The notes under the pieces: generated by a model
What the model saw: only the letters and a program-made list of their open reading frames with translations
The model's database searches: none
Told to the model about the DNA's origin: nothing
Program-made: the position numbers and the translations under genes
Part shown: in pieces, positions 1 to 64,000 of the stretch
Position numbering within the stretch: position 1 is the stretch's first letter
Layout of the letters: the number at the start of each line of letters is the position of its first letter
Source: Hylemonella gracilis
GTDB lineage: Bacteria > Pseudomonadota > Gammaproteobacteria > Burkholderiales > Burkholderiaceae_C
Reading direction: 5' to 3'
Length of the DNA: 64,000 nt
NCBI GenBank assembly: GCA_945862195.1
Contig: CAMAXR010000001.1
Location: forward strand, 6,337-70,336

Positions 1-215
1 ACGCATTGGTCAGCCGACGCATTTACCGTGAGCCGCTGCCGCACGCGCAAGCGCTTGAAATGGTCAAAATGGCCAGTGGCAAGCACTTTGACCCCGATGT
101 GGTGGACGCCTTTCTGGCCATCCAAGAAAATGTCCAAGCCATTTCGGTGGCATTTCCAGATTCGGAAGAAGACTTTATTAAAAAGCTCAAATTCACCGCC
201 GCTGCTGGCGTTTAA
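1..215 (+). CDS. HD-GYP domain protein, C-terminal fragment (truncated by window start)
   Basis: Frame from position 3 reads ALVSRRIYREPLPH...SGKHFDPDVVDAF, the typical end of an HD-GYP phosphodiesterase domain. Confidence 0.8.
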   Translation, partial: ALVSRRIYREPLPHAQALEMVKMASGKHFDPDVVDAFLAIQENVQAISVAFPDSEEDFIKKLKFTAAAGV

Positions 216-248
216 CTCCCTACTGCTTCGGCAGGTTGTCAGGCGAAC

Positions 249-995
249 ATGAACATCCTTCTCTGTAACGACGACGGTTATCAAGCGCCTGGCTTGATGG
301 CACTTTTTGATGCCCTTAAAGACCTGGGCCATGTGGAAGTGGTGGCGCCTGAGCACAACAACAGCGCCAAGTCCAACGCGCTGACCCTCCATTCGCCTTT
401 GTATGTGCACCAAGCGCACAACGGTTTCAGGTATGTAAATGGCACGCCTGCAGACTGCGTGCACATTGCACTGACCGGTTTGTTGGGTTACCGCCCCGAC
501 CTGGTGGTGTCGGGCATCAACAATGGCGCCAATATGGGCGACGACACCATTTACTCCGGTACGGTGGGCGCTGCCATGGAAGGCTATTTATTTGAAGTGC
601 CCGCCATTGCGTTCTCGCAAACCGAAAAAGGTTGGCACCATTTGGATGCGGCCGCCACCAAAGCGCGCGAACTGGTGCAGTCCTTGATGCAAACCCACTT
701 AAAAACACCAGAGCCTTGGTTGCTGAACGTGAACATTCCTTGCCTGCCTTTGGGCCAGCTCAAGCCCATGCAGGTATGCCGCTTGGGTCGCCGCCATGCG
801 GCTGAGAAGGTCATCACCCAGGCCAGCCCCCGCGGCGAAACCATGTACTGGATCGGTGGCGCAGGCCCTGCCAAAGACGAGGGCCCCGGAACCGACTTTT
901 ACGCCAGCCGCCATGGCCATATCACCATCACCCCACTCAAGGTGGATTTGACCGACCATGGCAATTTAGAGGGCTGGTCCAAAGCCCTGACATGA
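249..995 (+). CDS. surE: 5'/3'-nucleotidase SurE
   Basis: NDDG, NGTPADCV, SGINNGANMG and YSGT motifs; surE-pcm-nlpD-rpoS order. Confidence 0.97.
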   Translation: MNILLCNDDGYQAPGLMALFDALKDLGHVEVVAPEHNNSAKSNALTLHSPLYVHQAHNGFRYVNGTPADCVHIALTGLLGYRPDLVVSGINNGANMGDDTIYSGTVGAAMEGYLFEVPAIAFSQTEKGWHHLDAAATKARELVQSLMQTHLKTPEPWLLNVNIPCLPLGQLKPMQVCRLGRRHAAEKVITQASPRGETMYWIGGAGPAKDEGPGTDFYASRHGHITITPLKVDLTDHGNLEGWSKALT

Positions 996-1828
996 GCACC
1001 TCGCGTCCCCGCCCTTCATTTCCTGCCAAGTTGGGCAAGTCCATAGCCATAGGGGCTCCTGCTGCTGCTCCTGTTTCAAGCGCTCAACAGCTCCTCAAAC
1101 CTGCGGCCACTCGTCTAGGCAAAACCGAGCTGCCTGTTCAGGCACAGGGCTTGGGCTTGGATTCGCAGGTGGTGCGGCACAAAATGGTGCTCAAGCTGCA
1201 AGAGCAGGGCATCACCGATCCGAGGGTGATTTTGGCCATGGGGCGGATTGAGCGGCATCGTTTTTTAGATTCTGCTTTGGTCAACCAAGCTTACGAGGAC
1301 ACGAGCTTGCCCATCGGCTACGGCCAAACCATTTCCAAGCCCGGCGTGGTTTCCCGCATGATGGAATTGTTACTCCAAGCGCCCTCCATGCTCAAAAAGT
1401 CTCCCACCCAAGGCCAGGCCAAACTCGGTCGCATTTTGGAAATTGGCACGGGTTGCGGCTATCAGGCGGCACTTTTGGGTCAAATTGCCAGCGAGGTTTA
1501 CAGCATGGAGCGCGTGCGGGGCCTGCACGACAAAGCCCGCGAGAATTTGCGCCCCTTGAGTCTGCCCAATGTGCACTTGTTGCTTGGGGACGGCATGGTG
1601 GGCTACCCCAAAGGTGCGCCTTATGCGGCCATTATTTCGGCGGCGGGCGGCGATGCGCTGCCCCAAGCCTGGCTTGACCAACTGGCGCTGCACGGCCGTT
1701 TGGTGGCGCCTATGGTCGCCCACGGCACCCAACAAGCCCTGCTGGTGGTGGACCACACGCCCCAAGGCTTTGTTCATACTGTGCTGGAGGCGGTGCATTT
1801 TGTACCCCTAAAATCCGGCTTGGCATGA
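992..1828 (+). CDS. pcm: Protein-L-isoaspartate O-methyltransferase
   Basis: AYED, PIGYGQTIS, LEIGTGCGY and FVPL motifs; ATGA overlap with surE. Confidence 0.96.
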   Translation: MSTSRPRPSFPAKLGKSIAIGAPAAAPVSSAQQLLKPAATRLGKTELPVQAQGLGLDSQVVRHKMVLKLQEQGITDPRVILAMGRIERHRFLDSALVNQAYEDTSLPIGYGQTISKPGVVSRMMELLLQAPSMLKKSPTQGQAKLGRILEIGTGCGYQAALLGQIASEVYSMERVRGLHDKARENLRPLSLPNVHLLLGDGMVGYPKGAPYAAIISAAGGDALPQAWLDQLALHGRLVAPMVAHGTQQALLVVDHTPQGFVHTVLEAVHFVPLKSGLA

Positions 1829-2748
1829 AAACAGCGCAACATCACACCGGCTTGAAATTTTCTAGTGGTTCTAGTGGCTCTATTGGAATAGCCGCCGCCA
1901 TGCTGCTGTGTACGTTGATGTTGGCGGGTTGCGGCTCCACCAGTTTGAACCGGGCGCCGGTCGAAGACCGCAGGGTGGGCGCCAAACCTTTGCCAACCCC
2001 CAGCAGTTCCGGTGTTTCTTCAAGCGCTCCCAGTTCTGTTGCAAGTTCTGTCTCCAGTGCCTCAATAGCCTCTGGGCAGCCTGGCACCTATACGGTCAAA
2101 CCCGGCGACACGCTGATCAAAATTGGATTGGACAGCGGCCAAAGCTGGCGCGATATTCGCCGCTGGAACAACATTGACAACCCCAATCAAATAGAAGTGG
2201 GGCAAGTACTTCGCGTAGCGCCGCCGGGCGCTGGTACAACCAGTGCCGCTCAGACTGCACCTGTGCAAACTGCATCGATCCAAGCGCAGCCCAAACCCGC
2301 AGCGACACAAGCTGCGGCTCCACAATCTGCTGCATCTCCTACAACATCGGCAGCGGCTGAAACCACATCAGCTGACGACGCCGTGTCTTGGGCCTGGCCG
2401 GTCCATCAGGGTGCCGTGCTCTCGGGGTTCGATGAGGTCAAAAACAAGGGCGTCGATTTGGCTGGCAATTTGGGCGACCCGGTTCTGGCCGCTGCGGACG
2501 GCCGTGTGGTCTATTCTGGGGCGGGCTTGCGGGGATACGGCAACCTCATCATTCTCAAGCACAACAACACTTACTTGACGGCTTACGCCCACAACCAGAC
2601 CTTGCTGGTGAAGGAAGACCAAACCGTGCGCAAAGGTCAAAAAATTGCCGAAATGGGCAACAGCGACGCTGATCGCATCAAGCTGCACTTTGAGCTTCGT
2701 CGACAGGGCAAACCGGTGGACCCGCTGAAGTTTTTACCTGCTCGGTAA
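1825..2748 (+). CDS. nlpD: LysM/M23 lipoprotein NlpD
   Basis: Lipobox LAGC, Lys[10 protein letters not shown], degenerate M23 domain (AYAHN, LHFELR); lies before rpoS. Confidence 0.93.
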
Positions 2749-2773
2749 AACCGCTTGCTCCTCCCACCCGCTC

Positions 2774-3739
2774 ATGTCTTCTTCCTCGCGTCAGCCCCCT
2801 AAAGATGCGGACCCGCATGCAAACTGGGTGAAGGCCTCTGTAGATGAGCTGCCGACCTCCAAACAGGAGCTGTTGGACGAGCCCCTTGAAGGCGGTGATG
2901 CGCTCACAGCCTACCTGCGCCATATCCGCAAAACCGAGCTGTTTACCGCCCAAGAAGAGTTTGACATGGCCACCCGCGCCAAAGCGGGCGACTTTGAGGC
3001 GCGTCAAAGCATGATTGAGCACAACCTGAGGTTGGTGGTCAGCATTGCCAAGATGTACGCCGGGCGGGGGGTGCCCATGCAAGATTTGGTGGAAGAAGGC
3101 AATTTGGGCTTGATGCACGCCATTGATAAGTTTGATCCCCAGCGCGGGTTTAGGTTTTCCACCTACGCCACGTGGTGGATTCGCCAGTCGGTAGACCATG
3201 CCTTGATGATGCAAGCCCGCACCATTCGCTTGCCCGTCACCGTGGTGCGCGAGCTGCAGCACGTGATCAGAGCGCGCAAACTGCTTGAAAGCGACGCCGA
3301 ATTCATTTCCACAAGGCCCGAGGGTGTACGCGACACCGACGTGGCGCACTTTTTAGGGCGAGATGTGCAAGACGTGTCTGAGCTGCTGGCTTTGGCTGAA
3401 ACCCCCAAGTCTTTAGACGCGCCCAGCAGTGCCGCAGATGGCGAAGGCACCTTGATGGACACCGTGGCCGACGACCCCGAACATGACCCCTCCGGATTGA
3501 TGCAAGCGCACGAGGTCAGCGAACTGATGGAAACTTGGTTGGCGGGTTTGTCTGAGCGCGAGCGCGAGGTGTTGGACGGCCGTTTTGGTCTGCACGACCA
3601 TGACGTGGAAACCTTAGAAGAACTCAGCCAGCGTTTGGGCCTCACACGCGAGCGGGTGAGGCAAATTCAAATGGAATCGCTCAACAAGCTTAAAAAGCTG
3701 TTAGGTCGCCAAGGCATTTCGCGCGACGCTTTGCTCTGA
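2774..3739 (+). CDS. rpoS: RNA polymerase sigma factor RpoS
   Basis: [39 protein letters not shown]; follows nlpD. Confidence 0.92.
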
Positions 3740-3750
3740 TCTCTGCTGCT

Positions 3751-4539
3751 ATGACCTCTCCCGTATTGGTGTTTGACATTGAGTCTATTCCGGACATTCA
3801 GGGCCTGCGCCGACTTAAGGGGGATGCGCACAGTCAGCTCAGTGACGCCGAGGTGTATGCCGCTTGGCTGGACGAACGCAAAGCCCACGGGCAAAGCGAC
3901 TTCATGCCCCTGCATTTACAACGCATTGTGGTGATCAGCTGCGTGTTTCGCAACGCTGAAGGTTTGCGCATTCATTCATTTGTAGACCGCGACGGCCAGA
4001 GCGAAGGCCGGGTGATTCAAACTTTTTTCAATACCCTAGAAAAGCACGTGCCTCAGTTGGTGAGTTGGAACGGAGGCGGCTTTGATTTGCCGGTGCTGCA
4101 CTACCGCGGCTTGCAGCATGGCGTGGTGGCTGACAAATATTGGGACCAAGGCGAAGACGATCGTGACTTCAAGTGGAACAACTACATCAGCCGCTACCAC
4201 ATGCGCCATTTGGACCTGATGGATTTGCTGGCCATGTTTCAGCCCAAAAACAATGCCCCGCTGGACGCCTTGGCCAAGTTGTGTGGTTTTCCGGGCAAGT
4301 TGGGCATGGACGGATCGGCGGTCTACCCCGCCTACTTAGACGGCAAGTTAGAAGACATTCGCCGCTACTGCGAAACCGACGTCATGAACACTTACCTCAT
4401 GTATTGCCGCTTCCAAAAAATGCGTGGAGGCATGTTGGAGAAGGAGTACGACGATGAAATAGCCATGGTCCAGTCCACCTTGGCCGAATGGGCGCCCAAT
4501 GAATCCCATTGGCAAGAATATTTGGCCGCTTGGGTATGA
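3751..4539 (+). CDS. PolB-type 3'-5' exonuclease family protein
   Basis: [17 protein letters not shown] and YCETDV exonuclease motifs. Confidence 0.88.
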
Positions 4540-4549
4540 GGGCGCTCGT

Positions 4550-5953
4550 ATGACGGATGAAGACCGTACCTTGTGGATTGAGTCTTTGGACATTGAGGCC
4601 CAAGGCATTGCCCACCGAAGCGATGGCAAAGTGGTGTTTGTAGAAGGCGCATTGCCGTTTGAGCGGGTCAGCGCCAACATCCACCGTAAAAAGAGCAACT
4701 GGGAATTGGGCACCCTAAGCCACATCCACCAAGCCTCGGCGCAGCGCATGCAGCCTGGTTGCCCCCATTTTGGTTTGCATGCGGGCGCCTGTGGTGGCTG
4801 CAAGATGCAGCACTTGCAACCTGCCGCGCAAGTGGCGGTCAAGCAGCGGGTGCTGGAAGACAACCTGTGGCATTTGGGCAAAGTCAAGGCCGACCACATT
4901 CTGCGGCCCATAGAGGGCCCCGCTTGGGGATACCGTTACCGCGCCCGTTTGTCGGTGCGCCATGTGCACAAAAAGGGGACGGTGTTGGTGGGTTTTCACG
5001 AGCGCAAAAGCCGCTATGTGGCCGACATGCAGGTGTGCCCTGTGTTGCCCACGCACGTGAGTGCACTGCTCATGTCTTTGCGGCAACTTATAGCTTCACT
5101 TGATGCCATAGAAACCTGCCCGCAAATCGAACTGGCTTGCGGCGACGACGTCACCGCCTTGGTGCTGCGGCATTTGGAGCCCTTAAGCGCAGAAGACCAA
5201 AACCGTTTGCGTGTATTTGCCCAGCAACACCCTGAGGTTCAGTGGTGGTTGCAGCCCAAGGGCCCAGATACCGTGCACCTGCTGGATGAGTCGTCCCCGC
5301 TGAATTTGTCTTACGCTTTGCCAGAGTTTGGCATCACCATGCCGTTTAGGCCTAACGACTTTACCCAAGTCAACCCGCACATCAACCGGGTGTTGGTGTC
5401 GCGCGCCATACGATTGCTTGAGGTGGCGCCCAACGAGCGGGTGTTGGACTGGTTTTGTGGTTTGGGCAACTTCACGCTGCCTTTGGCAACGCTGGCCCGA
5501 GATGTGGTGGGTATTGAGGGCAGCGAGGTGTTGGTACAGCGGGCCCAAACCAATTGCCAACGCCACAGTGCCAGCCTGCCTTTAGGTGCACGATTTGCCC
5601 AAACCAGCTTTGTCGCCCGAAATTTGTTCAACATGACGCCCGAACTCTTGCTGCAAGATCACAGTGCCGACAAATGGCTGATTGACCCTCCGCGTGAGGG
5701 CGCGTTTGCTTTGGTGAAGGCCTTGGCTGAACTTACTGAGCAGCAGGTTGGTTCAGCGGATGTTTGGTCGCCGCCCAAGCGCATTGTGTATGTGAGCTGC
5801 AACCCGGCCACTTTGGCGCGTGATGCGGAGCTGCTGGTCAACTTGGCGGGTTACCGCTGCTCTGCTGCTGGGGTGATGAATATGTTTCCACACACCGCGC
5901 ACGTGGAGAGTATGGCGGTGTTTGACCTGACCTCATCTAGGTCAATGGCCTAA
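4550..5953 (+). CDS. rlmD: 23S rRNA (uracil-1939-C5)-methyltransferase
   Basis: TRAM domain, CPHF..CGGC Fe-S motif, [25 protein letters not shown]; start taken at ATG 4550 after the upstream stop. Confidence 0.94.
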
Positions 5954-5972
5954 GCTTTACCTGCAGGCCATA

Positions 5973-7739
5973 CTAAAAGTTTTCCCATTCATTGTTATTG
6001 CCGGAGCTGTTCGACTGTGAGGTGCTGGTGAGCTTGGGCAATGACGCAGCCTTAGGTGCCGGCGGCTTGAGCTGTGGGCTGGTTCGCACAGTGCTGTGTC
6101 TGGTGGTCGATTTGTAATCCACCACAGTTTTACCCGCTGAAGCCATTGAGGCAACTGCTTGGTGTTTTAAGTTTCCATTAGCAGAAGACTGAGCGTCCAG
6201 TTCAAAAACCGCGACCACTTCGACCAAGTCATGGGCTTGCGCTTTTAAGCTGCTCGCCGCAGCGGCCATTTCTTCCACCAAAGAGGCGTTTTGCTGTGTG
6301 ACCTGGTCCATCTCGGTGACGGCCTCACCAATTTGCGCTGCGCCAGCGGCCTGTTCGTCGCTGGCGGAACTGATTTCGCCCACCAAGTCGCTCACCCGGC
6401 GTATGGAGCTGACCACTTCGGTCATGGTGGTGCCTGCGTCGTCTACCAAGGCAGCGCCATGCTCCACGCGCTCCACGCTGGTGTTGATGAGTGTTTTGAT
6501 TTCCTTGGCGGCTGCCGCACTGCGCCCGGCCAGCGAGCGCACCTCGCTGGCCACAACTGCAAAACCGCGACCTTGCTCTCCGGCCCGGGCCGCTTCGACG
6601 GCCGCATTGAGCGCCAAAATATTGGTCTGGAAGGCAATGCTGTCGATCACGCCGATGATGTCGGCAATCTTTCGGGACGAGTCATTGATCTCTTTCATGG
6701 TGTGGACCACGCGGCCCACCACCTCTCCACCACGAGCGGCGATGGAGGACGCACTGGCAGCCATCTGGTTGGCTTGGCGGGCGTTGTCGGCGTTATTTTT
6801 GACCTGCGAGCTGAGCTCTTCCATGGTGGCGGCGGTCTCTTCAAGGGTGCTGGCTTGGCTGCTGGTGCGGGCAGACAGGTCTTGGTTGCCTTGGGCAATT
6901 TCTGCGCTGGCATTGGCCACGTTGTCAGAACTTTGGCGCACATGGCGCACCAAGCGAACCAATTCGTTTTGCATGTTGTTAAGTGCCGTCAGCAATTGAC
7001 CGGTTTCATCGGTGCCGTGCACTTCGATGGAGGTACTCAGGTTGCCCTGAGAAACGCTGGTTGCGATCTCTACCGCTTGCGCCACAGGCGCTGTGATGGA
7101 TCGCGTGATGAACACCGAAATCGATAAAGCAATGGCCAGAGCGACCACAGTGAGTCCGGCTGTCAGGGCCACCGCGTTGGAAATGTCAGCCTCCATTTGT
7201 GCGCTGTCGCTATGCATGAGTTCTTCTTGGTACTTGATGAGCGCTTCAGCTGCATGAAAGTAGTCCAGTTGAGGCTTTTGAAACTGATTTAAAAGGTATT
7301 CACTGGCCTCGTCCACTTTGCCGCTGCGCAAAATTTTGACCAGTTCGGCGCGCGAGAGGGTATAGGGCTCGCGCAAAGACTTCAAATGACCAAAAAGCTC
7401 TAGCCCCTTGGGGGAAAGAATCAATGGAGTCAGCTTTTCAATTTCTTCTGCATTGCCCGCTGCTTCCTTTTCTACCTTGGTAAGCCAGCTCTCCATTTGC
7501 TCAGGGTTTTTAGCCGACAGAATGGCATTGCGTAAATAACGCGCCTGCAGGTTTTGGTGCTCATGGATTTTAAAGACCATCTCCACTTTGGCGTAGCGGT
7601 CGTGAATCACAAGGTCGACCATATCGCCAAGTGACACGAACCGAACGATGGAAAGGGTTGAGATCAGCACCAGAATTAGTCCGGTCAAACCAAAACCTAA
7701 GGCCAGTTTGCTGGCCATTTTCATGTTGCTGAAGTTCAT
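5973..7739 (-). CDS. Methyl-accepting chemotaxis protein (four-helix sensor, HAMP, signalling domain)
   Basis: Two TM helices, [31 protein letters not shown]-terminal EWENF pentapeptide; start at MNFSNMK. Confidence 0.96.
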
Positions 7740-7915
7740 AGTGAAGAAAATAAAAAGATGGTCCAGTTGCCCAAAGATGATTTGACTTTGGAGCCCGTTG
7801 GCGCAACCAATGCGCAAAGACTGAATGCTACACGGGACTTATTGATGTTCTAGCGGGGTTAATACCGAAGCCCCTAGTTAAGCAGGCTCTGAATAGAGCC
7901 CCCCATTCACTTGCC

Positions 7916-8293
7916 TTACCTCTTACGGCGGCCTTTTTTCTCGGATTCGGGCTCGGGTTCAGGCTCTGGCGCTTTGGGCGGCTCGGGCTTGATCACCTCT
8001 TCAATAATGACAGTGGTTTTTTGACCTTCTATCTTGTTTTCCCGCATGTAGGCGTCCATGTCTTTCCAACCTTCGAAGATGGCGCTTTTTACGGCTTTGT
8101 CGTTCAGCAGGTAGCAGTCTTCCACGCCCTTTAGGGCATGACGGCAGGCGCCGCCTATGGCTTTGGCTTCTTCAATGCGTTGCAACTCTTTAGGGTCGGG
8201 CCCCAAACCCGGAATATCGCAAGCTGCCAGCGCCAAAACTGCCGATACGCTCACCAGCAGCCCACGGGCAAAACGAGCATTCAAAATGTGCAT
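7916..8293 (-). CDS. Hypothetical lipoprotein
   Basis: Lipobox LAAC, GGACRHA..EDCY segment, Pro/Glu tail. Start uncertain; placed downstream of the sigma28-type promoter. Confidence 0.72.
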   Translation of the reverse strand: MHILNARFARGLLVSVSAVLALAACDIPGLGPDPKELQRIEEAKAIGGACRHALKGVEDCYLLNDKAVKSAIFEGWKDMDAYMRENKIEGQKTTVIIEEVIKPEPPKAPEPEPEPESEKKGRRKR

Positions 8294-8300
8294 AAATGTC

Positions 8301-8327
8301 ATATCGGCCATTTTGCCGCTTTGTTGA
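8301..8327 (-). promoter_or_regulatory. Sigma28 (FliA)-type promoter
   Basis: Minus strand TCAA-N15-GCCGATAT versus consensus TAAA-N15-GCCGATAA. Confidence 0.68.
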
Positions 8328-8373
8328 GCATTCAGAGCCCCTACTCCCCAAAGTTCCTCGCCAAATTCTCCAT

Positions 8374-8397
8374 AAAAAAAGGCCCCGAAGGGCCTTT
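8374..8397 (-). terminator. Intrinsic terminator after the YccA-family gene
   Basis: Minus strand AAAGGCCC-TTCG-GGGCC followed by T7. Confidence 0.88.
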
Positions 8398-8419
8398 GGT
8401 TTTTGAGGGCTGGAGCGAA

Positions 8420-9115
8420 TTATTCTTTTTCGCCACCAAAAATGCCCAGCAAAGCCAGCAGGCTTTGGAACACATTGACTATGTCCAAGTACAAAGCCAA
8501 AGTGGCACTGATGTAATTGGTTTCGCCGCCGTCCATGATTTGCTTGAGGTCATACAGCATGTAGGCGCTGAAAATCACAATGGCCAGCATTGATATAGCC
8601 ATCATGCCAGCGCTGGAGCCCACAAACACGTTGATGAGGCTGCCCACCATCAGGACAATTGCGCCAATAAACAGCCATTTGCCCATGCCAGAAAGATCGC
8701 GCTTGATGACGGACGCCAAACTGGCCATGACAAAAAACACGCCAGCGGTACCGCCAAATGCAGTCATCACCAGCTCTGCGCCGTTGCTGAAACCCAGCAC
8801 CATGGCGATCAGGCGAGAAAGCATGAGTCCCATAAAGAAGGTAAAGGCCAGCAAAATAGGCACGCCTGCAGAAGAATTTTTGTTCTTTTCAATGGCGTAA
8901 ATAAAACCAAAAGCACCGGCAATAAACACCACAAAACCCAAAATGCCGTTCAAGGCTTGGGTAATGCCAGTGGCCACGCCCACCCATGCACCCAGCACAG
9001 TAGGCAGCATGCTTAAAGCCAGCAACCAGTAGGTGTTGCGCAGCACTTTGTTGCGCTCGGCTGGGGAAAGCAGCACCGCGCCTGATGCGTTGTAAGTTGA
9101 AGTTTGTTCAAACAT
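8420..9115 (-). CDS. yccA: Bax inhibitor-1/YccA family membrane protein
   Basis: RNKVLRNTYWLL, about seven TM helices, GGETNYISATLALYLD. Confidence 0.92.
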   Translation of the reverse strand: MFEQTSTYNASGAVLLSPAERNKVLRNTYWLLALSMLPTVLGAWVGVATGITQALNGILGFVVFIAGAFGFIYAIEKNKNSSAGVPILLAFTFFMGLMLSRLIAMVLGFSNGAELVMTAFGGTAGVFFVMASLASVIKRDLSGMGKWLFIGAIVLMVGSLINVFVGSSAGMMAISMLAIVIFSAYMLYDLKQIMDGGETNYISATLALYLDIVNVFQSLLALLGIFGGEKE

Positions 9116-9298
9116 CTGAAAAGCCTCCTTAAATGAATGCTACAAGTGACACCATTCTAGGGAGATTCAAGTGGTTCACCTACAAAATAAGCTTCAAAAT
9201 GCCATGTTTTGTAGGTCTTTACGTGGGTGCATGTAAGCATCCCATTACAAGCTATCCTTATTTATCTAAACTCAACTGTTTAATAACAGGAGATTCGC

Positions 9299-9706
9299 AT
9301 GATTCAAAAACCCGTGCTCCAACTGGCTGATATCAAGCTCATCGCTGCTGCTGCCGAGGCGGAAGCTCTTAAAAACCATTGGGCGGTGAGTATTTCCATC
9401 GTGGATGATGGGGGCCACGTGCTTTGGTTGCAACGCCTGGATGGTGCAGCCCCGATTTCGGCGCAAATTGCACCCGCCAAAGCCCGCACCTCGGCCTTGG
9501 GTCGCCGCGAAAGCAAAATGTACGAAGACGTGATCAACGGCGGCCGGTTTTCATTCTTGAGCGCCCCCACGCTAGAGGGCATGCTGGAAGGCGGCGTGCC
9601 GATCATGAAAGACGGCCAATGCTTAGGCGCGGTGGGTGTGAGCGGCGTTAAATCCGCAGAAGACGTGCAGATTGCCCGCGCCGGTTTGGCTGCTATCGGC
9701 CTTTAA
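9299..9706 (+). CDS. GlcG/HbpS family heme-binding protein
   Basis: IVDDGG, KARTSA, GGVPI and GAVGVSG motifs. Confidence 0.9.
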   Translation: MIQKPVLQLADIKLIAAAAEAEALKNHWAVSISIVDDGGHVLWLQRLDGAAPISAQIAPAKARTSALGRRESKMYEDVINGGRFSFLSAPTLEGMLEGGVPIMKDGQCLGAVGVSGVKSAEDVQIARAGLAAIGL

Positions 9707-9737
9707 TCCGAGCCTGTAAGCCTCCTATGGACTCCGC

Positions 9738-10148
9738 TTATTTGGCGGGTTCTGTAATAAAACCAATGTGCTTGAGCCCAGCCCTTTGGGCTGCGGCCAT
9801 GGCCTGAGCCACCCGCTCGTAACGTACCGACTTGTCACCTTGAATGTGCAGGTCAGGCTGCGGTTGCTTTTGCGCTTCGGCCAACAAAATCGGTTCTAAG
9901 GCGACATCTTGAATGGCTTGGCCGTTTACAAAATAAGCACCACCCGCATCCACTGAAAGCCGCACTGTTTCCGGTTTGAGGCTTTCGCGTTGGTTGGTGG
10001 CTTGAGGCAGTTCCACCTCCACGGAGTGCTTCATGATGGGTACGGTGATGATGAAAATAATCAACAGCACCAACATCACGTCCACTAAGGGCGTCATGTT
10101 GATTTCGTTCATCACCTCGTCGGTGTCGTCTTGGGTGCCAAAAGCCAT
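9738..10148 (-). CDS. exbD: ExbD/TolR
   Basis: EINMTPLVDVMLVLLIIF. Confidence 0.94.
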   Translation of the reverse strand: MAFGTQDDTDEVMNEINMTPLVDVMLVLLIIFIITVPIMKHSVEVELPQATNQRESLKPETVRLSVDAGGAYFVNGQAIQDVALEPILLAEAQKQPQPDLHIQGDKSVRYERVAQAMAAAQRAGLKHIGFITEPAK

Positions 10149-10154
10149 GGCGCG

Positions 10155-10889
10155 TTACCGGCGGGTCTGGCGTTGAAGCCGAGCGCCTGTGATTAAAAAT
10201 GCATGCAGCTCGTGGGTAAAACCGTTGAGGGCGGTGTTGACCGATTTGTTGCCGCGAATCAAGGCGTTGTAGCCCAGCACGGCAGGAATGGCCACCGCCA
10301 ATCCCAGCGCCGTCATGATGAGGGCTTCACCCACGGGGCCGGCCACTTTGTCTATGGTGGCAAGACCTGCTGAGCCGATGCTGACGAGCGCGTGGTAAAT
10401 GCCCCAAACGGTTCCAAACAAACCCACAAATGGCGCCGTTGAACCCACAGAAGCCAACCATGACAGACCCGATTGCATTTGTGCGTGGGTGGCGTCCAGT
10501 TGGGCCTTAAGGCAGCGGGTGACCCAGTCGCTTAAATCTAGCTGATAGTGAAGGTGTGGAGGGTTTTGTTGCTGCTGGGTTTGTCGTTGCTGGGCTTGCT
10601 CGTGATGGTGCAGGGCGTCTTGCCCCACCATCACCAGCGATTTGAAGGGGTTGTCCTCTGCTGAGGCGAGTGCCTGAGCACCCAGATCCAGAGAGTTGCC
10701 GTGCCAAAACCCTGACAGTTCGGCGGCGTAACGCTTCAAGCGCCACAACTCTACTGATTTGAGCAAGATGATGGACCAAGAGGCCAAAGACATGACCAAC
10801 AGCACCAGCGCCACAAAGCGGGTGACGTTGTCCCCCTGCGTCCACAGGCTTACCAAACCTTGCGAGTGATCCATCATTTCATTGTTCAA
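10155..10889 (-). CDS. exbB: ExbB (MotA/TolQ/ExbB family)
   Basis: STAPFVGLFGTVWGI and EALIMTALGLAVAIPA; start may instead be ATG 10877. Confidence 0.93.
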   Translation of the reverse strand: MNNEMMDHSQGLVSLWTQGDNVTRFVALVLLVMSLASWSIILLKSVELWRLKRYAAELSGFWHGNSLDLGAQALASAEDNPFKSLVMVGQDALHHHEQAQQRQTQQQQNPPHLHYQLDLSDWVTRCLKAQLDATHAQMQSGLSWLASVGSTAPFVGLFGTVWGIYHALVSIGSAGLATIDKVAGPVGEALIMTALGLAVAIPAVLGYNALIRGNKSVNTALNGFTHELHAFLITGARLQRQTRR

Positions 10890-10927
10890 ATCTAATTGTA
10901 TTAATCTAATTATCTAAGCATCAACCG

Positions 10928-11671
10928 TTAATCCATTTTGAAAATCAGGGGCACATTGAACCACATGGCCTCTGGAATGCCGCCCCGTTTGCCGGGCTCA
11001 AACTGCCACTTCATCACGGTTTGCAAGCCCGCCTGGTCCAGCCGGTCAAAACCACTGGAGCTGTGCACTTGAGCTTGCTGTGCTTTGCCGTCTGCGCCGA
11101 TCAACACCCGAATCACCACCTTGCCCTGCTCGCCCAGACGCCTGCTTAAGGCGGGGTAGGGCGGTTTGGGGTTGTTCAGGTAGGCCGCGTCCGATGAGGG
11201 CAGGTCAATTTTGGAGGGTGCAGTCGGAGCTGAGGCAGCACTGGGTGGTGCAGCGGCAGGGAATGTATTGGGGGCGCTGACCCATGCACCGGCTTGGGGA
11301 GCCGCTGCTTGAGGTGCCGTGAAGTTAGACCCCGCTTCAATGGGAGGCGTTGCCAGTAAAGGCGGCGACCCAAGTTCAAGTGATGGGGGTGCGGGTGGTT
11401 TTGGCGAGGCCGGAGGGACTGGATAGGCCGCAGAGGCTGTAGGTGGCGGTCTATCTACAGGTGCAGGGGTTAAAGACTTAGGCGCGGGAGGGCTTGATTT
11501 TTCAGGTAAGGCAGAGGGCACTTGGGCGGCAATCAGCATGACTGGCGTTACCAGCTCCTCTACGCCCCCTACCATTCGACCCACCAAGCCCGTTTGAAAA
11601 GCCCACAAGCCCAGGACATGCAGGGCCAAAATAAGAGACACCCATAAGCCTCGTAGCAGGGATTGCGGCAT
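10928..11671 (-). CDS. tonB: Energy transducer TonB
   Basis: N-terminal TM with His, Pro-rich linker, TonB C-domain PYP..GEQG..SSGFDRLD. Confidence 0.92.
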   Translation of the reverse strand: MPQSLLRGLWVSLILALHVLGLWAFQTGLVGRMVGGVEELVTPVMLIAAQVPSALPEKSSPPAPKSLTPAPVDRPPPTASAAYPVPPASPKPPAPPSLELGSPPLLATPPIEAGSNFTAPQAAAPQAGAWVSAPNTFPAAAPPSAASAPTAPSKIDLPSSDAAYLNNPKPPYPALSRRLGEQGKVVIRVLIGADGKAQQAQVHSSSGFDRLDQAGLQTVMKWQFEPGKRGGIPEAMWFNVPLIFKMD

Positions 11672-11687
11672 GTTCAGGCACTCAAGC

Positions 11688-12521
11688 TCAATAACTCAAT
11701 CGTTCGGGTCGAATTTCTTGCAAGATGGTGGTGGCAATTTCTTCAATGGATTTGGTGGTGGTAGACAGCCACCGAATGCCCGAGCGGCGCATCATAGATT
11801 CGGCAGCGGCCACCTCATTGCGGCAGTTTTCTAGCGCAGCGTAGCGAGAGTTGGGGCGGCGCTCGTGACGAATTTCACTTAAACGGTCGGGCTGGATGGT
11901 CAGTCCAAACAGCTTGGACTTGTGCGGAACTAAAGCCGTAGGCAACTGAAAACGGTCAAAATCTTCAGGAATCAGCGGGTAGTTCGACACTTTCAAACCG
12001 TACTGCATCGCCAAGTACAAAGAGGTGGGGGTTTTGCCGCTGCGGCTCACCCCCACCAAAATCACATCAGATTGGTCTAAATCGGTGTTGGTTTGACCGT
12101 CGTCGTGCAACAAAGAAAAATTAATGGCTTCAATGCGGTCGTGGTAGGCCTTGCTTTTGCTGACATCACTAAATCGCCCAATGCGGTGGTTGGAGCGAAT
12201 GCCCAACTCTTGCTCTAAAGGGTGCACAAAGGTTTCAAACATGTCCATCAACTTGCCCTGAGCAGTTTGAACGATGACATTGAGCACATCATCGTTAGCT
12301 AGGGTAGTAAAGATGACGGGGCGTTGTGGGTCGGTTTGTGCGGCATGGTTGATTTGTCGGACCGCCTCATGCGCTTTATCTACGGTATCAATAAAGGGAA
12401 GCCGCACGTGGTGGAGCGGCATTTCAAACTGAGCCAAGATGGCATTGCCAAAGGTTTCGGCAGTGATTCCCGTGCCGTCTGAAACAAAAAATACGGTGCG
12501 TTGGGCTTGTGTAGAACTCAT
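11688..12521 (-). CDS. ppsR: PEP synthase regulatory protein
   Basis: [30 protein letters not shown]; divergent from ppsA. Confidence 0.94.
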
Positions 12522-12656
12522 GACAGGCGAGCTTACAATAATCAACATAACCTACATTTTTATGGCCACCTGCGACCCATATTTACAACGAAAAAGTCGC
12601 CAACTCCCTTTGGAGCTGGGTGCTGCCCACAGTTTTTTAACTTCTGGAGTCTCCCC

Positions 12657-15047
12657 ATGTCAGCACTTTTTAGCGCGACCGCCTTGGTCGTCCCGTTTGA
12701 ACATTTAAGAATGACTGATGTCGAGGCCGTTGGCGGTAAAAACGCCAGCCTCGGCGAGCTGATTTCTCAGCTGCCCCAGGGCGTTCGAGTGCCTACCGGC
12801 TTTGCGACCACCGCGCATGCTTTTAGAGAATTTCTTAAAGCTGGCGATTTGGGCGCGCGCATCAACGCCAAACTGGCGGCCCTGGATGTGGAAGACGTTA
12901 GAGCCTTGGCCGCAGTGGGCGCTGAAATTCGCGCCATGATGGAAGCTCAGGCTTTCCCTGCTGACTTGGAACAAGCGATTCGAGAGTCCTTTCAAAAGCT
13001 GAGCGCTGAAAACTCGGGCGCTTCTTTTGCCGTTCGGTCTTCTGCCACTGCGGAAGACTTGCCCGATGCCTCGTTTGCCGGTCAGCAAGAAACGTTTTTG
13101 AATGTGTCGGGTATTGACACGGTGTTGCACAAAATCAAAGAGGTTTTTGCCTCGTTGTACAACGACCGCGCCATCAGCTACCGCGTGCACAAGGGCTTTG
13201 CCCATGCCGATGTGGCACTTTCTGCCGGTATTCAACGCATGGTGCGCTCTGATTTGGGTGCTGCGGGCGTAATGTTCACCATAGACACCGAGTCGGGCTT
13301 TGAAGAAGTGGTGTTTATCACCTCCAGTTACGGTTTGGGCGAAACCGTGGTGCAGGGTGCGGTCAACCCCGACGAGTTTTATGTGCACAAGCACAGCCTC
13401 AGAGTCGGTAAGCGCGCCGTGATTCGACGCAACTTGGGCTCCAAACTGTTGCAAATGGTGTTTGCCACCCCAGAAGAAAAAGCGTCGTCGGGCAAATTGG
13501 TCAAAACCCTGGATGTGCCCGCAGAGTTGCGCAACCGTTATTCATTAACCGATGCAGATGTGGAGCAATTGGCCCAATACGCCTTGGTGATTGAGCAGCA
13601 TTACGGCCGCCCCATGGATATTGAGTGGGGTAAAGACGGTCAGGATGGCCTGTTGTACATCCTTCAGGCCCGCCCCGAAACCGTCAAAAGCCAAAGCAAT
13701 GGCTCAGAGCAGCGCTACAAACTCAAAGGCCGTGGCACCGTGTTGGCTGAAGGTCGCGCCATTGGACAAAAAATTGGCACAGGTCCCGTGCGTTTGGTGC
13801 AAAACGTGAGCGAAATGGATACGGTACAAGCTGGCGATGTGCTGGTGACCGACATGACCGACCCAAACTGGGAGCCGGTGATGAAGCGGGCCAGCGCCAT
13901 TGTGACCAACCGTGGCGGCCGCACTTGCCACGCCGCCATCATCGCCCGCGAGTTGGGTATTCCGGCGGTAGTGGGTTGTGGAACCGCCACCGAGACCTTG
14001 AAAGAAGGCACTTTGGTGACCGTGAGCTGCGCTGAGGGCGATACCGGTTACATCTACGACGGCCTTTTGGAAACCGAAGTCACCGAAGTGCAGCGCGGCG
14101 AAATGCCCGACATTCCGGTCAAGATCACCATGAACATTGGTAACCCTCAGTTGGCTTTTGACTTTGCGCAGTTGCCCAACCATGGCGTGGGGTTAGCGCG
14201 CTTGGAATTCATCATCAACAACAACATTGGTGTGCACCCCAAAGCCATATTGGACTACCCTAATGTGGACCCAGAACTTAAAAAAGCTGTGGAGTCTGTG
14301 GCCCGAGGCCATGCATCTCCCCGCGCGTTTTACGTGGACAAGGTTACCGAAGGGGTGGCCACCATAGCCGCAGCCTTCTGGCCCAAGTCCGTGATTGTTC
14401 GTTTGTCGGACTTCAAGAGCAACGAATACCGCAAACTTATTGGCGGCAGCCGTTATGAGCCCGAAGAAGAAAACCCCATGCTCGGCTTCAGGGGCGCTGC
14501 GCGCTACCTGAGCGCAGACTTTGCTGAAGCTTTTGCCATGGAGTGCCAGGCCATGCGCCGTGTGCGCGAGGACATGGGTTTAACCAACGTGGAGCTCATG
14601 GTGCCCTTTATCCGCACTTTGGGGCAAGCGCGCAAGGTGATCGATTTGCTGGGCAAGCACGGCTTAAAGCGTGGCGAAAACGGCCTCAAAATTGTCATGA
14701 TGTGCGAGGTGCCCAGCAACGCCATCTTGGCCGATGAGTTTTTAGATTATTTCGATGGCTTCTCCATCGGCTCCAACGACTTGACCCAACTCACCTTAGG
14801 TCTGGACCGTGACTCCGGCCTGGAATTGCTGGCCGCTGACTTTGATGAGCGCGACCCTGCTGTAGAAGCTATGGTCACACGAGCCATTCAGGCCTGTTTG
14901 AAGCAAAACAAGTACGTGGGCATTTGTGGCCAAGGCCCCAGCGACCACCCAGACTTTGCCAAATGGCTGGTCCAGCAGGGCATCACCTCCATGTCGCTCA
15001 ACCCAGACTCCGTGGTTGAAACTTGGCGGACCTTAGCCGCCGGTTAA
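12657..15047 (+). CDS. ppsA: Phosphoenolpyruvate synthase
   Basis: [43 protein letters not shown]; start at MSALF. Confidence 0.97.
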
Positions 15048-15071
15048 TGACCGACGGCCCAATAAGGTTGG

Positions 15072-17390
15072 TTGACGCTTGACCACCAGCAGGGCGCAAG
15101 TACTTTGATACGCGTAACTCTTCTGGTGGTTTGGTTTTTGACCACCCTAGGCGGCATTTATTTTGCGCGCGACCTCAATGGCCTTGTAGCCGGATGGCCT
15201 CTGGGTTATTGGTTTGCAGCCCAAGGCGGGGTGCTGTTGTTTATGGCTATCGTGTTGTTTTACGCCGTATTGGCCAAACGCCAACATGCCGATGGCGACA
15301 ACACCATGGACTTTTCACCCTTGGCCTACAGCGCCTACAAACGGCGCATTAACCGCACTTTTGCGTTCTACACGGTTGGTTTGCTCTGCTTTTTAGGGGC
15401 CATGGCCTTTGCAGAGCAGTGGGGTTTGCCCAAAACATGGATGGGGGCAGTTTTTTTATTTGTCACCGTAGGGCTTTATGCCGCTATAGGCTTGAAATGC
15501 CGCACCGCGGATGCGGACGAGTATTACGTTGCCGGCAGGCGTATTCCTGCCTTTTACAACGGCATGGCCACCGCGGCCGACTGGATGAGCGCGGCGTCTT
15601 TTATCAGTTTGGCTGGCGGTCTCTATTTGCAGGGTTTTTCGGGTTCGGGTGGTCAGCCAGGCGGCTTGGCGTATGTGCTAGGTTGGACCGGCGGGTTTTG
15701 TTTGGTGGCATTGTTGGTAGCCCCTCACTTAAGAAGCCTTAACCTCTACACGATTCCGGATTATTTTGCCCATCGTTACGGGGGTATTTGGCCCAGACGC
15801 GTCGCAGCTCTAGCCACGGTGGTGTGCTCTTTTACCTACGTGGTCGCTCAAATTTATGGTGTGGGTCTTATCACCTCCCGCCTGACGGGGGTGCACTTTG
15901 AAATTGGCATTTTGTTGGGGCTGGGCGGGGTACTGGTGTGTTCGTTTTTAGGCGGCATGCGCGCCGTAACTTGGACGCAGGTGGCTCAGTACGTGGTGAT
16001 GATTTTGGCTTTTCTAATACCGGTCTCGTGGTTGGCTTACAAGCAATTGGGAAACCCGGTGGCGCCTTGGGTGTACGGCCAGCAGTTGGACCGAATTTCC
16101 AAGATCGAGCGTGAGCTGATGGCGTCGCCCGCCGAGCAGCAGGTGATTGAAATTTATGCGAAGCGGGCCAAAGAATATGAAAAGAAGTTGGCCGATGTGG
16201 CGCAGTCACTTGAGACGGATCGCGCTTACTTAAAGTATCGGGTCAAGGCCTTGATGGACTTGCGCGCCTCGTCCGAGGACATTGAGGCCGCGCGCCGAGA
16301 GCTTGCTTTATTACCTAAAACCACGGCGGCGGCCCAAGAACTTTGGACGCGCGCCATGGAAGAAAGTTTAAGCCGAGCCAAGCCTCTTGCCGGCATGCCG
16401 CCCCATGTGCAAGCGTTTGCTGGGCAACCTGAGGGATCTGCCCAAGAACAAGCTCAATTCACCAGCTCCAGAAACAACTTCATCGCTTTGGTGTTTTGTT
16501 TGATGTTGGGCACTGTGGGCCTGCCGCATCTCTTAACCCGTTTTTACACTACGCCCTCCGTGGCGGAGGCCAGAACTTCGGTGGCTTGGTCGTTGCTTTT
16601 CATTGGGCTTTTGTACATGGCCGCGCCTGCTTTGGCTGTGCTGGTGAAGTGGGAGGTCATGAGCCAGTTGGTGGGGCAAGACATTGCAGCCTTACCTGCT
16701 TGGATGGCGCAATGGTCTCGGGTAGATGGGTCATTAATATCGTTTGCCGATGTCAATGGCGATAACCGCTTGCAGTTTTCCGAACTGAAACTGGGCGCCG
16801 ACATTTTGATGTTGGCCACCCCCGAAATTGCAGGCTTGCCCTATGTGGTGTCCGGTTTGGTGGCGGCGGGGGGCTTGGCCGCCGCCTTGTCTACTGCCGA
16901 TGGTTTGTTGCTGACCATTGGCAATGCGCTTTCGCACGACTTGGCCTACCAAGGCCGAACAGATTCCAATTACCCCATGAAGCGCGTCATGCTTTCTAAG
17001 TTTGCATTGCTGGTGGTGGCTTTGATCGCAGCTTACTTTGCAGCACAAAAGTCAACGGGTATTTTGAATTTGGTCACCGCTTCGTTTTCTTTTGCCGCAG
17101 CTGCCTTTGTGCCCGCGTTAATTGCTGGATGCTGCTGGCCGCGGGCCACGCGCGCTGGCGCCTTAGCAGGTATGTGGGTGGGTATGGGGGTGACTTGCTT
17201 TTACATTGCCGTCAATATGCCTTGGGTCAGGCAATACTGGAGCCTTGAGGGCAGCGGTTTATGGTGGGGGATTCAGCCCGTTTCTGCCGGTGTATTTGGA
17301 GTCGCATTTGGCACCTTGGCCTTGCTGGCCGTCAGTTGGCTCACCCCAAACCGCATCCCACGTACTGAGCCTGGCGGTCAATATACATAG
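15072..17390 (+). CDS. Sodium/solute symporter (ActP/VC_2705-like) fused in frame to an N-terminal DUF4212-like unit
   Basis: GWPLGYWFAAQG at the N-terminus; NGMATAADWMSAASFI, GLPHLLTRFYT, GGLAAALSTADGLL. Confidence 0.88.
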   Translation: MTLDHQQGASTLIRVTLLVVWFLTTLGGIYFARDLNGLVAGWPLGYWFAAQGGVLLFMAIVLFYAVLAKRQHADGDNTMDFSPLAYSAYKRRINRTFAFYTVGLLCFLGAMAFAEQWGLPKTWMGAVFLFVTVGLYAAIGLKCRTADADEYYVAGRRIPAFYNGMATAADWMSAASFISLAGGLYLQGFSGSGGQPGGLAYVLGWTGGFCLVALLVAPHLRSLNLYTIPDYFAHRYGGIWPRRVAALATVVCSFTYVVAQIYGVGLITSRLTGVHFEIGILLGLGGVLVCSFLGGMRAVTWTQVAQYVVMILAFLIPVSWLAYKQLGNPVAPWVYGQQLDRISKIERELMASPAEQQVIEIYAKRAKEYEKKLADVAQSLETDRAYLKYRVKALMDLRASSEDIEAARRELALLPKTTAAAQELWTRAMEESLSRAKPLAGMPPHVQAFAGQPEGSAQEQAQFTSSRNNFIALVFCLMLGTVGLPHLLTRFYTTPSVAEARTSVAWSLLFIGLLYMAAPALAVLVKWEVMSQLVGQDIAALPAWMAQWSRVDGSLISFADVNGDNRLQFSELKLGADILMLATPEIAGLPYVVSGLVAAGGLAAALSTADGLLLTIGNALSHDLAYQGRTDSNYPMKRVMLSKFALLVVALIAAYFAAQKSTGILNLVTASFSFAAAAFVPALIAGCCWPRATRAGALAGMWVGMGVTCFYIAVNMPWVRQYWSLEGSGLWWGIQPVSAGVFGVAFGTLALLAVSWLTPNRIPRTEPGGQYT

Positions 17391-17421
17391 CGCGTATATA
17401 ATTTATGGTTTTTCTTGCCAC

Positions 17422-17478
17422 ACTCCATGTTGACGCTGGGGGTGGCTTTCACCGCTGTGCGGGATATCCACAAGGAGT
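17422..17478 (+). promoter_or_regulatory. S6:S18-type ribosomal protein leader hairpin sequestering the rpsF Shine-Dalgarno
   Basis: ACTCC-A-TGT pairs with ACA-A-GGAGT; inner GGTG/CACC stem with CCG; TATAAT at 17397-17402. Confidence 0.65.
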
Positions 17479-17482
17479 TTGA

Positions 17483-17848
17483 ATGCGTCACTATGAAATC
17501 GTTCTCATGATCCATCCGGATCAAAGCGAGCAGGTTACGGCCATGCTCGACCGCTACAAGGCCATGATTGTGGCTGGTGGCGGCAAAATCCACCGCATTG
17601 AAGACTGGGGTCGTCGTCAGATGACTTACATGATCAATAAGCTGGCCAAAGCCCATTACCTGTGTGTCAATATTGAAGCCGGTAAAGAAGTCATGGCTGA
17701 ACTTGAGCATGCATTCAAGTTCAATGACGCTGTGTTGCGACACTTGACGGTTCTCAAGAAAAAGGCTGAAACAGCGCCTTCTTCCATGATGAAAACAGTC
17801 GAGCGTGAAGACGCTCGCAAGGCTCAACAAGCGGAATTTCAAGCCTAA
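17483..17848 (+). CDS. rpsF: 30S ribosomal protein S6
   Basis: [33 protein letters not shown]. Confidence 0.98.
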
Positions 17849-17862
17849 TTGACGTTTGAGGA

Positions 17863-18162
17863 GTGAAACCCGGACCCAACCAGTTTTATCTAACGGCTCA
17901 AATCGCAGAGGCTCAAGCCATGCGGTTTACACCGGCCGGAATACCCAGCTTAAGTTTGATTTTGGTTCATGAATCAGAAGTGCAAGAAGCAGGGCAGGCA
18001 AGGCAGGTGAAAGCTGAGTTCAAAGCAGTGGCTTTTGCAGCTGTTGCAGAACGACTGGCGGTTCAGACACTGGGTTCCAACTGGAATTTTGTGGGGTTTT
18101 TAGCTCAAGCACGTTTAGGTAAACAACTTGTATTTCATATTCAACAGTTCAGTTCAGATTAA
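17863..18162 (+). CDS. priB: Primosomal replication protein N
   Basis: RFTPAGIP and HESEVQEAG; position between rpsF and rpsR. Confidence 0.9.
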
Positions 18163-18173
18163 AGGAGTCCATC

Positions 18174-18458
18174 ATGCCCGGACCAAAACGTTTTAATAAC
18201 AAAGACAAGCGCCCCAAGCGCAACACGCAATCCCTGCTGTTCAAGCGCAAGCGCTTTTGCCGCTTTACCGTTGCGGACGTCGAAGAAATTGATTACAAAG
18301 ACATTGACGTCTTAAGGGACTTCATTGCCGAAAACGGAAAAATCATTCCTGCGCGCTTGACCGGCACCCGTGCCATTTACCAGCGTCAGCTCAATACCGC
18401 CATCAAACGCGCGCGTTTTCTGGCCATGTTGCCTTACAGCGACCAACACAAAATCTAA
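18174..18458 (+). CDS. rpsR: 30S ribosomal protein S18
   Basis: [26 protein letters not shown]. Confidence 0.98.
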
Positions 18459-18469
18459 GGAGTTCAACC

Positions 18470-18922
18470 ATGCAAGTGATTCTTCTCGAGAAAGTGGTGA
18501 ACCTGGGCAATCTGGGTGAGATCGTTCGCGTTAAAGACGGTTACGCCCGTAACTTTTTAATTCCTACCGGTCTAGCCCGTCGCGCTACCGACAGCGCCAA
18601 AGCAGAGTTTGAAGCCCGCCGCGCCGAGCTTGAAAAAGCCGCCGCCGCTAAATTGGCTGAAGCCCAAGCCTTGGGTCAGAAATTAGGTGGGACCACCATC
18701 AAGCTGACCCAAAAAGCCGGTGTCGATGGCCGCCTGTTTGGCTCGGTGACCAACTTTGACATTGCCGAGGAGCTCAACAAGACGGGCTACTCTGTGGTCA
18801 AAGCTCAGGTGCGTATGCCCAATGGCCCCATCAAGTTGGTTGGCGACAGCGCCATCAGCGTGGCTTTGCACACCGATGTGGTGGTTGAGGTGAACGTTAG
18901 TGTTTACGGTGAAACCGCTTAA
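18470..18922 (+). CDS. rplI: 50S ribosomal protein L9
   Basis: [29 protein letters not shown]. Confidence 0.98.
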
Positions 18923-18961
18923 AGCAGCTAACTGCTGCTGCAATTCATAGCTGCAGCCTTC

Positions 18962-18988
18962 AAAAAGCCGCCTCTGGCGGCTTTTTTT
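18962..18988 (+). terminator. Intrinsic terminator of the rpsF operon
   Basis: AAAAAGCCGCC-TCT-GGCGGC followed by T7. Confidence 0.92.
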
Positions 18989-19063
18989 ATGTCGCATTTG
19001 GTGTCGTTAGGGCTGTATCAATGATGGATTTGCGGGGAGCTCGGTGTGCTGAATGTTCTTCGG

Positions 19064-19126
19064 CTGTGCCCAGCTTGTGAACATCTTGTCCACTGAAAAT
19101 CCGTACTTGTCCCCAAGATATCCTTA
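19064..19126 (+). promoter_or_regulatory. Array of degenerate DnaA-box-like 9-mers upstream of dnaB
   Basis: CTGTGCCCA, TTGTGAACA, TTGTCCACT, AAATCCGTA, TTGTCCCCA, ATATCCTTA with starts 10-11 bp apart. Confidence 0.45.
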
Positions 19127-19175
19127 GACCGAGCGCTGGAGTGCGCGTAGCATCAGCCCAAATTAGGAATTTCAT

Positions 19176-20582
19176 ATGTCTGCTGTGATGTCTGTTCTGG
19201 GCGATGGTTTAAGTCATGACCCGCAAATCGCCCAACTGCGCACCCCCCCCCACTCCATAGAAGCCGAGTCCAGCGTTCTGGGGGGCTTGTTGCTGGACAA
19301 CTCCACTTGGGACAAAGTGGGCGACTTGCTCAAGGAAAACGACTTCTATCGTTACGAGCACCGCTTGGTGTTTGGTGCCATGGGCAGCTTGATCAATGCC
19401 AACAAGCCCGCTGACGTAGTGACTGTTTTTGAGCATTTACAGGGACAAGGCAAATCAGATGACGTGGGGGGCTTGGTTTACTTGAATGCGCTGGCTCAGT
19501 ACGTGCCCAGCACGGGCAACATCCGCCGTTACGCCGAAATCGTGCGCGAGCGCTCCATATTGCGTCAGCTGGTCAGCACCAGCGACGATATTGCCACCAG
19601 CGCTTTCAACCCTAAAGGGCGTTCGGTGGCTTCTATCTTGGACGAGGCCGAGCAAAAAATCTTCAATATCGGCGAAGAGGGCTCCCGCATGAAGCGCGGG
19701 TTTCAGGAAATGGGCACCTTGGTGGTCAACCTGATGGACCGCGTGCAAGAAATGGCAGACAACCCCAACGACATCACGGGCGTGCCAACAGGCTTTTATG
19801 ACCTTGATCGCATGACCTCAGGTTTGCAGGGCGGCGACTTGGTGGTGTTGGCGGCGCGTCCTTCCATGGGCAAAACGGCGTTTGCCATCAATATTGCTGA
19901 GCATGTGGCCATGAACGAGGGGTTGCCCGTCGCGGTGTTTTCTATGGAGATGGGCGCCGCACAACTGGCCGTACGTATTGTGGGCTCCATCGGGCGTATA
20001 GACCAAGGCCACCTGCGCACCGGCAAGTTGACCGATGAAGAGTGGCCGCGTCTGACCGAAGCCATTGAAAAACTTCGTGACATTTCTTTGCACATTGACG
20101 AAACCGCAGGCCTCACGGCTGCGGAGCTCAGAGCCAGCGCCCGCCGTTTGGCCCGCAGTTGCGGCAAATTGGGCTTGATTGTGGTGGACTATTTACAGCT
20201 CATGAGTGGGTCCGCCTCCGACAATGAGAACCGAGCCACCGAGCTGGGCGAAATTTCCCGTGGACTGAAGATGTTAGCTAAAGAGTTGGGCTGTCCGGTG
20301 ATCGCCTTGTCTCAGCTCAACCGCAGCGTGGAAACCCGGCCCGACAAGCGCCCCATGATGAGTGACTTGCGCGAATCAGGAGCCATTGAGCAAGATGCTG
20401 ACATCATCATGTTCATTTACCGAGATGATTACTACACCAAAGAGGCCTCCAAGGAGCCCGGTGTGGCTGAAATCATCATTGCCAAACAGCGTAACGGCCC
20501 CACCGGCATGGTGAAGCTGGCATTCCTAAAGCCGCTCACCCGGTTTGAAAACCTGGCCAGCGGCGGCTATGGAGATTTTTAG
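19176..20582 (+). CDS. dnaB: Replicative DNA helicase
   Basis: PPHSIEAE, AARPSMGKT, VDYLQLM, DLRESGAIEQDAD, KQRNGP; no intein. Confidence 0.98.
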   Translation: MSAVMSVLGDGLSHDPQIAQLRTPPHSIEAESSVLGGLLLDNSTWDKVGDLLKENDFYRYEHRLVFGAMGSLINANKPADVVTVFEHLQGQGKSDDVGGLVYLNALAQYVPSTGNIRRYAEIVRERSILRQLVSTSDDIATSAFNPKGRSVASILDEAEQKIFNIGEEGSRMKRGFQEMGTLVVNLMDRVQEMADNPNDITGVPTGFYDLDRMTSGLQGGDLVVLAARPSMGKTAFAINIAEHVAMNEGLPVAVFSMEMGAAQLAVRIVGSIGRIDQGHLRTGKLTDEEWPRLTEAIEKLRDISLHIDETAGLTAAELRASARRLARSCGKLGLIVVDYLQLMSGSASDNENRATELGEISRGLKMLAKELGCPVIALSQLNRSVETRPDKRPMMSDLRESGAIEQDADIIMFIYRDDYYTKEASKEPGVAEIIIAKQRNGPTGMVKLAFLKPLTRFENLASGGYGDF

Positions 20583-20605
20583 TCTTAGCAGGTTAAAGCA
20601 GGTGC

Positions 20606-22336
20606 TCAAAGCACTTCGCTGGCAAAGTCTGCCAAGCGCGAGCGCTCGCCGCGCGCCAAGGTGATGTGTCCGCCATGAGGCCAACCCTTGAACTTATCCA
20701 CCGCAAACGTAAGACCTGAGGAGCCCTCGGTCAGGTAAGGCGTGTCAATTTGGGCCAAATTGCCCATGCAAATGATTTTGGTGCCAGGACCTGCGCGGGT
20801 GATCAGCGTTTTCATCTGCTTGGGCGTTAGGTTTTGCGCCTCGTCAATGATGAGGTATTTGTTCAAGAATGTGCGGCCCCGCATAAAGTTCATGCTCTTG
20901 ATTTTGATGCGGCTGCGAATCAGCTCGCTCGTGGCGGCACGACCCCACTCACCCGCACCGGTGTCGGTTTTGCTTAAAACTTCCAAGTTGTCATCCAGCG
21001 CGCCCATCCAAGGGCCCATTTTTTCCTCTTCCGTGCCGGGCAAAAAGCCAATGTCTTCTCCCACGCTGACGGTAGCGCGGGTCACGATGATTTCAGAGTA
21101 ACGGCGGTCGTCTAAGGCTTGAGTTAAGCCGCAGGCTAATGCCATCAAGGTTTTGCCTGTACCTGCGGTGCCGGTAAGCGTTACAAAGTCCACTTCGGGG
21201 TCCATCAGCAGGTTCATTGCGAAATTTTGTTCGCGGTTGCGAGCCGTCACGCCCCAAATGGCATTTTTAAGGTGGGTGTAGTCTTTTAAGGTTTTCAGAA
21301 CAGCGGTTTTGCCGCGAATCTCAGAAACTCTTGCGTACAGGCTAGGCTCGCCGGGTGACTCAAAAAATACAAACTGGTTGATCAGCAAGCTAGGCACGAT
21401 GGGCCCGCTGATTCGGTAAAACGTGTGCTGACCTTGCTGCCAGCTTTCCACTGATTGGCCATGGGTAGACCAAAAATCTCCAGGCAGGGCCAAGGAGCCT
21501 GAATACAGCAGGTCGCCGTCGTCTAGCGTTTTGTCGTTTTGATAGTCATCGGTCGCTAGGCCCAAAGCGCGGGCTTTGACCCGCATGTTGATGTCTTTAG
21601 ACACCAGCACCACCTCACGGCTGGGGTGCTGTTTGCGCATGGCTTCCACCACGCCCAAAATCTGGTTGTCCGCCTTGCCCTGGGGCAGGCTCATGGGCAG
21701 GCTGTAGTCCAAGGGAAGAGTTTGGAAGAGCAAGTTGCCCGTAGCCTCACGGTGTCCGGTGGTATGTAAGGCCAGACCCGCAGCAATGTCTGCACCTTGA
21801 GCACCTGCTAAGGCATCCAAAAGTCGGCTGGTTTGGCGGGCATTGCGAGCAACTTCCGTCATGCCTTTTTTATGACTATCGAGTTCTTCCAGAACAATCA
21901 TAGGCAGGAAAATGTCGTGTTCCTCAAAGCGGAACAGGCACATGGGGTCGTGCAGCAACACGTTGGTGTCCAACACAAACAATTTGGTGGGCCCCGTACT
22001 TTTAGATTTGAGCGCTCTCACTCCCGTTTTGGTTTTGGGAAGTGGCTGCAGGTTGGATGTGCTGGGTTGGGGGTTGGCACTTGTGGCACTCGTTGTTTTT
22101 CTTCCTTGGGTTTTGGTGCCGACCTTGTTGGTGGGTCCGGAAACGCCAGCGTCGCCTTGTAAACCAAGGCTAGAGGTATGGTTTTGGTCATCTCTAGCTT
22201 CTTGGGTAAGGCTGGCACGAGGGGGCATGGCCTCTGAACTGGAAGCGCCAAGTTTGGACTTGTGGCGCGCGGGGGCATCAAAAGCTTCTGGTACGAGAAG
22301 AGCGGCGCGTTTGGTCGGGGCTGGAGGAAGTGGCAT
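20606..22336 (-). CDS. PIN domain-PhoH ATPase fusion (PhoH2-like) with low-complexity N-terminal extension
   Basis: PIN motifs VLDTNVLL, EELD, SKDINMR; GTAGTGKT, GFLPG, RGRT, DEAQN; start at MPLPPAP. Confidence 0.93.
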   Translation of the reverse strand: MPLPPAPTKRAALLVPEAFDAPARHKSKLGASSSEAMPPRASLTQEARDDQNHTSSLGLQGDAGVSGPTNKVGTKTQGRKTTSATSANPQPSTSNLQPLPKTKTGVRALKSKSTGPTKLFVLDTNVLLHDPMCLFRFEEHDIFLPMIVLEELDSHKKGMTEVARNARQTSRLLDALAGAQGADIAAGLALHTTGHREATGNLLFQTLPLDYSLPMSLPQGKADNQILGVVEAMRKQHPSREVVLVSKDINMRVKARALGLATDDYQNDKTLDDGDLLYSGSLALPGDFWSTHGQSVESWQQGQHTFYRISGPIVPSLLINQFVFFESPGEPSLYARVSEIRGKTAVLKTLKDYTHLKNAIWGVTARNREQNFAMNLLMDPEVDFVTLTGTAGTGKTLMALACGLTQALDDRRYSEIIVTRATVSVGEDIGFLPGTEEEKMGPWMGALDDNLEVLSKTDTGAGEWGRAATSELIRSRIKIKSMNFMRGRTFLNKYLIIDEAQNLTPKQMKTLITRAGPGTKIICMGNLAQIDTPYLTEGSSGLTFAVDKFKGWPHGGHITLARGERSRLADFASEVL

Positions 22337-22360
22337 GGACAGTAAATCAGAGAGTGGAAT

Positions 22361-22396
22361 AAAAAAAGCCGCGGGCACCATCAGCGCCAGCGGCTT
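22361..22396 (-). terminator. Terminator/attenuator hairpin in the PhoH leader
   Basis: Minus strand AAGCCGC-T-GGCGC-TGATG-GTGCC-C-GCGGC followed by T7, ending about 25 nt before the ATG. Confidence 0.8.
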
Positions 22397-22443
22397 GTCT
22401 CTTGGGAGCTACACACAGTTACAAACTTAGAACTCTTATGCAT
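22381..22443 (-). CDS. Putative leader peptide MHKSSKFVTVCSSQETSRWR
   Basis: ATG-to-TGA frame of 21 codons; its last codons form the terminator 5' arm and its stop lies in the loop; CATAAT just upstream at 22452-22457. Confidence 0.5.
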   Translation of the reverse strand: MHKSSKFVTVCSSQETSRWR

Positions 22444-22514
22444 GAAAAATCATTATGCATGAGCCGTGTGAATGTCCTTTGCTTGAGCCTCCAACACCAC
22501 AGGGGGCAGAAATT

Positions 22515-22997
22515 TTAGGCAGCAGCCAATTTTTTGAGAGCTTTGACCGCTTTAAGCACCTCTTCGACGTGTCCAGGCACTTTAAGGCCGCGCCACTCTT
22601 GCTTTAATAGGCCATCAGAGCCAATCAAAAAGGTGCTGCGCTCGATACCTTTGACCTTTTTGCCATACATGATCTTGTTTTTGACCACGCCAAACATGTG
22701 ACACATCTTTTCTTCTGTGTCCGCAATGAGCTCAAAAGGCAGTTCAAGTTTGGTTTTAAAGTCGTCGTGAGACTTCATGTTGTCGCGTGAAACCCCAAAA
22801 ACGGTGGCACCAGCTTTAACAAATTGTTTGTAGCTGTCACGGAACTGCATGGCCTCAGTGGTACAACCGGGCGTGTTGTCTTTGGGATAGAAGTACAAAA
22901 TGATGGTCTGGCCCAAATGAGACACATTGGAAACCTTGATGCCACCAGTGGCATTGGCTTCAAATTCGGGTAGGGGTTTATTGACAACGATCGCCAT
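22515..22997 (-). CDS. bcp: Peroxiredoxin Q/Bcp
   Basis: YFYPKDNTPGCTTEA and IERSTFLI. Confidence 0.93.
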   Translation of the reverse strand: MAIVVNKPLPEFEANATGGIKVSNVSHLGQTIILYFYPKDNTPGCTTEAMQFRDSYKQFVKAGATVFGVSRDNMKSHDDFKTKLELPFELIADTEEKMCHMFGVVKNKIMYGKKVKGIERSTFLIGSDGLLKQEWRGLKVPGHVEEVLKAVKALKKLAAA

Positions 22998-23070
22998 AGT
23001 TTGAATATTGAGTAACAGGTCGACCCTGCTCGTAGCGCAAGCGCTAATTTTATCCTGTTTTTACCCCAGC

Positions 23071-23436
23071 CTACAAAAGCAATGCCACCACCACGTGGCG
23101 TCCCTCTCCAGACAATATATTGAAGGTTCTGCAAGCGGCAGGAGAAGTCATGGTTTCCAAGCCAATGCCTTGCGCCATCAATTGGCTGTAAAGGCGTGGA
23201 TGGGGGAATCGCTGTTTTGCTCCTGTGCCCAGCAGAACCAACTCTGGCTTTAAATCGCCCAAGACTGAAAAATGCTCCGGTTGGAGTTCATCAAACCCTG
23301 AAGTTTGCCAAGCTGAATAACTGGAGTGTGAGTCAATCACGACGTTGTACTTCAGCAATTGGCCGTTCACGCTGATCCACCCGGGGCCATAAGACGTGAT
23401 GGTTTGCGTAGTGTGGGCGTCGGCTTGTAGCTTCAT
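23071..23436 (-). CDS. Mth938-like (DUF498) protein
   Basis: LLGTGAKQRF and MTSPAACRTFNILSGEGR. Confidence 0.9.
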   Translation of the reverse strand: MKLQADAHTTQTITSYGPGWISVNGQLLKYNVVIDSHSSYSAWQTSGFDELQPEHFSVLGDLKPELVLLGTGAKQRFPHPRLYSQLMAQGIGLETMTSPAACRTFNILSGEGRHVVVALLL

Positions 23437-23492
23437 GAAGGTGCTTAAGTTGTGTTCAAATTATAGGTTTCCCCTCTTATTGAAAGCTTAGA

Positions 23493-24731
23493 TTGACCCT
23501 GTCAACTGTTCAAAAATCGGCCAAGCTCGCCAATGTGTGTTACGACATTCGGGGGCCCGTCATGGAGCGGGCCAAGCAGATGGAGGAGGACGGCCACTCC
23601 ATCATCAAGCTCAATATTGGCAATTTGGCGGTGTTTGGTTTTGAAGCGCCCGAAGAAATTCGCCAGGACATGATCCGCAACTTGCCCAGTGCTGCGGCGT
23701 ATTCCGACAGTAAAGGCATTTTTGTGGCCCGTAAAGCGGTGATGCAGTACACCCAAGAGCAGGGTATCAAGGGCGTGGTGCTGGACGACATTTACCTAGG
23801 TAATGGCGCCAGTGAGCTGATCGTCATGGCCACCAACGCCTTGCTGAACGATGGCGATGAAATGCTGCTTCCTTCCCCGGATTACCCGTTGTGGACCGCT
23901 GCGGTGAGTTTGTCGGGCGGAACACCTGTGCACTATTTGTGCGATGAATCCCAAGGTTGGATGCCCGACCTGCACGATATTCGCTCCAAAATCACGCCCC
24001 GAACCAAAGGTATCGTGGTCATCAACCCCAACAACCCCACTGGCGCCTTGTATACAGAGGAGTTGCTGCTGGGTATTTTGGAGATTGCACGCGAACACGG
24101 TTTGGTCTTAATGGCCGACGAGGTCTACGACAAAGTGCTTTTCGACGGAGCCCGGCACACCGCCATGGCCAGTTTGTCTGAAGACGTGGTCACCTTGACC
24201 TTCAATTCGCTGTCAAAAAGCTACCGTTCTTGCGGTTACCGGTCTGGCTGGATGGTCATTTCTGGAGACAAAAAGCGCGCCCGTGACTACATTGAGGGGC
24301 TCAATATGCTCTCTTCCATGCGCTTGTGCGCCAATGTGCCGGGGCAATGGGCTATTCAGACGGCCTTGGGTGGCTACCAGACCATCAACGACTTGATTTG
24401 TGAGGGTGGCCGTTTGCGCCGTCAGCGCGATTTGGCCTATGAGTTGATTTCCGCCATCCCCGGGGTCACTTGCCACAAACCCAGTGCGGGTCTTTACATG
24501 TTTCCTAAGCTTGATCCCGAGATGTACCCGATTGAGGATGACCAACAATTTGTATTGGAGCTTTTGGAGCAAACGCGTGTCTTGCTGGTGCAGGGCACCG
24601 GGTTCAACTGGCCGCAGCCTGATCATTTCCGCATTGTGTTTTTGCCGCATGAGGAAGATCTTCGAGATGCCATCAACAGAATTGCCAAATTTTTAGAGCT
24701 TTACCGCAAAAAGCGCGGGAGCAAAAAGTGA
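23493..24731 (+). CDS. alaA: PLP-dependent alanine aminotransferase
   Basis: NVCYDIRGP, LNIGN, PDYPLWT, INPNNPTG, SLSKSYR. Confidence 0.9.
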   Translation: MTLSTVQKSAKLANVCYDIRGPVMERAKQMEEDGHSIIKLNIGNLAVFGFEAPEEIRQDMIRNLPSAAAYSDSKGIFVARKAVMQYTQEQGIKGVVLDDIYLGNGASELIVMATNALLNDGDEMLLPSPDYPLWTAAVSLSGGTPVHYLCDESQGWMPDLHDIRSKITPRTKGIVVINPNNPTGALYTEELLLGILEIAREHGLVLMADEVYDKVLFDGARHTAMASLSEDVVTLTFNSLSKSYRSCGYRSGWMVISGDKKRARDYIEGLNMLSSMRLCANVPGQWAIQTALGGYQTINDLICEGGRLRRQRDLAYELISAIPGVTCHKPSAGLYMFPKLDPEMYPIEDDQQFVLELLEQTRVLLVQGTGFNWPQPDHFRIVFLPHEEDLRDAINRIAKFLELYRKKRGSKK

Positions 24732-26092
24732 TGAAACCTATACAAGTGGGCCTCATAGGCATGGGCACCGTGGGCACGGGTACCTTTGAGGTTCTCAAGC
24801 GCAACCAAGAAGAAATCAAGCGCCGTGCAGGTCGTGGCATTGAAATCACCATGATTGCCGACCTCAATACCGCTCGCGCCCAAGTGCTGGCAGGACCTGC
24901 GGTTCAAGTCGTCCCGAATGCTCAGGCCCTGATAGACAACCCCAGCATCGACATCGTGGTAGAACTGATTGGGGGCTATGGCGTGGCGCGCGATTTGGTG
25001 ATGAAGGCCATAGCCGCGGGCAAACATGTTGTGACGGCCAATAAGGCTTTGCTGGCAGTGCATGGCACCGAAATTTTTGCCGCAGCGCACGCCAAGGGTG
25101 TGATGGTGGCTTTTGAGGCCGCGGTGGCAGGTGGGATTCCTATCATCAAGTCACTGCGCGAGGGCTTGACCGCCAACCGCATCCAATGGATTGCAGGCAT
25201 CATCAACGGTACCACCAATTTCATTTTGTCCGAGATGCGAAGCAAAGGCTTGGATTTTTCGGTGGTGCTCAAAGAGGCGCAGCGCTTGGGCTATGCCGAG
25301 GCGGATCCCACTTTTGACATTGAAGGCGTGGACGCCGCCCATAAAGCCACCTTAATGTCTGCCATTGCTTTTGGTATTCCGGTGCAGTTTGACAAGGCCT
25401 ATGTAGAAGGCATTACCCAACTGGAAGCACAAGACATTCAGTACGCCGAACAGTTGGGTTACCGCATTAAGCTTTTGGGTATTGCCAAGCGGCGCGAAGC
25501 CAACTCTAAAACCCACTCTCCTGCGGGCGTGGAGCTCAGGGTGCACCCCAGCTTAGTGCCCACCTCGCGCTTGATTGCCAATGTGGAAGGCGCCATGAAT
25601 GCGGTGATGGTGCAGGGCGATGCAGTGGGCACCACTTTGTATTACGGCAAGGGCGCGGGTTCTGAGCCCACAGCCAGCTCTGTGATTGCCGATTTGGTGG
25701 ACATCACGCGTCTGCACACCGCAGACCCCCAAAACCGCGTGCCCCATTTGGCCTTTCAGCCCGATGCCATGAGCGATTTGCCGGTGTTGCCCATGGATGA
25801 GGTGGTGACCAGCTATTACCTGCGTTTGCGTGTGGCCGATGAGGCCGGTGTATTGGCCAAGGTCACGGGTATTTTGGCCACGGAAAACATCAGCATTGAT
25901 GCAGTGTTGCAGCGCGAGGCCGACCAAGTTCAGCCGTCAGAGCCTGGGGCCACCTCTGTGCCTCAAACCGACTTGATTATTCTGACCCACGATGCGAGGG
26001 AAGGCACCATGAACCGAGCCTTGGCGTCCTTGCAGGCTTTGTCTACAGTCCTGAAGCCCATCGTGCGCATTCGCAAGGAAGAGTTGGCCTGA
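24731..26092 (+). CDS. hom: Homoserine dehydrogenase
   Basis: GMGTVG, VTANK, EAAVAGGIP, NGTTN, GYAEADP, C-terminal ACT domain. Confidence 0.97.
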   Translation: MKPIQVGLIGMGTVGTGTFEVLKRNQEEIKRRAGRGIEITMIADLNTARAQVLAGPAVQVVPNAQALIDNPSIDIVVELIGGYGVARDLVMKAIAAGKHVVTANKALLAVHGTEIFAAAHAKGVMVAFEAAVAGGIPIIKSLREGLTANRIQWIAGIINGTTNFILSEMRSKGLDFSVVLKEAQRLGYAEADPTFDIEGVDAAHKATLMSAIAFGIPVQFDKAYVEGITQLEAQDIQYAEQLGYRIKLLGIAKRREANSKTHSPAGVELRVHPSLVPTSRLIANVEGAMNAVMVQGDAVGTTLYYGKGAGSEPTASSVIADLVDITRLHTADPQNRVPHLAFQPDAMSDLPVLPMDEVVTSYYLRLRVADEAGVLAKVTGILATENISIDAVLQREADQVQPSEPGATSVPQTDLIILTHDAREGTMNRALASLQALSTVLKPIVRIRKEELA

Positions 26093-27528
26093 TGAACTAC
26101 CTGAGTACCCGCGCCAGCCGCCCATCGGGCACTGGCAGCGTGCCCCTCAAGCGGTTTTGCGAAATTTTGCTAGAGGGTCTAGCTCCAGACGGTGGTTTGT
26201 ACCTGCCTGAGTCATACCCCCAGGTTTCTGCTCAGCAGCTTGAAGCCTGGCGCCATTTGCCCTACGCAGATTTGGCCTTTGAAATTTTGTTGCTTTACAT
26301 AGACGACATTCCCGCCCCAGACCTGCGAGACATCTGCCGCGCCACCTACACAGAGGCCGTGTTTGGCTCGCCCCAAATTGCTCCGCTCAAGCCCTTGGGT
26401 TCGGGTATGTCTCTTTTAGGCTTGTCCAACGGACCCACATTGGCTTTTAAAGACATGGCCATGCAGCTGCTGGGCCATTTGTTTGAATACGAGCTGGCTC
26501 GGCGTGGCGAGCAACTCAACATTCTGGGCGCCACCAGCGGAGATACGGGTAGTGCGGCCGAATACGCTATGCGTGGCAAGCAAGGCGTGAGGGTGTTCAT
26601 GACCAGCCCTCATGGGCGCATGAGCCCCTTTCAGCAGGCGCAAATGTTCAGTTTGCAAGATGCCAACATCCACAACTTGGCCATTGAAGGGGTGTTTGAC
26701 GATTGCCAAGACATCGTCAAAGCTGTTTCCAACGACTTAGATTTCAAACGCGCTTACAAAATAGGCACCGTCAACTCCATCAATTGGGCGCGTCTGGTCG
26801 CTCAAGTGGTGTACTACTTTGCAGGGTACTTTCAAGCTACACGCACCAGCACCGAACGCGTGAGCTTTGCCGTGCCCTCTGGCAACTTTGGCAATGTCTG
26901 CGCCGGACATGTGGCTCGCATGATGGGCTTGCCCATTGATCGTTTGGTGGTGGCCACCAATGAAAACGACGTGTTGGACGAATTTTTCCGAACCGGTGTT
27001 TATCGGGTCCGGGGAAGTACTGATACCTTTGAAACCTCAAGCCCCTCCATGGACATTTCCAAGGCGTCCAACTTTGAGCGCTTTGTATTCGATTTATTGG
27101 GTAGGGACGGTGCGCGCGTTCAGCAATTGTTTGGGGTGGACTTGCCCCAAAAAGGTTGCTTTGACTTAAGCGCCGACTCTAGGTTTCAAGAGGCGCAGCA
27201 GCGGTACGGCTTTGTCAGCGGCAAAAGCACCCATAACCAAAGGCTGCACACCATCCGCCAGACTTATGAGCAATGGGGTCTGATGGTTGACCCCCATACG
27301 GCAGACGGCCTAAAGGTGGCGCAAGAGCACTTCAATCCCCATGTCCCCATGATTGTTTTAGAAACAGCGCTGCCCATTAAATTCGCCTCTACCCTCGTGG
27401 AAGCTCTAGGCCGCTCGCCTGACCGACCTGCTGCATTTGAGGGGATTGAAGCCTTGCCCAAGCGCGTTCGACTTATGTCTGCGGATGTAGAGCAGGTCAA
27501 AAAATTCATCGTTGAGCAGTGCAAGTAA
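26092..27528 (+). CDS. thrC: Threonine synthase
   Basis: GLAPDGGL, GPTLAFKD, ATSGDTG, VNSINWAR, PSGNFG. Confidence 0.97.
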   Translation: MNYLSTRASRPSGTGSVPLKRFCEILLEGLAPDGGLYLPESYPQVSAQQLEAWRHLPYADLAFEILLLYIDDIPAPDLRDICRATYTEAVFGSPQIAPLKPLGSGMSLLGLSNGPTLAFKDMAMQLLGHLFEYELARRGEQLNILGATSGDTGSAAEYAMRGKQGVRVFMTSPHGRMSPFQQAQMFSLQDANIHNLAIEGVFDDCQDIVKAVSNDLDFKRAYKIGTVNSINWARLVAQVVYYFAGYFQATRTSTERVSFAVPSGNFGNVCAGHVARMMGLPIDRLVVATNENDVLDEFFRTGVYRVRGSTDTFETSSPSMDISKASNFERFVFDLLGRDGARVQQLFGVDLPQKGCFDLSADSRFQEAQQRYGFVSGKSTHNQRLHTIRQTYEQWGLMVDPHTADGLKVAQEHFNPHVPMIVLETALPIKFASTLVEALGRSPDRPAAFEGIEALPKRVRLMSADVEQVKKFIVEQCK

Positions 27529-28784
27529 ACACATCGCGCCCACCTTTAAAGTCTCTAGACGCGGCATTGGCGGAGCTGTTGGTCCATGCCCAACCTCTTA
27601 AGGGTGTAGATGAGGTCAGCACCTTTGAAGCTGATGGACGGGTATTGGCCAGCGATGTGGTCTCGTCCTTGCAAGTGCCGCCCTTAGACAACAGCGCTAT
27701 GGATGGTTACGCGGTGCGGTGTGTAGACACCGCCACGCCTGACGCTGTGCTGCAAGTCACCCAGCGCATTCCCGCTGGGAGCGTGGGCAATTTATTGGCT
27801 GCAGGCCAATGTGCGCGTATTTTTACGGGCGCCCCTATTCCTCCAGGGGCTGACGCGGTGGTGATGCAAGAAGACTGCGTGTTGTTAGACCTATCCGACC
27901 ACCCCATACCGTCCATCCGGGTGCGCTCTTCCCCAACCGCAGGCCAATGGATCAGGCGCGCGGGCGAAGATGTCACCCGTGGCGCCCAAGTCCTGTCTCA
28001 GGGGCAGCGTTTAACCCCCGCGTCGTTGGGTCTGGCAGCGAGCATGGGACTTAGCATTCTGCGTGTGGCTAGGCGTCCTAAGGTGGCGCTGTTTTCAACG
28101 GGAGATGAACTCGTCATGCCCGGAGACATTGCGCCAGAGCACATGCCAGCGGGCGCCATTTACAACTCCAACCGGTTTTTTCTGCGCGCTTTATTGAATC
28201 GATTGGGGTGTGACGTGACTGACTTCGGCATCGTGCCCGATCAACGCGCGGCCACCCTAAACGCCTTGCGCGACGCTGCGGCTCACCATGACCTGATTTT
28301 GACCAGTGGGGGCGTGTCGGTGGGCGAAGAAGACCATATCAAACCCGCCGTTCAACATTTGGGGCAGTTAGACCTTTGGCAAATCGCCATCAAGCCGGGT
28401 AAGCCTTTTGCGTACGGCAAGATTCGTCGCGCTACAGATTCAGACTGCCATTTTTGTGGTTTGCCAGGCAACCCCGTGTCCAGCTTCATGACTTTCTTGT
28501 TGTTGGTGCGCCCCTTTTTACTGAGGCTGCAAGGTTGTCAACAGGTGGCCCCCCAATCCTTCCCCTTGGCGGCGCATTTCAATTGGCCGCGCGCTGACAA
28601 ACGGCAAGAGTTCTTAAGGGTCCAACTCAATGCTTCGGGCGGTCTGGAATTGTTTTCCAACCAAAGTTCTGGGGTCTTGACCTCTGCCGTTTGGGGCGAC
28701 GGTGTGGTCAACAACCCCGCAGGCCAAACCATTGCGCATGGGGATATGGTGCAATTCATTTCCTTTGCCAACTTGTTGAACTAG
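27519..28784 (+). CDS. moeA: Molybdopterin molybdotransferase
   Basis: SAMDGYA, IFTGAP, STGDEL, SGGVSVG, KPGKP, LPGNP. Confidence 0.96.
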   Translation: MQVNTSRPPLKSLDAALAELLVHAQPLKGVDEVSTFEADGRVLASDVVSSLQVPPLDNSAMDGYAVRCVDTATPDAVLQVTQRIPAGSVGNLLAAGQCARIFTGAPIPPGADAVVMQEDCVLLDLSDHPIPSIRVRSSPTAGQWIRRAGEDVTRGAQVLSQGQRLTPASLGLAASMGLSILRVARRPKVALFSTGDELVMPGDIAPEHMPAGAIYNSNRFFLRALLNRLGCDVTDFGIVPDQRAATLNALRDAAAHHDLILTSGGVSVGEEDHIKPAVQHLGQLDLWQIAIKPGKPFAYGKIRRATDSDCHFCGLPGNPVSSFMTFLLLVRPFLLRLQGCQQVAPQSFPLAAHFNWPRADKRQEFLRVQLNASGGLELFSNQSSGVLTSAVWGDGVVNNPAGQTIAHGDMVQFISFANLLN

Positions 28785-28803
28785 CGTCCCTATCCAGCCT
28801 TTC

Positions 28804-29058
28804 ATGAAACGCATCCACATCAAATACTTTGCCTCCATCAGAGAAGCATTGGGCACGGCACAAGAAGACCACACCACGGCATGCGATACCTTGGGCCAGT
28901 TGCGAGACGAACTGGCCGCGCGTAACGCCGCCTCCGCACAAGCCCTGTCTAGAGGGCGAGCCGTTCGGATGGCGCTCAATCAGGTCATGAGCTCAGATGC
29001 TCAGCCGCTGCTCGAGGGTTGCGAAGTGGCTTTTTTCCCACCGGTGACGGGGGGCTGA
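28804..29058 (+). CDS. moaD: Molybdopterin synthase sulfur carrier subunit
   Basis: YFASIRE and C-terminal FFPPVTGG. Confidence 0.96.
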   Translation: MKRIHIKYFASIREALGTAQEDHTTACDTLGQLRDELAARNAASAQALSRGRAVRMALNQVMSSDAQPLLEGCEVAFFPPVTGG

Positions 29059-29059
29059 A

Positions 29060-29581
29060 TTGAGTCTGACTAGTGCGTCCAACACGCCTCGTGTTGTTGT
29101 TCAAACGGCCGACTTTGACCTGTCTCAAGAGGTGGCTTTGCTCAGGTCAAAAAACCCCCAAGTGGGTGCAGTCTGCGCTTTTGTGGGCACAGTGCGCGAC
29201 CGCAATGGAGGGGCTTCTGGTGTGGTTGGAGCAGATGCGGGCAGCATCAGCAGCTTGGAGTTGGAGCATTACCCGGGCATGACCGAGCGAGCCATTGAAG
29301 CCATGATTGACGAAGCATTTGCGCGTTTTAGCATGTTATCGGCTCGCGTTATTCATAGAGTGGGCTTCTTAAAGCCCATGGACCAAATCGTGCTGGTGGC
29401 GGTGACTTCGGCGCACCGTGGTGACAGCTTTCAAGCCTGCGAATTCTTAATGGATTACCTTAAAACCCAAGCGCCCTTTTGGAAAAAAGAAACCACACCA
29501 GAAGGTGCCCGCTGGGTGGACGCCCGAGTCAGTGACGACCAAGCCATGCAAAGATGGGGCATTGAATCCCACAACCTTTAA
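29060..29581 (+). CDS. moaE: Molybdopterin synthase catalytic subunit
   Basis: FVGTVR, LEHYPGMTE, MDYLKTQAPFWKKE. Confidence 0.96.
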   Translation: MSLTSASNTPRVVVQTADFDLSQEVALLRSKNPQVGAVCAFVGTVRDRNGGASGVVGADAGSISSLELEHYPGMTERAIEAMIDEAFARFSMLSARVIHRVGFLKPMDQIVLVAVTSAHRGDSFQACEFLMDYLKTQAPFWKKETTPEGARWVDARVSDDQAMQRWGIESHNL

Positions 29582-29609
29582 CTTTTCACAAAAACCACTA
29601 GGAGACTTT

Positions 29610-30680
29610 ATGACCCCTCAAATGCCCCAAACCCAATCACCAGCTCGTCCAGCCAAGGTGCCTTACAAGCGCATTGCCACCGAAGAAGCTTTTGCCACCC
29701 AGGACATGCTGGACATCTACAACAAAATTTTTGCAAGCGGGACTGCGGATGCGGGTTTTCAAGGCTTGATGGGCTTTTACATGTCCAGCCCCAGCGAACG
29801 CGCCCAGCACATCATGCGTTGCTTGGTCGATTTAGATCAGTTGCGTATTCAGCATATGGACGAGTCCGGCATTGACGTGGCCATTCTGGCGCTCACATCC
29901 CCCGGCGTGCAGGTGATGGACCCCGCCACTGCAGTGTCAGTGGCCATCAACTCCAACGATCAATTGGCCGAGGCCATTCGCCGCCACCCCACCCGCTTTG
30001 CGGGCATGATCACCGTGGCACCGCAAGACCCCGCAGCTGCAGCCAAAGAAATTGAGCGTGGCGTAACCAAGCTGGGCATGAATTCGGTGGTGATCAACTC
30101 GCACACCCAAGGCGAGTATTTGTCCGACCCCAAATTTTGGGACATTTTTGCCGCCGCTGAAGCCCATGACGCACCCATCTATTTGCACCCCAACGCCTTG
30201 CCCCCCCAAATGCTGCAACCTTTCCAGGAGTGCGGACTCGATGGCGCCATTTACGGCTTTGGCGTAGAAACTGGCCTGCACGCTATGCGCATCATCACGG
30301 CGGGTGTGTTTGACCGTTTTCCCAAACTGCGCATGATTTTGGGCCACATGGGCGAGGCTTTGCCCTATTGGGCCTACCGCTTGGATTACATGCACCAAGC
30401 CACCGTGCGTTCCAAGCGCTATGACAGCATGAAGCCTATTCAAAAGCGCCCGAGCGAATACCTGTGCGAGAACTTTTACATCACCAACAGCGGTGTGGCT
30501 TGGGAACACGCCATCAAGTTTGCGCAAGGCTTTATGGGCGTGGACCGCGTGCTCTACGCCATGGACTACCCCTATCAGTACGCTGTGGACGAGGTCAACA
30601 TCTTGGACAATATGAATATGTCCTTGGAAGACAAGACCAAGTTCTTTCAAACCAATGCCGAAACGGTATTTAAACTTTAA
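29610..30680 (+). CDS. Amidohydrolase-superfamily aromatic acid decarboxylase, LigW (5-carboxyvanillate decarboxylase)-like
   Basis: RIATEEAF, LTSPGVQ, APQDP, INSHTQG, YLHP, GHMGE, AMDYPYQ; RBS AGGAGA before ATG 29610. Confidence 0.85.
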   Translation: MTPQMPQTQSPARPAKVPYKRIATEEAFATQDMLDIYNKIFASGTADAGFQGLMGFYMSSPSERAQHIMRCLVDLDQLRIQHMDESGIDVAILALTSPGVQVMDPATAVSVAINSNDQLAEAIRRHPTRFAGMITVAPQDPAAAAKEIERGVTKLGMNSVVINSHTQGEYLSDPKFWDIFAAAEAHDAPIYLHPNALPPQMLQPFQECGLDGAIYGFGVETGLHAMRIITAGVFDRFPKLRMILGHMGEALPYWAYRLDYMHQATVRSKRYDSMKPIQKRPSEYLCENFYITNSGVAWEHAIKFAQGFMGVDRVLYAMDYPYQYAVDEVNILDNMNMSLEDKTKFFQTNAETVFKL

Positions 30681-30691
30681 AGGAACCCCAT

Positions 30692-31705
30692 ATGAAGCAG
30701 GCCTCTTTTTTTCGGCGCCTCACTCAGCAGATTCGGGGCTTTGCGCTCCTAGGTTTATCCGCATGGGCTGGCTTAACGGTTGGTACTTCTGCCATGGCGC
30801 AGACCCCAAACTGGCCCAACCAAACCATCAAAGTGATCGTTCCCTTTACTCCTGGAACGGGCATGGACACTATTGCCCGTGCCGTAGCCCCTCGCTTGTC
30901 CGAAAAGCTGGGACAACCTGTCGTCGTGAGCAATATGCCCGGCGCCAGCGGCAACATTGGTGCTGATGCTGTGGCCAAATCCACCGCCGACGGCTACACC
31001 TTGCTCATGGGCGCCAACACCATGTTGATCGCGTCTCAGCTTTATAAAAACGTGCCTTTCGAGCCCACCAAAGACTTTGCCCCCATCTCTATGGCGGCTT
31101 GGGGCACCCTTATGCTGGTGGCCAACCCCAAAACAGGCATCAAAACGGTTGACGATTTGGTCAAGCGCTCCAAAGCCAGCCCCGGCAGCGTGACCTTTGG
31201 CTCCCCAGGTGTGGGCACGCCGCACCACATGGCCATGGAGCTGTTCAAGTCTCAAACCCAGCTGTTTATGTTGCATGTGCCTTACCGTGGTACCGCAGGC
31301 TATACCCAAGACTTGCTGGCTGGGGAAATCCAAGTCGGCTTTTTGCCCGTACACGTGGCGCAAGGCATGGTCAGTGCAGGCCGTTTGAATGCCTTAGCCG
31401 TGGGCAGCCCCAAACGCAATCCCGTAGCGCCCAACGTGCAAACCTTTGGCGAGTTGGGCATCAAAGGGGTAGAGGTGGACATGTGGTACGCCTTTTATGC
31501 CCCTGCTAAAACACCGCAGCCTGTGGTTCAGCGCCTCAACGCTGAAATTGTGGCCATCATGCGTACCCAAGAAGTACGAGACATTTTGGCCAAAGGCGGT
31601 ATGGATGCCAGCTTTTCCACCATGGACGAACTGCGCTTAGTCACCCAGCAAGACTACCCACGTTGGGGCGACGTGATCCGCCGCAACAGTATCATTGCGG
31701 ACTGA
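30692..31705 (+). CDS. Bug/TctC extracytoplasmic solute receptor
   Basis: IVPFTPGTGMDTIAR, PGASGNIG, ADGYTLL, HVPYRG. Confidence 0.93.
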   Translation: MKQASFFRRLTQQIRGFALLGLSAWAGLTVGTSAMAQTPNWPNQTIKVIVPFTPGTGMDTIARAVAPRLSEKLGQPVVVSNMPGASGNIGADAVAKSTADGYTLLMGANTMLIASQLYKNVPFEPTKDFAPISMAAWGTLMLVANPKTGIKTVDDLVKRSKASPGSVTFGSPGVGTPHHMAMELFKSQTQLFMLHVPYRGTAGYTQDLLAGEIQVGFLPVHVAQGMVSAGRLNALAVGSPKRNPVAPNVQTFGELGIKGVEVDMWYAFYAPAKTPQPVVQRLNAEIVAIMRTQEVRDILAKGGMDASFSTMDELRLVTQQDYPRWGDVIRRNSIIAD

Positions 31706-31718
31706 GTTCCTCATATTT

Positions 31719-31732
31719 TTGATCTGTATCAA
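31719..31732. promoter_or_regulatory. FNR/CRP-family binding box
   Basis: TTGAT-CTGT-ATCAA, an exact FNR consensus in intergenic DNA before clpB. Confidence 0.7.
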
Positions 31733-31751
31733 GTCGCTTTAGTCGTTTTGC

Positions 31752-31776
31752 CTTGAAATTACGGTGACCACCCAAA
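31752..31776 (+). promoter_or_regulatory. Sigma32-like promoter of clpB
   Basis: CTTGAA-N13-CCCAAA versus CTTGAA-N13/14-CCCCAT. Confidence 0.55.
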
Positions 31777-31800
31777 AGTGGTGTGCAACCGGAGAATTTC

Positions 31801-34404
31801 ATGCGACTCGACAAATTGACCACTCAGTTTCAAGAGGCCTTGAGCGAGGCTCAAACCCTGGCTCTTGGCCGAGACCACGCCTACATAGAGCCTGCCCACG
31901 TGCTGACTGCAATGCTGCAGCAGCCTGATGGACCTAAGGCCTTGTTGCAGCGCGCGGGCTTGCCCATTGCGGGGTTGTTGGCCGTGGCCGAAGCCGCCAT
32001 GAAAAAACTGCCCCAAGTTCAAGGGCATGAACAGGTGCAAGTTGGCCGTGATTTGGTCTCCTTGCTGCAAGCCTGTGAAAAAGAAGCCATGAAACGGTCG
32101 GACCAGTTTGTGGCCAGCGAGTTGTTTTTCTTGGCCTTGGCCGACAGCAAAAGTGAGTTTGCAGAGGCTGTGCGCAGCCAAGGTCTTAACCGCAAGGCCT
32201 TGGATACTGCCATTGAACAAGTGCGCGGCGGCCAAAAAGTCGATTCCGCTGAATCAGAAGGCCAGCGCGAAGCCTTGAACAAATACACCCTGGATTTAAC
32301 TGAGCGCGCCCGCTCCGGAAAGCTTGACCCCGTGATTGGGCGTGACGACGAAATACGCCGCGCGATTCAGGTGTTGCAGCGGCGCAGCAAAAACAACCCG
32401 GTCTTGATTGGAGAGCCGGGCGTGGGCAAAACCGCCATTGTGGAAGGCCTAGCACAGCGCATCGTTAATGGCGAAGTGCCCGAGTCCTTGCGAGACAAGC
32501 GTGTGCTCGTGCTGGATATGGCTGGCCTTTTGGCGGGAGCCAAATACCGCGGTGAATTTGAAGAGCGCTTGAAAGCGGTACTCAAAGAAGTGGCGCAGGA
32601 CGAGGGCCGGATTATTTTGTTTATTGACGAACTCCACACCATGGTGGGGGCAGGCAAAGCGGAGGGGGCCATAGACGCGGGCAACATGCTCAAGCCCGCC
32701 TTGGCCCGCGGCGAGCTGCACTGCATTGGTGCCACCACCTTGGATGAGTACCGCAAATACATCGAAAAAGACGCCGCGCTTGAGCGCAGATTTCAAAAGG
32801 TGTTGGTGGGCGAACCCACGGTGGAGCAGACCATTGCCATTTTGCGGGGCCTGCAAGAGAAGTACGAGGTGCACCACGGTGTGGACATCACCGACCCCGC
32901 CATCGTAGCGGCGGCAGAGCTCAGCCATCGGTACATCACCGATCGGTTTTTGCCGGACAAAGCTATTGACCTGATCGACGAGGCTGCAGCCAAAATCAAA
33001 ATTGAAATCGACTCCAAGCCCGAGGTCATCGACAAACTTGACCGCCGTTTGATTCAGCTGCAAATTGAGCGTGAGGCTATTAAAAAAGAAACCGACGAAG
33101 CCTCGCAAAAGCGCTTCGGTTTGTTAGAAGAAGAAATTGAAAAACTTCGTCGTGAAGCGGCTGACCTTGAAGAAATATGGCACGCCGAAAAAGCTCAAGC
33201 GCAGGGCGGCCAGCATGTGCGTGAAGAAATTGAAAAACTCAAACTCAAAATTGAAGAGCTCACCCGCAAGGGCGATTTCAATAAGGTGGCAGAGCTGCGC
33301 TACGGAACGCTGCCTGAGCTCGAAAAACTATTGCACGAAGCACAAGCCCTAGAGCGCGGGCAAGGCGAGGGAAGTGGCCCTAGGTTGCTCAGAACCCAAG
33401 TGGGTGCTGAAGAAATTGCCGAGGTGGTGTCCCGCGCCACGGGTATTCCGGTCTCCAAGATGATGCAGGGAGAAAAAGACAAACTTTTGCAAATGGAGCA
33501 AAAGCTGCATGACCGCGTCGTGGGGCAAGACGAGGCCATTTTGGCCGTATCCAACGCCATTCGCCGTTCTCGCTCGGGCTTGTCAGACCCCAATCGGCCC
33601 ACAGGTTCGTTTTTGTTCCTGGGCCCCACGGGCGTGGGTAAAACTGAGCTGTGCAAGGCCCTAGCAGGATTTTTGTTTGACAGTGTCGACCATTTAGTGC
33701 GCATCGACATGAGTGAATTTATGGAAAAACACTCGGTAGCCCGCTTGATAGGTGCGCCCCCCGGTTATGTGGGTTACGAGGAGGGTGGCTACCTGACCGA
33801 GGCGGTGCGGCGCAAACCCTATTCGGTGTTGTTGCTCGATGAGATGGAAAAGGCACACCCCGATGTGTTCAACATCTTGCTGCAGGTGCTGGACGATGGC
33901 CGCCTGACCGATGGGCAGGGCAGAACCGTTGACTTTAAAAACACGGTCATCGTGATGACCAGCAACATAGGCTCGCACCTGATTCAGTCTATGGTGGGGC
34001 AGCCCTATGAAGACATTAAAGATGCGGTATGGGGGGAGCTTAAAAACCATTTCCGCCCAGAGTTTTTAAACCGCATTGATGAAACGGTGGTGTTCCACGG
34101 ATTGGACGCGCAGCATATTGCCTCTATTGCCGCGATTCAACTCAAGGCACTCAAAGACCGTTTGTTCAAAATGGACCTGAATTTGCAGGTGTCCGATGCG
34201 GCCATGGCTGAGCTTGCCAAGGTGGGCTTTGACCCCGTGTTTGGTGCGCGGCCGCTCAAGCGTGCCATTCAGCAGCGCATTGAAAACCCGCTGTCCAAAA
34301 TGCTGCTGGAAGGCGCGTTTTTGCCCAAAGACGGTATTTCGGTCACGGTGGATCCCATTCTGGCGCCAGGGCAGTTCCATTTTGAGGCGGTTCGGGCCAC
34401 TTAA
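31801..34404 (+). CDS. clpB: ATP-dependent chaperone ClpB
   Basis: MRLDKLT start, Walker A motifs GEPGVGKT and GPTGVGKT, coiled-coil middle domain, GARPLKR. Confidence 0.98.
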
Positions 34405-34437
34405 GGTCGTCAGGATCACCTCGTTAACATAAGCGGG

Positions 34438-35652
34438 ATGAGCACTCCCCTTACGTTTTCATCCCCACCGGTACCCCTCAAACAAGATGCCCAAGTGATT
34501 GGACTTGTGGGCATGGCGCATGCGTCTTCCCACTTTTCGCACTTGTTGTTGCCGCTGGTCTTTCCGCTTTTTACCAAAGAGTTTGGTTTGAGTTATGCAG
34601 AGCTGGCATTTCTTATGACCATCTTTTTTGCGTTGTCTGGCTCTATTCAGGCAGTGTCGGGTTGGGCGGTAGACCGTTGGGGTGCCTTGCCCGTCATCTA
34701 CACCTCTTTATCGCTTTTTGCAGGCGCCTGTGTAGTGGCCAGTGTGTCTCAAGGCTACCTCGGTTTGCTAGCGGCTGCGGTGTTGTTTGGCCTGGGCAAT
34801 GCGCCTTTTCATCCTATTGATTTCACTATTTTGAACCAGAGGGTGTCGCAAGCGCGCTTGGGCCACGCATTCAGCGTGCACGGACTCACAGGTAATTTGG
34901 GTTGGGCGGTAGCGCCCTTGTTTATGGTGGGTTTGGGCGGGGTCATCGGTTGGCGTGGGGCCTACTTGGCTTGTGCGGCTTTGTTTGTACTGATTGCCTT
35001 GTGCCTTTTCACCAATCGGCAAAAACTCAATACGCAAATCATGGCCAAACCCGAACGGGTGCAGAAAGATACTCATTTTTCGTATCTGAAGTCGCCAGTG
35101 ATTTGGTTTTGCTTTGGTTTTTTTCTGCTTTCCACGGTGATTCTTTCGGTGGTGCAAAACTTTTCAGTGCCTCTGTTGCAAACCCTGCATCACGTCAGCC
35201 TTGAGGCGGCCACCCTGACGCTCAGTGCCTACATGGTCTGCGCGGGCGTGGGCATTGTGGTGGGAGGCTTTGTAGCAAGTCAGGCTGCCGCGTACACCGA
35301 TCGGGTGGTGGCCTGCTGCATGGTGGTGGGGGCAGCTATGTTGATGTGGTGTGGCTCGGGTTGGTTGGGGCCAGAGGGCACTATGGTGGTGTTGGCTTTG
35401 ACGGGTTTTGCCATAGGCATTGGCAGCCCCTCTCGGGATTTGATGGTCAAGCAAGTGACCCCCAAAGGCGCTACTGGGCGGGTTTATGGCTTGGTGTACT
35501 CCGGGTTTGATGTGGGCTTTGCATTGGCGCCCTTGGCCTTTGGGGTGCTGATGGACAAAGCTTGGTACAGCGAAATATTTTTTGTAGTGGCCTTGGTGCT
35601 TTTGAGCGCCATGGGTGTGGCCTTGGCTGTTGGACAGCGAATTTCAAGATAA
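34438..35652 (+). CDS. MFS transporter
   Basis: About twelve TM segments, GWAVDRWG motif A, GNAPFHP. Confidence 0.9.
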   Translation: MSTPLTFSSPPVPLKQDAQVIGLVGMAHASSHFSHLLLPLVFPLFTKEFGLSYAELAFLMTIFFALSGSIQAVSGWAVDRWGALPVIYTSLSLFAGACVVASVSQGYLGLLAAAVLFGLGNAPFHPIDFTILNQRVSQARLGHAFSVHGLTGNLGWAVAPLFMVGLGGVIGWRGAYLACAALFVLIALCLFTNRQKLNTQIMAKPERVQKDTHFSYLKSPVIWFCFGFFLLSTVILSVVQNFSVPLLQTLHHVSLEAATLTLSAYMVCAGVGIVVGGFVASQAAAYTDRVVACCMVVGAAMLMWCGSGWLGPEGTMVVLALTGFAIGIGSPSRDLMVKQVTPKGATGRVYGLVYSGFDVGFALAPLAFGVLMDKAWYSEIFFVVALVLLSAMGVALAVGQRISR

Positions 35653-35665
35653 AAAGGAGACCTTC

Positions 35666-37396
35666 ATGACAACCAGTACTCCAACCCATCGCATGGCAGG
35701 TCACCTGCTTGTGGAGTGTTTGGTGGCCCAAGGGGTGGATATTGCTTTTGGGGTGCCTGGCGAAAGCTATTTGGCCGTTTTGGATGGATTTCATGAGCAC
35801 CGAGAAGACATCAAGTTTGTCATCAATCGCCAAGAGGGCGGGGCCGCCTATATGGCAGAGGCCTATGGCAAGTTAACCGGCAGGCCGGGTGTGTGCCTAG
35901 TGACCCGGGGTCCAGGCGCAACCAATGCCTCTATTGGCCTGCATACCGCATTTCAAGATTCCACCCCCATGGTGCTGTTGGTGGGCGATGTGGCCAGCCA
36001 CACGCGGGATCGGGAGTCGTTTCAAGAAATGGATTTCAGCGCTTTTTTTGGCCCGGCAACCAAAGGCTTGGCCAAACGTGTAGAGCGAATTGACGATGCC
36101 AGCCGCATTCCAGAATACATAGCTCGAGCCTTCGCAACGGCCCTGCATGGACGTCCTGGCCCGGTGGTGCTGGTATTGCCTGAAGACATGCTCACGCAAC
36201 AAGTAGAGATGACGCCACTTACAGGCCCGCTGCCACGAGTGGAGCCTATAGAAACTTGGATGGCGCCTGGTGCGCTTCAGGAAGTCCGTGGGCATTTGCT
36301 CAATGCCCAAAAGCCAATGGTGATCTTGGGCGGTAGCGGCTGGACACCGCAGGCGGCTCAGGCTTTTCAACGATTCGCCGAAAACTGGAAGTTGCCAGTA
36401 GCCAATGCCTTTAGGTTTCAAGACACGTTTGACAACCACCATCCCCAATATGCGGGCGATGTGGGCTTGGCCATCAACTCCAAGCTTGCTAAGCGCATTC
36501 AGGAATCGGATGTGTTGCTCGTGGTGGGCGCTCGATTGGGTGAAATCACAACAGGTGGTTACGACATGCTCAAGCCTCCCAAGTTGCCTCAAAAACTGAT
36601 ACACATCATGGCCGGTGCTGAAGAGTTACAGCGGGTTTTTTTTGCCGATTTGGCTATTCATGCATCTATGAATGCCGCAGCGCGGTCTTTAGAAACGCTG
36701 CATGCTCCCGCCGAATTGGCTTTTACCGCTTGGACGCAGGCATGCCACCAAGACTATTTAAGCAATTTGGTGCCGCAAACTTTGCCTGGACCCTTAGATA
36801 TGGCCGCAGTGGTGAAGTGCTTGCAGCACCACTTGCCGTCAGACGCTGTGCTGAGCAACGGCGCTGGAAACTTTGCAAGTTGGCTGCATCGTTTTTATCA
36901 GTACCCGGGCTTGGCTAAGGGGGTGAAGACCCAGTTGGCGCCTACCAATGGTTCGATGGGCTATGGTGTGCCCGCTGGTATTGCTGCAGCACTGGCTACG
37001 AAAAGATTGGTGGTGACGTTGACAGGCGACGGCGACTTTCTTATGAACGGCCAGGAGCTAGCTACAGCCGCTCAGTTTGGAGCTAAAACCATTGTGATTT
37101 TGCTCAACAATGGCATGTACGGCACCATCCGCATGCACCAAGAGCGGGAGTTTCCCACCCACGTCAGTGGCTCACAGCTTCAAAACCCCGACTTCGCAGC
37201 GCTGGCCAAAGCGTATGGGTATGCGGGTGTCAAGGTGCGGGAAACTGCGGAGTTTGAACCTGCATTGCGGGCTGCATTAGCACGGCCAGAGGGCACGCTG
37301 ATCGAGATTTTGTTAGACCCAGAAGTCATTACCACTCGGGGCACACTGCTTTCTATCACACAAGCCGCTTTGGATCGGCAGCAAAAGGCATCCTGA
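35666..37396 (+). CDS. Thiamine pyrophosphate-dependent enzyme (acetolactate synthase-like family)
   Basis: FGVPGESY, RQEGGA, TRGPGATN, GSMGYG, GDGDF..NN; RBS AAGGAGA. Confidence 0.92.
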   Translation: MTTSTPTHRMAGHLLVECLVAQGVDIAFGVPGESYLAVLDGFHEHREDIKFVINRQEGGAAYMAEAYGKLTGRPGVCLVTRGPGATNASIGLHTAFQDSTPMVLLVGDVASHTRDRESFQEMDFSAFFGPATKGLAKRVERIDDASRIPEYIARAFATALHGRPGPVVLVLPEDMLTQQVEMTPLTGPLPRVEPIETWMAPGALQEVRGHLLNAQKPMVILGGSGWTPQAAQAFQRFAENWKLPVANAFRFQDTFDNHHPQYAGDVGLAINSKLAKRIQESDVLLVVGARLGEITTGGYDMLKPPKLPQKLIHIMAGAEELQRVFFADLAIHASMNAAARSLETLHAPAELAFTAWTQACHQDYLSNLVPQTLPGPLDMAAVVKCLQHHLPSDAVLSNGAGNFASWLHRFYQYPGLAKGVKTQLAPTNGSMGYGVPAGIAAALATKRLVVTLTGDGDFLMNGQELATAAQFGAKTIVILLNNGMYGTIRMHQEREFPTHVSGSQLQNPDFAALAKAYGYAGVKVRETAEFEPALRAALARPEGTLIEILLDPEVITTRGTLLSITQAALDRQQKAS

Positions 37397-37399
37397 AGG

Positions 37400-37428
37400 A
37401 AAAAGAGCCGACATTTGTCGGCTCTTTT
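37400..37428. terminator. Bidirectional intrinsic terminator; second hairpin at 37436-37459
   Basis: AAAAGAGCCGACA-TT-TGTCGGCTCTTTT between convergent genes; also TGCCCCGCTG-TTTT-CAGCGGGGCA. Confidence 0.9.
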
Positions 37429-37473
37429 GTATGGCTGCCCCGCTGTTTTCAGCGGGGCACCAACAGAAAAAAA

Positions 37474-37818
37474 TTATTTGAGGTGCTTGCCGATCAGGCC
37501 AGCCATTTCAAACATAGACACCTGCGCTTTACCGAACACTTCTTTGAGTTTGGCATCTGCATTCACCATGCGCTTGTTGGCTTCATCTTGCAGCTTGTGC
37601 TTTTTGATGTACACCCACATTTTGCTCACGACTTCAGTACGTGGCAGGGGAGCCGCGCCCACAATCGCAGCCAATGCTGGGCTGGGGGTCAAAGCCTTCA
37701 TGAACGCCGCGTTAGGAGTGCGTTTGGTTGCAGGAGCTTTTTTAACAGCTACTTTTTTTGCAGGTGCCGCTTTTTTTACAGCGGCCTTTTTTGCAGGTGC
37801 CTTCTTTGCAGTTGCCAT
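37474..37818 (-). CDS. SWIB/MDM2 domain protein with Lys/Ala-rich histone-H1-like N-terminus
   Basis: AKKAPAKK repeats, then SPALAAIVG..PRTEVVSKMWVYIKKHKLQD. Confidence 0.93.
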   Translation of the reverse strand: MATAKKAPAKKAAVKKAAPAKKVAVKKAPATKRTPNAAFMKALTPSPALAAIVGAAPLPRTEVVSKMWVYIKKHKLQDEANKRMVNADAKLKEVFGKAQVSMFEMAGLIGKHLK

Positions 37819-38178
37819 GGATTTTTTTCCTTCGTAGTTGGTTAGCACATACAAGTTGAAAAACTTGAGTGTGTGGTTAATCCTAATGGAGAACATGGCC
37901 AATTCAAAGGGTGCCCCGATCTTTTTCCCTCTGAGTTGTTGTTTTTCAAATGGTTTGCCTCTTTTTTGTAATGCGAAATATCAAATGCTGCGCCGCAAAA
38001 ATTTTTCTCTTTATGAGATATAGGATCTCACTATTCGAAAATATTTTTATAAGTGTTTGAATTTAAGTGATTTATTTTTTCTGTTGTGTAAGACCTGATG
38101 GCTGCGCTTGAATGCCGTATGCGCTTACATTGATTGGGTGATGAATGCATGGTGAATTCATCGTTTTGAAAGGTGTTT

Positions 38179-39318
38179 ATGACGAGCAAACTCAATATCC
38201 TGATTCTTGGGGCCTCTTACGGCTCATTGCTGGCGACCAAAATTTTGTTGGCGGGTCACGATGTGAGTTTGGTTTGTACTCAAGGCACTGCAGACCTCAT
38301 TGGGCTCAACGGCACTCGTGTTCGCTTTCCCGTCAAGGGGGTAGACCATCTTGTGGAGGTGGATTCAAGGCAGCTTAGAGGTCAGCTTAGAGCCCTGACA
38401 CCCCAGCAGGTTCGCCTCGTTGACTTTGATTTGGTGTGTTTGGCCATGCAAGAGCCCCAGTATGGCGCACAAGGTATTCGAGACTTAATGCATGCCATTG
38501 CAGCTCAAAAGTTGCCTTGTCTTTCAATCATGAACATGCCACCTTTGCCTTACCTCCAACGCATGGGGCAGTTGTCGGTGCAAAAAATGACCGAGTGTTA
38601 TCGAGACCCAGAAGTTTGGAGTGGCTTTGATCCGAGCCTCGTCACCTTGTGCAGCCCCGACCCGCAGGCTTTTCGCCCCAACCCAAAAGAGCCGCATGTT
38701 TTGCAAGTGGGCTTGGCCACCAACTTCAAGGCTGCATGTTTCGATGATGAAGCCTCTAACAATATTTTGTTTCAGCTCGAGCGCGATATTGCACAAGCGA
38801 AGTGGCGAGACATGTCGCAAGGTGTCAGCCAAGAGCTTGACTTGCCAGTGAAGTTAAAAGTTCACCGTTCCATTTACGTGCCCTTAGCCAAGTGGTGCAT
38901 GCTGATGACGGGCAACTACCGTTGCGTCTTGTCGCAAGAGGTTTGCTCCATTCAAAACGCCGTGCATCAAGACTTGGCCTTGTCAAAATCTATTTATGAA
39001 TGGGTGGAGGAGATTTGCTTCAAGTTGGGGGCTGCACCGGCTGACATGGTGCCTTTTGAAAAGTACGCTTTGGCCACGCAGTCTTTGCTCAAGCCGTCTT
39101 CTGTGGCCCGTTCGCTTGCTGCCGGAGCCGTTGATGTGGAGCGGCTTGACCGATTGGTCCAGCTTATTGCGCAAGAGTTGGGCATGGACCCGTCTCCCGC
39201 CACCCATACCGTCAACTGCGTGAATGGATGGTTGGAGCGCAACAAAGCAGCCCATCTCAAGGCAAGCCAAGCGGCGTTGGCGGTTAAGGGCCCGATTGCG
39301 TCCTTAGCTGAGGCTTAG
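38179..39318 (+). CDS. Uncharacterised ketopantoate-reductase-like Rossmann-fold protein
   Basis: ILILGASYGSLL, LAMQEPQY, SPDPQAFR, TNFKAA. Confidence 0.65.
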   Translation: MTSKLNILILGASYGSLLATKILLAGHDVSLVCTQGTADLIGLNGTRVRFPVKGVDHLVEVDSRQLRGQLRALTPQQVRLVDFDLVCLAMQEPQYGAQGIRDLMHAIAAQKLPCLSIMNMPPLPYLQRMGQLSVQKMTECYRDPEVWSGFDPSLVTLCSPDPQAFRPNPKEPHVLQVGLATNFKAACFDDEASNNILFQLERDIAQAKWRDMSQGVSQELDLPVKLKVHRSIYVPLAKWCMLMTGNYRCVLSQEVCSIQNAVHQDLALSKSIYEWVEEICFKLGAAPADMVPFEKYALATQSLLKPSSVARSLAAGAVDVERLDRLVQLIAQELGMDPSPATHTVNCVNGWLERNKAAHLKASQAALAVKGPIASLAEA

Positions 39319-39403
39319 CTTTAGCCTTGGCTTATCTGGGCTTTTCTAAGCCCGAAGTGCATGGCCCATAAGGGTTAAAGCGTTAAAATCATCTATCAAT
39401 TCA

Positions 39404-39435
39404 GGGCGCGGTAATTGCCGCGCTTTTTGTTTTTT
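39404..39435 (+). terminator. Terminator-like hairpin upstream of thrS
   Basis: GCGCGG-TAATTG-CCGCGC followed by TTTTTGTTTTTT. Confidence 0.7.
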
Positions 39436-39480
39436 CAGATGCAATCTCTTTATTCATCCGCCCCTTAATACCTTCCATCT

Positions 39481-41406
39481 ATGGTTCAAATCACTCTTCC
39501 AGACGGTTCTCAGCGTGATTTTTCAGGCCCCGTGGCGGTGTCCGATGTGGCGGCTTCTATTGGCGCAGGCCTTGCTAAAGCCGCATTGGCAGGCAAGGTG
39601 GATGGAAAGTTGGTGGACAACAGCTTTGTGATCAATGGCAACAGCAATGTGTCCATCATCACCGCCAAAGATGCAGATGGCCTGGAGGTGATTCGGCATT
39701 CCACAGCGCATCTGTTGGCCTATGCGGTCAAAACTTTGTTCCCAGAGGCTCAAGTCACCATTGGCCCTGTCATTGAGCATGGGTTCTATTACGACTTCGC
39801 CTACAAGCGGCCTTTTACTCCCGAAGATCTCATTGCCATAGAAAAGAAAATGCAAGAGCTTGCCAACCAAGATGAACCCGTGGTTCGCCGAGTGTTGCCT
39901 CGTGATGATGCTGTAGCGTATTTCAAGTCTTTGGGCGAGCATTACAAAGCCGAAATTATTGCCAGCATTCCTACTAACGAGGAAGTTAGCCTTTACCGCG
40001 AGGGGGCGTTTGAAGACTTGTGCCGTGGCCCGCACGTGCCCAGCACAGGTAAGCTCAAGCACTTTAAGCTCATGAAGGTGGCGGGCGCGTATTGGCGCGG
40101 CGATCAAAACAACGAGCAGTTACAGCGCATTTACGGCACGGCCTGGGCTACCAAAGACGAATTGCAGCAGTACTTGACGCTGCTTGAGGAAGCTGAAAAG
40201 CGAGACCACCGCAAGTTGGGCCGAGAGCTTGACTTATTCCATATTGACGAACATGCGCCGGGCTTGGTGTTTTGGCACCCCAATGGTTGGGTGTTGTGGC
40301 AGCAAGTGGAGCAGTACATGCGCAAGGTTTACCGCGACAACGGTTACCAAGAGGTCAAAGGCCCACAGGTCATTGACAAAGCGCTCTGGGAAAAAACTGG
40401 GCATTGGGACAAGTACCGCGACAACATGTTCACAACTGAAAGTGAAAAGCGCGACTTTGCCCTAAAGCCCATGAATTGTCCTGGCCACATCCTGATTTAC
40501 AAGCAAGGGCTTAAGAGCTACCGCGATTTACCTTTGAGATACGGTGAGTTTGGCCAGTGCCATCGCAATGAACCCAGCGGCGGCTTGCACGGTATCATGC
40601 GCGTGAGGGGGTTCACTCAAGACGACGGGCATATCTTTTGTACCGAAGAGCAGATATTGCCTGAGTGCGTGCACTTCACTTCCTTGCTGCAACAGGTCTA
40701 CCGCGATTTTGGTTTCCGCAGCATCATTTACAAGGTGGCCACGCGGCCCGAGCAGCGCATTGGCTCCGATGAAATTTGGGACAAGGCAGAGCACGCACTT
40801 ATTCAGAGCCTTAAAGCCTCAGGTTGTGAGTTCGAAATTGCAGAGGGCGATGGTGCCTTTTACGGCCCCAAAATTGAATACACCCTCAAAGATGCGATTG
40901 GCCGTCAGTGGCAGTGCGGCACCATTCAGGTGGACTTTTCCATGCCCGAGCGCTTGGACGCGGAATACGTGGGCGAGGATGGTGGCCGCCACCGCCCAGT
41001 CATGCTGCACCGCGCCATTGTGGGCAGCTTGGAGCGCTTTATTGGCATCTTGATTGAAGAGCATGCTGGGGCCCTGCCAACATGGCTTGCACCGGTACAG
41101 GTGGTGGTACTCAATATCACCGATGCACAGGCCGATTACTGTCGTGAATTGGTTGAAACCCTTAAGAAATCATTGCCAAATCAAGAGCTTAGAGTGATTT
41201 CCGATCTGCGCAACGAAAAAATTACGTATAAAATACGTGAGCATTCTTTGCAAAAGCGGCCTTACATTTTGGTGGCTGGTGATAAAGAGAAAGCAGCCGG
41301 TGCCGTTGCGGTACGCGCCCGAGGAAATAAAGACCTCGGAGTGATGTCTGTAAATGAGTTTGTTCAAACGCTCATTCAAGACATCACCAGCAAATCAGTC
41401 AACTAA
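39481..41406 (+). CDS. thrS: Threonine-tRNA ligase
   Basis: TGS domain, [37 protein letters not shown]. Confidence 0.98.
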
Positions 41407-41488
41407 CCTTGTTTTATGTCAACAGATGTTGGGTCAACTTCTGTTTTGGGGCCACGCTTTTTGTGGCAAATATTGAAGGAACCAAACC

Positions 41489-42094
41489 ATCGTTACTGAA
41501 ATTCGAGACCGTCGTCAGCGCGAAGAACGCAAACATCGCTTAAATCGGGAGATACCCGCTACTGAAGTCCGCATCACCGGACCTGACAATGAACCCATGG
41601 GGGTGGTCAGCATTTTCGAGGCCTTACGCTTGGCCGGTGAAATGGATGTGGATTTGGTAGAAATTGCCCCTATGGCAACGCCTCCCGTCTGTCGTTTGAT
41701 GGACTATGGCAAGTTCAAGTACCAAGAGCAAAAAAAGGCAGCTGACGCCAAATCGAAACAAAAAGTTATCGAGGTTAAAGAGATTAAATTTCGTCCGGGC
41801 ACGGACGATGGCGACTACAACATCAAGTTGCGCAATATCAAGCGTTTTCTTGAAGAGGGTGACAAATGCAAAATCACCCTTCGTTTTAGGGGCCGAGAAA
41901 TTACGCACCAAGAAATTGGTTTGGCCTTGTTGCAGCGTATGCGAGACGACCTGGCCGATTTGATTGTGGTGGAGCAGTTTCCAAAGCTAGAGGGTCGTCA
42001 GATGATCATGATGATCGCTCCAGGTAAGAAAAAAGGCGGTGGGGGCACAGCTCCTAAGCCTGTGACTGAAATGGTGGATGCACCGGCGCCGTAA
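41489..42094 (+). CDS. infC: Translation initiation factor IF-3 with non-canonical ATC start
   Basis: GAAGGA, 8 nt, then ATC at 41489 in frame; extension reads [22 protein letters not shown], which includes the conserved N-domain start. Confidence 0.93.
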
Positions 42095-42175
42095 AGGCGG
42101 TGCACCTAAAGGTTTGTGATAAACGGGGTTGGTTGCCCTGTTTAGAGCAAGACGAAAGGCTCAGCCTTTCAACAA

Positions 42176-42228
42176 GTGGCTCGGGGCCATCAAGACTGCA
42201 ACACATTGTTGCAGCGCCTCACGAGCAC
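42176..42228 (+). promoter_or_regulatory. Structured leader upstream of rpmI-rplT (candidate L20 autoregulatory RNA)
   Basis: Nested stems GCTCG/CGAGC, GGGC/GCCT and CTGCAACA-CAT-TGTTGCAG. Confidence 0.5.
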
Positions 42229-42246
42229 AAACAAAAAGGAGCAGTT

Positions 42247-42450
42247 ATGCCCAAAATGAAAACCAAAAGCAGCGCGAAAAAGCGTTTTCGTGTTCGTCCA
42301 GGTGGAACGGTCAAGCGTGGTCAAGCTTTTAAGCGCCACATCCTGACCAAAAAGACCACCAAAAACAAGCGCCAGTTGCGTGGGTCGGTGGCAGTTCATG
42401 AGACCAATATGGGTCACATGGCTCAAATGCTTCCCGGCATGGGCATTTAA
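42247..42450 (+). CDS. rpmI: 50S ribosomal protein L35
   Basis: [20 protein letters not shown]; RBS AAGGAG. Confidence 0.98.
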
Positions 42451-42476
42451 TTTAACGACGAACAAGGAGAACTTAT

Positions 42477-42839
42477 ATGCCTCGCGTCAAACGTGGTGTC
42501 ACGGCAAGAGCCCGTCACAAAAAAGTATTAGCACTCGCTAAAGGGTTCCGCGGCCGCCGCGGTAATGTCTTCCGCATTGCCAAAGAAGCAGTGATGAAGG
42601 CTGGGCAATACGCCTACCGCGACCGCCGTACTAAAAAGCGTGTGTTCCGCCAGCTTTGGATTGCGCGTATCAACGCCGCTGCGCGTCAATGCGGCATGAC
42701 CTACAGCCAATTTGCCAACGGCCTGAAGAAATCTCAAATTGAGGTTGATCGCAAAATGTTGGCCGACTTGGCCGTTCACGACATGGCTGCATTTGCAGGC
42801 ATCGTGGCGCAAGTCAAAGCCAAAATGGCTGCTCTCTAA
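42477..42839 (+). CDS. rplT: 50S ribosomal protein L20
   Basis: [24 protein letters not shown]. Confidence 0.98.
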
Positions 42840-42856
42840 GTACGCCGCCTTTTATT

Positions 42857-42893
42857 AAGGGCTAAAGCTTTCATTGGAGCTTTAGCCCTTTTT
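42857..42893 (+). terminator. Intrinsic terminator between rplT and pheS
   Basis: AAGGGCTAAAGCT-TTCATTGG-AGCTTTAGCCCTT followed by TTT. Confidence 0.88.
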
Positions 42894-42912
42894 ACTCATA
42901 CTCGGTATCTAC

Positions 42913-43971
42913 ATGAATGAGTTGGATGAAGTTGTTCACAAAGCTTCCCTAGAGTTTGTTCAAGCCTCAACGCCTGCAGACCTTGAGAACGCCAAGGCCC
43001 GTTATTTGGGCAAGTCGGGAGTCATGACCGACCTCATGAAGGGGTTGGCTGCTCTTAGCCCCGAAGACAAAAAGTCCAGAGGCGCACAAATCAACAAAGC
43101 CAAGCAAGCCATTGAAGCGGCTTTAAATTACCGCCGACAGGCTTTGGCTGACCTTGAGCTGCAAATCCAACTTCAAGCCGAGGCGTTGGATGTCACGTTG
43201 CCCGGTCGGCAGCGCGGGGTTGGTGGCTTGCATCCCGTGTCTTTGACGCTCGAGCGCATTGAAGCTCTATTCGGTTCCATGGGTTTTGATGTGGCCGATG
43301 GCCCTGAAATTGAAACCGACTGGTTCAACTTTACAGCGCTCAACACTCCTGCAGACCACCCCGCTCGGTCTATGCACGACACCTTCTATGTGGAAGGGGG
43401 CTCTGCAGAGGCGCCTAATTTGCTTCGCACGCACACCAGCCCCATGCAAATTCGCCATGCGGTGCAACACGTCAAGCGCTACCGCGGTGATCAGCCCGAC
43501 TTGTTTAAGGGGCCAATGCCCGAGATTCGCGTCATCGCTCCAGGTCGCACCTACCGAGTGGACAGCGATGCCACCCACTCCCCCATGTTCCACCAGTGCG
43601 AGGGGCTGTGGATTGGTCAAGACGTGAGTTTTAAAGATCTCAAATACGTCTTCACTGACTTTTGCCGCACCTTTTTCGAAAGCGATGATCTGGTGCTGCG
43701 CTTTAGGCCCAGCTTTTTCCCATTTACGGAGCCGAGTGCAGAAATTGACATTCAGTTTCAGCACGGTCCTTTAGCCGGTAAATGGCTGGAAGTGGCCGGT
43801 TCTGGCCAAGTGCACCCTAATGTGATTCGCAACATGGGCTTGGACCCAGAAACCTTTGTCGGGTTTGCATTTGGTATGGGGCCAGACCGCCTGACCATGC
43901 TGCGTTATGGCGTCAACGATCTGCGTCTCTTTTTTGATGGCGATTTGCGCTTTTTGTCTCAATTTCAATAA
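42913..43971 (+). CDS. pheS: Phenylalanine-tRNA ligase alpha subunit
   Basis: [40 protein letters not shown]. Confidence 0.98.
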
Positions 43972-43999
43972 GTTTCAGCACCGATAAGTCACCCTCACC

Positions 44000-46474
44000 A
44001 TGCAATTCCCAGAATCCTGGTTGCGCGAGTTTTGCAATCCCCAACTCACCACCTCACAACTCGCCGACACTTTGACCATGGCGGGGCTGGAGGTGGAAGA
44101 CCTGCAACCCGTGGCACCCCCATTCACCAAGGTGGTGGTGGGGAAAATTAAAGAAGTGCAGCAGCACCCCAATGCCGATCGCTTGCGGGTGTGCCAAGTG
44201 GATGTGGGGCAAGCGCAAAACCTTCAAATTGTGTGTGGTGCACCCAACGCCCGTGTGGGCATTAAGGTCCCCTGTGCTTTGGTGGGCGCAGAGCTGCCTG
44301 CGGGAGCTGACGGCAAGCCATTTCACATTAAGTTGGGACAACTGCGTGGCATAGAAAGCCAAGGCATGCTGTGTTCAGCTAAAGAGTTGCACTTGTCTGA
44401 CGCGCATGAGGGCTTGTTGGAGTTGTCTGAAGCAGCCACGGCAGGGCAAGATATTCGCACCCATCTCAACTTAGATGACACCTTACTCACCCTCAAGCTC
44501 ACACCCAATTTGGCGCATTGCCTCAGCGTCTATGGTGTGGCCCGTGAACTTTCTGCCTTAACGGGTGAGGCTTTATGCGCACCTAAAATTCCATCGGTTC
44601 CCGCTACATGTTCAGACCGCTTGTCAGTTGAAGTGAAAGCCCCCGATCTGTGCGGCCGATTCTCCGGTCGCGTTATCAAGGGCGTGAACCCTAAAGCCCC
44701 CACACCCGCTTGGATGGTGGACCGTTTGGCCCGCTGCGGACAACGATCGGTATCGGCCTTGGTGGACATCTCCAACTACGTCATGTTTGAGTTGGGGCGG
44801 CCCACCCATATTTTTGACTTGCACAAAATTCATGGCTCCTTGCAAGTGCGTTGGGCCCGAGCGGGCGAGCAACTCAAACTGTTGAACGGCAACACCGTGG
44901 CATTGGATGAGCAAGTCGGCATCATTGCCGATGACGCGCAAGTAGAGTCTTTGGCCGGGATCATGGGGGGAGACGCCACCGCAGTGTCGGATGACACGCA
45001 AGACATTTATGTGGAGGCCGCGTTCTGGTGGCCCAAGTCTGTGGCGGGTCGGTCTAGGCGTTACAACTTCTCCACCGATGCGGGGCACCGATTTGAGCGG
45101 GGCGTCGACCCGCAGCTCACCGTGGAGCACATTGAACGCATCACCCAACTCATTTTGGACATCTGCGGTTCTCCAGCAACCGTGTGCGGCCCTGTGGATG
45201 ACCAACAGATTCACATGCCTGAACCCACGCCTGTTTCCATGCGGGTGCAACGAGCCCAAAAAATATTGGGCATGCCGGTTTCTGTCGAGCAGTGTGCCTT
45301 GGCGTTCACGCGTTTGGGCTTTAGCTTTGTGCAGTCCAACACCGCCGCCGACAATGCCAACGACTTTGGCGCGGTAACTTTTTCCGTTACGCCGCCGAGC
45401 TGGCGTTTCGACCTTCAAATTGAAGAAGACCTGATTGAAGAAATTGCCCGCATGGTCGGGTACGACCACTTTCCCCACACGCCGCCCCAAGGGCCTATCA
45501 CCGCCAAAATTCGTCCAGAGCATCAGCGCAGTGCATTTGCAGTGCGCCGTTTGATGGCGGGCATGGGCTACCAAGAAACGATCAATTTCAGTTTTGTGGA
45601 AGAGCGTTGGGAGCACGAATTGGCTGGCAACCCACAGCCTGTTCGCTTGCTCAATCCCATTGCCAGCCAAATGGACGTGATGCGTTCATCTTTGTTGGCA
45701 TCTTTGGTGCAGGTCCTCAAGTACAACCAAGACCGAAAAATGTCCAGGGTGCGCGTGTTTGAACTGGGACGCGTGTTTGCTAAAAACCCACAAGTGCAAG
45801 ATACAGACACCACCGTGGCAGGATTCGATCAGCCTATGCACTTAGCAGGTTTGGTCAGCGGCCCTATGGCGCCAACGCAGTGGTCTCTCAAAGACCAAGC
45901 GGCCGACTTTTTTGATGTCAAGGCTGATGTCGAGGCCTTGCTCGCACCTCTTCAAGCCCGCTTTGAATCTGCCCAACATCCGGCTATGCACCCAGGGCGT
46001 TGCGCTCGCATTGTTTTAGAGGGGCAGGTCGTGGGCCACGTGGGCGAGTTGCACCCCAAATGGCGTCAGACTTATGGGCTTAACGCCACGGCGGTGATGT
46101 TTGAAGTTCAACTCAACGCGGTGTTGCAGCGCCAGGTGCCCCAGTTTGCAGAAATTTCTAAGCATCAGCCGGTAGAGCGTGACTTGGCTGTGGTGGTGAA
46201 AGACGCCGTGACGCATGCGGAGCTGATGGCCGCCATTGCTTCCACGCCGCATCAGCAGGTCTTAAAAGAAACCTTGCTGTTTGATATTTACAAACCCGCT
46301 CCAAGCGCTCAGCCTCAAGCTACGGTAGGCCTGCAAGCAGGTGAAAAGAGCATGGCCATTCGGCTCAAGTTGCAGGCACAAGACCAAACCTTGACGGAAG
46401 ACCAAATTGAAGGTGTGGTGCGCGCTGTCATACAACAGCTTGAGACCCAAACCGGAGCCCGCTTGCGGGGCTAA
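44000..46474 (+). CDS. pheT: Phenylalanine-tRNA ligase beta subunit
   Basis: HPNADRL, IVCGAPN, SQGMLCS, RFERGVD, EEDLIEEIAR. Confidence 0.98.
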   Translation: MQFPESWLREFCNPQLTTSQLADTLTMAGLEVEDLQPVAPPFTKVVVGKIKEVQQHPNADRLRVCQVDVGQAQNLQIVCGAPNARVGIKVPCALVGAELPAGADGKPFHIKLGQLRGIESQGMLCSAKELHLSDAHEGLLELSEAATAGQDIRTHLNLDDTLLTLKLTPNLAHCLSVYGVARELSALTGEALCAPKIPSVPATCSDRLSVEVKAPDLCGRFSGRVIKGVNPKAPTPAWMVDRLARCGQRSVSALVDISNYVMFELGRPTHIFDLHKIHGSLQVRWARAGEQLKLLNGNTVALDEQVGIIADDAQVESLAGIMGGDATAVSDDTQDIYVEAAFWWPKSVAGRSRRYNFSTDAGHRFERGVDPQLTVEHIERITQLILDICGSPATVCGPVDDQQIHMPEPTPVSMRVQRAQKILGMPVSVEQCALAFTRLGFSFVQSNTAADNANDFGAVTFSVTPPSWRFDLQIEEDLIEEIARMVGYDHFPHTPPQGPITAKIRPEHQRSAFAVRRLMAGMGYQETINFSFVEERWEHELAGNPQPVRLLNPIASQMDVMRSSLLASLVQVLKYNQDRKMSRVRVFELGRVFAKNPQVQDTDTTVAGFDQPMHLAGLVSGPMAPTQWSLKDQAADFFDVKADVEALLAPLQARFESAQHPAMHPGRCARIVLEGQVVGHVGELHPKWRQTYGLNATAVMFEVQLNAVLQRQVPQFAEISKHQPVERDLAVVVKDAVTHAELMAAIASTPHQQVLKETLLFDIYKPAPSAQPQATVGLQAGEKSMAIRLKLQAQDQTLTEDQIEGVVRAVIQQLETQTGARLRG

Positions 46475-46806
46475 TGCATATGGATTTCACCGTTGAAAGT
46501 CTTGAAACCCCCGCGCTCACCAAAGCGCAATTGTCTGAGCTCTTGTTTGAGCAGATTGGTTTGAACAAGCGCGAATCCAAAGACATGATCGACGCTTTTT
46601 TTGACCTCATTTCCAGCAGTCTGGTGGAGGGGCAAGACGTCAAGATCACCGGATTTGGCAATTTTCAAATCCGTACCAAGGCCCCACGCCCAGGCCGCAA
46701 CCCCAGAACCGGCGAGGCCATTCCTATTCAGGCGCGGCGCGTGGTGACCTTTCATGCCAGTCACAAACTTAAAGAGCACATTCAAACGCAGGCGGCTTCG
46801 GCTTAG
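46474..46806 (+). CDS. ihfA: Integration host factor alpha
   Basis: LTKAQL, GFGNF, RPGRNPRTGE, RRVVTF. Confidence 0.97.
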   Translation: MHMDFTVESLETPALTKAQLSELLFEQIGLNKRESKDMIDAFFDLISSSLVEGQDVKITGFGNFQIRTKAPRPGRNPRTGEAIPIQARRVVTFHASHKLKEHIQTQAASA

Positions 46807-46903
46807 CCTTAACCTGCATCACTGTGCCCGGCCTCCGAAGGCTTTGCGTGCTGCCCTAACTTAGAGTAATCTTGCAATACCCTCGTGTATTGCCTTGTTT
46901 TCA

Positions 46904-47377
46904 ATGGAAAAACTGCTTCCGTCTATTCCTGCCAAACGCTATTTCACCATTGGTGAAGTGGGCGATTTGTGTGGCGTCAAGCCGCACGTGCTCAGGTATT
47001 GGGAGCAAGAGTTCAACCAACTGCGCCCCATGAAGCGCAGGGGCAACAGGCGTTACTACCAGCACCATGAAGTCTTGATGATTCGCCGCATTCGCGACCT
47101 TTTGTACGACCAAGGATTCACCATCAGCGGCGCACGCAACAAAATTCAAGAGTTGATTCAAGCTGAGCGAGAGCTCAAAAAATCGGGTCTGGACGTGTTG
47201 GATGGTTTGGATGCCCCAATCGATTTGGAGCTGGACGCCTCACCTTTTGAGTTTTCAGACCTTGATGCGGAGGGCCTTAACGGCACCAACTCAGACCAAA
47301 CCCCCATGCAGCTGATTCGCCGCGAGCTGCAAGAAATCAGCTACCTTCTGGGCAGCGAAGACCGTTCTAAGGGCTGA
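46904..47377 (+). CDS. MerR-family regulator
   Basis: IPAKRYFTIGEV..HVLRYWEQEF..GNRRYY; conserved position after ihfA. Confidence 0.92.
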   Translation: MEKLLPSIPAKRYFTIGEVGDLCGVKPHVLRYWEQEFNQLRPMKRRGNRRYYQHHEVLMIRRIRDLLYDQGFTISGARNKIQELIQAERELKKSGLDVLDGLDAPIDLELDASPFEFSDLDAEGLNGTNSDQTPMQLIRRELQEISYLLGSEDRSKG

Positions 47378-47425
47378 GTGTTTTGAAAATGAGTCCGTTG
47401 GCTCTCGCTATAATATTCAATTAAT

Positions 47426-47502
47426 CGGCGTGTAGCGCAGCCTGGTAGCGCACTTGCATGGGGTGCAAGGGGTCGCGAGTTCGAATCCCGCCACGCCGAC
47501 CA
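47426..47502 (+). tRNA. tRNA-Pro(GGG)
   Basis: 77-nt cloverleaf CGGCGTG/CACGCCG, anticodon arm CTTGC-AT-GGG-GT-GCAAG, GTTCGAATC, encoded CCA. Confidence 0.97.
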
Positions 47503-47518
47503 TATTTGAGCAATGACT

Positions 47519-47547
47519 CGGGTTACATTTTAAAAAAATGTAACCCG
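47519..47547. repeat. 13-bp perfect inverted repeat after tRNA-Pro
   Basis: CGGGTTACATTTT-AAA-AAAATGTAACCCG. Confidence 0.8.
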
Positions 47548-47568
47548 TTCTTATTGAAGGATCCCCTC

Positions 47569-47879
47569 ATGGATATGTCCAAACTCAGCATCCGATTCAA
47601 GCTTGGCTTAGGTTTTGGAGTGCTGTTGGCCTTGCTGGTACTCAGGAAAAGCGCATAGCGGAGGCTCGGGCCAAGCTGGCTGAGGTCGAAGCTAAAGCAG
47701 AGCAAGTGTTCACCTTACCTGAAGAAGTGACCCTGTGGAAGGAATACAAGCTCAACCGCGATGCTTGGTTCGAGCAAAACGGCGCGTTGCGTTCTTCATC
47801 TAGGCAGGCTGAAACAGGTGTGGCTGATGCGCAAAAGCTATACATCGGCGCGAGCTCCAAGACTTGGTGCAACTGGTGA
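47569..47879 (+). pseudogene. Chemoreceptor (MCP) remnant with frameshifting deletion and 3' truncation
   Basis: RBS plus MDMSKLSIRFKLGLGFGVLLALLVL, then in another frame EKRIAEARAKLAE..LPEEVTLWKEYK..AQKLY (four-helix sensor-like) and a stop. Confidence 0.7.
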
Positions 47880-48082
47880 GCTTTTTTAAAATTCACGAAG
47901 CCTTACCCACCACCAATCGGCAGATGCTTGCTCTGTCCTAAAGTCTAGTTAATCCCATTTGATTAATTTAAAGAAATACGGGTTACCCCTGATAAATCTG
48001 CTCATAAAAATAGCTTTGCGTGTCTAAAATGAAGTTCGCTCTGCAAATGTATGCAGTTGCGCATTTTCAATCGGAGTGAACT

Positions 48083-51000
48083 ATGGACATGCACCGGAGA
48101 GATTTCTTCCGGGTCAGTGGTGCCGGACTGGTCGGATCCAGTCTTGTGGTTTTGGGTTTTTCGCCCACAGTTGCACTCGCCGAGACTCGGAGTTTTAAAT
48201 TGTCCCGCACTACAGAAACTAGGAACACCTGTCCCTATTGTTCAGTAGGTTGCGGCATCATCATGTACAGCTTGGGCGACAAGTCCAAAAACGTGGTGTC
48301 AGACATCGTCCACATTGAAGGCGACTCAGACCACCCCGTGAACCGCGGCACTTTGTGTCCCAAAGGCGCAGGCCTGCTGGACTTTGTGCACAGCGAAAAC
48401 CGCCTCAAATACCCCGAAATCCGCGAGCCAGGCTCTAAAGAGTGGAAGCGCGTCAGCTGGGACGAAGCCATGACCCGTTTGACCAAAATGATCAAAGCGG
48501 ATCGTGACGCCAACTTTGTGGCTAAAACAGACGACGGCAAAGTGGTCAACCGTTGGACCACCACCGGTATGCTTTGTGCGTCCGCCTCCTCTAATGAGTC
48601 GGGCTACATCACGCACAAAGCCATGCGTTCTATGGGGATGTTGGTCTTCGATAACCAAGCGCGTGTTTGACACGCCCCGACGGTAGCCAGTCTGGCTCCG
48701 ACGTTTGGGCGAGGTGCAATGACCAATCATTGGACCGATATCAAAAATGCAGATTTAGTTTTGATCATGGGCGGCAACGCCGCTGAAGCCCACCCTTGCG
48801 GCTTCAAGTGGGTGGTTGAAGCCAAGCATCACAACAAAGCCAAGCTGTTGGTGGTGGATCCGCGGTTCACGCGCTCCGCAGCCATGGCGGACTACTATGC
48901 ACCGATTCGCGCTGGGTCTGACATTGCGTTCTTGGCCGGTGTGATCAACTATTTGTTGCTCAACGACAAAATTCAGCACGAATACGTCAAGCACTACACC
49001 AACGCCTCCTTCATTGTGGGAGAGGGCTACTCGTTTAAAGACGGTATTTTCTCGGGCTACAACGAAGAAAAGCGCAACTACAGCAATGCAAGTTGGGCTT
49101 ACGAGCTTGACAGCCAAGGCTTTGCTAAGGTGGACGACACCATGCAGCATCCCCGCTGTGTGATGCAAATTATGAAAACCCATTTTGGCCGTTACACGCC
49201 CGAGTTAGTCAGCCGCATCACCGGCACGCCTAAAGACAAGTTCTTGAAGGTGTGTGAGCACATTGCCACCACTGCGGCTCCTAACAAGGCCATGACCGTG
49301 ATGTATGCCTTGGGTTGGACCCAACACAGCCAGGGTACAGAAATGATCCGCTCGGCGGCCATCATGCAGTTGCTCCTGGGTAATATTGGAGTTTCTGGCG
49401 GCGGCATGAATGCGCTGCGTGGCCACAGCAACATTCAAGGCTTGACCGACTTGGGTCTGCTTTCACAAAGCTTGCCAGGCTACCTGAGCTTGCCGCGCGA
49501 AACTGAGCAAGACCTCGAGACTTACTACAAGCCGCGTGCGCTCAAGCCATTGCGTCCCAACCAAATGAGCTTTTGGCAGAACTATCCCAAGTTCTTTGTG
49601 AGTTTGCAAAAAGCTTGGTGGGGCAATGCTGCCACTAAAGAAAACGACTGGGCATTTAACTACTTGCCCAAGTGGGACAAGGGCTACGACATTTTGTTGG
49701 CTTTTGAGTTGATGAACCAAGGCAAGCTCAATGGCTACATCTGCCAAGGCTTCAATCCTTTGGGTTCCTTCCCTAACAAAAATAAAATCCTTGCCGGTTT
49801 GTCCAAGCTCAAGTACTTGGTCATCATTGATCCGCTGGTTACCGAAACTTCTGAGTTTTGGAAAAACTACGGCGAATTCAACGATGTCAAGAGTGAAGAC
49901 ATCCAAACCACCGTGTTCCGCTTCCCCAGCACTTGCTTTGCTGAAGAAAACGGGTCTCTCACCAACTCCAGCCGCTGGTTGCAGTGGCATTGGCAAGGTG
50001 CTAAGCCTCCGGGTGAGGCTAAGGCCGATCCTGAAATCATTGCCGAGATTTTCACTCGCATCAAAGCGGCATATGTCAAAGATGGCGGTGCGTTCCCAGA
50101 CCCGATCGTCAACCTGACTTGGAACTACAGATTGCCCCATAGCCCATCACCCGATGAATTGGCTATGGAGTACAACGGCAAAGCCTTATCGGACGTGTTT
50201 GCGCCTACAGACCCCAAAGAGCCCAATGCACCTCCTAAATTGCTGGTCAAGGCAGGTGATCAAGTGCCTGGTTTTGGCATGCTGCGCGATGACGGCTCCA
50301 CGGCTTGTGGTTGCTGGATTTACTCGGGCGCTTGGACGCAAGCAGGTAACAACATGGCCCGCCGTGACAACAGCGATCCATGGCAAATGGGTCAAACCCT
50401 GAACTGGGCTTGGTCCTGGCCTGCCAATCGCCGCATTTTGTACAACGCAGCGTCCAGCCAGCCAAACGGTAAGCCATGGGATGCCAAGCGCAAACTGGTT
50501 CAGTGGAACGGCAAAGCATGGGGTGGGGCCGACGTGCCTGACATTCGTGCTGATGCAAATCCGGAGGACGCAAACCGCGTGCAGCCGTTCATCATGACGG
50601 CTGAAGGCGTGGCGCGTTTATTCACCCCAACTGGTTTGGCTGAAGGCCCTCTGCCCGAGCACTACGAGCCGTTTGAGTCACCGCTCAAGAACAACCCCAT
50701 GCACCCCAACAACCCACTTGCTCGGGCCAACCCTGCAGCTCGCGTGTTCAAGGGCGACATGGAGGCATTTGGTAAGCCGTCTGAGTTCCCTTATGTGGCC
50801 ACCAGCTACCGCTTGACGGAGCACTTCCACTACTGGACCAAAAACGTACAGACTTCTGCCATCATCCAGCCTCAACAGTTTGTGGAGATTGGTGAAGAAC
50901 TGGCCAAGGCCAAGGGCATCAAAAATGGTGAGCAGGTCAAGGTGTCTTCTAACCGTGGCTTTATCAAAGCCGTGGCCGTGGTCACCAAGCGCATTCCTCA

Positions 51001-51172
51001 GCTCGACGTGGATGGACAGAAGGTCGACACTGTCGGTCTTCCCAACCACTGGGGCTTTGTGGGCGTTGCCAAGCCAGGTTATTTAGTCAATAACTTGACT
51101 CCGTTTGTGGGAGATGCCAACACACAAACACCCGAGTACAAGAGTTTTACCGTCAACATTGAGAAGGCATAA
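48083..51172 (+). CDS. fdnG: Formate dehydrogenase-N alpha subunit, selenoprotein (Sec codon TGA 48668-48670; 1029 aa)
   Basis: Tat signal RRDFF, CPYCSVGC Fe-S motif, DNQARV-U-HAPTVASLAPTFGRGAMTNHW joins the two ORF-track pieces in one frame. Confidence 0.97.
48671..48711 (+). promoter_or_regulatory. Bacterial SECIS element
   Basis: Directly after TGA: CGG-(T bulge)-AGCC-AGTCT-GGCT-CCG upper stem with GT in the loop; lower GCCC/GGGC pairing. Confidence 0.9.
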
Positions 51173-51181
51173 GGAGCCAAT

Positions 51182-52099
51182 ATGTCATCTCTACAATCAC
51201 TCGACATCGCGTTGCGCTCTGCAACCACTACGCCCAGCACATCCATTCGCTCGCAGCCCGAGGTTGCCAAGCTGATTGATGTATCCAGCTGTATCGGCTG
51301 TAAGGCTTGCCAAGTGGCCTGTATGCAATGGAACGACCTCCGCGACGAGGTGGGTACCGTTGCTGCTGGTACTTACGACAACCCTAACGATTTGACGCCC
51401 TCTTCTTGGACGGTGATGCGTTTTTCGGAGGTGGAGGTCAAGCGCGACTCCACCGCTGCAACGCAAGAAACCAACTTAGAGTGGCTCATTCGCAAAGACG
51501 GTTGCATGCACTGCGACGATCCTGGCTGCCTGAAGGCGTGTCCCGCTCCTGGCGCGATTGTCAAATACTCCAACGGTATCGTCGACTTCATCAGCGAAAA
51601 CTGTGTGGGTTGCGGCAACTGCGTGACCGGCTGTCCTTTTGATGTGCCTCGCATCAGCCAAATGGACAACAAGGCTTACAAGTGTTCTTTATGTTCCGAC
51701 CGTGTGGGCGTGGGTCTAGAGCCCGCCTGTGTAAAAGCTTGCCCAACTGGTGCCATTCACTTTGGCACCAAAGAAGACATGCTGGAATACGGCGCAGAAC
51801 GCATCACTGATCTGAAAGAGCGCGGCTTTGCGCAAGCATCCGTTTACAACCCTGCGGGCGTTGGTGGCACACACGTCATGTACGTGTTGCAGCATGGCGA
51901 CAAGCCCGGGTTGTATGCCGACTTGCCTTCCAACCCCAAAGTCAGTCCCATGGTGTCTTTGTGGAAAGGCGCTGCCAAGCCACTCGCCGTATTGGCAATG
52001 GTCGGTGCGGTGGTCGCAGGCTTCTTCCATTACATGAAGGTCGGTCCGATCGAAGAAAAAGCCGAAAAGTCCGATGACAACGAAGCTGCTAAAGCTTGA
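51182..52099 (+). CDS. fdnH: Formate dehydrogenase iron-sulfur subunit
   Basis: Four Fe-S motifs (CIGCKAC, CMHC, CVGCGNC, CSLC) and C-terminal TM anchor. Confidence 0.96.
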
Positions 52100-52121
52100 T
52101 ACAGCGTAAAGGAAACATGAA

Positions 52122-52751
52122 ATGAAATCCACTTCCTCAGACCTGAAGCGCTACGAAGACACCACCCGAATGAACCATTGGGCGATTGCCTTGTTGTTCT
52201 TTTTGGCGGCCTTGTCGGGCTTGGCTTTTTTTCATCCATCGTTCTATTTCTTGACCAACTTGTTTGGCGGCGGGCCTTGGACACGCATATTGCATCCCTA
52301 CTTGGGCTTGTTGATGGCGCTGTTGTTCATTGGCATCTACGTCAAGCTGTGGCGTGACAACATCTTGGTGCCTGTAGACCAAGAGTGGCTCAGCAAAACG
52401 GGCGAAATGTTCAAGGGCAACAAAGACGGTATGCCACCTGTAGGCAAGTACAACGCTGGCCAAAAGCTGGTGTTTTGGTCCATGACCATCAGCTTGGTGG
52501 TTTTGGTGCTCACCGGCATTTTGTTCTGGCACGCTTGGTTCCCAGATTTTCCTGTGGTGCTCAGGCGTATTGGAGTGCTTTTGCACGCCTTTGCCGCAGT
52601 TGTTTTAGTATTGACGGTGATTGTGCACATTTATGCCGCCATCTGGGTCAAGGGCACCACGCGCGCCATGACCAAGGGCACCGTCAGCCGTGGATGGGCG
52701 CAAGCCAACCATCCTCTGTGGCACAAAGAGATGACCCGCAACGACCGTTAA
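52122..52751 (+). CDS. fdnI: Formate dehydrogenase cytochrome b556 subunit
   Basis: RMNHW, RILHP, GKYNAGQK, LLH..VHIYAA. Confidence 0.96.
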   Translation: MKSTSSDLKRYEDTTRMNHWAIALLFFLAALSGLAFFHPSFYFLTNLFGGGPWTRILHPYLGLLMALLFIGIYVKLWRDNILVPVDQEWLSKTGEMFKGNKDGMPPVGKYNAGQKLVFWSMTISLVVLVLTGILFWHAWFPDFPVVLRRIGVLLHAFAAVVLVLTVIVHIYAAIWVKGTTRAMTKGTVSRGWAQANHPLWHKEMTRNDR

Positions 52752-52770
52752 TTTCTAGTGCTTTTCATTC

Positions 52771-52799
52771 AATGCGGCACTTAGTGGCCGCATTTTTTT
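52771..52799 (+). terminator. Intrinsic terminator after fdnI
   Basis: AATGCGGC-ACTTAGTG-GCCGCA followed by T7. Confidence 0.75.
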
Positions 52800-52810
52800 A
52801 TTGAGATCTC

Positions 52811-53812
52811 ATGAGCGAACCCCGCAGCGTCAAATTTTTGTCACCTGAAGAAATTGCAACCCGCAACATAGGCGATGCGGTTTTCATCAGGCACGCGGAA
52901 ACCGGCCAAATATTTCGCGATCGTGAGTTGCGTTTGCGCCAGCTGGCCGCGGGTCACGCTATGCGGGACTATCTGATATTCATGGCCGATGTGGCAGCTG
53001 CCCAGCACACCCTGCTGCAAAAGCCGCGTGATGTGGAATTGCCGGAGCTTGGATTTTTTCAAGAAGCTCAAAGTTTGGGTGAGCCGCCGCTCACACCAGA
53101 CCGCTGGAAGCTCAGCACCCAATGGGTACAAGACTTACAAGCTTTGTTGCAAGACCTCATACCCAGGCTACAGGTAGGCCCTACCCTGAATGTGCTGGTG
53201 TCTTTGCGTGATGCCAGCCCCGATCACTTGCAACTTCAAGCCGAACGCTTGCTCCAAGGCATCATGTTGGGGCTGGATTTGGGCACGGCTCCTTTAATTG
53301 GGGCTGCGCTGCAAGTGTATTGGGTACGTCTGATTCAGCAAAGCGTGAAAACCTATGGCGAGACCATCTTTGGATTTGTAGACAACCCCACACATTGCCC
53401 GTGCTGTGGCTCAAGACCTGTGGCCAGCGTGGTGCGTGTGGGCGCGGTGGAAACAGGCACCAGATATTTGCACTGCTCTTTGTGCCAAACCCAATGGCAC
53501 ATGGTGCGCATCAAATGCAGCCATTGTGAAAGCACCAAGGGCGTGGCTTATCAATCACTTAAGCCTTTAGAGCCCAACTCGGGTTCCCAGACTGCGGTTC
53601 CTGAGGGGGCGGTTCAAGCTGAAACTTGTGACGAATGTGGTCACTACCTCAAAATTGTGAATATGACCAAAGACCTGTACGTCGACCCTGTGGCTGACGA
53701 TTTGGCTTCCTTAACTTTGGATTTATTGGTGTCTGAAACAGGCAAAGAACGCTACGGGGTGAACTTTATGTTGTTGTTTGGCGCACCAGAGGAGGAGCCC
53801 ACTAAGGCCTAA
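52811..53812 (+). CDS. fdhE: Formate dehydrogenase accessory protein
   Basis: CPCCGS, RYLHCSLC, CSHC, CDECGHYLK, ADDLASLTLD. Confidence 0.96.
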   Translation: MSEPRSVKFLSPEEIATRNIGDAVFIRHAETGQIFRDRELRLRQLAAGHAMRDYLIFMADVAAAQHTLLQKPRDVELPELGFFQEAQSLGEPPLTPDRWKLSTQWVQDLQALLQDLIPRLQVGPTLNVLVSLRDASPDHLQLQAERLLQGIMLGLDLGTAPLIGAALQVYWVRLIQQSVKTYGETIFGFVDNPTHCPCCGSRPVASVVRVGAVETGTRYLHCSLCQTQWHMVRIKCSHCESTKGVAYQSLKPLEPNSGSQTAVPEGAVQAETCDECGHYLKIVNMTKDLYVDPVADDLASLTLDLLVSETGKERYGVNFMLLFGAPEEEPTKA

Positions 53813-53816
53813 ACTT

Positions 53817-55271
53817 ATGCCCGAAAGATCCATCGTGAATGGTCCTAAGGTCAGTTCAATGCCTCAAGAGACTAAAGCCCAACTGCTGTCCCAGCTTCCT
53901 TCCACAGACCGCTTGGTCAGCAGTCCAGTTGGTCAAGCACTGGTCCAAGAACATGGTGCCACCTTGGTCACGCAGCAAGCCCGCGAACTGTTGACCGCCA
54001 CACGTCAACACCTATTGGGTGGTGGCCAGCACAACGTTGAGCTCAGTTTGGAGCAGCAGTTGGCCCAGGGGGTCGCTTCCAAAGTGGCGCCCCGCCTTCG
54101 CCCCATGCTGAACCTGACAGGCACGGTCATCCACACCAATATGGGCCGCGCCGTGTTGCCACAAGTGGCCATTGACTATGTGCACGCCATGATGCAGCAC
54201 CCACTCAATTTGGAATACGACTTGCACACCGGCCAGCGTGGTGACCGAGACAGTATTGTGGAAGGGCTGATATGTGACATCACCGGTGCTCAAGCTGCAA
54301 CCGTGGTCAACAACAATGCCGCGGCGGTATTGCTCACCATTGCCGCATTGGCCCGAGGCCGAGAGGTCATTGTGTCGCGAGGTGAGTTGGTGGAAATTGG
54401 TGGCGCATTTCGTATGCCAGACGTCATGGCCAGCGCCGGCGCCTCTATGGTGGAAGTGGGCACCACCAACCGCACCCACTTGGCCGATTATCAAAACGCC
54501 ATCACGCCCCAAACCGCCTTGTTGATGAAGGTGCACACCAGCAATTACGTCGTGCAAGGATTTACCGCCGAGGTCACAGAAGCCGCCCTGGCCCCGCTGG
54601 CCGCCGCCAAAGGCATACCGCTGGCCACCGACTTAGGCAGCGGATCGCTTATGGACATGAGCCGCTACGGGTTGCCCAAAGAGCCCACTCCTCAAGAAAT
54701 GATTGCCGCTGGCTGCGATGTGGTGACCTTTTCAGGCGACAAATTGTTAGGGGGGCCTCAGGCGGGATTGATTGTGGGCAGCCAAGACGCTATCACCAAA
54801 ATCAAAAAATTCCCCATGAAGCGGGCCTTGCGTTTGTCCAAGTTGCCCTTGGCCGCGCTAGAAGCCACGCTGCGTTTGTACCTGCAGCCCGAACTTTTAA
54901 GAACCCATTTACCCACCTTGCGTTGGCTCACGCGTTCTCAAGCTGAAATTTTGAACATGGCACAAACCGTGTGTCCTGCGGTTCAACAAGCGTTAGGGCC
55001 ACGTTATGAGGTGCGTGTTCAAAACATGATGAGCCAAATCGGTTCGGGCTCGCTTCCCATAGACACCTTGCCTTCTTCGGGGTTGTCCATAACTCCCAAA
55101 TTGGCAGGAAAAAAAGGACTAGGTACAGCCCTAGATCAGCTCGAAGTGGCCCTGCGTGCCTTGCCCACGCCTGTGATTGGCCGTATTGAAAACGACCATA
55201 TTTTGTGGGACTGCCGCTGCCTGGACCACGCCCAAGATCTGACCAACTCCTTGCAGTTTTTGAAGCTTTAA
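53817..55271 (+). CDS. selA: L-seryl-tRNA(Sec) selenium transferase
   Basis: NLTGTVIHTNMGRA, NNNAAA, SRGELVEIGG, EVGTTN, FSGDKLLGGPQAG; start may be 53859. Confidence 0.96.
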   Translation: MPERSIVNGPKVSSMPQETKAQLLSQLPSTDRLVSSPVGQALVQEHGATLVTQQARELLTATRQHLLGGGQHNVELSLEQQLAQGVASKVAPRLRPMLNLTGTVIHTNMGRAVLPQVAIDYVHAMMQHPLNLEYDLHTGQRGDRDSIVEGLICDITGAQAATVVNNNAAAVLLTIAALARGREVIVSRGELVEIGGAFRMPDVMASAGASMVEVGTTNRTHLADYQNAITPQTALLMKVHTSNYVVQGFTAEVTEAALAPLAAAKGIPLATDLGSGSLMDMSRYGLPKEPTPQEMIAAGCDVVTFSGDKLLGGPQAGLIVGSQDAITKIKKFPMKRALRLSKLPLAALEATLRLYLQPELLRTHLPTLRWLTRSQAEILNMAQTVCPAVQQALGPRYEVRVQNMMSQIGSGSLPIDTLPSSGLSITPKLAGKKGLGTALDQLEVALRALPTPVIGRIENDHILWDCRCLDHAQDLTNSLQFLKL

Positions 55272-55277
55272 ACGGAC

Positions 55278-57230
55278 ATGATTGTCGGTACAGCGGGTCA
55301 TATTGACCATGGCAAAACCAGCTTGGTGTTGGCGCTGACTGGCGTGAATGTTGACCGTTTGCCTGAAGAGAAAAAGCGCGGCATCACCATTGAGCTGGGT
55401 TATGCGGCCATGAAGGTGCCTGGCCAAAACCCCATTGCCTTTGTTGATGTGCCCGGCCACGAGAAACTGGTTCGCACTATGATTGCAGGCGCCAGTGGCA
55501 TTGACTTTGCTTTGATCTTGATCGCTGCTGACGATGGCGTCATGCCCCAAACCAGAGAACACCTCAGTGTTTTGTCGTTACTGGGTTTGAGCCGAGGTGC
55601 GGTGGTCATCACCAAATCAGACAAGGCGGACGCTTTCTTGCTGGCCCAACGGGAGCTTGAAGCCCAGCAGATCATTTCCACCACCTCAATGGCTGGCAGC
55701 CCTGTGTGCTGCGTCAGCTCCATAACCGGTGAGGGTATAGACGCACTGAAGCAGTTGCTCATCAAGGCACAAACCCATGAGGCTCAGCAGCAGGCCCACC
55801 CAGTTCAGCCTGCGCTGAGAGCTGACCCACAAGTTGCACATTTCGGCGCCCGCATGGACTTGGACAGGGTGTTCACCCTAGACGGCTTAGGCACGGTGGT
55901 GGCGGGCTGCTTAAGGCAGGGCACTGTAAAGGTGGGCGATAGCCTGTGCTTAGCGCATGAGCCCATGCAAGCCTACCGCGTCAGAAGCTTGCAGTGCCAC
56001 AACCAATCGGTTCAGCAAGTGGCGGCAGGTCAAAGATGCGCCATTGGTTTGGCAGGACTAGAGCGATCTCAAGTAGAGCGCGGCCAAACCTTGTGTGATC
56101 CGCGCATTGCTTTATCTACACAACGTTTTGAGGCCTGGCTTACTTTGCTGCCCGAAGAAGCTAAAGCTTTACGTTCTGGCGCCTTGGTGCACCTGCATGT
56201 GGGCACTCAAGAGGTGATGGCGACCGTCGCTGTTTTGGGGCAAGCATCTTTGGAGCCGGGTGCCTCGGCTCTGGTGCAGTTGGTGGCGCAGCAGCCTGTG
56301 CATGTGTGGTGGGGCGACCTATTGGTGCTGCGAGACGCTTCTGCCACGCGCACCTTAGCGGGCGGGCAGGTGCTCGAGCCCCATGGTTTGATGCGCTACA
56401 GGCAAACCCCCGCCAGGTTGGCGTACTTGCGCCAACAGCAACAGCCTTGGATTCAATCGCGTTTTGTAGCGGCCTTGCAAGACATGTCTTTTGGCTTGGA
56501 GGCTGCACATTGGCGGCGTGCCAATGGATTGGTTGATTGGCCTTTTGTCCCGACGGAGCTCCCTCATGTCGTGGCAGACCAGCACCAACGCTGGTTTATT
56601 GCAGCGCCACACTTTGGCCCTATGCGAGCGCTGGTGGTGGACGCTTTGACCACTTTTCATAACCGTTGGCCTGATGAGGTGGGCCCCGACGTGCAACGTG
56701 CCCGTCGCTTGGCTTTGCCCAAAATGCCTGAAACACTTTGGACCTTGTTGCTCGAGCATTTGGTTCGCACGGGCGACGTGGTGCTCAACCGTGGTTTTGT
56801 GCAGCTGCCCGAGCATTCCGAGCAACTTCGTGAGGCCGATCAAATCATTGCCGATAAAACCTTGCCCCTGCTTTTGAATGGCGCGGTCGACCCGCCGTGG
56901 GTGCGCGATTTGGCGGGCACCCTGCGCTTGCCCGAAGTGCAGGTGCGAATGACCCTAGCCCGACTCGCCAAAATGGGGAGCACCTATAAAATAGTCAACG
57001 ATTTGTATTACCACCCCCAAGTGGTGACGGAGATGGCCAGCTTAATAAGAAAACTTGTGGCCCAAGAGGGTCTGGTCACCGCTGCCAGCTTTAGAGACGC
57101 GGTAGGCCTAGGGCGCAAGCGGGCCATACAAATTCTGGAATTTTTTGATCGCATTGGTTTCCTGCGCCGTGTGGGAGACCATCACTTGTTGCGACCTGGT
57201 ACGGTGTTGTTTCCCGTGGTGGGTCCATGA
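55278..57230 (+). CDS. selB: Selenocysteine-specific elongation factor
   Basis: GTAGHIDHGKT, RGITIELG, DVPGHE, C-terminal winged helix GRKRAIQILEFFD. Confidence 0.97.
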   Translation: MIVGTAGHIDHGKTSLVLALTGVNVDRLPEEKKRGITIELGYAAMKVPGQNPIAFVDVPGHEKLVRTMIAGASGIDFALILIAADDGVMPQTREHLSVLSLLGLSRGAVVITKSDKADAFLLAQRELEAQQIISTTSMAGSPVCCVSSITGEGIDALKQLLIKAQTHEAQQQAHPVQPALRADPQVAHFGARMDLDRVFTLDGLGTVVAGCLRQGTVKVGDSLCLAHEPMQAYRVRSLQCHNQSVQQVAAGQRCAIGLAGLERSQVERGQTLCDPRIALSTQRFEAWLTLLPEEAKALRSGALVHLHVGTQEVMATVAVLGQASLEPGASALVQLVAQQPVHVWWGDLLVLRDASATRTLAGGQVLEPHGLMRYRQTPARLAYLRQQQQPWIQSRFVAALQDMSFGLEAAHWRRANGLVDWPFVPTELPHVVADQHQRWFIAAPHFGPMRALVVDALTTFHNRWPDEVGPDVQRARRLALPKMPETLWTLLLEHLVRTGDVVLNRGFVQLPEHSEQLREADQIIADKTLPLLLNGAVDPPWVRDLAGTLRLPEVQVRMTLARLAKMGSTYKIVNDLYYHPQVVTEMASLIRKLVAQEGLVTAASFRDAVGLGRKRAIQILEFFDRIGFLRRVGDHHLLRPGTVLFPVVGP

Positions 57231-57237
57231 GTTTTGA

Positions 57238-57333
57238 GGAAGGGAATCGCTTCTGGTGGAGCGGCTGGGCTTCAAACCCAGTGGGTGGCGCCATGCGTTG
57301 CCGGGTGGGTTCGACTCCCGCTCCCTTCCGCCA
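57238..57333 (+). tRNA. selC: tRNA-Sec(TCA)
   Basis: 96 nt; 8-bp acceptor GGAAGGGA/TCCCTTCC, 6-bp D stem with TGGT loop, CTGGG-CT-TCA-AA-CCCAG, long variable arm, GCCA end. Confidence 0.97.
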
Positions 57334-57351
57334 TAGCCTAGTTCGCGCCTT

Positions 57352-57807
57352 ATGAACATCTTAGGTTTTGAATACCCCGACACGCATTACTTTTGGCTGG
57401 AGCGTGACATGTGGTGCCTGCCTCAAGCCGACGGTTTGGTCAAGGTGGGTGTGAGCCAGTTTGGTGTGCACATCAGCGGCGACTTTTATATGTGTCGCCC
57501 TAAAAAAGCAGGCACCTACTTGCTGCAAGGTGAAACTTTGGGGGTGGTCGAGCTAAGCAAATCGGTCGTGGCCATCAAAACACCGGTCAGTGGTGAGGTG
57601 GTGAAGGTGAATCCACTGCTTGAAGAAACCCCCGAGCGCGTGCATCAAGATTGTTTTGGCGCTGGCTGGTTGGTGCTCATTGCGCCCAGTCGCTGGTTAC
57701 AAGACCTGACGCAATTGCACCATGGCCCAAGTTTGCTGGAGGCGGCAGATCGCAGAATGCGCTTGGAACCCATGAGCTTTCCTTCAAACACCCCACATCC
57801 CTCATGA
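57352..57807 (+). CDS. GcvH-family / LbpA-like lipoyl-carrier protein
   Basis: VKVGVSQFG, GVVELSKSV (Lys at the lipoylation position), TPVSGEVVKVN, DCFGAGWL; no gcvT/gcvP nearby. Confidence 0.85.
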   Translation: MNILGFEYPDTHYFWLERDMWCLPQADGLVKVGVSQFGVHISGDFYMCRPKKAGTYLLQGETLGVVELSKSVVAIKTPVSGEVVKVNPLLEETPERVHQDCFGAGWLVLIAPSRWLQDLTQLHHGPSLLEAADRRMRLEPMSFPSNTPHPS

Positions 57808-58181
57808 ACCACGGAACCGCAGTGTTGATGTGGTCGGCTGACCTGTCCCAACCCGCTCGGCTGGCCACGCCCTTTATGCTCGCGCAAACCGCTGTGGCGA
57901 TGGACAGTGCGGCGGAGCTTTACTTCACCGCGCAATGTGTCGAGCTGCTGCTGCCTTGCAACTCGGCCCGCCTCATTGGCTTTGGTTCTGAGCAACTTAG
58001 CCTTGGGACTTATTTAGAACGTGCCGTGCAAGATGGGGTCAAGCTCTATGCCTGCAGCCAAGCCATGCATGCACTGAACTACCGCTTGACTGACTTGGCG
58101 CCTTTCGTGACCGGTGCTGGTGGGCTGATTCAGTTTATGGCGCGCTCCCAAGAAAGCCAGTGGCGCACTTTGGTTTTTTAA
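57804..58181 (+). CDS. DsrE/F-like family protein
   Basis: 125 aa from ATG 57804 (ATGA overlap); ATPF..A..AVAMD..ELYFT and GVKLYACSQA with the conserved Cys. Confidence 0.8.
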   Translation: MNHGTAVLMWSADLSQPARLATPFMLAQTAVAMDSAAELYFTAQCVELLLPCNSARLIGFGSEQLSLGTYLERAVQDGVKLYACSQAMHALNYRLTDLAPFVTGAGGLIQFMARSQESQWRTLVF

Positions 58182-58197
58182 AGAAAGCAGTGCACCT

Positions 58198-58758
58198 ATG
58201 AACCCCTTAGCACTTGAATGCTTGCTGTCCAGATTTTCAACGGGCCCCAAGCATTTGGTCGAGCCAGGCCCCAACGCCGCTCAGCTGGAGCTGATGGTGC
58301 AAGCGGGTCTTAGGGGTCCAGACCATGGTGAACTGGTGCCGTGGCGTGTGGTGGTCATTGATGGTGCTGCCAAAGTGCGCATGGCAGATTTGTTTGTGCA
58401 GCATGCACAGCAAAAAGGCAAGGGCCCTGAGGCCATAGAAATGGAGCGTGACCGTGCGCTTCGTGCCCCCTCCACTTTAGCCGTCATAGCCCAAATTGAC
58501 CCAGCGCACCCCTTGGTGCCCGCGCATGAGCAGTGGATGTGCATTGGCGGAGCTATCACCAACATGCTCAATGCCGCGCATGCCATGGGTTTTGGCGCCA
58601 AGATTCTCAGTGGCGATAAAACCCGTTCAGCCCTCATCTTGCAAGCCTTCTGCCAGCCCGGCGAAACCTTGGCCGGTTGGATCACGCTGGGCACGCCCAA
58701 CAAAAAGCCAAGTACCAACAAGCCCAAAGACTGGAGGCAAGTCCTCAGTCCTTGGTAG
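58198..58758 (+). CDS. Nitroreductase family protein (YdjA-like)
   Basis: LLSRFS, EPGP, RGPDHGELVPWR, RAP, HEQ, AAHAMGFGA. Confidence 0.9.
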   Translation: MNPLALECLLSRFSTGPKHLVEPGPNAAQLELMVQAGLRGPDHGELVPWRVVVIDGAAKVRMADLFVQHAQQKGKGPEAIEMERDRALRAPSTLAVIAQIDPAHPLVPAHEQWMCIGGAITNMLNAAHAMGFGAKILSGDKTRSALILQAFCQPGETLAGWITLGTPNKKPSTNKPKDWRQVLSPW

Positions 58759-58857
58759 AAGAGGCTTGCAGTCAAGGGTTTTACTCGATGGTTGAGGGGG
58801 CTGTTCAGGGGCAATAATCAGAATCGACTTTTTCCAATCAATAGATGGAGCATTCCT

Positions 58858-59844
58858 GTGAAGTTTGGCCAAGCCCTATCGCGTCGTCGTTTTATTCAAT
58901 CCAGTGCATCTTTGGCTTTAGCGGCCAGTCCAATGTCTTGGGCCCAAATGGGAGACAAGCGCCCCGTTAAATTGTTGGTGCCTTTCACGCCCGGAGCCGG
59001 TCCTGACATATTGGCCAGGCTCTTGGCGCCCAAGCTCACCTTAAGGTGGGATCTGCCGGTGATTGTGGAAAACCGCCCAGGGGCATCGGGCACCATTGGT
59101 GCCGATGCTGTGGCCAAGTCTGCGCCGGATGGCCACACCTTGATGGTGGGTCCAGCTTCATCTCTCACGGGGCCACACCTATACCCCAAGTTGCCCTTTG
59201 ACATCATCAAAGATTTGCAGCCCATCACCAACGTGGGCACCACCAGTTTGGCTTTGGTGGTTCACAAAGGTTTTCCAGCCAACAATGTTCAGGAGTTCAT
59301 TGCTTACGCCAAAGCGCGTCCGGGTCAACTCAACTATGGCTCACCGGGCAACGGCACGCACCACCATTTGTGTATGGAGTTGCTCAAGCTCCAAGCAGGT
59401 ATCAGCTTGGTGCACATTCCTTACAAAGGCTCATCGGGCGCAGAAAACGACCTCATTGCCGGCATCATCCCCACCATGTTTTTGCCTATTCACGTGGCAT
59501 TACCCAAGTTGCGCGCCGGGCAAATCAAGGTGTTGGGCTCCAGCCTTAAAGAGCGTCACCCGCTGTTTAAAGACATTCCTTCTCTGCACGAGCAAGGTGT
59601 TACCGGTTACGACGTCGACCTGTGGCTGGGTGTTTGGGGGCCTGCTGGCATGTCGCCTGCGCTGCTCAACCGTTACAACGCCGACATCCGAGCCATCGTG
59701 GCGCAGCCCGACACACAAGAAAGATTGGCCGCCCAGGGCTTGGTGCCCAACACCAGCACGCCAGAGCAGTTTTCTCGCTTGGTGTTGCAAGAGTGGGAGC
59801 GTTGGGGCAAGGTCATTAAAGACGCCAAAATTACCGCAGACTGA
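58858..59844 (+). CDS. Bug/TctC solute receptor with twin-arginine signal
   Basis: GTG start after GGAG; SRRRFI; VPFTPGAGPDILAR, ENRPGA, HIPYKG. Confidence 0.92.
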   Translation: MKFGQALSRRRFIQSSASLALAASPMSWAQMGDKRPVKLLVPFTPGAGPDILARLLAPKLTLRWDLPVIVENRPGASGTIGADAVAKSAPDGHTLMVGPASSLTGPHLYPKLPFDIIKDLQPITNVGTTSLALVVHKGFPANNVQEFIAYAKARPGQLNYGSPGNGTHHHLCMELLKLQAGISLVHIPYKGSSGAENDLIAGIIPTMFLPIHVALPKLRAGQIKVLGSSLKERHPLFKDIPSLHEQGVTGYDVDLWLGVWGPAGMSPALLNRYNADIRAIVAQPDTQERLAAQGLVPNTSTPEQFSRLVLQEWERWGKVIKDAKITAD

Positions 59845-59846
59845 AC

Positions 59847-60698
59847 ATGAACCCCATTCATTCAGTGGGCTTGTTGGGCCTAGGAAAAATGGGCGCGCCC
59901 ATGGCAGGGCACCTGATACGCAAGGGCTTCAAGGTGGTGGGGTTTGACCCAACGCCTGCAGCTTGCGCTCAAGCCAGCGCCTTAGGTGTTCATATGGTGC
60001 CCAGCCCTGCTGAGGTGGCGCGTCAAAGTGACATGGTGCTGGTGGTGGTGGGCTTTGACAGTGAGGTAGAAGACGCGCTTTGGGGACCAGAGGGCGTGGT
60101 GCAAGGTGCAGCGCCTGGCCTTATTGTGGCCTTGGGCTCTACGGTGTCGCCCAGCTATGCCCGAACGCTGGGGGTGCAACTCTTGCAAAAGCACCTCACC
60201 CTGCTTGATATTCCTCTAACCCGCGGGGAGGCTGCGGCCATTTCCGGAAAAATGTTGATCTTGGGTGCGGGCGAGCCTCAAGCCTTTGAGGCCTGCCGTC
60301 CTGTGTTTGAAACCTTTGCTTCTGATATTTTCCATTTGGGGGATACAGCGGGTGCGGGGCAAGTGGGAAAAATGGTCAACAACTTGATTCTGTGGGCCTG
60401 TACCGCAGCTAACGATGAAGGTCTGCGCTTGGGCGAGGTCATGGGCGTTGACCCTCTCAAAATGCGCGCCGCGCTGCACCACAGCAGCGCGCAAAATTGG
60501 GCGATGGACGAGCGCGCCGACCTCAGCGGCATGCCTTGGGCTGAAAAAGATATGAACATCGTGCTGCAAGAAGCCGATCAAGCGCGCATCAGCTTGCCCT
60601 TGTGCGGCACCATTAAAGAAGTCATTAAGGGTCTCAAAATTCGTATGGGTTTGGGCATACCGCAAGTGGTTGTCAAGCTCAATAGCAGGAGCGCTTAA
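59847..60698 (+). CDS. NAD(P)-dependent beta-hydroxyacid dehydrogenase family
   Basis: GLGKMGAPMA, STVSP, GAGQVGKMVNN, KDM. Confidence 0.9.
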   Translation: MNPIHSVGLLGLGKMGAPMAGHLIRKGFKVVGFDPTPAACAQASALGVHMVPSPAEVARQSDMVLVVVGFDSEVEDALWGPEGVVQGAAPGLIVALGSTVSPSYARTLGVQLLQKHLTLLDIPLTRGEAAAISGKMLILGAGEPQAFEACRPVFETFASDIFHLGDTAGAGQVGKMVNNLILWACTAANDEGLRLGEVMGVDPLKMRAALHHSSAQNWAMDERADLSGMPWAEKDMNIVLQEADQARISLPLCGTIKEVIKGLKIRMGLGIPQVVVKLNSRSA

Positions 60699-61684
60699 TG
60701 GACTATGTCGGTCTGGAGTCGGTGAGCTTTGGCTCAGAAGATTTAAAGCAGTCGCGCCAGTTTTTTACCGACTGGGGCCTTCAAAAAGTGGGCCAAGGTC
60801 GAGACTCTTTGACCTTTCAAGTGGGTAACGAAAGCCGCGTGCTGGTGCGTTCGGACCAAAGCCCCAAGCTGGCCCCAAAGTTGCACCCCGATTCGCAGTT
60901 TCGTTCGTTTGAGCTGGGGTTAAAGCGCCAAAAAGACCTTGAAGCCCTTGCGGCCGATCTGTCTAAAGACCGTGCGGTGCATGAAGATGCAGAGGGCAGG
61001 GTGCATTTTCAAGACGACGCAGGTATTTACGTGAGCTTGAGTGTGAGCAAGCGGCTGCACGTCAAGCCCCCGCAGGGCATTGCCCGCAATGAACCAGGGC
61101 GCCGTGCCCGGGTCGACCGCATCAGTCCTGTGTACGCTAAAGCGGCGCCTTGGCAAATGGGGCATATCGTATTTTTTGTGCCCAATACCAAAGAGGCTGA
61201 AAGCTTTTACATCAAGCGCCTAGGCTTTTGCTTGTCCGACCGTTACGTGGGCGGTGCGGGTGTATTTTTGCGTTGGGCACAACGCAGTGAGCATCACAAT
61301 TTGTTTTTGATCAAAAGCCCGCACGGCAAAGCCATGCTGCACCACATTGCGTTTGAGGTGCGAGACCAACACGAGGTGTTTGGGGGCGGCTTGGCTTTCT
61401 CAAACAAGGGCTGGGCGACCGAGGTGGGCCCTGGTCGGCATCCCATTTCTTCGGCCTACTTTTGGTACTTTAAAAACCCGCATGGCGGCTCCATTGAATA
61501 CTTTTGCGACCCAGACTTTGTGACCGAGCAGTGGAAGCCACACCAGTACCGGGTCAACCGCTTCAGCGAATGGCATTTGCCACACGGCATCCAGCAAGTG
61601 GACGACGGCAAAAAACGCCCCTCTTTGGCGGTGGCCGTTGAAATTGAAAAAAACCGCACCCATAAAACAACGGAGACCCCTTGA
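60698..61684 (+). CDS. VOC-fold (type I) extradiol ring-cleavage dioxygenase
   Basis: MGHIVF, EHHNL, LHHIAFEV, GPGRH..YFWYFKNPHGGSIEY give a His/His/Glu triad plus catalytic His and Tyr. Confidence 0.85.
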   Translation: MDYVGLESVSFGSEDLKQSRQFFTDWGLQKVGQGRDSLTFQVGNESRVLVRSDQSPKLAPKLHPDSQFRSFELGLKRQKDLEALAADLSKDRAVHEDAEGRVHFQDDAGIYVSLSVSKRLHVKPPQGIARNEPGRRARVDRISPVYAKAAPWQMGHIVFFVPNTKEAESFYIKRLGFCLSDRYVGGAGVFLRWAQRSEHHNLFLIKSPHGKAMLHHIAFEVRDQHEVFGGGLAFSNKGWATEVGPGRHPISSAYFWYFKNPHGGSIEYFCDPDFVTEQWKPHQYRVNRFSEWHLPHGIQQVDDGKKRPSLAVAVEIEKNRTHKTTETP

Positions 61685-62553
61685 AAGAGCAACACGTCGA
61701 ATTTGTATCCCAAGGCCATCGCATGGTGGGCATCGTGCGCTGGCCCGACCAGTTGGATAATGCAACTCAGCACCCAGCCATGCTGGTGCTGCATGGCTTT
61801 GGCAGCAATATGTCTGCTGAAAACGTGCTGGGTCCCTGTGCCGAATTAGAGGCTATGGGCTACATCACCATGCGTTTTGACATGCCGGGCTGTGGCGGCA
61901 GCGAAGGTCCTCGCGGTCATTTAATTTGTATGGAACAGGTGCAATGCACCCAAGACGCGCTGACGTGCCTGATGCAGCAAACCAGCGTTAACCCCAAAGC
62001 CATTGGCGTCATGGGGTCCAGCTTTGGCGCTGCTGTTGCGGTGTATGCGGGTGCTGTAGACCAGCGGTTTGCCGCAGTGATTTCATCGGGGGGCTGGGGC
62101 CATGGTGAGCGCAAATTTAAGGGCCAGCACCCCACCCCAGAGGCCTGGAGCAAATTCACCCACATGCTGGAGCAAGGGCGTCAACACCGAGCCTCCACCG
62201 GGCAATCGCTGATGGTGCCGCGTATGGACATCGTGCCTATTCCGCAGGGTCTCAAGCGGCAAATTGTGCCGGGCTCTATTCAAGAATTTACGGCCGAAAC
62301 CGCACAAAGCATGTTTGACTTTAAGGCAGAAGAGGTGGTGCACCGCATCAGCCCCAGGCCATTGCTGTTGCTGCACAGTTCTAAAGATTCAGTGACGCCT
62401 ACCGAGCAATCCATTGCCATGTTTGGCCGCGCCCAGTTGCCGGTGGAACTCCACCTCTTTGCCGACACCGACCACTTTATGTTGGCCGAGGGCAATGAGC
62501 GGGTGTGGAATGTGGTGGGGGACTGGTTGTCTAAATTTCTGCCCAAACCTTAA
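61681..62553 (+). CDS. Alpha/beta hydrolase
   Basis: LHGFG, GGSEG, nucleophile elbow GSSFG, Asp in SSKDSV, His in TDHF. Confidence 0.9.
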   Translation: MKEQHVEFVSQGHRMVGIVRWPDQLDNATQHPAMLVLHGFGSNMSAENVLGPCAELEAMGYITMRFDMPGCGGSEGPRGHLICMEQVQCTQDALTCLMQQTSVNPKAIGVMGSSFGAAVAVYAGAVDQRFAAVISSGGWGHGERKFKGQHPTPEAWSKFTHMLEQGRQHRASTGQSLMVPRMDIVPIPQGLKRQIVPGSIQEFTAETAQSMFDFKAEEVVHRISPRPLLLLHSSKDSVTPTEQSIAMFGRAQLPVELHLFADTDHFMLAEGNERVWNVVGDWLSKFLPKP

Positions 62554-62569
62554 CTTGGAGCGCTTTGCC

Positions 62570-63535
62570 ATGTGGAGTCGTTTATTGAGTTCTTTGCTGT
62601 TGGCCTTGGCCAGCATGGGTTTGGTCTTTACCGCGTCGGCGCAAGACTACCCCTATAAACCTATCAAAATCATGGTGCCCTACCCACCGGGTGGAGTCAC
62701 AGATGTGGCTACCCGCATGGTGGCGCCCAAAATGAGCGAGACCTTAGGCCAGCCCATCATCATTGAAAACATTCCTGCCGCAGGCGGCGTGGTGGGCACC
62801 AATGCGGTGGCCAGAGCTGCACCCGACGGCTATACCCTGATGTCTGCCTTTGACAGCTTTGCCACCAACCCCTACATGTACAAAGGGGTTCAGCACGACC
62901 CCCTTAAAGACTTTGTGCCCATCTCGCTCATGGTTAAAAGCCCTCAGTTGTTGGTGGTGCATCCTGGCTCCGGCATCAAATCCATTGCAGACCTGATTCA
63001 GCAGGGCAAAGAAAAAAACAAAGTGTTTTTTTCAACCCCCGGGGCCGGTACTTCAAGCCGCTTGTCGGCGGAGCTGCTCAAGTCCATGGCGGGCATGGAC
63101 ATCACCTTAGTGTCCTACCGGGGCGGAGCTGCGGCTTTGAACGATTTGCTGGGCGGGCAGGTCACCGGCATGATCGCCTCCATGGGCTTGGTGTTGCCTC
63201 ATGTGCAGAGCGGCAAAATCTTGGCCATTGGAGTGTCGTCTCCAACGCGCTCGGCTCAGCAGCCCAATGTGCCCACTATTGCTTCAGTGATTCCTGGGTT
63301 TGAGGCCCAGTCTTGGACCGGCATGGTGGCACCTGCGGGCACACCTAAACCCATTCTCGACAAAGTTCATGCCGCATTGGTCAAAGCCTTAGCCAGCCCC
63401 GACGTTAAAGACAAATTGGCTGCACAAGGTATTGAAGTGGTGGGCTCCAGCTCTGCGGAATTTGCAGATTGGTTGCAAAAAGAAACCGTGCGTTGGAGCA
63501 AGGTCATCAAGGATCGGAGCATCACGCTCGAATAA
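62570..63535 (+). CDS. Bug/TctC solute receptor
   Basis: Sec-pathway signal peptide, VPYPPGGVTD, APDGYTL, SYRGG; RBS GGAG. Confidence 0.93.
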   Translation: MWSRLLSSLLLALASMGLVFTASAQDYPYKPIKIMVPYPPGGVTDVATRMVAPKMSETLGQPIIIENIPAAGGVVGTNAVARAAPDGYTLMSAFDSFATNPYMYKGVQHDPLKDFVPISLMVKSPQLLVVHPGSGIKSIADLIQQGKEKNKVFFSTPGAGTSSRLSAELLKSMAGMDITLVSYRGGAAALNDLLGGQVTGMIASMGLVLPHVQSGKILAIGVSSPTRSAQQPNVPTIASVIPGFEAQSWTGMVAPAGTPKPILDKVHAALVKALASPDVKDKLAAQGIEVVGSSSAEFADWLQKETVRWSKVIKDRSITLE

Positions 63536-64000
63536 TGAGGCGATGTTTTAGCCCTATCACTTCCCCTAGCCAATTAGGGCCCGGTGTTAGGCTGACACGT
63601 TACCGGGTGCTTTGCTCGGTATTGTGGTTCGGATTGGTGTTCGGGGGGCTGTGTTTAGGCGCGCCTGCTCAAGCCAAATCATTCAGCGGCAAAGTGCTCA
63701 GGGTGGTGGACGGAGACTCCATGGAGTTGCTGGACGCAAACGATGACGTGCTGCGCATTCGGCTTGAGGGTATTGACGCCCCAGAATGGAACCAGCCGTT
63801 TGGCGATGTGTCCAAAGCCTATTTGCGCCGAACCATTGAAGGCAAGACGGTTTGGGTCAACACTCGCAAGCAAGACGTGTACGGCCGCTGGGTAGCGCAG
63901 GTGCGTATCCGCAAAACCGATGTGAGTCTGTTGCAAGTGCAGCAGGGCTTAGCATGGGTGTTTCGCCGCTATGAACACGAGCTCACAGAGCCACAGCGGC
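63535..64000 (+). CDS. Thermonuclease (staphylococcal nuclease family), truncated by window end
   Basis: Absent from ORF track. TAATG overlap, signal-like segment, VVDGDS, IRLEGIDAPE..QPFG, DVYGR, GLAWVF. Confidence 0.9.
   Translation, partial: MRRCFSPITSPSQLGPGVRLTRYRVLCSVLWFGLVFGGLCLGAPAQAKSFSGKVLRVVDGDSMELLDANDDVLRIRLEGIDAPEWNQPFGDVSKAYLRRTIEGKTVWVNTRKQDVYGRWVAQVRIRKTDVSLLQVQQGLAWVFRRYEHELTEPQR

Follow-up and report, generated by a model that had tools for sequence, protein, structure and literature searches.

A lipoyl-carrier/DsrE gene pair behind tRNA-Sec of Burkholderiales: a candidate selenium relay with kinship to sHdr accessory proteins

The fdn-sel locus of Hylemonella gracilis and the genes behind tRNA-Sec

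The stretch of Hylemonella gracilis DNA that was analysed (64,000 nt in all; the window) carries a Sec-containing FDH and several sel genes, all on the plus strand. The catalytic subunit of this FDH-N/O is encoded by fdnG (48083..51172; matches to Molybdop_Fe4S4, Molybdopterin and Molydop_binding when TGA is read as U), which has an in-frame TGA at ~48668 and a SECIS element at 48665-48723 (Rfam SECIS_3, 77 bits). It is followed by fdnH (51182-52099; Fer4_11 and Form-deh_trans), fdnI (52122-52751; Ni_hydr_CYTB), fdhE (52811..53812; encoding the FDH-N/O maturation factor, with matches to FdhE_N, FdhE_central and FdhE_C), selA (53778..55271; selenocysteine synthase, PF03841, 512 bits), selB (55278..57230; Sec-specific elongation factor with GTP_EFTU and SelB winged-helix domains) and selC (57237..57333; tRNA-Sec with anticodon tca, found by ARAGORN and as Rfam RF01852 with 76 bits). 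Behind tRNA-Sec, after a gap of 18 nt, lies an ORF for a GcvH-fold, LbpA-like lipoyl carrier of 151 aa (57352..57807), joined by an ATGA overlap to a gene for a DsrE-fold carrier of 125 aa (57804..58181) and followed, after another 16 nt, by a gene for a YdjA-like FMN nitroreductase of 186 aa (58198..58758). The positions, gap lengths, ATGA overlap and motifs (VELSKSV, PKKAG, LYACSQ and the N-terminus of the carrier) given in the original prediction proved exact to the base. A promoter/terminator scan returned one terminator-like site 3' of fdnI, and no signal exceeding shuffle expectation between selB and the nitroreductase gene.

Members of the carrier family are publicly annotated as 'glycine cleavage system protein H'. 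In line with that annotation, the best PDB and HMM matches are canonical GcvH proteins (PF01597 GCV_H, 78 bits), and the AlphaFold model (pLDDT 93.6) shares with lipoylated E. coli H-protein both the fold (TM-score 0.79/0.92 vs 3ab9) and the lipoyl-lysine hairpin, in which the predicted lipoyl lysine, Lys70, is invariant in alignments of 27 and of 83 sequences. The carrier could on these grounds be an ordinary glycine-cleavage H protein, for instance one joining formate oxidation to glycine/C1 metabolism. Nevertheless, it stays below both NCBIfam GcvH cut-offs (NF002270, 77.5 vs 117; TIGR00527, 58.7 vs 115.85) and has a basic patch (MCRPK, residues 47-51) in place of the acidic DLPE-type patch of canonical GcvH, with CRPKK (residues 48-52) aligned opposite V(E/Q)LP. 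In a quick tree with a small outgroup sample and a long-branch warning, the betaproteobacterial and alphaproteobacterial sel-linked carriers and a SoxY-neighbouring carrier grouped together (SH-aLRT 100), with 11 canonical betaproteobacterial GcvH proteins outside the group. Moreover, the constant partner of the carrier is a DsrE-like protein, and no gcvT or gcvP was found within the 64-kb window and no gcvP anywhere in the assembly (1.94 Mb, 84% complete). A glycine-cleavage function is, with this evidence against it, extremely improbable.

Sequence and fold searches of the PDB with the carrier returned canonical GcvH and GcvH-L only and no chain named LbpA, so these searches cannot tell GcvH from LbpA. 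LbpA proteins are marked by two conserved cysteines, one close to each terminus (Cao et al. 2018, PMC6067878), and RmLbpA2 has a basic TPRK where GcvH has the acidic DLPE patch (preprint 10.64898/2026.10.01.755906). Both hallmark cysteines are absent from the window carrier and from the betaproteobacterial family, in which only C48 is kept (conserved in 95% of the carrier family). The original prediction had called the carrier LbpA-like rather than GcvH. This stood as far as the basic patch and the kinship with sHdr proteins (see below) are concerned; direct membership of LbpA was rejected on the two missing cysteines.

The DsrE-like protein scores above the cut-offs of PF13686 (30.7 bits) and PF02635 (24.6 bits), and its AlphaFold model (pLDDT 96.2) has 2qs7, 3pnx, YchN, TusD and DsrE as best PDB folds in Foldseek. 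It has the DsrE/TusD superfamily fold with the active-site cysteine placed where the central strand ends and the helix starts; this residue, Cys84 (in LYACSQ), is aligned with the cysteine of 2qs7 and is invariant in 79 family members and also in distant relatives. A second cysteine that is common among relatives is a valine in the window protein. A DsrE-fold protein has been tied to SelD, Sec and FDH biogenesis before, namely YedF/FdhU (TIGR03527) with YedE (PMC5322559, PMC2432076), and YedF, which consists of TusA plus a DsrE-like part, has been connected to selenium and FDH (PMC5322559). In contrast to YedF, the window protein is a single domain without TusA/SirA, without CGxC and without a TIGR03527 match, has one invariant cysteine in an AC(S/T) context, and is partnered with a lipoyl carrier. 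The H. gracilis genome itself yielded no YedF.

The nitroreductase (PF00881, 59 bits) has YdjA-type PRK10828 as its best NCBIfam match (117 bits, under the equivalog cut-off of 183), shows 38% identity with E. coli YdjA across 171 residues and has an invariant Cys152. The neighbourhood of ydjA and selD in E. coli, stated in the original prediction, was confirmed in the annotated K-12 record (gene order ydjA-selD-topB); a YdjA-type minimal nitroreductase thus stands beside a selenium gene in both organisms, although the partner is selD in E. coli and selC in the window.

Conservation of the pair in Burkholderiales

The lipoyl-carrier gene and the dsrE-like gene were adjacent in all 80 fetched Burkholderiales loci, and tRNA-Sec was present in 67 of the 72 loci with at least 3 kb of upstream sequence. 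The median gap between tRNA-Sec and the pair behind it is 35 nt in these 67 loci (gaps of 5-40 nt are frequent); another 6 loci have the pair in convergent orientation, still abutting tRNA-Sec. An ATGA overlap joins the two genes in 40 of 78 pairs, and they would usually be translationally coupled. The nitroreductase gene behaves differently: it was found in only ~34 of the 80 loci carrying the pair, and 3' of tRNA-Sec in 3 of 13 pair-less genomes for which the fetched stretch included selB. It is a separate unit that is linked to the sel genes independently of the pair, and the three genes do not form the obligate trio that had been proposed.

One family alone has the pair in at least 19 genera, and other Burkholderiales have it too. 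Within a sample of 301 genomes of that family we found 28 carriers of the pair, all of which have selA and fdhE, while the 224 selA-negative genomes are all without the pair. Even in the 5 genomes in which the pair lies away from the sel genes, selA is present (in two of them, both Brachymonas, at 16-18 kb from the pair). The linkage of the pair to the sel genes is far beyond chance. Non-conserved linkage to sel and fdn genes had been named beforehand as an argument against the original prediction; the neighbourhood survey found this linkage strongly conserved, and the argument therefore falls away. The module is nonetheless accessory, being carried by about one third of the selA-positive relatives, and since it is absent from all 19 selA-positive, fdhE-negative genomes of the sample, it tracks the fdn-sel supercluster and not Sec use alone.

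Genes for tRNAs draw insertions, and selC is a classic site for the insertion of islands. The pair might on this account have no functional tie to selenium at all, being cargo beside a tRNA gene or, with its closest paralogues in sHdr clusters, a remnant of a sulfur-oxidation cluster. Such an origin is hard to combine with the spread over so many genera and the divergent version in Alphaproteobacteria (see below), with the often very short gap to tRNA-Sec, or with the lack of any integrase among the genes annotated beside the pair. Furthermore, no Hdr genes were found in the window or near the pair, an sHdr system was not seen in H. gracilis, and its genome yielded no further LbpA-type gene. 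This reading is already disfavoured and we consider it very unlikely.

The association with fdhE points to the main rival of selenium delivery, namely a role in FDH maturation. The pair might move persulfide sulfur to FdhD or to the bis-MGD cofactor (Mo=S), or might, together with FdhE, keep the Sec/Mo site reduced, in which case it is the periplasmic FDH-N/O site that would be protected during assembly. Besides the distribution of fdhE given above, several observations favour this role. In a Rhodocyclaceae locus (L043) a solo GcvH-like gene lies directly 3' of fdhE; in Roseovarius mucosus an LbpA1-like gene is found 3' of the non-Sec fdsGBA-fdhD-fdsD genes (preprint 10.64898/2026.10.01.755906); and relatives of DsrE and LbpA carry sulfur in sHdr systems (PMC6067878). 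That the pair tracks fdhE as well as selA, that a solo GcvH-like gene stands after fdhE, and that the LbpA1-like gene of R. mucosus accompanies a non-Sec FDH cluster also counts against a selenium relay. The phylogenetic profile could not separate a selenium role from an FDH role, because fdhE and selA are nearly co-extensive (in the 301-genome sample both are present in 58 genomes and fdhE only in 2). The position of the pair argues the other way: it lies at the selC end and not beside fdnG, fdhE or fdhD, and contact with tRNA-Sec is kept even where the pair is inverted. In Roseateles/Pelomonas-type loci, the dsrE-like and nitroreductase genes flank a gene for the putative selenate ABC binding protein TIGR04553, in some cases together with genes for PhnC/E-like subunits; the genes that cluster with the pair are those for a putative selenate transporter and a YdjA-like protein, not fdhD or moa genes. 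Finally, two thirds of the genomes with fdhE and selA do without the pair.

Alphaproteobacterial counterparts and kinship with sHdr proteins

In Alphaproteobacteria we found a distant version of the pair (22-33% identity), in reversed gene order, behind selA-selB-tRNA-Sec. A lipoate ligase is encoded in ~21 of the 45 loci, and a SelD fused to a pyridine-nucleotide-disulfide-oxidoreductase (PNDR) domain is encoded directly downstream of the pair in 8 loci and nearby in ~10 more. The carriers have a basic FTPKR patch, and a subset of them has both LbpA cysteines. The position of Cys48 is occupied by threonine. That Cys48 is not universal and that the second DsrE cysteine is a valine in the window are observations that count against a selenium relay.

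Judged by sequence, the closest relatives of the pair are the LbpA, DsrE and ligase accessory genes of sHdr sulfur-oxidation clusters, in agreement with the kinship that had been proposed. LbpA proteins of sHdr clusters match the profile of the sel-linked carriers with 175-182 bits, and the alphaproteobacterial sel-linked DsrE-like clade is the sister of the Hdr-linked clade, being 60-64% identical to the DsrE that heads ligase-dsrE-hdrCBA-...-lbpA clusters. The betaproteobacterial DsrE-like clade, including the window protein, is separate from the Hdr-linked clade and only 22-41% identical. Both systems combine a GcvH-fold lipoate-binding protein with a DsrE-fold cysteine carrier (PMC6067878; preprint 10.64898/2026.10.01.755906), proteins that act as sulfur carriers in sHdr systems (PMC6067878), and the alphaproteobacterial module also shares the single-domain LplA-type ligase and, in the subset of carriers mentioned above, the two LbpA cysteines together with a basic TP(K/R)(R/K) patch. 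The sel module differs, however, in that it lacks HdrABC genes and sits behind selC and beside selD, and in that no TusA or LipS1/S2 was found among the genes annotated in the window and the fetched loci. In addition, a ligase of its own is missing from the betaproteobacterial branch to which the window belongs, and both LbpA cysteines have been lost there.

The original prediction had proposed a chalcogen-trafficking unit that either delivers selenium or replaces FdhD in the sulfuration of the FDH cofactor. A search of the rest of the H. gracilis assembly located fdhD, selD and lipB-lipA on other contigs (C51, C54 and C56, respectively) and found no sHdr system. As fdhD is present there and in 5 of 5 alphaproteobacterial module genomes examined, the replacement of FdhD was rejected. 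Delivery of selenium has gained weight, because of the PNDR-SelD fusions downstream of the pair in Alphaproteobacteria and the TIGR04553 gene within the cluster in some Betaproteobacteria. The presence of FdhD, and the place of the alphaproteobacterial pair between selC and a SelD fusion, also speak against FDH maturation, a role that we hold to be rather unlikely.

A possible route of selenium to SelD

In supplying SelD with reduced selenium, cells have to avoid free selenide, which is toxic. Earlier candidate selenium carriers, which have in part been tested, are cysteine desulfurases, thioredoxin, YedE/YedF and DUF3343. We give an even chance to the reading that the pair works without Hdr as a lipoate/DsrE chalcogen relay, supplying SelD with selenium or reducing selenium for it. 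The carrier would be lipoylated on Lys70, in H. gracilis by housekeeping LipB/LipA (lipB-lipA and a single LplA/LipB-type domain are the only lipoylation genes found in its genome) and in Alphaproteobacteria by the ligase encoded in the cluster. The reduced dithiol arm could then bind selenium, oxidised or attached to thiols, in an adduct of the selenotrisulfide type, beside the conserved basic patch (Arg49, Lys51), and the swinging arm could pass it to Cys84 of the coupled DsrE-like partner, yielding a perselenide. From there a flavoprotein may free protein-guided selenide for SelD, which would supply SelA for the Sec of FdnG. In Alphaproteobacteria this flavoprotein would be the PNDR domain fused to SelD, and in Betaproteobacteria the YdjA-like nitroreductase or another flavoenzyme.

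As to the capture of selenium, lipoic acid reportedly yields a stable selenotrisulfide, which is open to reduction by thioredoxin reductase (Self, Tsai and Stadtman, PNAS 2000). The assimilation of selenite for FDH is described as starting with TrxA, a vicinal-dithiol protein (PMC8538045). As to the release of selenide, an oxidoreductase adjoining SelD has been proposed as the generator of the SelD substrate (PMC2432076); this is the PNDR-SelD protein (TIGR03169, 'Nterm_to_SelD') that in Alphaproteobacteria is encoded directly 3' of the pair. It is absent from the window, where the YdjA-like nitroreductase is the one flavoprotein nearby. It also counts against a selenium relay that selD does not adjoin the module in H. 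gracilis. The single SelD of this organism would probably also serve selenoneine synthesis; a TIGR04553 gene adjoins senABC/selD in its genome.

The same proteins could alternatively serve redox protection or detoxification, with the lipoyl dithiol as reductant acting with the DsrE-like protein and the nitroreductase against reactive selenium or against the oxidation of selenide or Sec, and with no delivery involved. Lipoylated GcvH-like proteins as electron donors of OsmC/Ohr (cited in preprint 10.64898/2026.10.01.755906) would fit such a role, as would the aerobic freshwater and soil Burkholderiales that are the hosts, a Brachymonas locus (L045) in which genes for a LysR regulator and a TerC family protein separate the pair from tRNA-Sec, and the nitroreductase and an FCSD/SQR-like flavoprotein in some clusters. 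Against it stand the lack of a conserved peroxidase gene in the clusters annotated and the strict confinement of the pair to selA-positive genomes, with its close attachment to selC (in Alphaproteobacteria also to selD). This nesting and coupling make a biosynthetic role the better fit, and protection is therefore clearly unlikely.

Returning to selenium delivery, a tentative extension, to which we give somewhat less than an even chance, is that protein-bound lipoate is a physiological selenium carrier and that an LbpA-type/DsrE relay was borrowed from the sHdr machinery to bring selenide to SelD. The borrowing possibly happened twice, once in Alphaproteobacteria and once in Betaproteobacteria. 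In the literature searched, on lipoyl, GcvH or LbpA proteins with selenium genes and on ydjA with selenium, no description of this arrangement was found. The pair at the selC/selD locus is a concrete and genetically tractable candidate carrier, which, if the reading is true, would close a long-standing gap in aerobic bacteria, that between the uptake of selenium and the making of selenophosphate, and, if confirmed, would give lipoate a second non-classical role, after that in sHdr sulfur oxidation. A selenium-related role is also suggested for the orphan YdjA nitroreductase family. The annotation 'glycine cleavage system protein H' is at present attached to more than 130 protein clusters that almost certainly have no part in glycine cleavage.

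Genes behind tRNA-Sec and in the rest of the genome

In the window, the tRNA-Sec gene selC (57237-57333, plus strand, found by ARAGORN and Rfam) is preceded by fdnG, fdnH and fdnI (encoding formate dehydrogenase, FDH), fdhE, selA and selB, with an in-frame TGA and a SECIS_3 match (Rfam) in fdnG, and followed by three ORFs on the same strand. These encode a GcvH-fold lipoyl protein of 151 aa (the carrier; 57352-57807, GCV_H match of 78 bits), a DsrE-like protein of 125 aa (57804-58181, DrsE_2 and DsrE matches, both over the Pfam cut-offs) and a nitroreductase of 186 aa (58198-58758, best NCBIfam match the YdjA-type PRK10828, where it reaches 117 of the 183 bits that the cut-off requires). The layout described in the original prediction (18 nt between tRNA-Sec and carrier, an ATGA overlap of the carrier and DsrE-like ORFs and 16 nt before the nitroreductase) agrees with these coordinates, and all motifs quoted there were found in the ORFs. 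Directly 3' of the nitroreductase an unrelated TctC/aromatic cassette starts, outside the module (58792-63535; encoding a TctC/Bug receptor, a 3-hydroxyisobutyrate-dehydrogenase-like protein, a VOC/glyoxalase-fold dioxygenase and an alpha/beta hydrolase).

The carrier belongs to a discrete subfamily (44-94% identity to the query) that falls into 130 clusters at the 90% level, most of them annotated "glycine cleavage system protein H". Despite its GCV_H match it scores under both NCBIfam GcvH cut-offs. The genome has a second, canonical-scoring GCV_H gene (133 bits; contig C85, L001:30-3356), which is flanked by genes for ETF-QO (ETF-ubiquinone oxidoreductase), a two-domain rhodanese and an OsmC-like protein and is not in a gcvTHP operon; gcvP was not found in the assembly searched (1.94 Mb, 171 contigs, 84% complete). 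Given this gene content, the window carrier is not needed for glycine cleavage and is probably not used in it; that it is a true GcvH is hardly credible.

The same assembly, which probably represents a Hylemonella-like member of the Comamonadaceae since the nearest loci come from Hylemonella MAGs (90-98% identity), contains fdhD (contig C51), so that the suggestion that the three genes replace FdhD is not supported, and a lipB-lipA pair (C56) with the sole LplA/LipB-type domain found. One true selD was found, on C54, where it is senC of a senA-senB-senC selenoneine cluster; with no second one found in the assembly, it probably serves both selenocysteine and selenoneine synthesis. This cluster, located outside the window (L096:3357-11186), is complete (egtD, senA, senB and senC) and has beside it a putative selenate ABC transporter (a TIGR04553 binding protein, a PhnC-like ATPase and two PhnE-like permeases), the same transporter that Kayrouz et al. 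noted near sen clusters.

Conservation and modularity in the Betaproteobacteria

A pattern scan of species-representative genomes yielded 155 loci, 80 of which were fetched and analysed; these span Massilia, Polaromonas, Hylemonella, Ramlibacter, Roseateles/Pelomonas, Comamonas, Ottowia, Brachymonas, Hydrogenophaga, Aromatoleum and others. A DsrE-like gene adjoins the carrier gene in all loci uncut by a contig end, bar one (L043), with an ATGA overlap in 40 of 78 pairs. Of the 72 loci whose upstream sequence reaches 3 kb or more, 67 contain tRNA-Sec, and the same-strand gap between its 3' end and the carrier start has a median of 35 nt (at most 60 nt in 42/67). The carrier/DsrE-like pair is probably co-transcribed with selC in the same-strand loci, where the spacing, from a few nucleotides to a few tens, is too short to contain a separate promoter. 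In six Comamonas-type loci the sel operon is convergent and the end of the DsrE-like gene abuts tRNA-Sec. The five exception genomes tested all have selA, which in the two Brachymonas genomes among them lies 16-18 kb away from the pair.

Within a family sample of 301 genomes, the carrier was found in 28, all with selA and fdhE, and in none of the 224 selA-negative genomes, selA being present in 77, although relatedness of the genomes means that these counts overstate statistical independence. The nesting of the carrier within selA-positive genomes and the micro-synteny are unambiguous, and the predicted linkage to sel and fdn genes is conserved (tRNA-Sec in 67/72 loci, selA in 28/28 carrier genomes). 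By these comparisons the pair is an accessory that is conserved with the fdn-fdhE-selAB-selC supercluster; that it merely hitch-hikes beside a tRNA we consider very unlikely.

The nitroreductase behaves as a separate element and not as part of one three-gene unit, as had been proposed: about 34 of the 80 loci have it, at times with other genes between it and the pair, and it also stands behind tRNA-Sec in 3 of 13 pair-less genomes with selB in the fetched stretch. Its E. coli counterpart YdjA (38% identical to the window protein) is encoded directly 5' of selD in K-12; that the two genes are neighbours in E. coli had been stated in the original prediction. Loci of the Roseateles/Pelomonas type have the nitroreductase gene separated from the DsrE-like gene by one for a TIGR04553 binding protein (348-395 bits, cut-off 250), in some with PhnC/PhnE-like subunits beside it. 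Since the nitroreductase and the TIGR04553 protein vary between loci, the cluster is modular, consisting of selC, the pair, an optional putative selenium transporter and an optional YdjA-like reductase.

We also observed several local variants. A Rhodocyclaceae MAG (L043; G001 contig C54, L114, L091) has two fdn clusters, one with a solo GcvH-like gene behind it (L043) and the other with selA-selB and a more divergent GcvH-like/DsrE-like pair ~13 kb downstream. Within the genus to which the window belongs, one congener (G311; L207, L208) has two carrier copies ~17 kb apart on one contig, and the carrier is absent from most congeners searched. In Brachymonas sp. M4Q-1 tRNA-Sec is separated from the GcvH-like gene by genes for a TerC-family membrane protein and for a LysR regulator (L045:7948-9848). 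Between selA and selB, several Burkholderiaceae (L047:4621-7700, L052:3038-7907) have a four-gene insert (encoding an Rv1679-family acyl-CoA dehydrogenase, an Rv1680-family SBP-like protein, an AurF-like di-iron protein and a transglutaminase-like protein), and other Hylemonella genomes (L015:6372-7721; L024 and L034 by spacing) encode a 449-aa FCSD/SQR-like flavoprotein that in L015 weakly matches the 'SQR type III, selenoprotein subtype' and 'Nterm_to_SelD' models.

A distant version in the Alphaproteobacteria and kinship with sHdr

The DsrE-like family is small (566 representatives at E <=1e-3 among 1.84 billion proteins) and includes a subfamily ~22% identical to the window protein that is frequent among Hyphomicrobiales, Rhodobacterales and their relatives. 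Of 80 loci fetched for this subfamily, 45 are sel-linked, with the order fdhE, selA, selB, tRNA-Sec, two conserved genes, an optional ligase, DsrE-like and GcvH-like, the pair being reversed relative to the window. The ligase, a single-domain LplA/LipB-type protein, overlaps the DsrE-like gene in ~21 of the 45; an oxidoreductase-SelD fusion lies directly 3' of the GcvH-like gene in 8 and nearby on the opposite strand in ~10 more (the one scanned, L147, scores 412 bits with TIGR03169 and 269 bits with TIGR00476, both over the cut-offs). All five alphaproteobacterial genomes tested contain fdhD. The two conserved genes between tRNA-Sec and the ligase/DsrE-like genes (L116-L160, e.g. L135:5153-5608 and L135:5535-5984) encode ~150-aa proteins that have no Pfam or NCBIfam match and are absent from the betaproteobacterial loci; the second carries the motifs PLCSTYFNVIGDE and NEGHFFDKWGRR.

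In the other 35 loci a paralogue of the sel-linked DsrE-like gene (60-64% identity) stands at the head of hdrC-hdrB-hdrA clusters with a ligase nearby. Three Rhodobacterales genomes show the full order ligase, dsrE, hdrC, hdrB, hdrA, ~3 kb of other genes and a GcvH-like gene (175-182 bits against the sel-linked profile), which is the gene order published for clusters of heterodisulfide-reductase-like sulfur oxidation (sHdr) and its lipoate-binding protein LbpA (PMC6067878). Many alphaproteobacterial sel-linked carriers have both LbpA hallmark cysteines (N-terminal RGC, C-terminal (E/A)GC) and an FTPKR basic patch. This patch corresponds to the feature, TPRK as opposed to DLPE, by which ligases are described as discriminating (preprint 10.64898/2026.10.01.755906).

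In a quick ML tree, canonical betaproteobacterial GcvH falls outside a clade (SH-aLRT 100) that unites the sel-linked carriers of both classes with a SoxY-neighbouring carrier. In the DsrE tree the Hdr-linked clade has the alphaproteobacterial sel-linked one as its sister, and the betaproteobacterial sel-linked clade is separate. From these placements, sel loci may have acquired the module in two recruitments, or in a single one with strong divergence afterwards, the support being too weak to favour either. Unlike LbpA of sHdr, the window carrier has lost both cysteines and has no private ligase, and is therefore best termed LbpA-like, not an LbpA.

Conserved residues and possible role

AlphaFold models made from family alignments place the carrier (pLDDT 93.6) close to lipoylated E. 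coli H-protein 3ab9 (TM 0.79/0.92) and the DsrE-like protein (pLDDT 96.2) among DsrE/DsrF-like structures (2qs7, 3pnx, YchN, TusD and DsrE). The predicted lipoyl lysine K70 is invariant across the carrier family, and an M-C-R-P-K stretch (R49, P50 and K51 invariant, C48 conserved in 95%) stands where canonical GcvH has acidic V-(E/D)-L-P. The single invariant cysteine of the DsrE-like protein, C84, aligns with the cysteine of 2qs7 and is still invariant in relatives at ~20% identity; in the nitroreductase Cys152 is invariant.

A relay chemistry is plausible: in its reduced state the lipoyl arm offers two vicinal thiols, the cysteines of DsrE proteins bear persulfides, and lipoyl-type substrates are reduced by disulfide oxidoreductases. 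Neighbouring genes tie the pair to SelD, a putative selenium importer and flavin reductases. On the strength of these links, the supercluster and the chemistry, the reading we favour, with as much reservation as confidence, is that the pair would capture selenium, reduce it and hand it over to SelD. A protective or detoxifying redox role of the pair, instead of delivery to SelD, we regard as unlikely. The lipoate-binding-protein/DsrE relay as such is known; the pair would be a version of it without Hdr, attached to selenocysteine genes. In full-text literature searches we found no account of lipoyl carriers or LbpA-type proteins encoded at sel loci, and term searches found no mention of one in selenium comparative-genomics papers and reviews of 2008, 2015, 2022 and 2026.

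The main rival to a selenium relay is a role in FDH maturation, which is conceivable, if doubtful. In its favour, the pair was found in none of 19 selA-positive, fdhE-negative genomes, a solo carrier gene follows fdhE in one locus (L043), and an LbpA1-like gene was reported beside a non-Sec FDH cluster in Roseovarius mucosus (preprint 10.64898/2026.10.01.755906).
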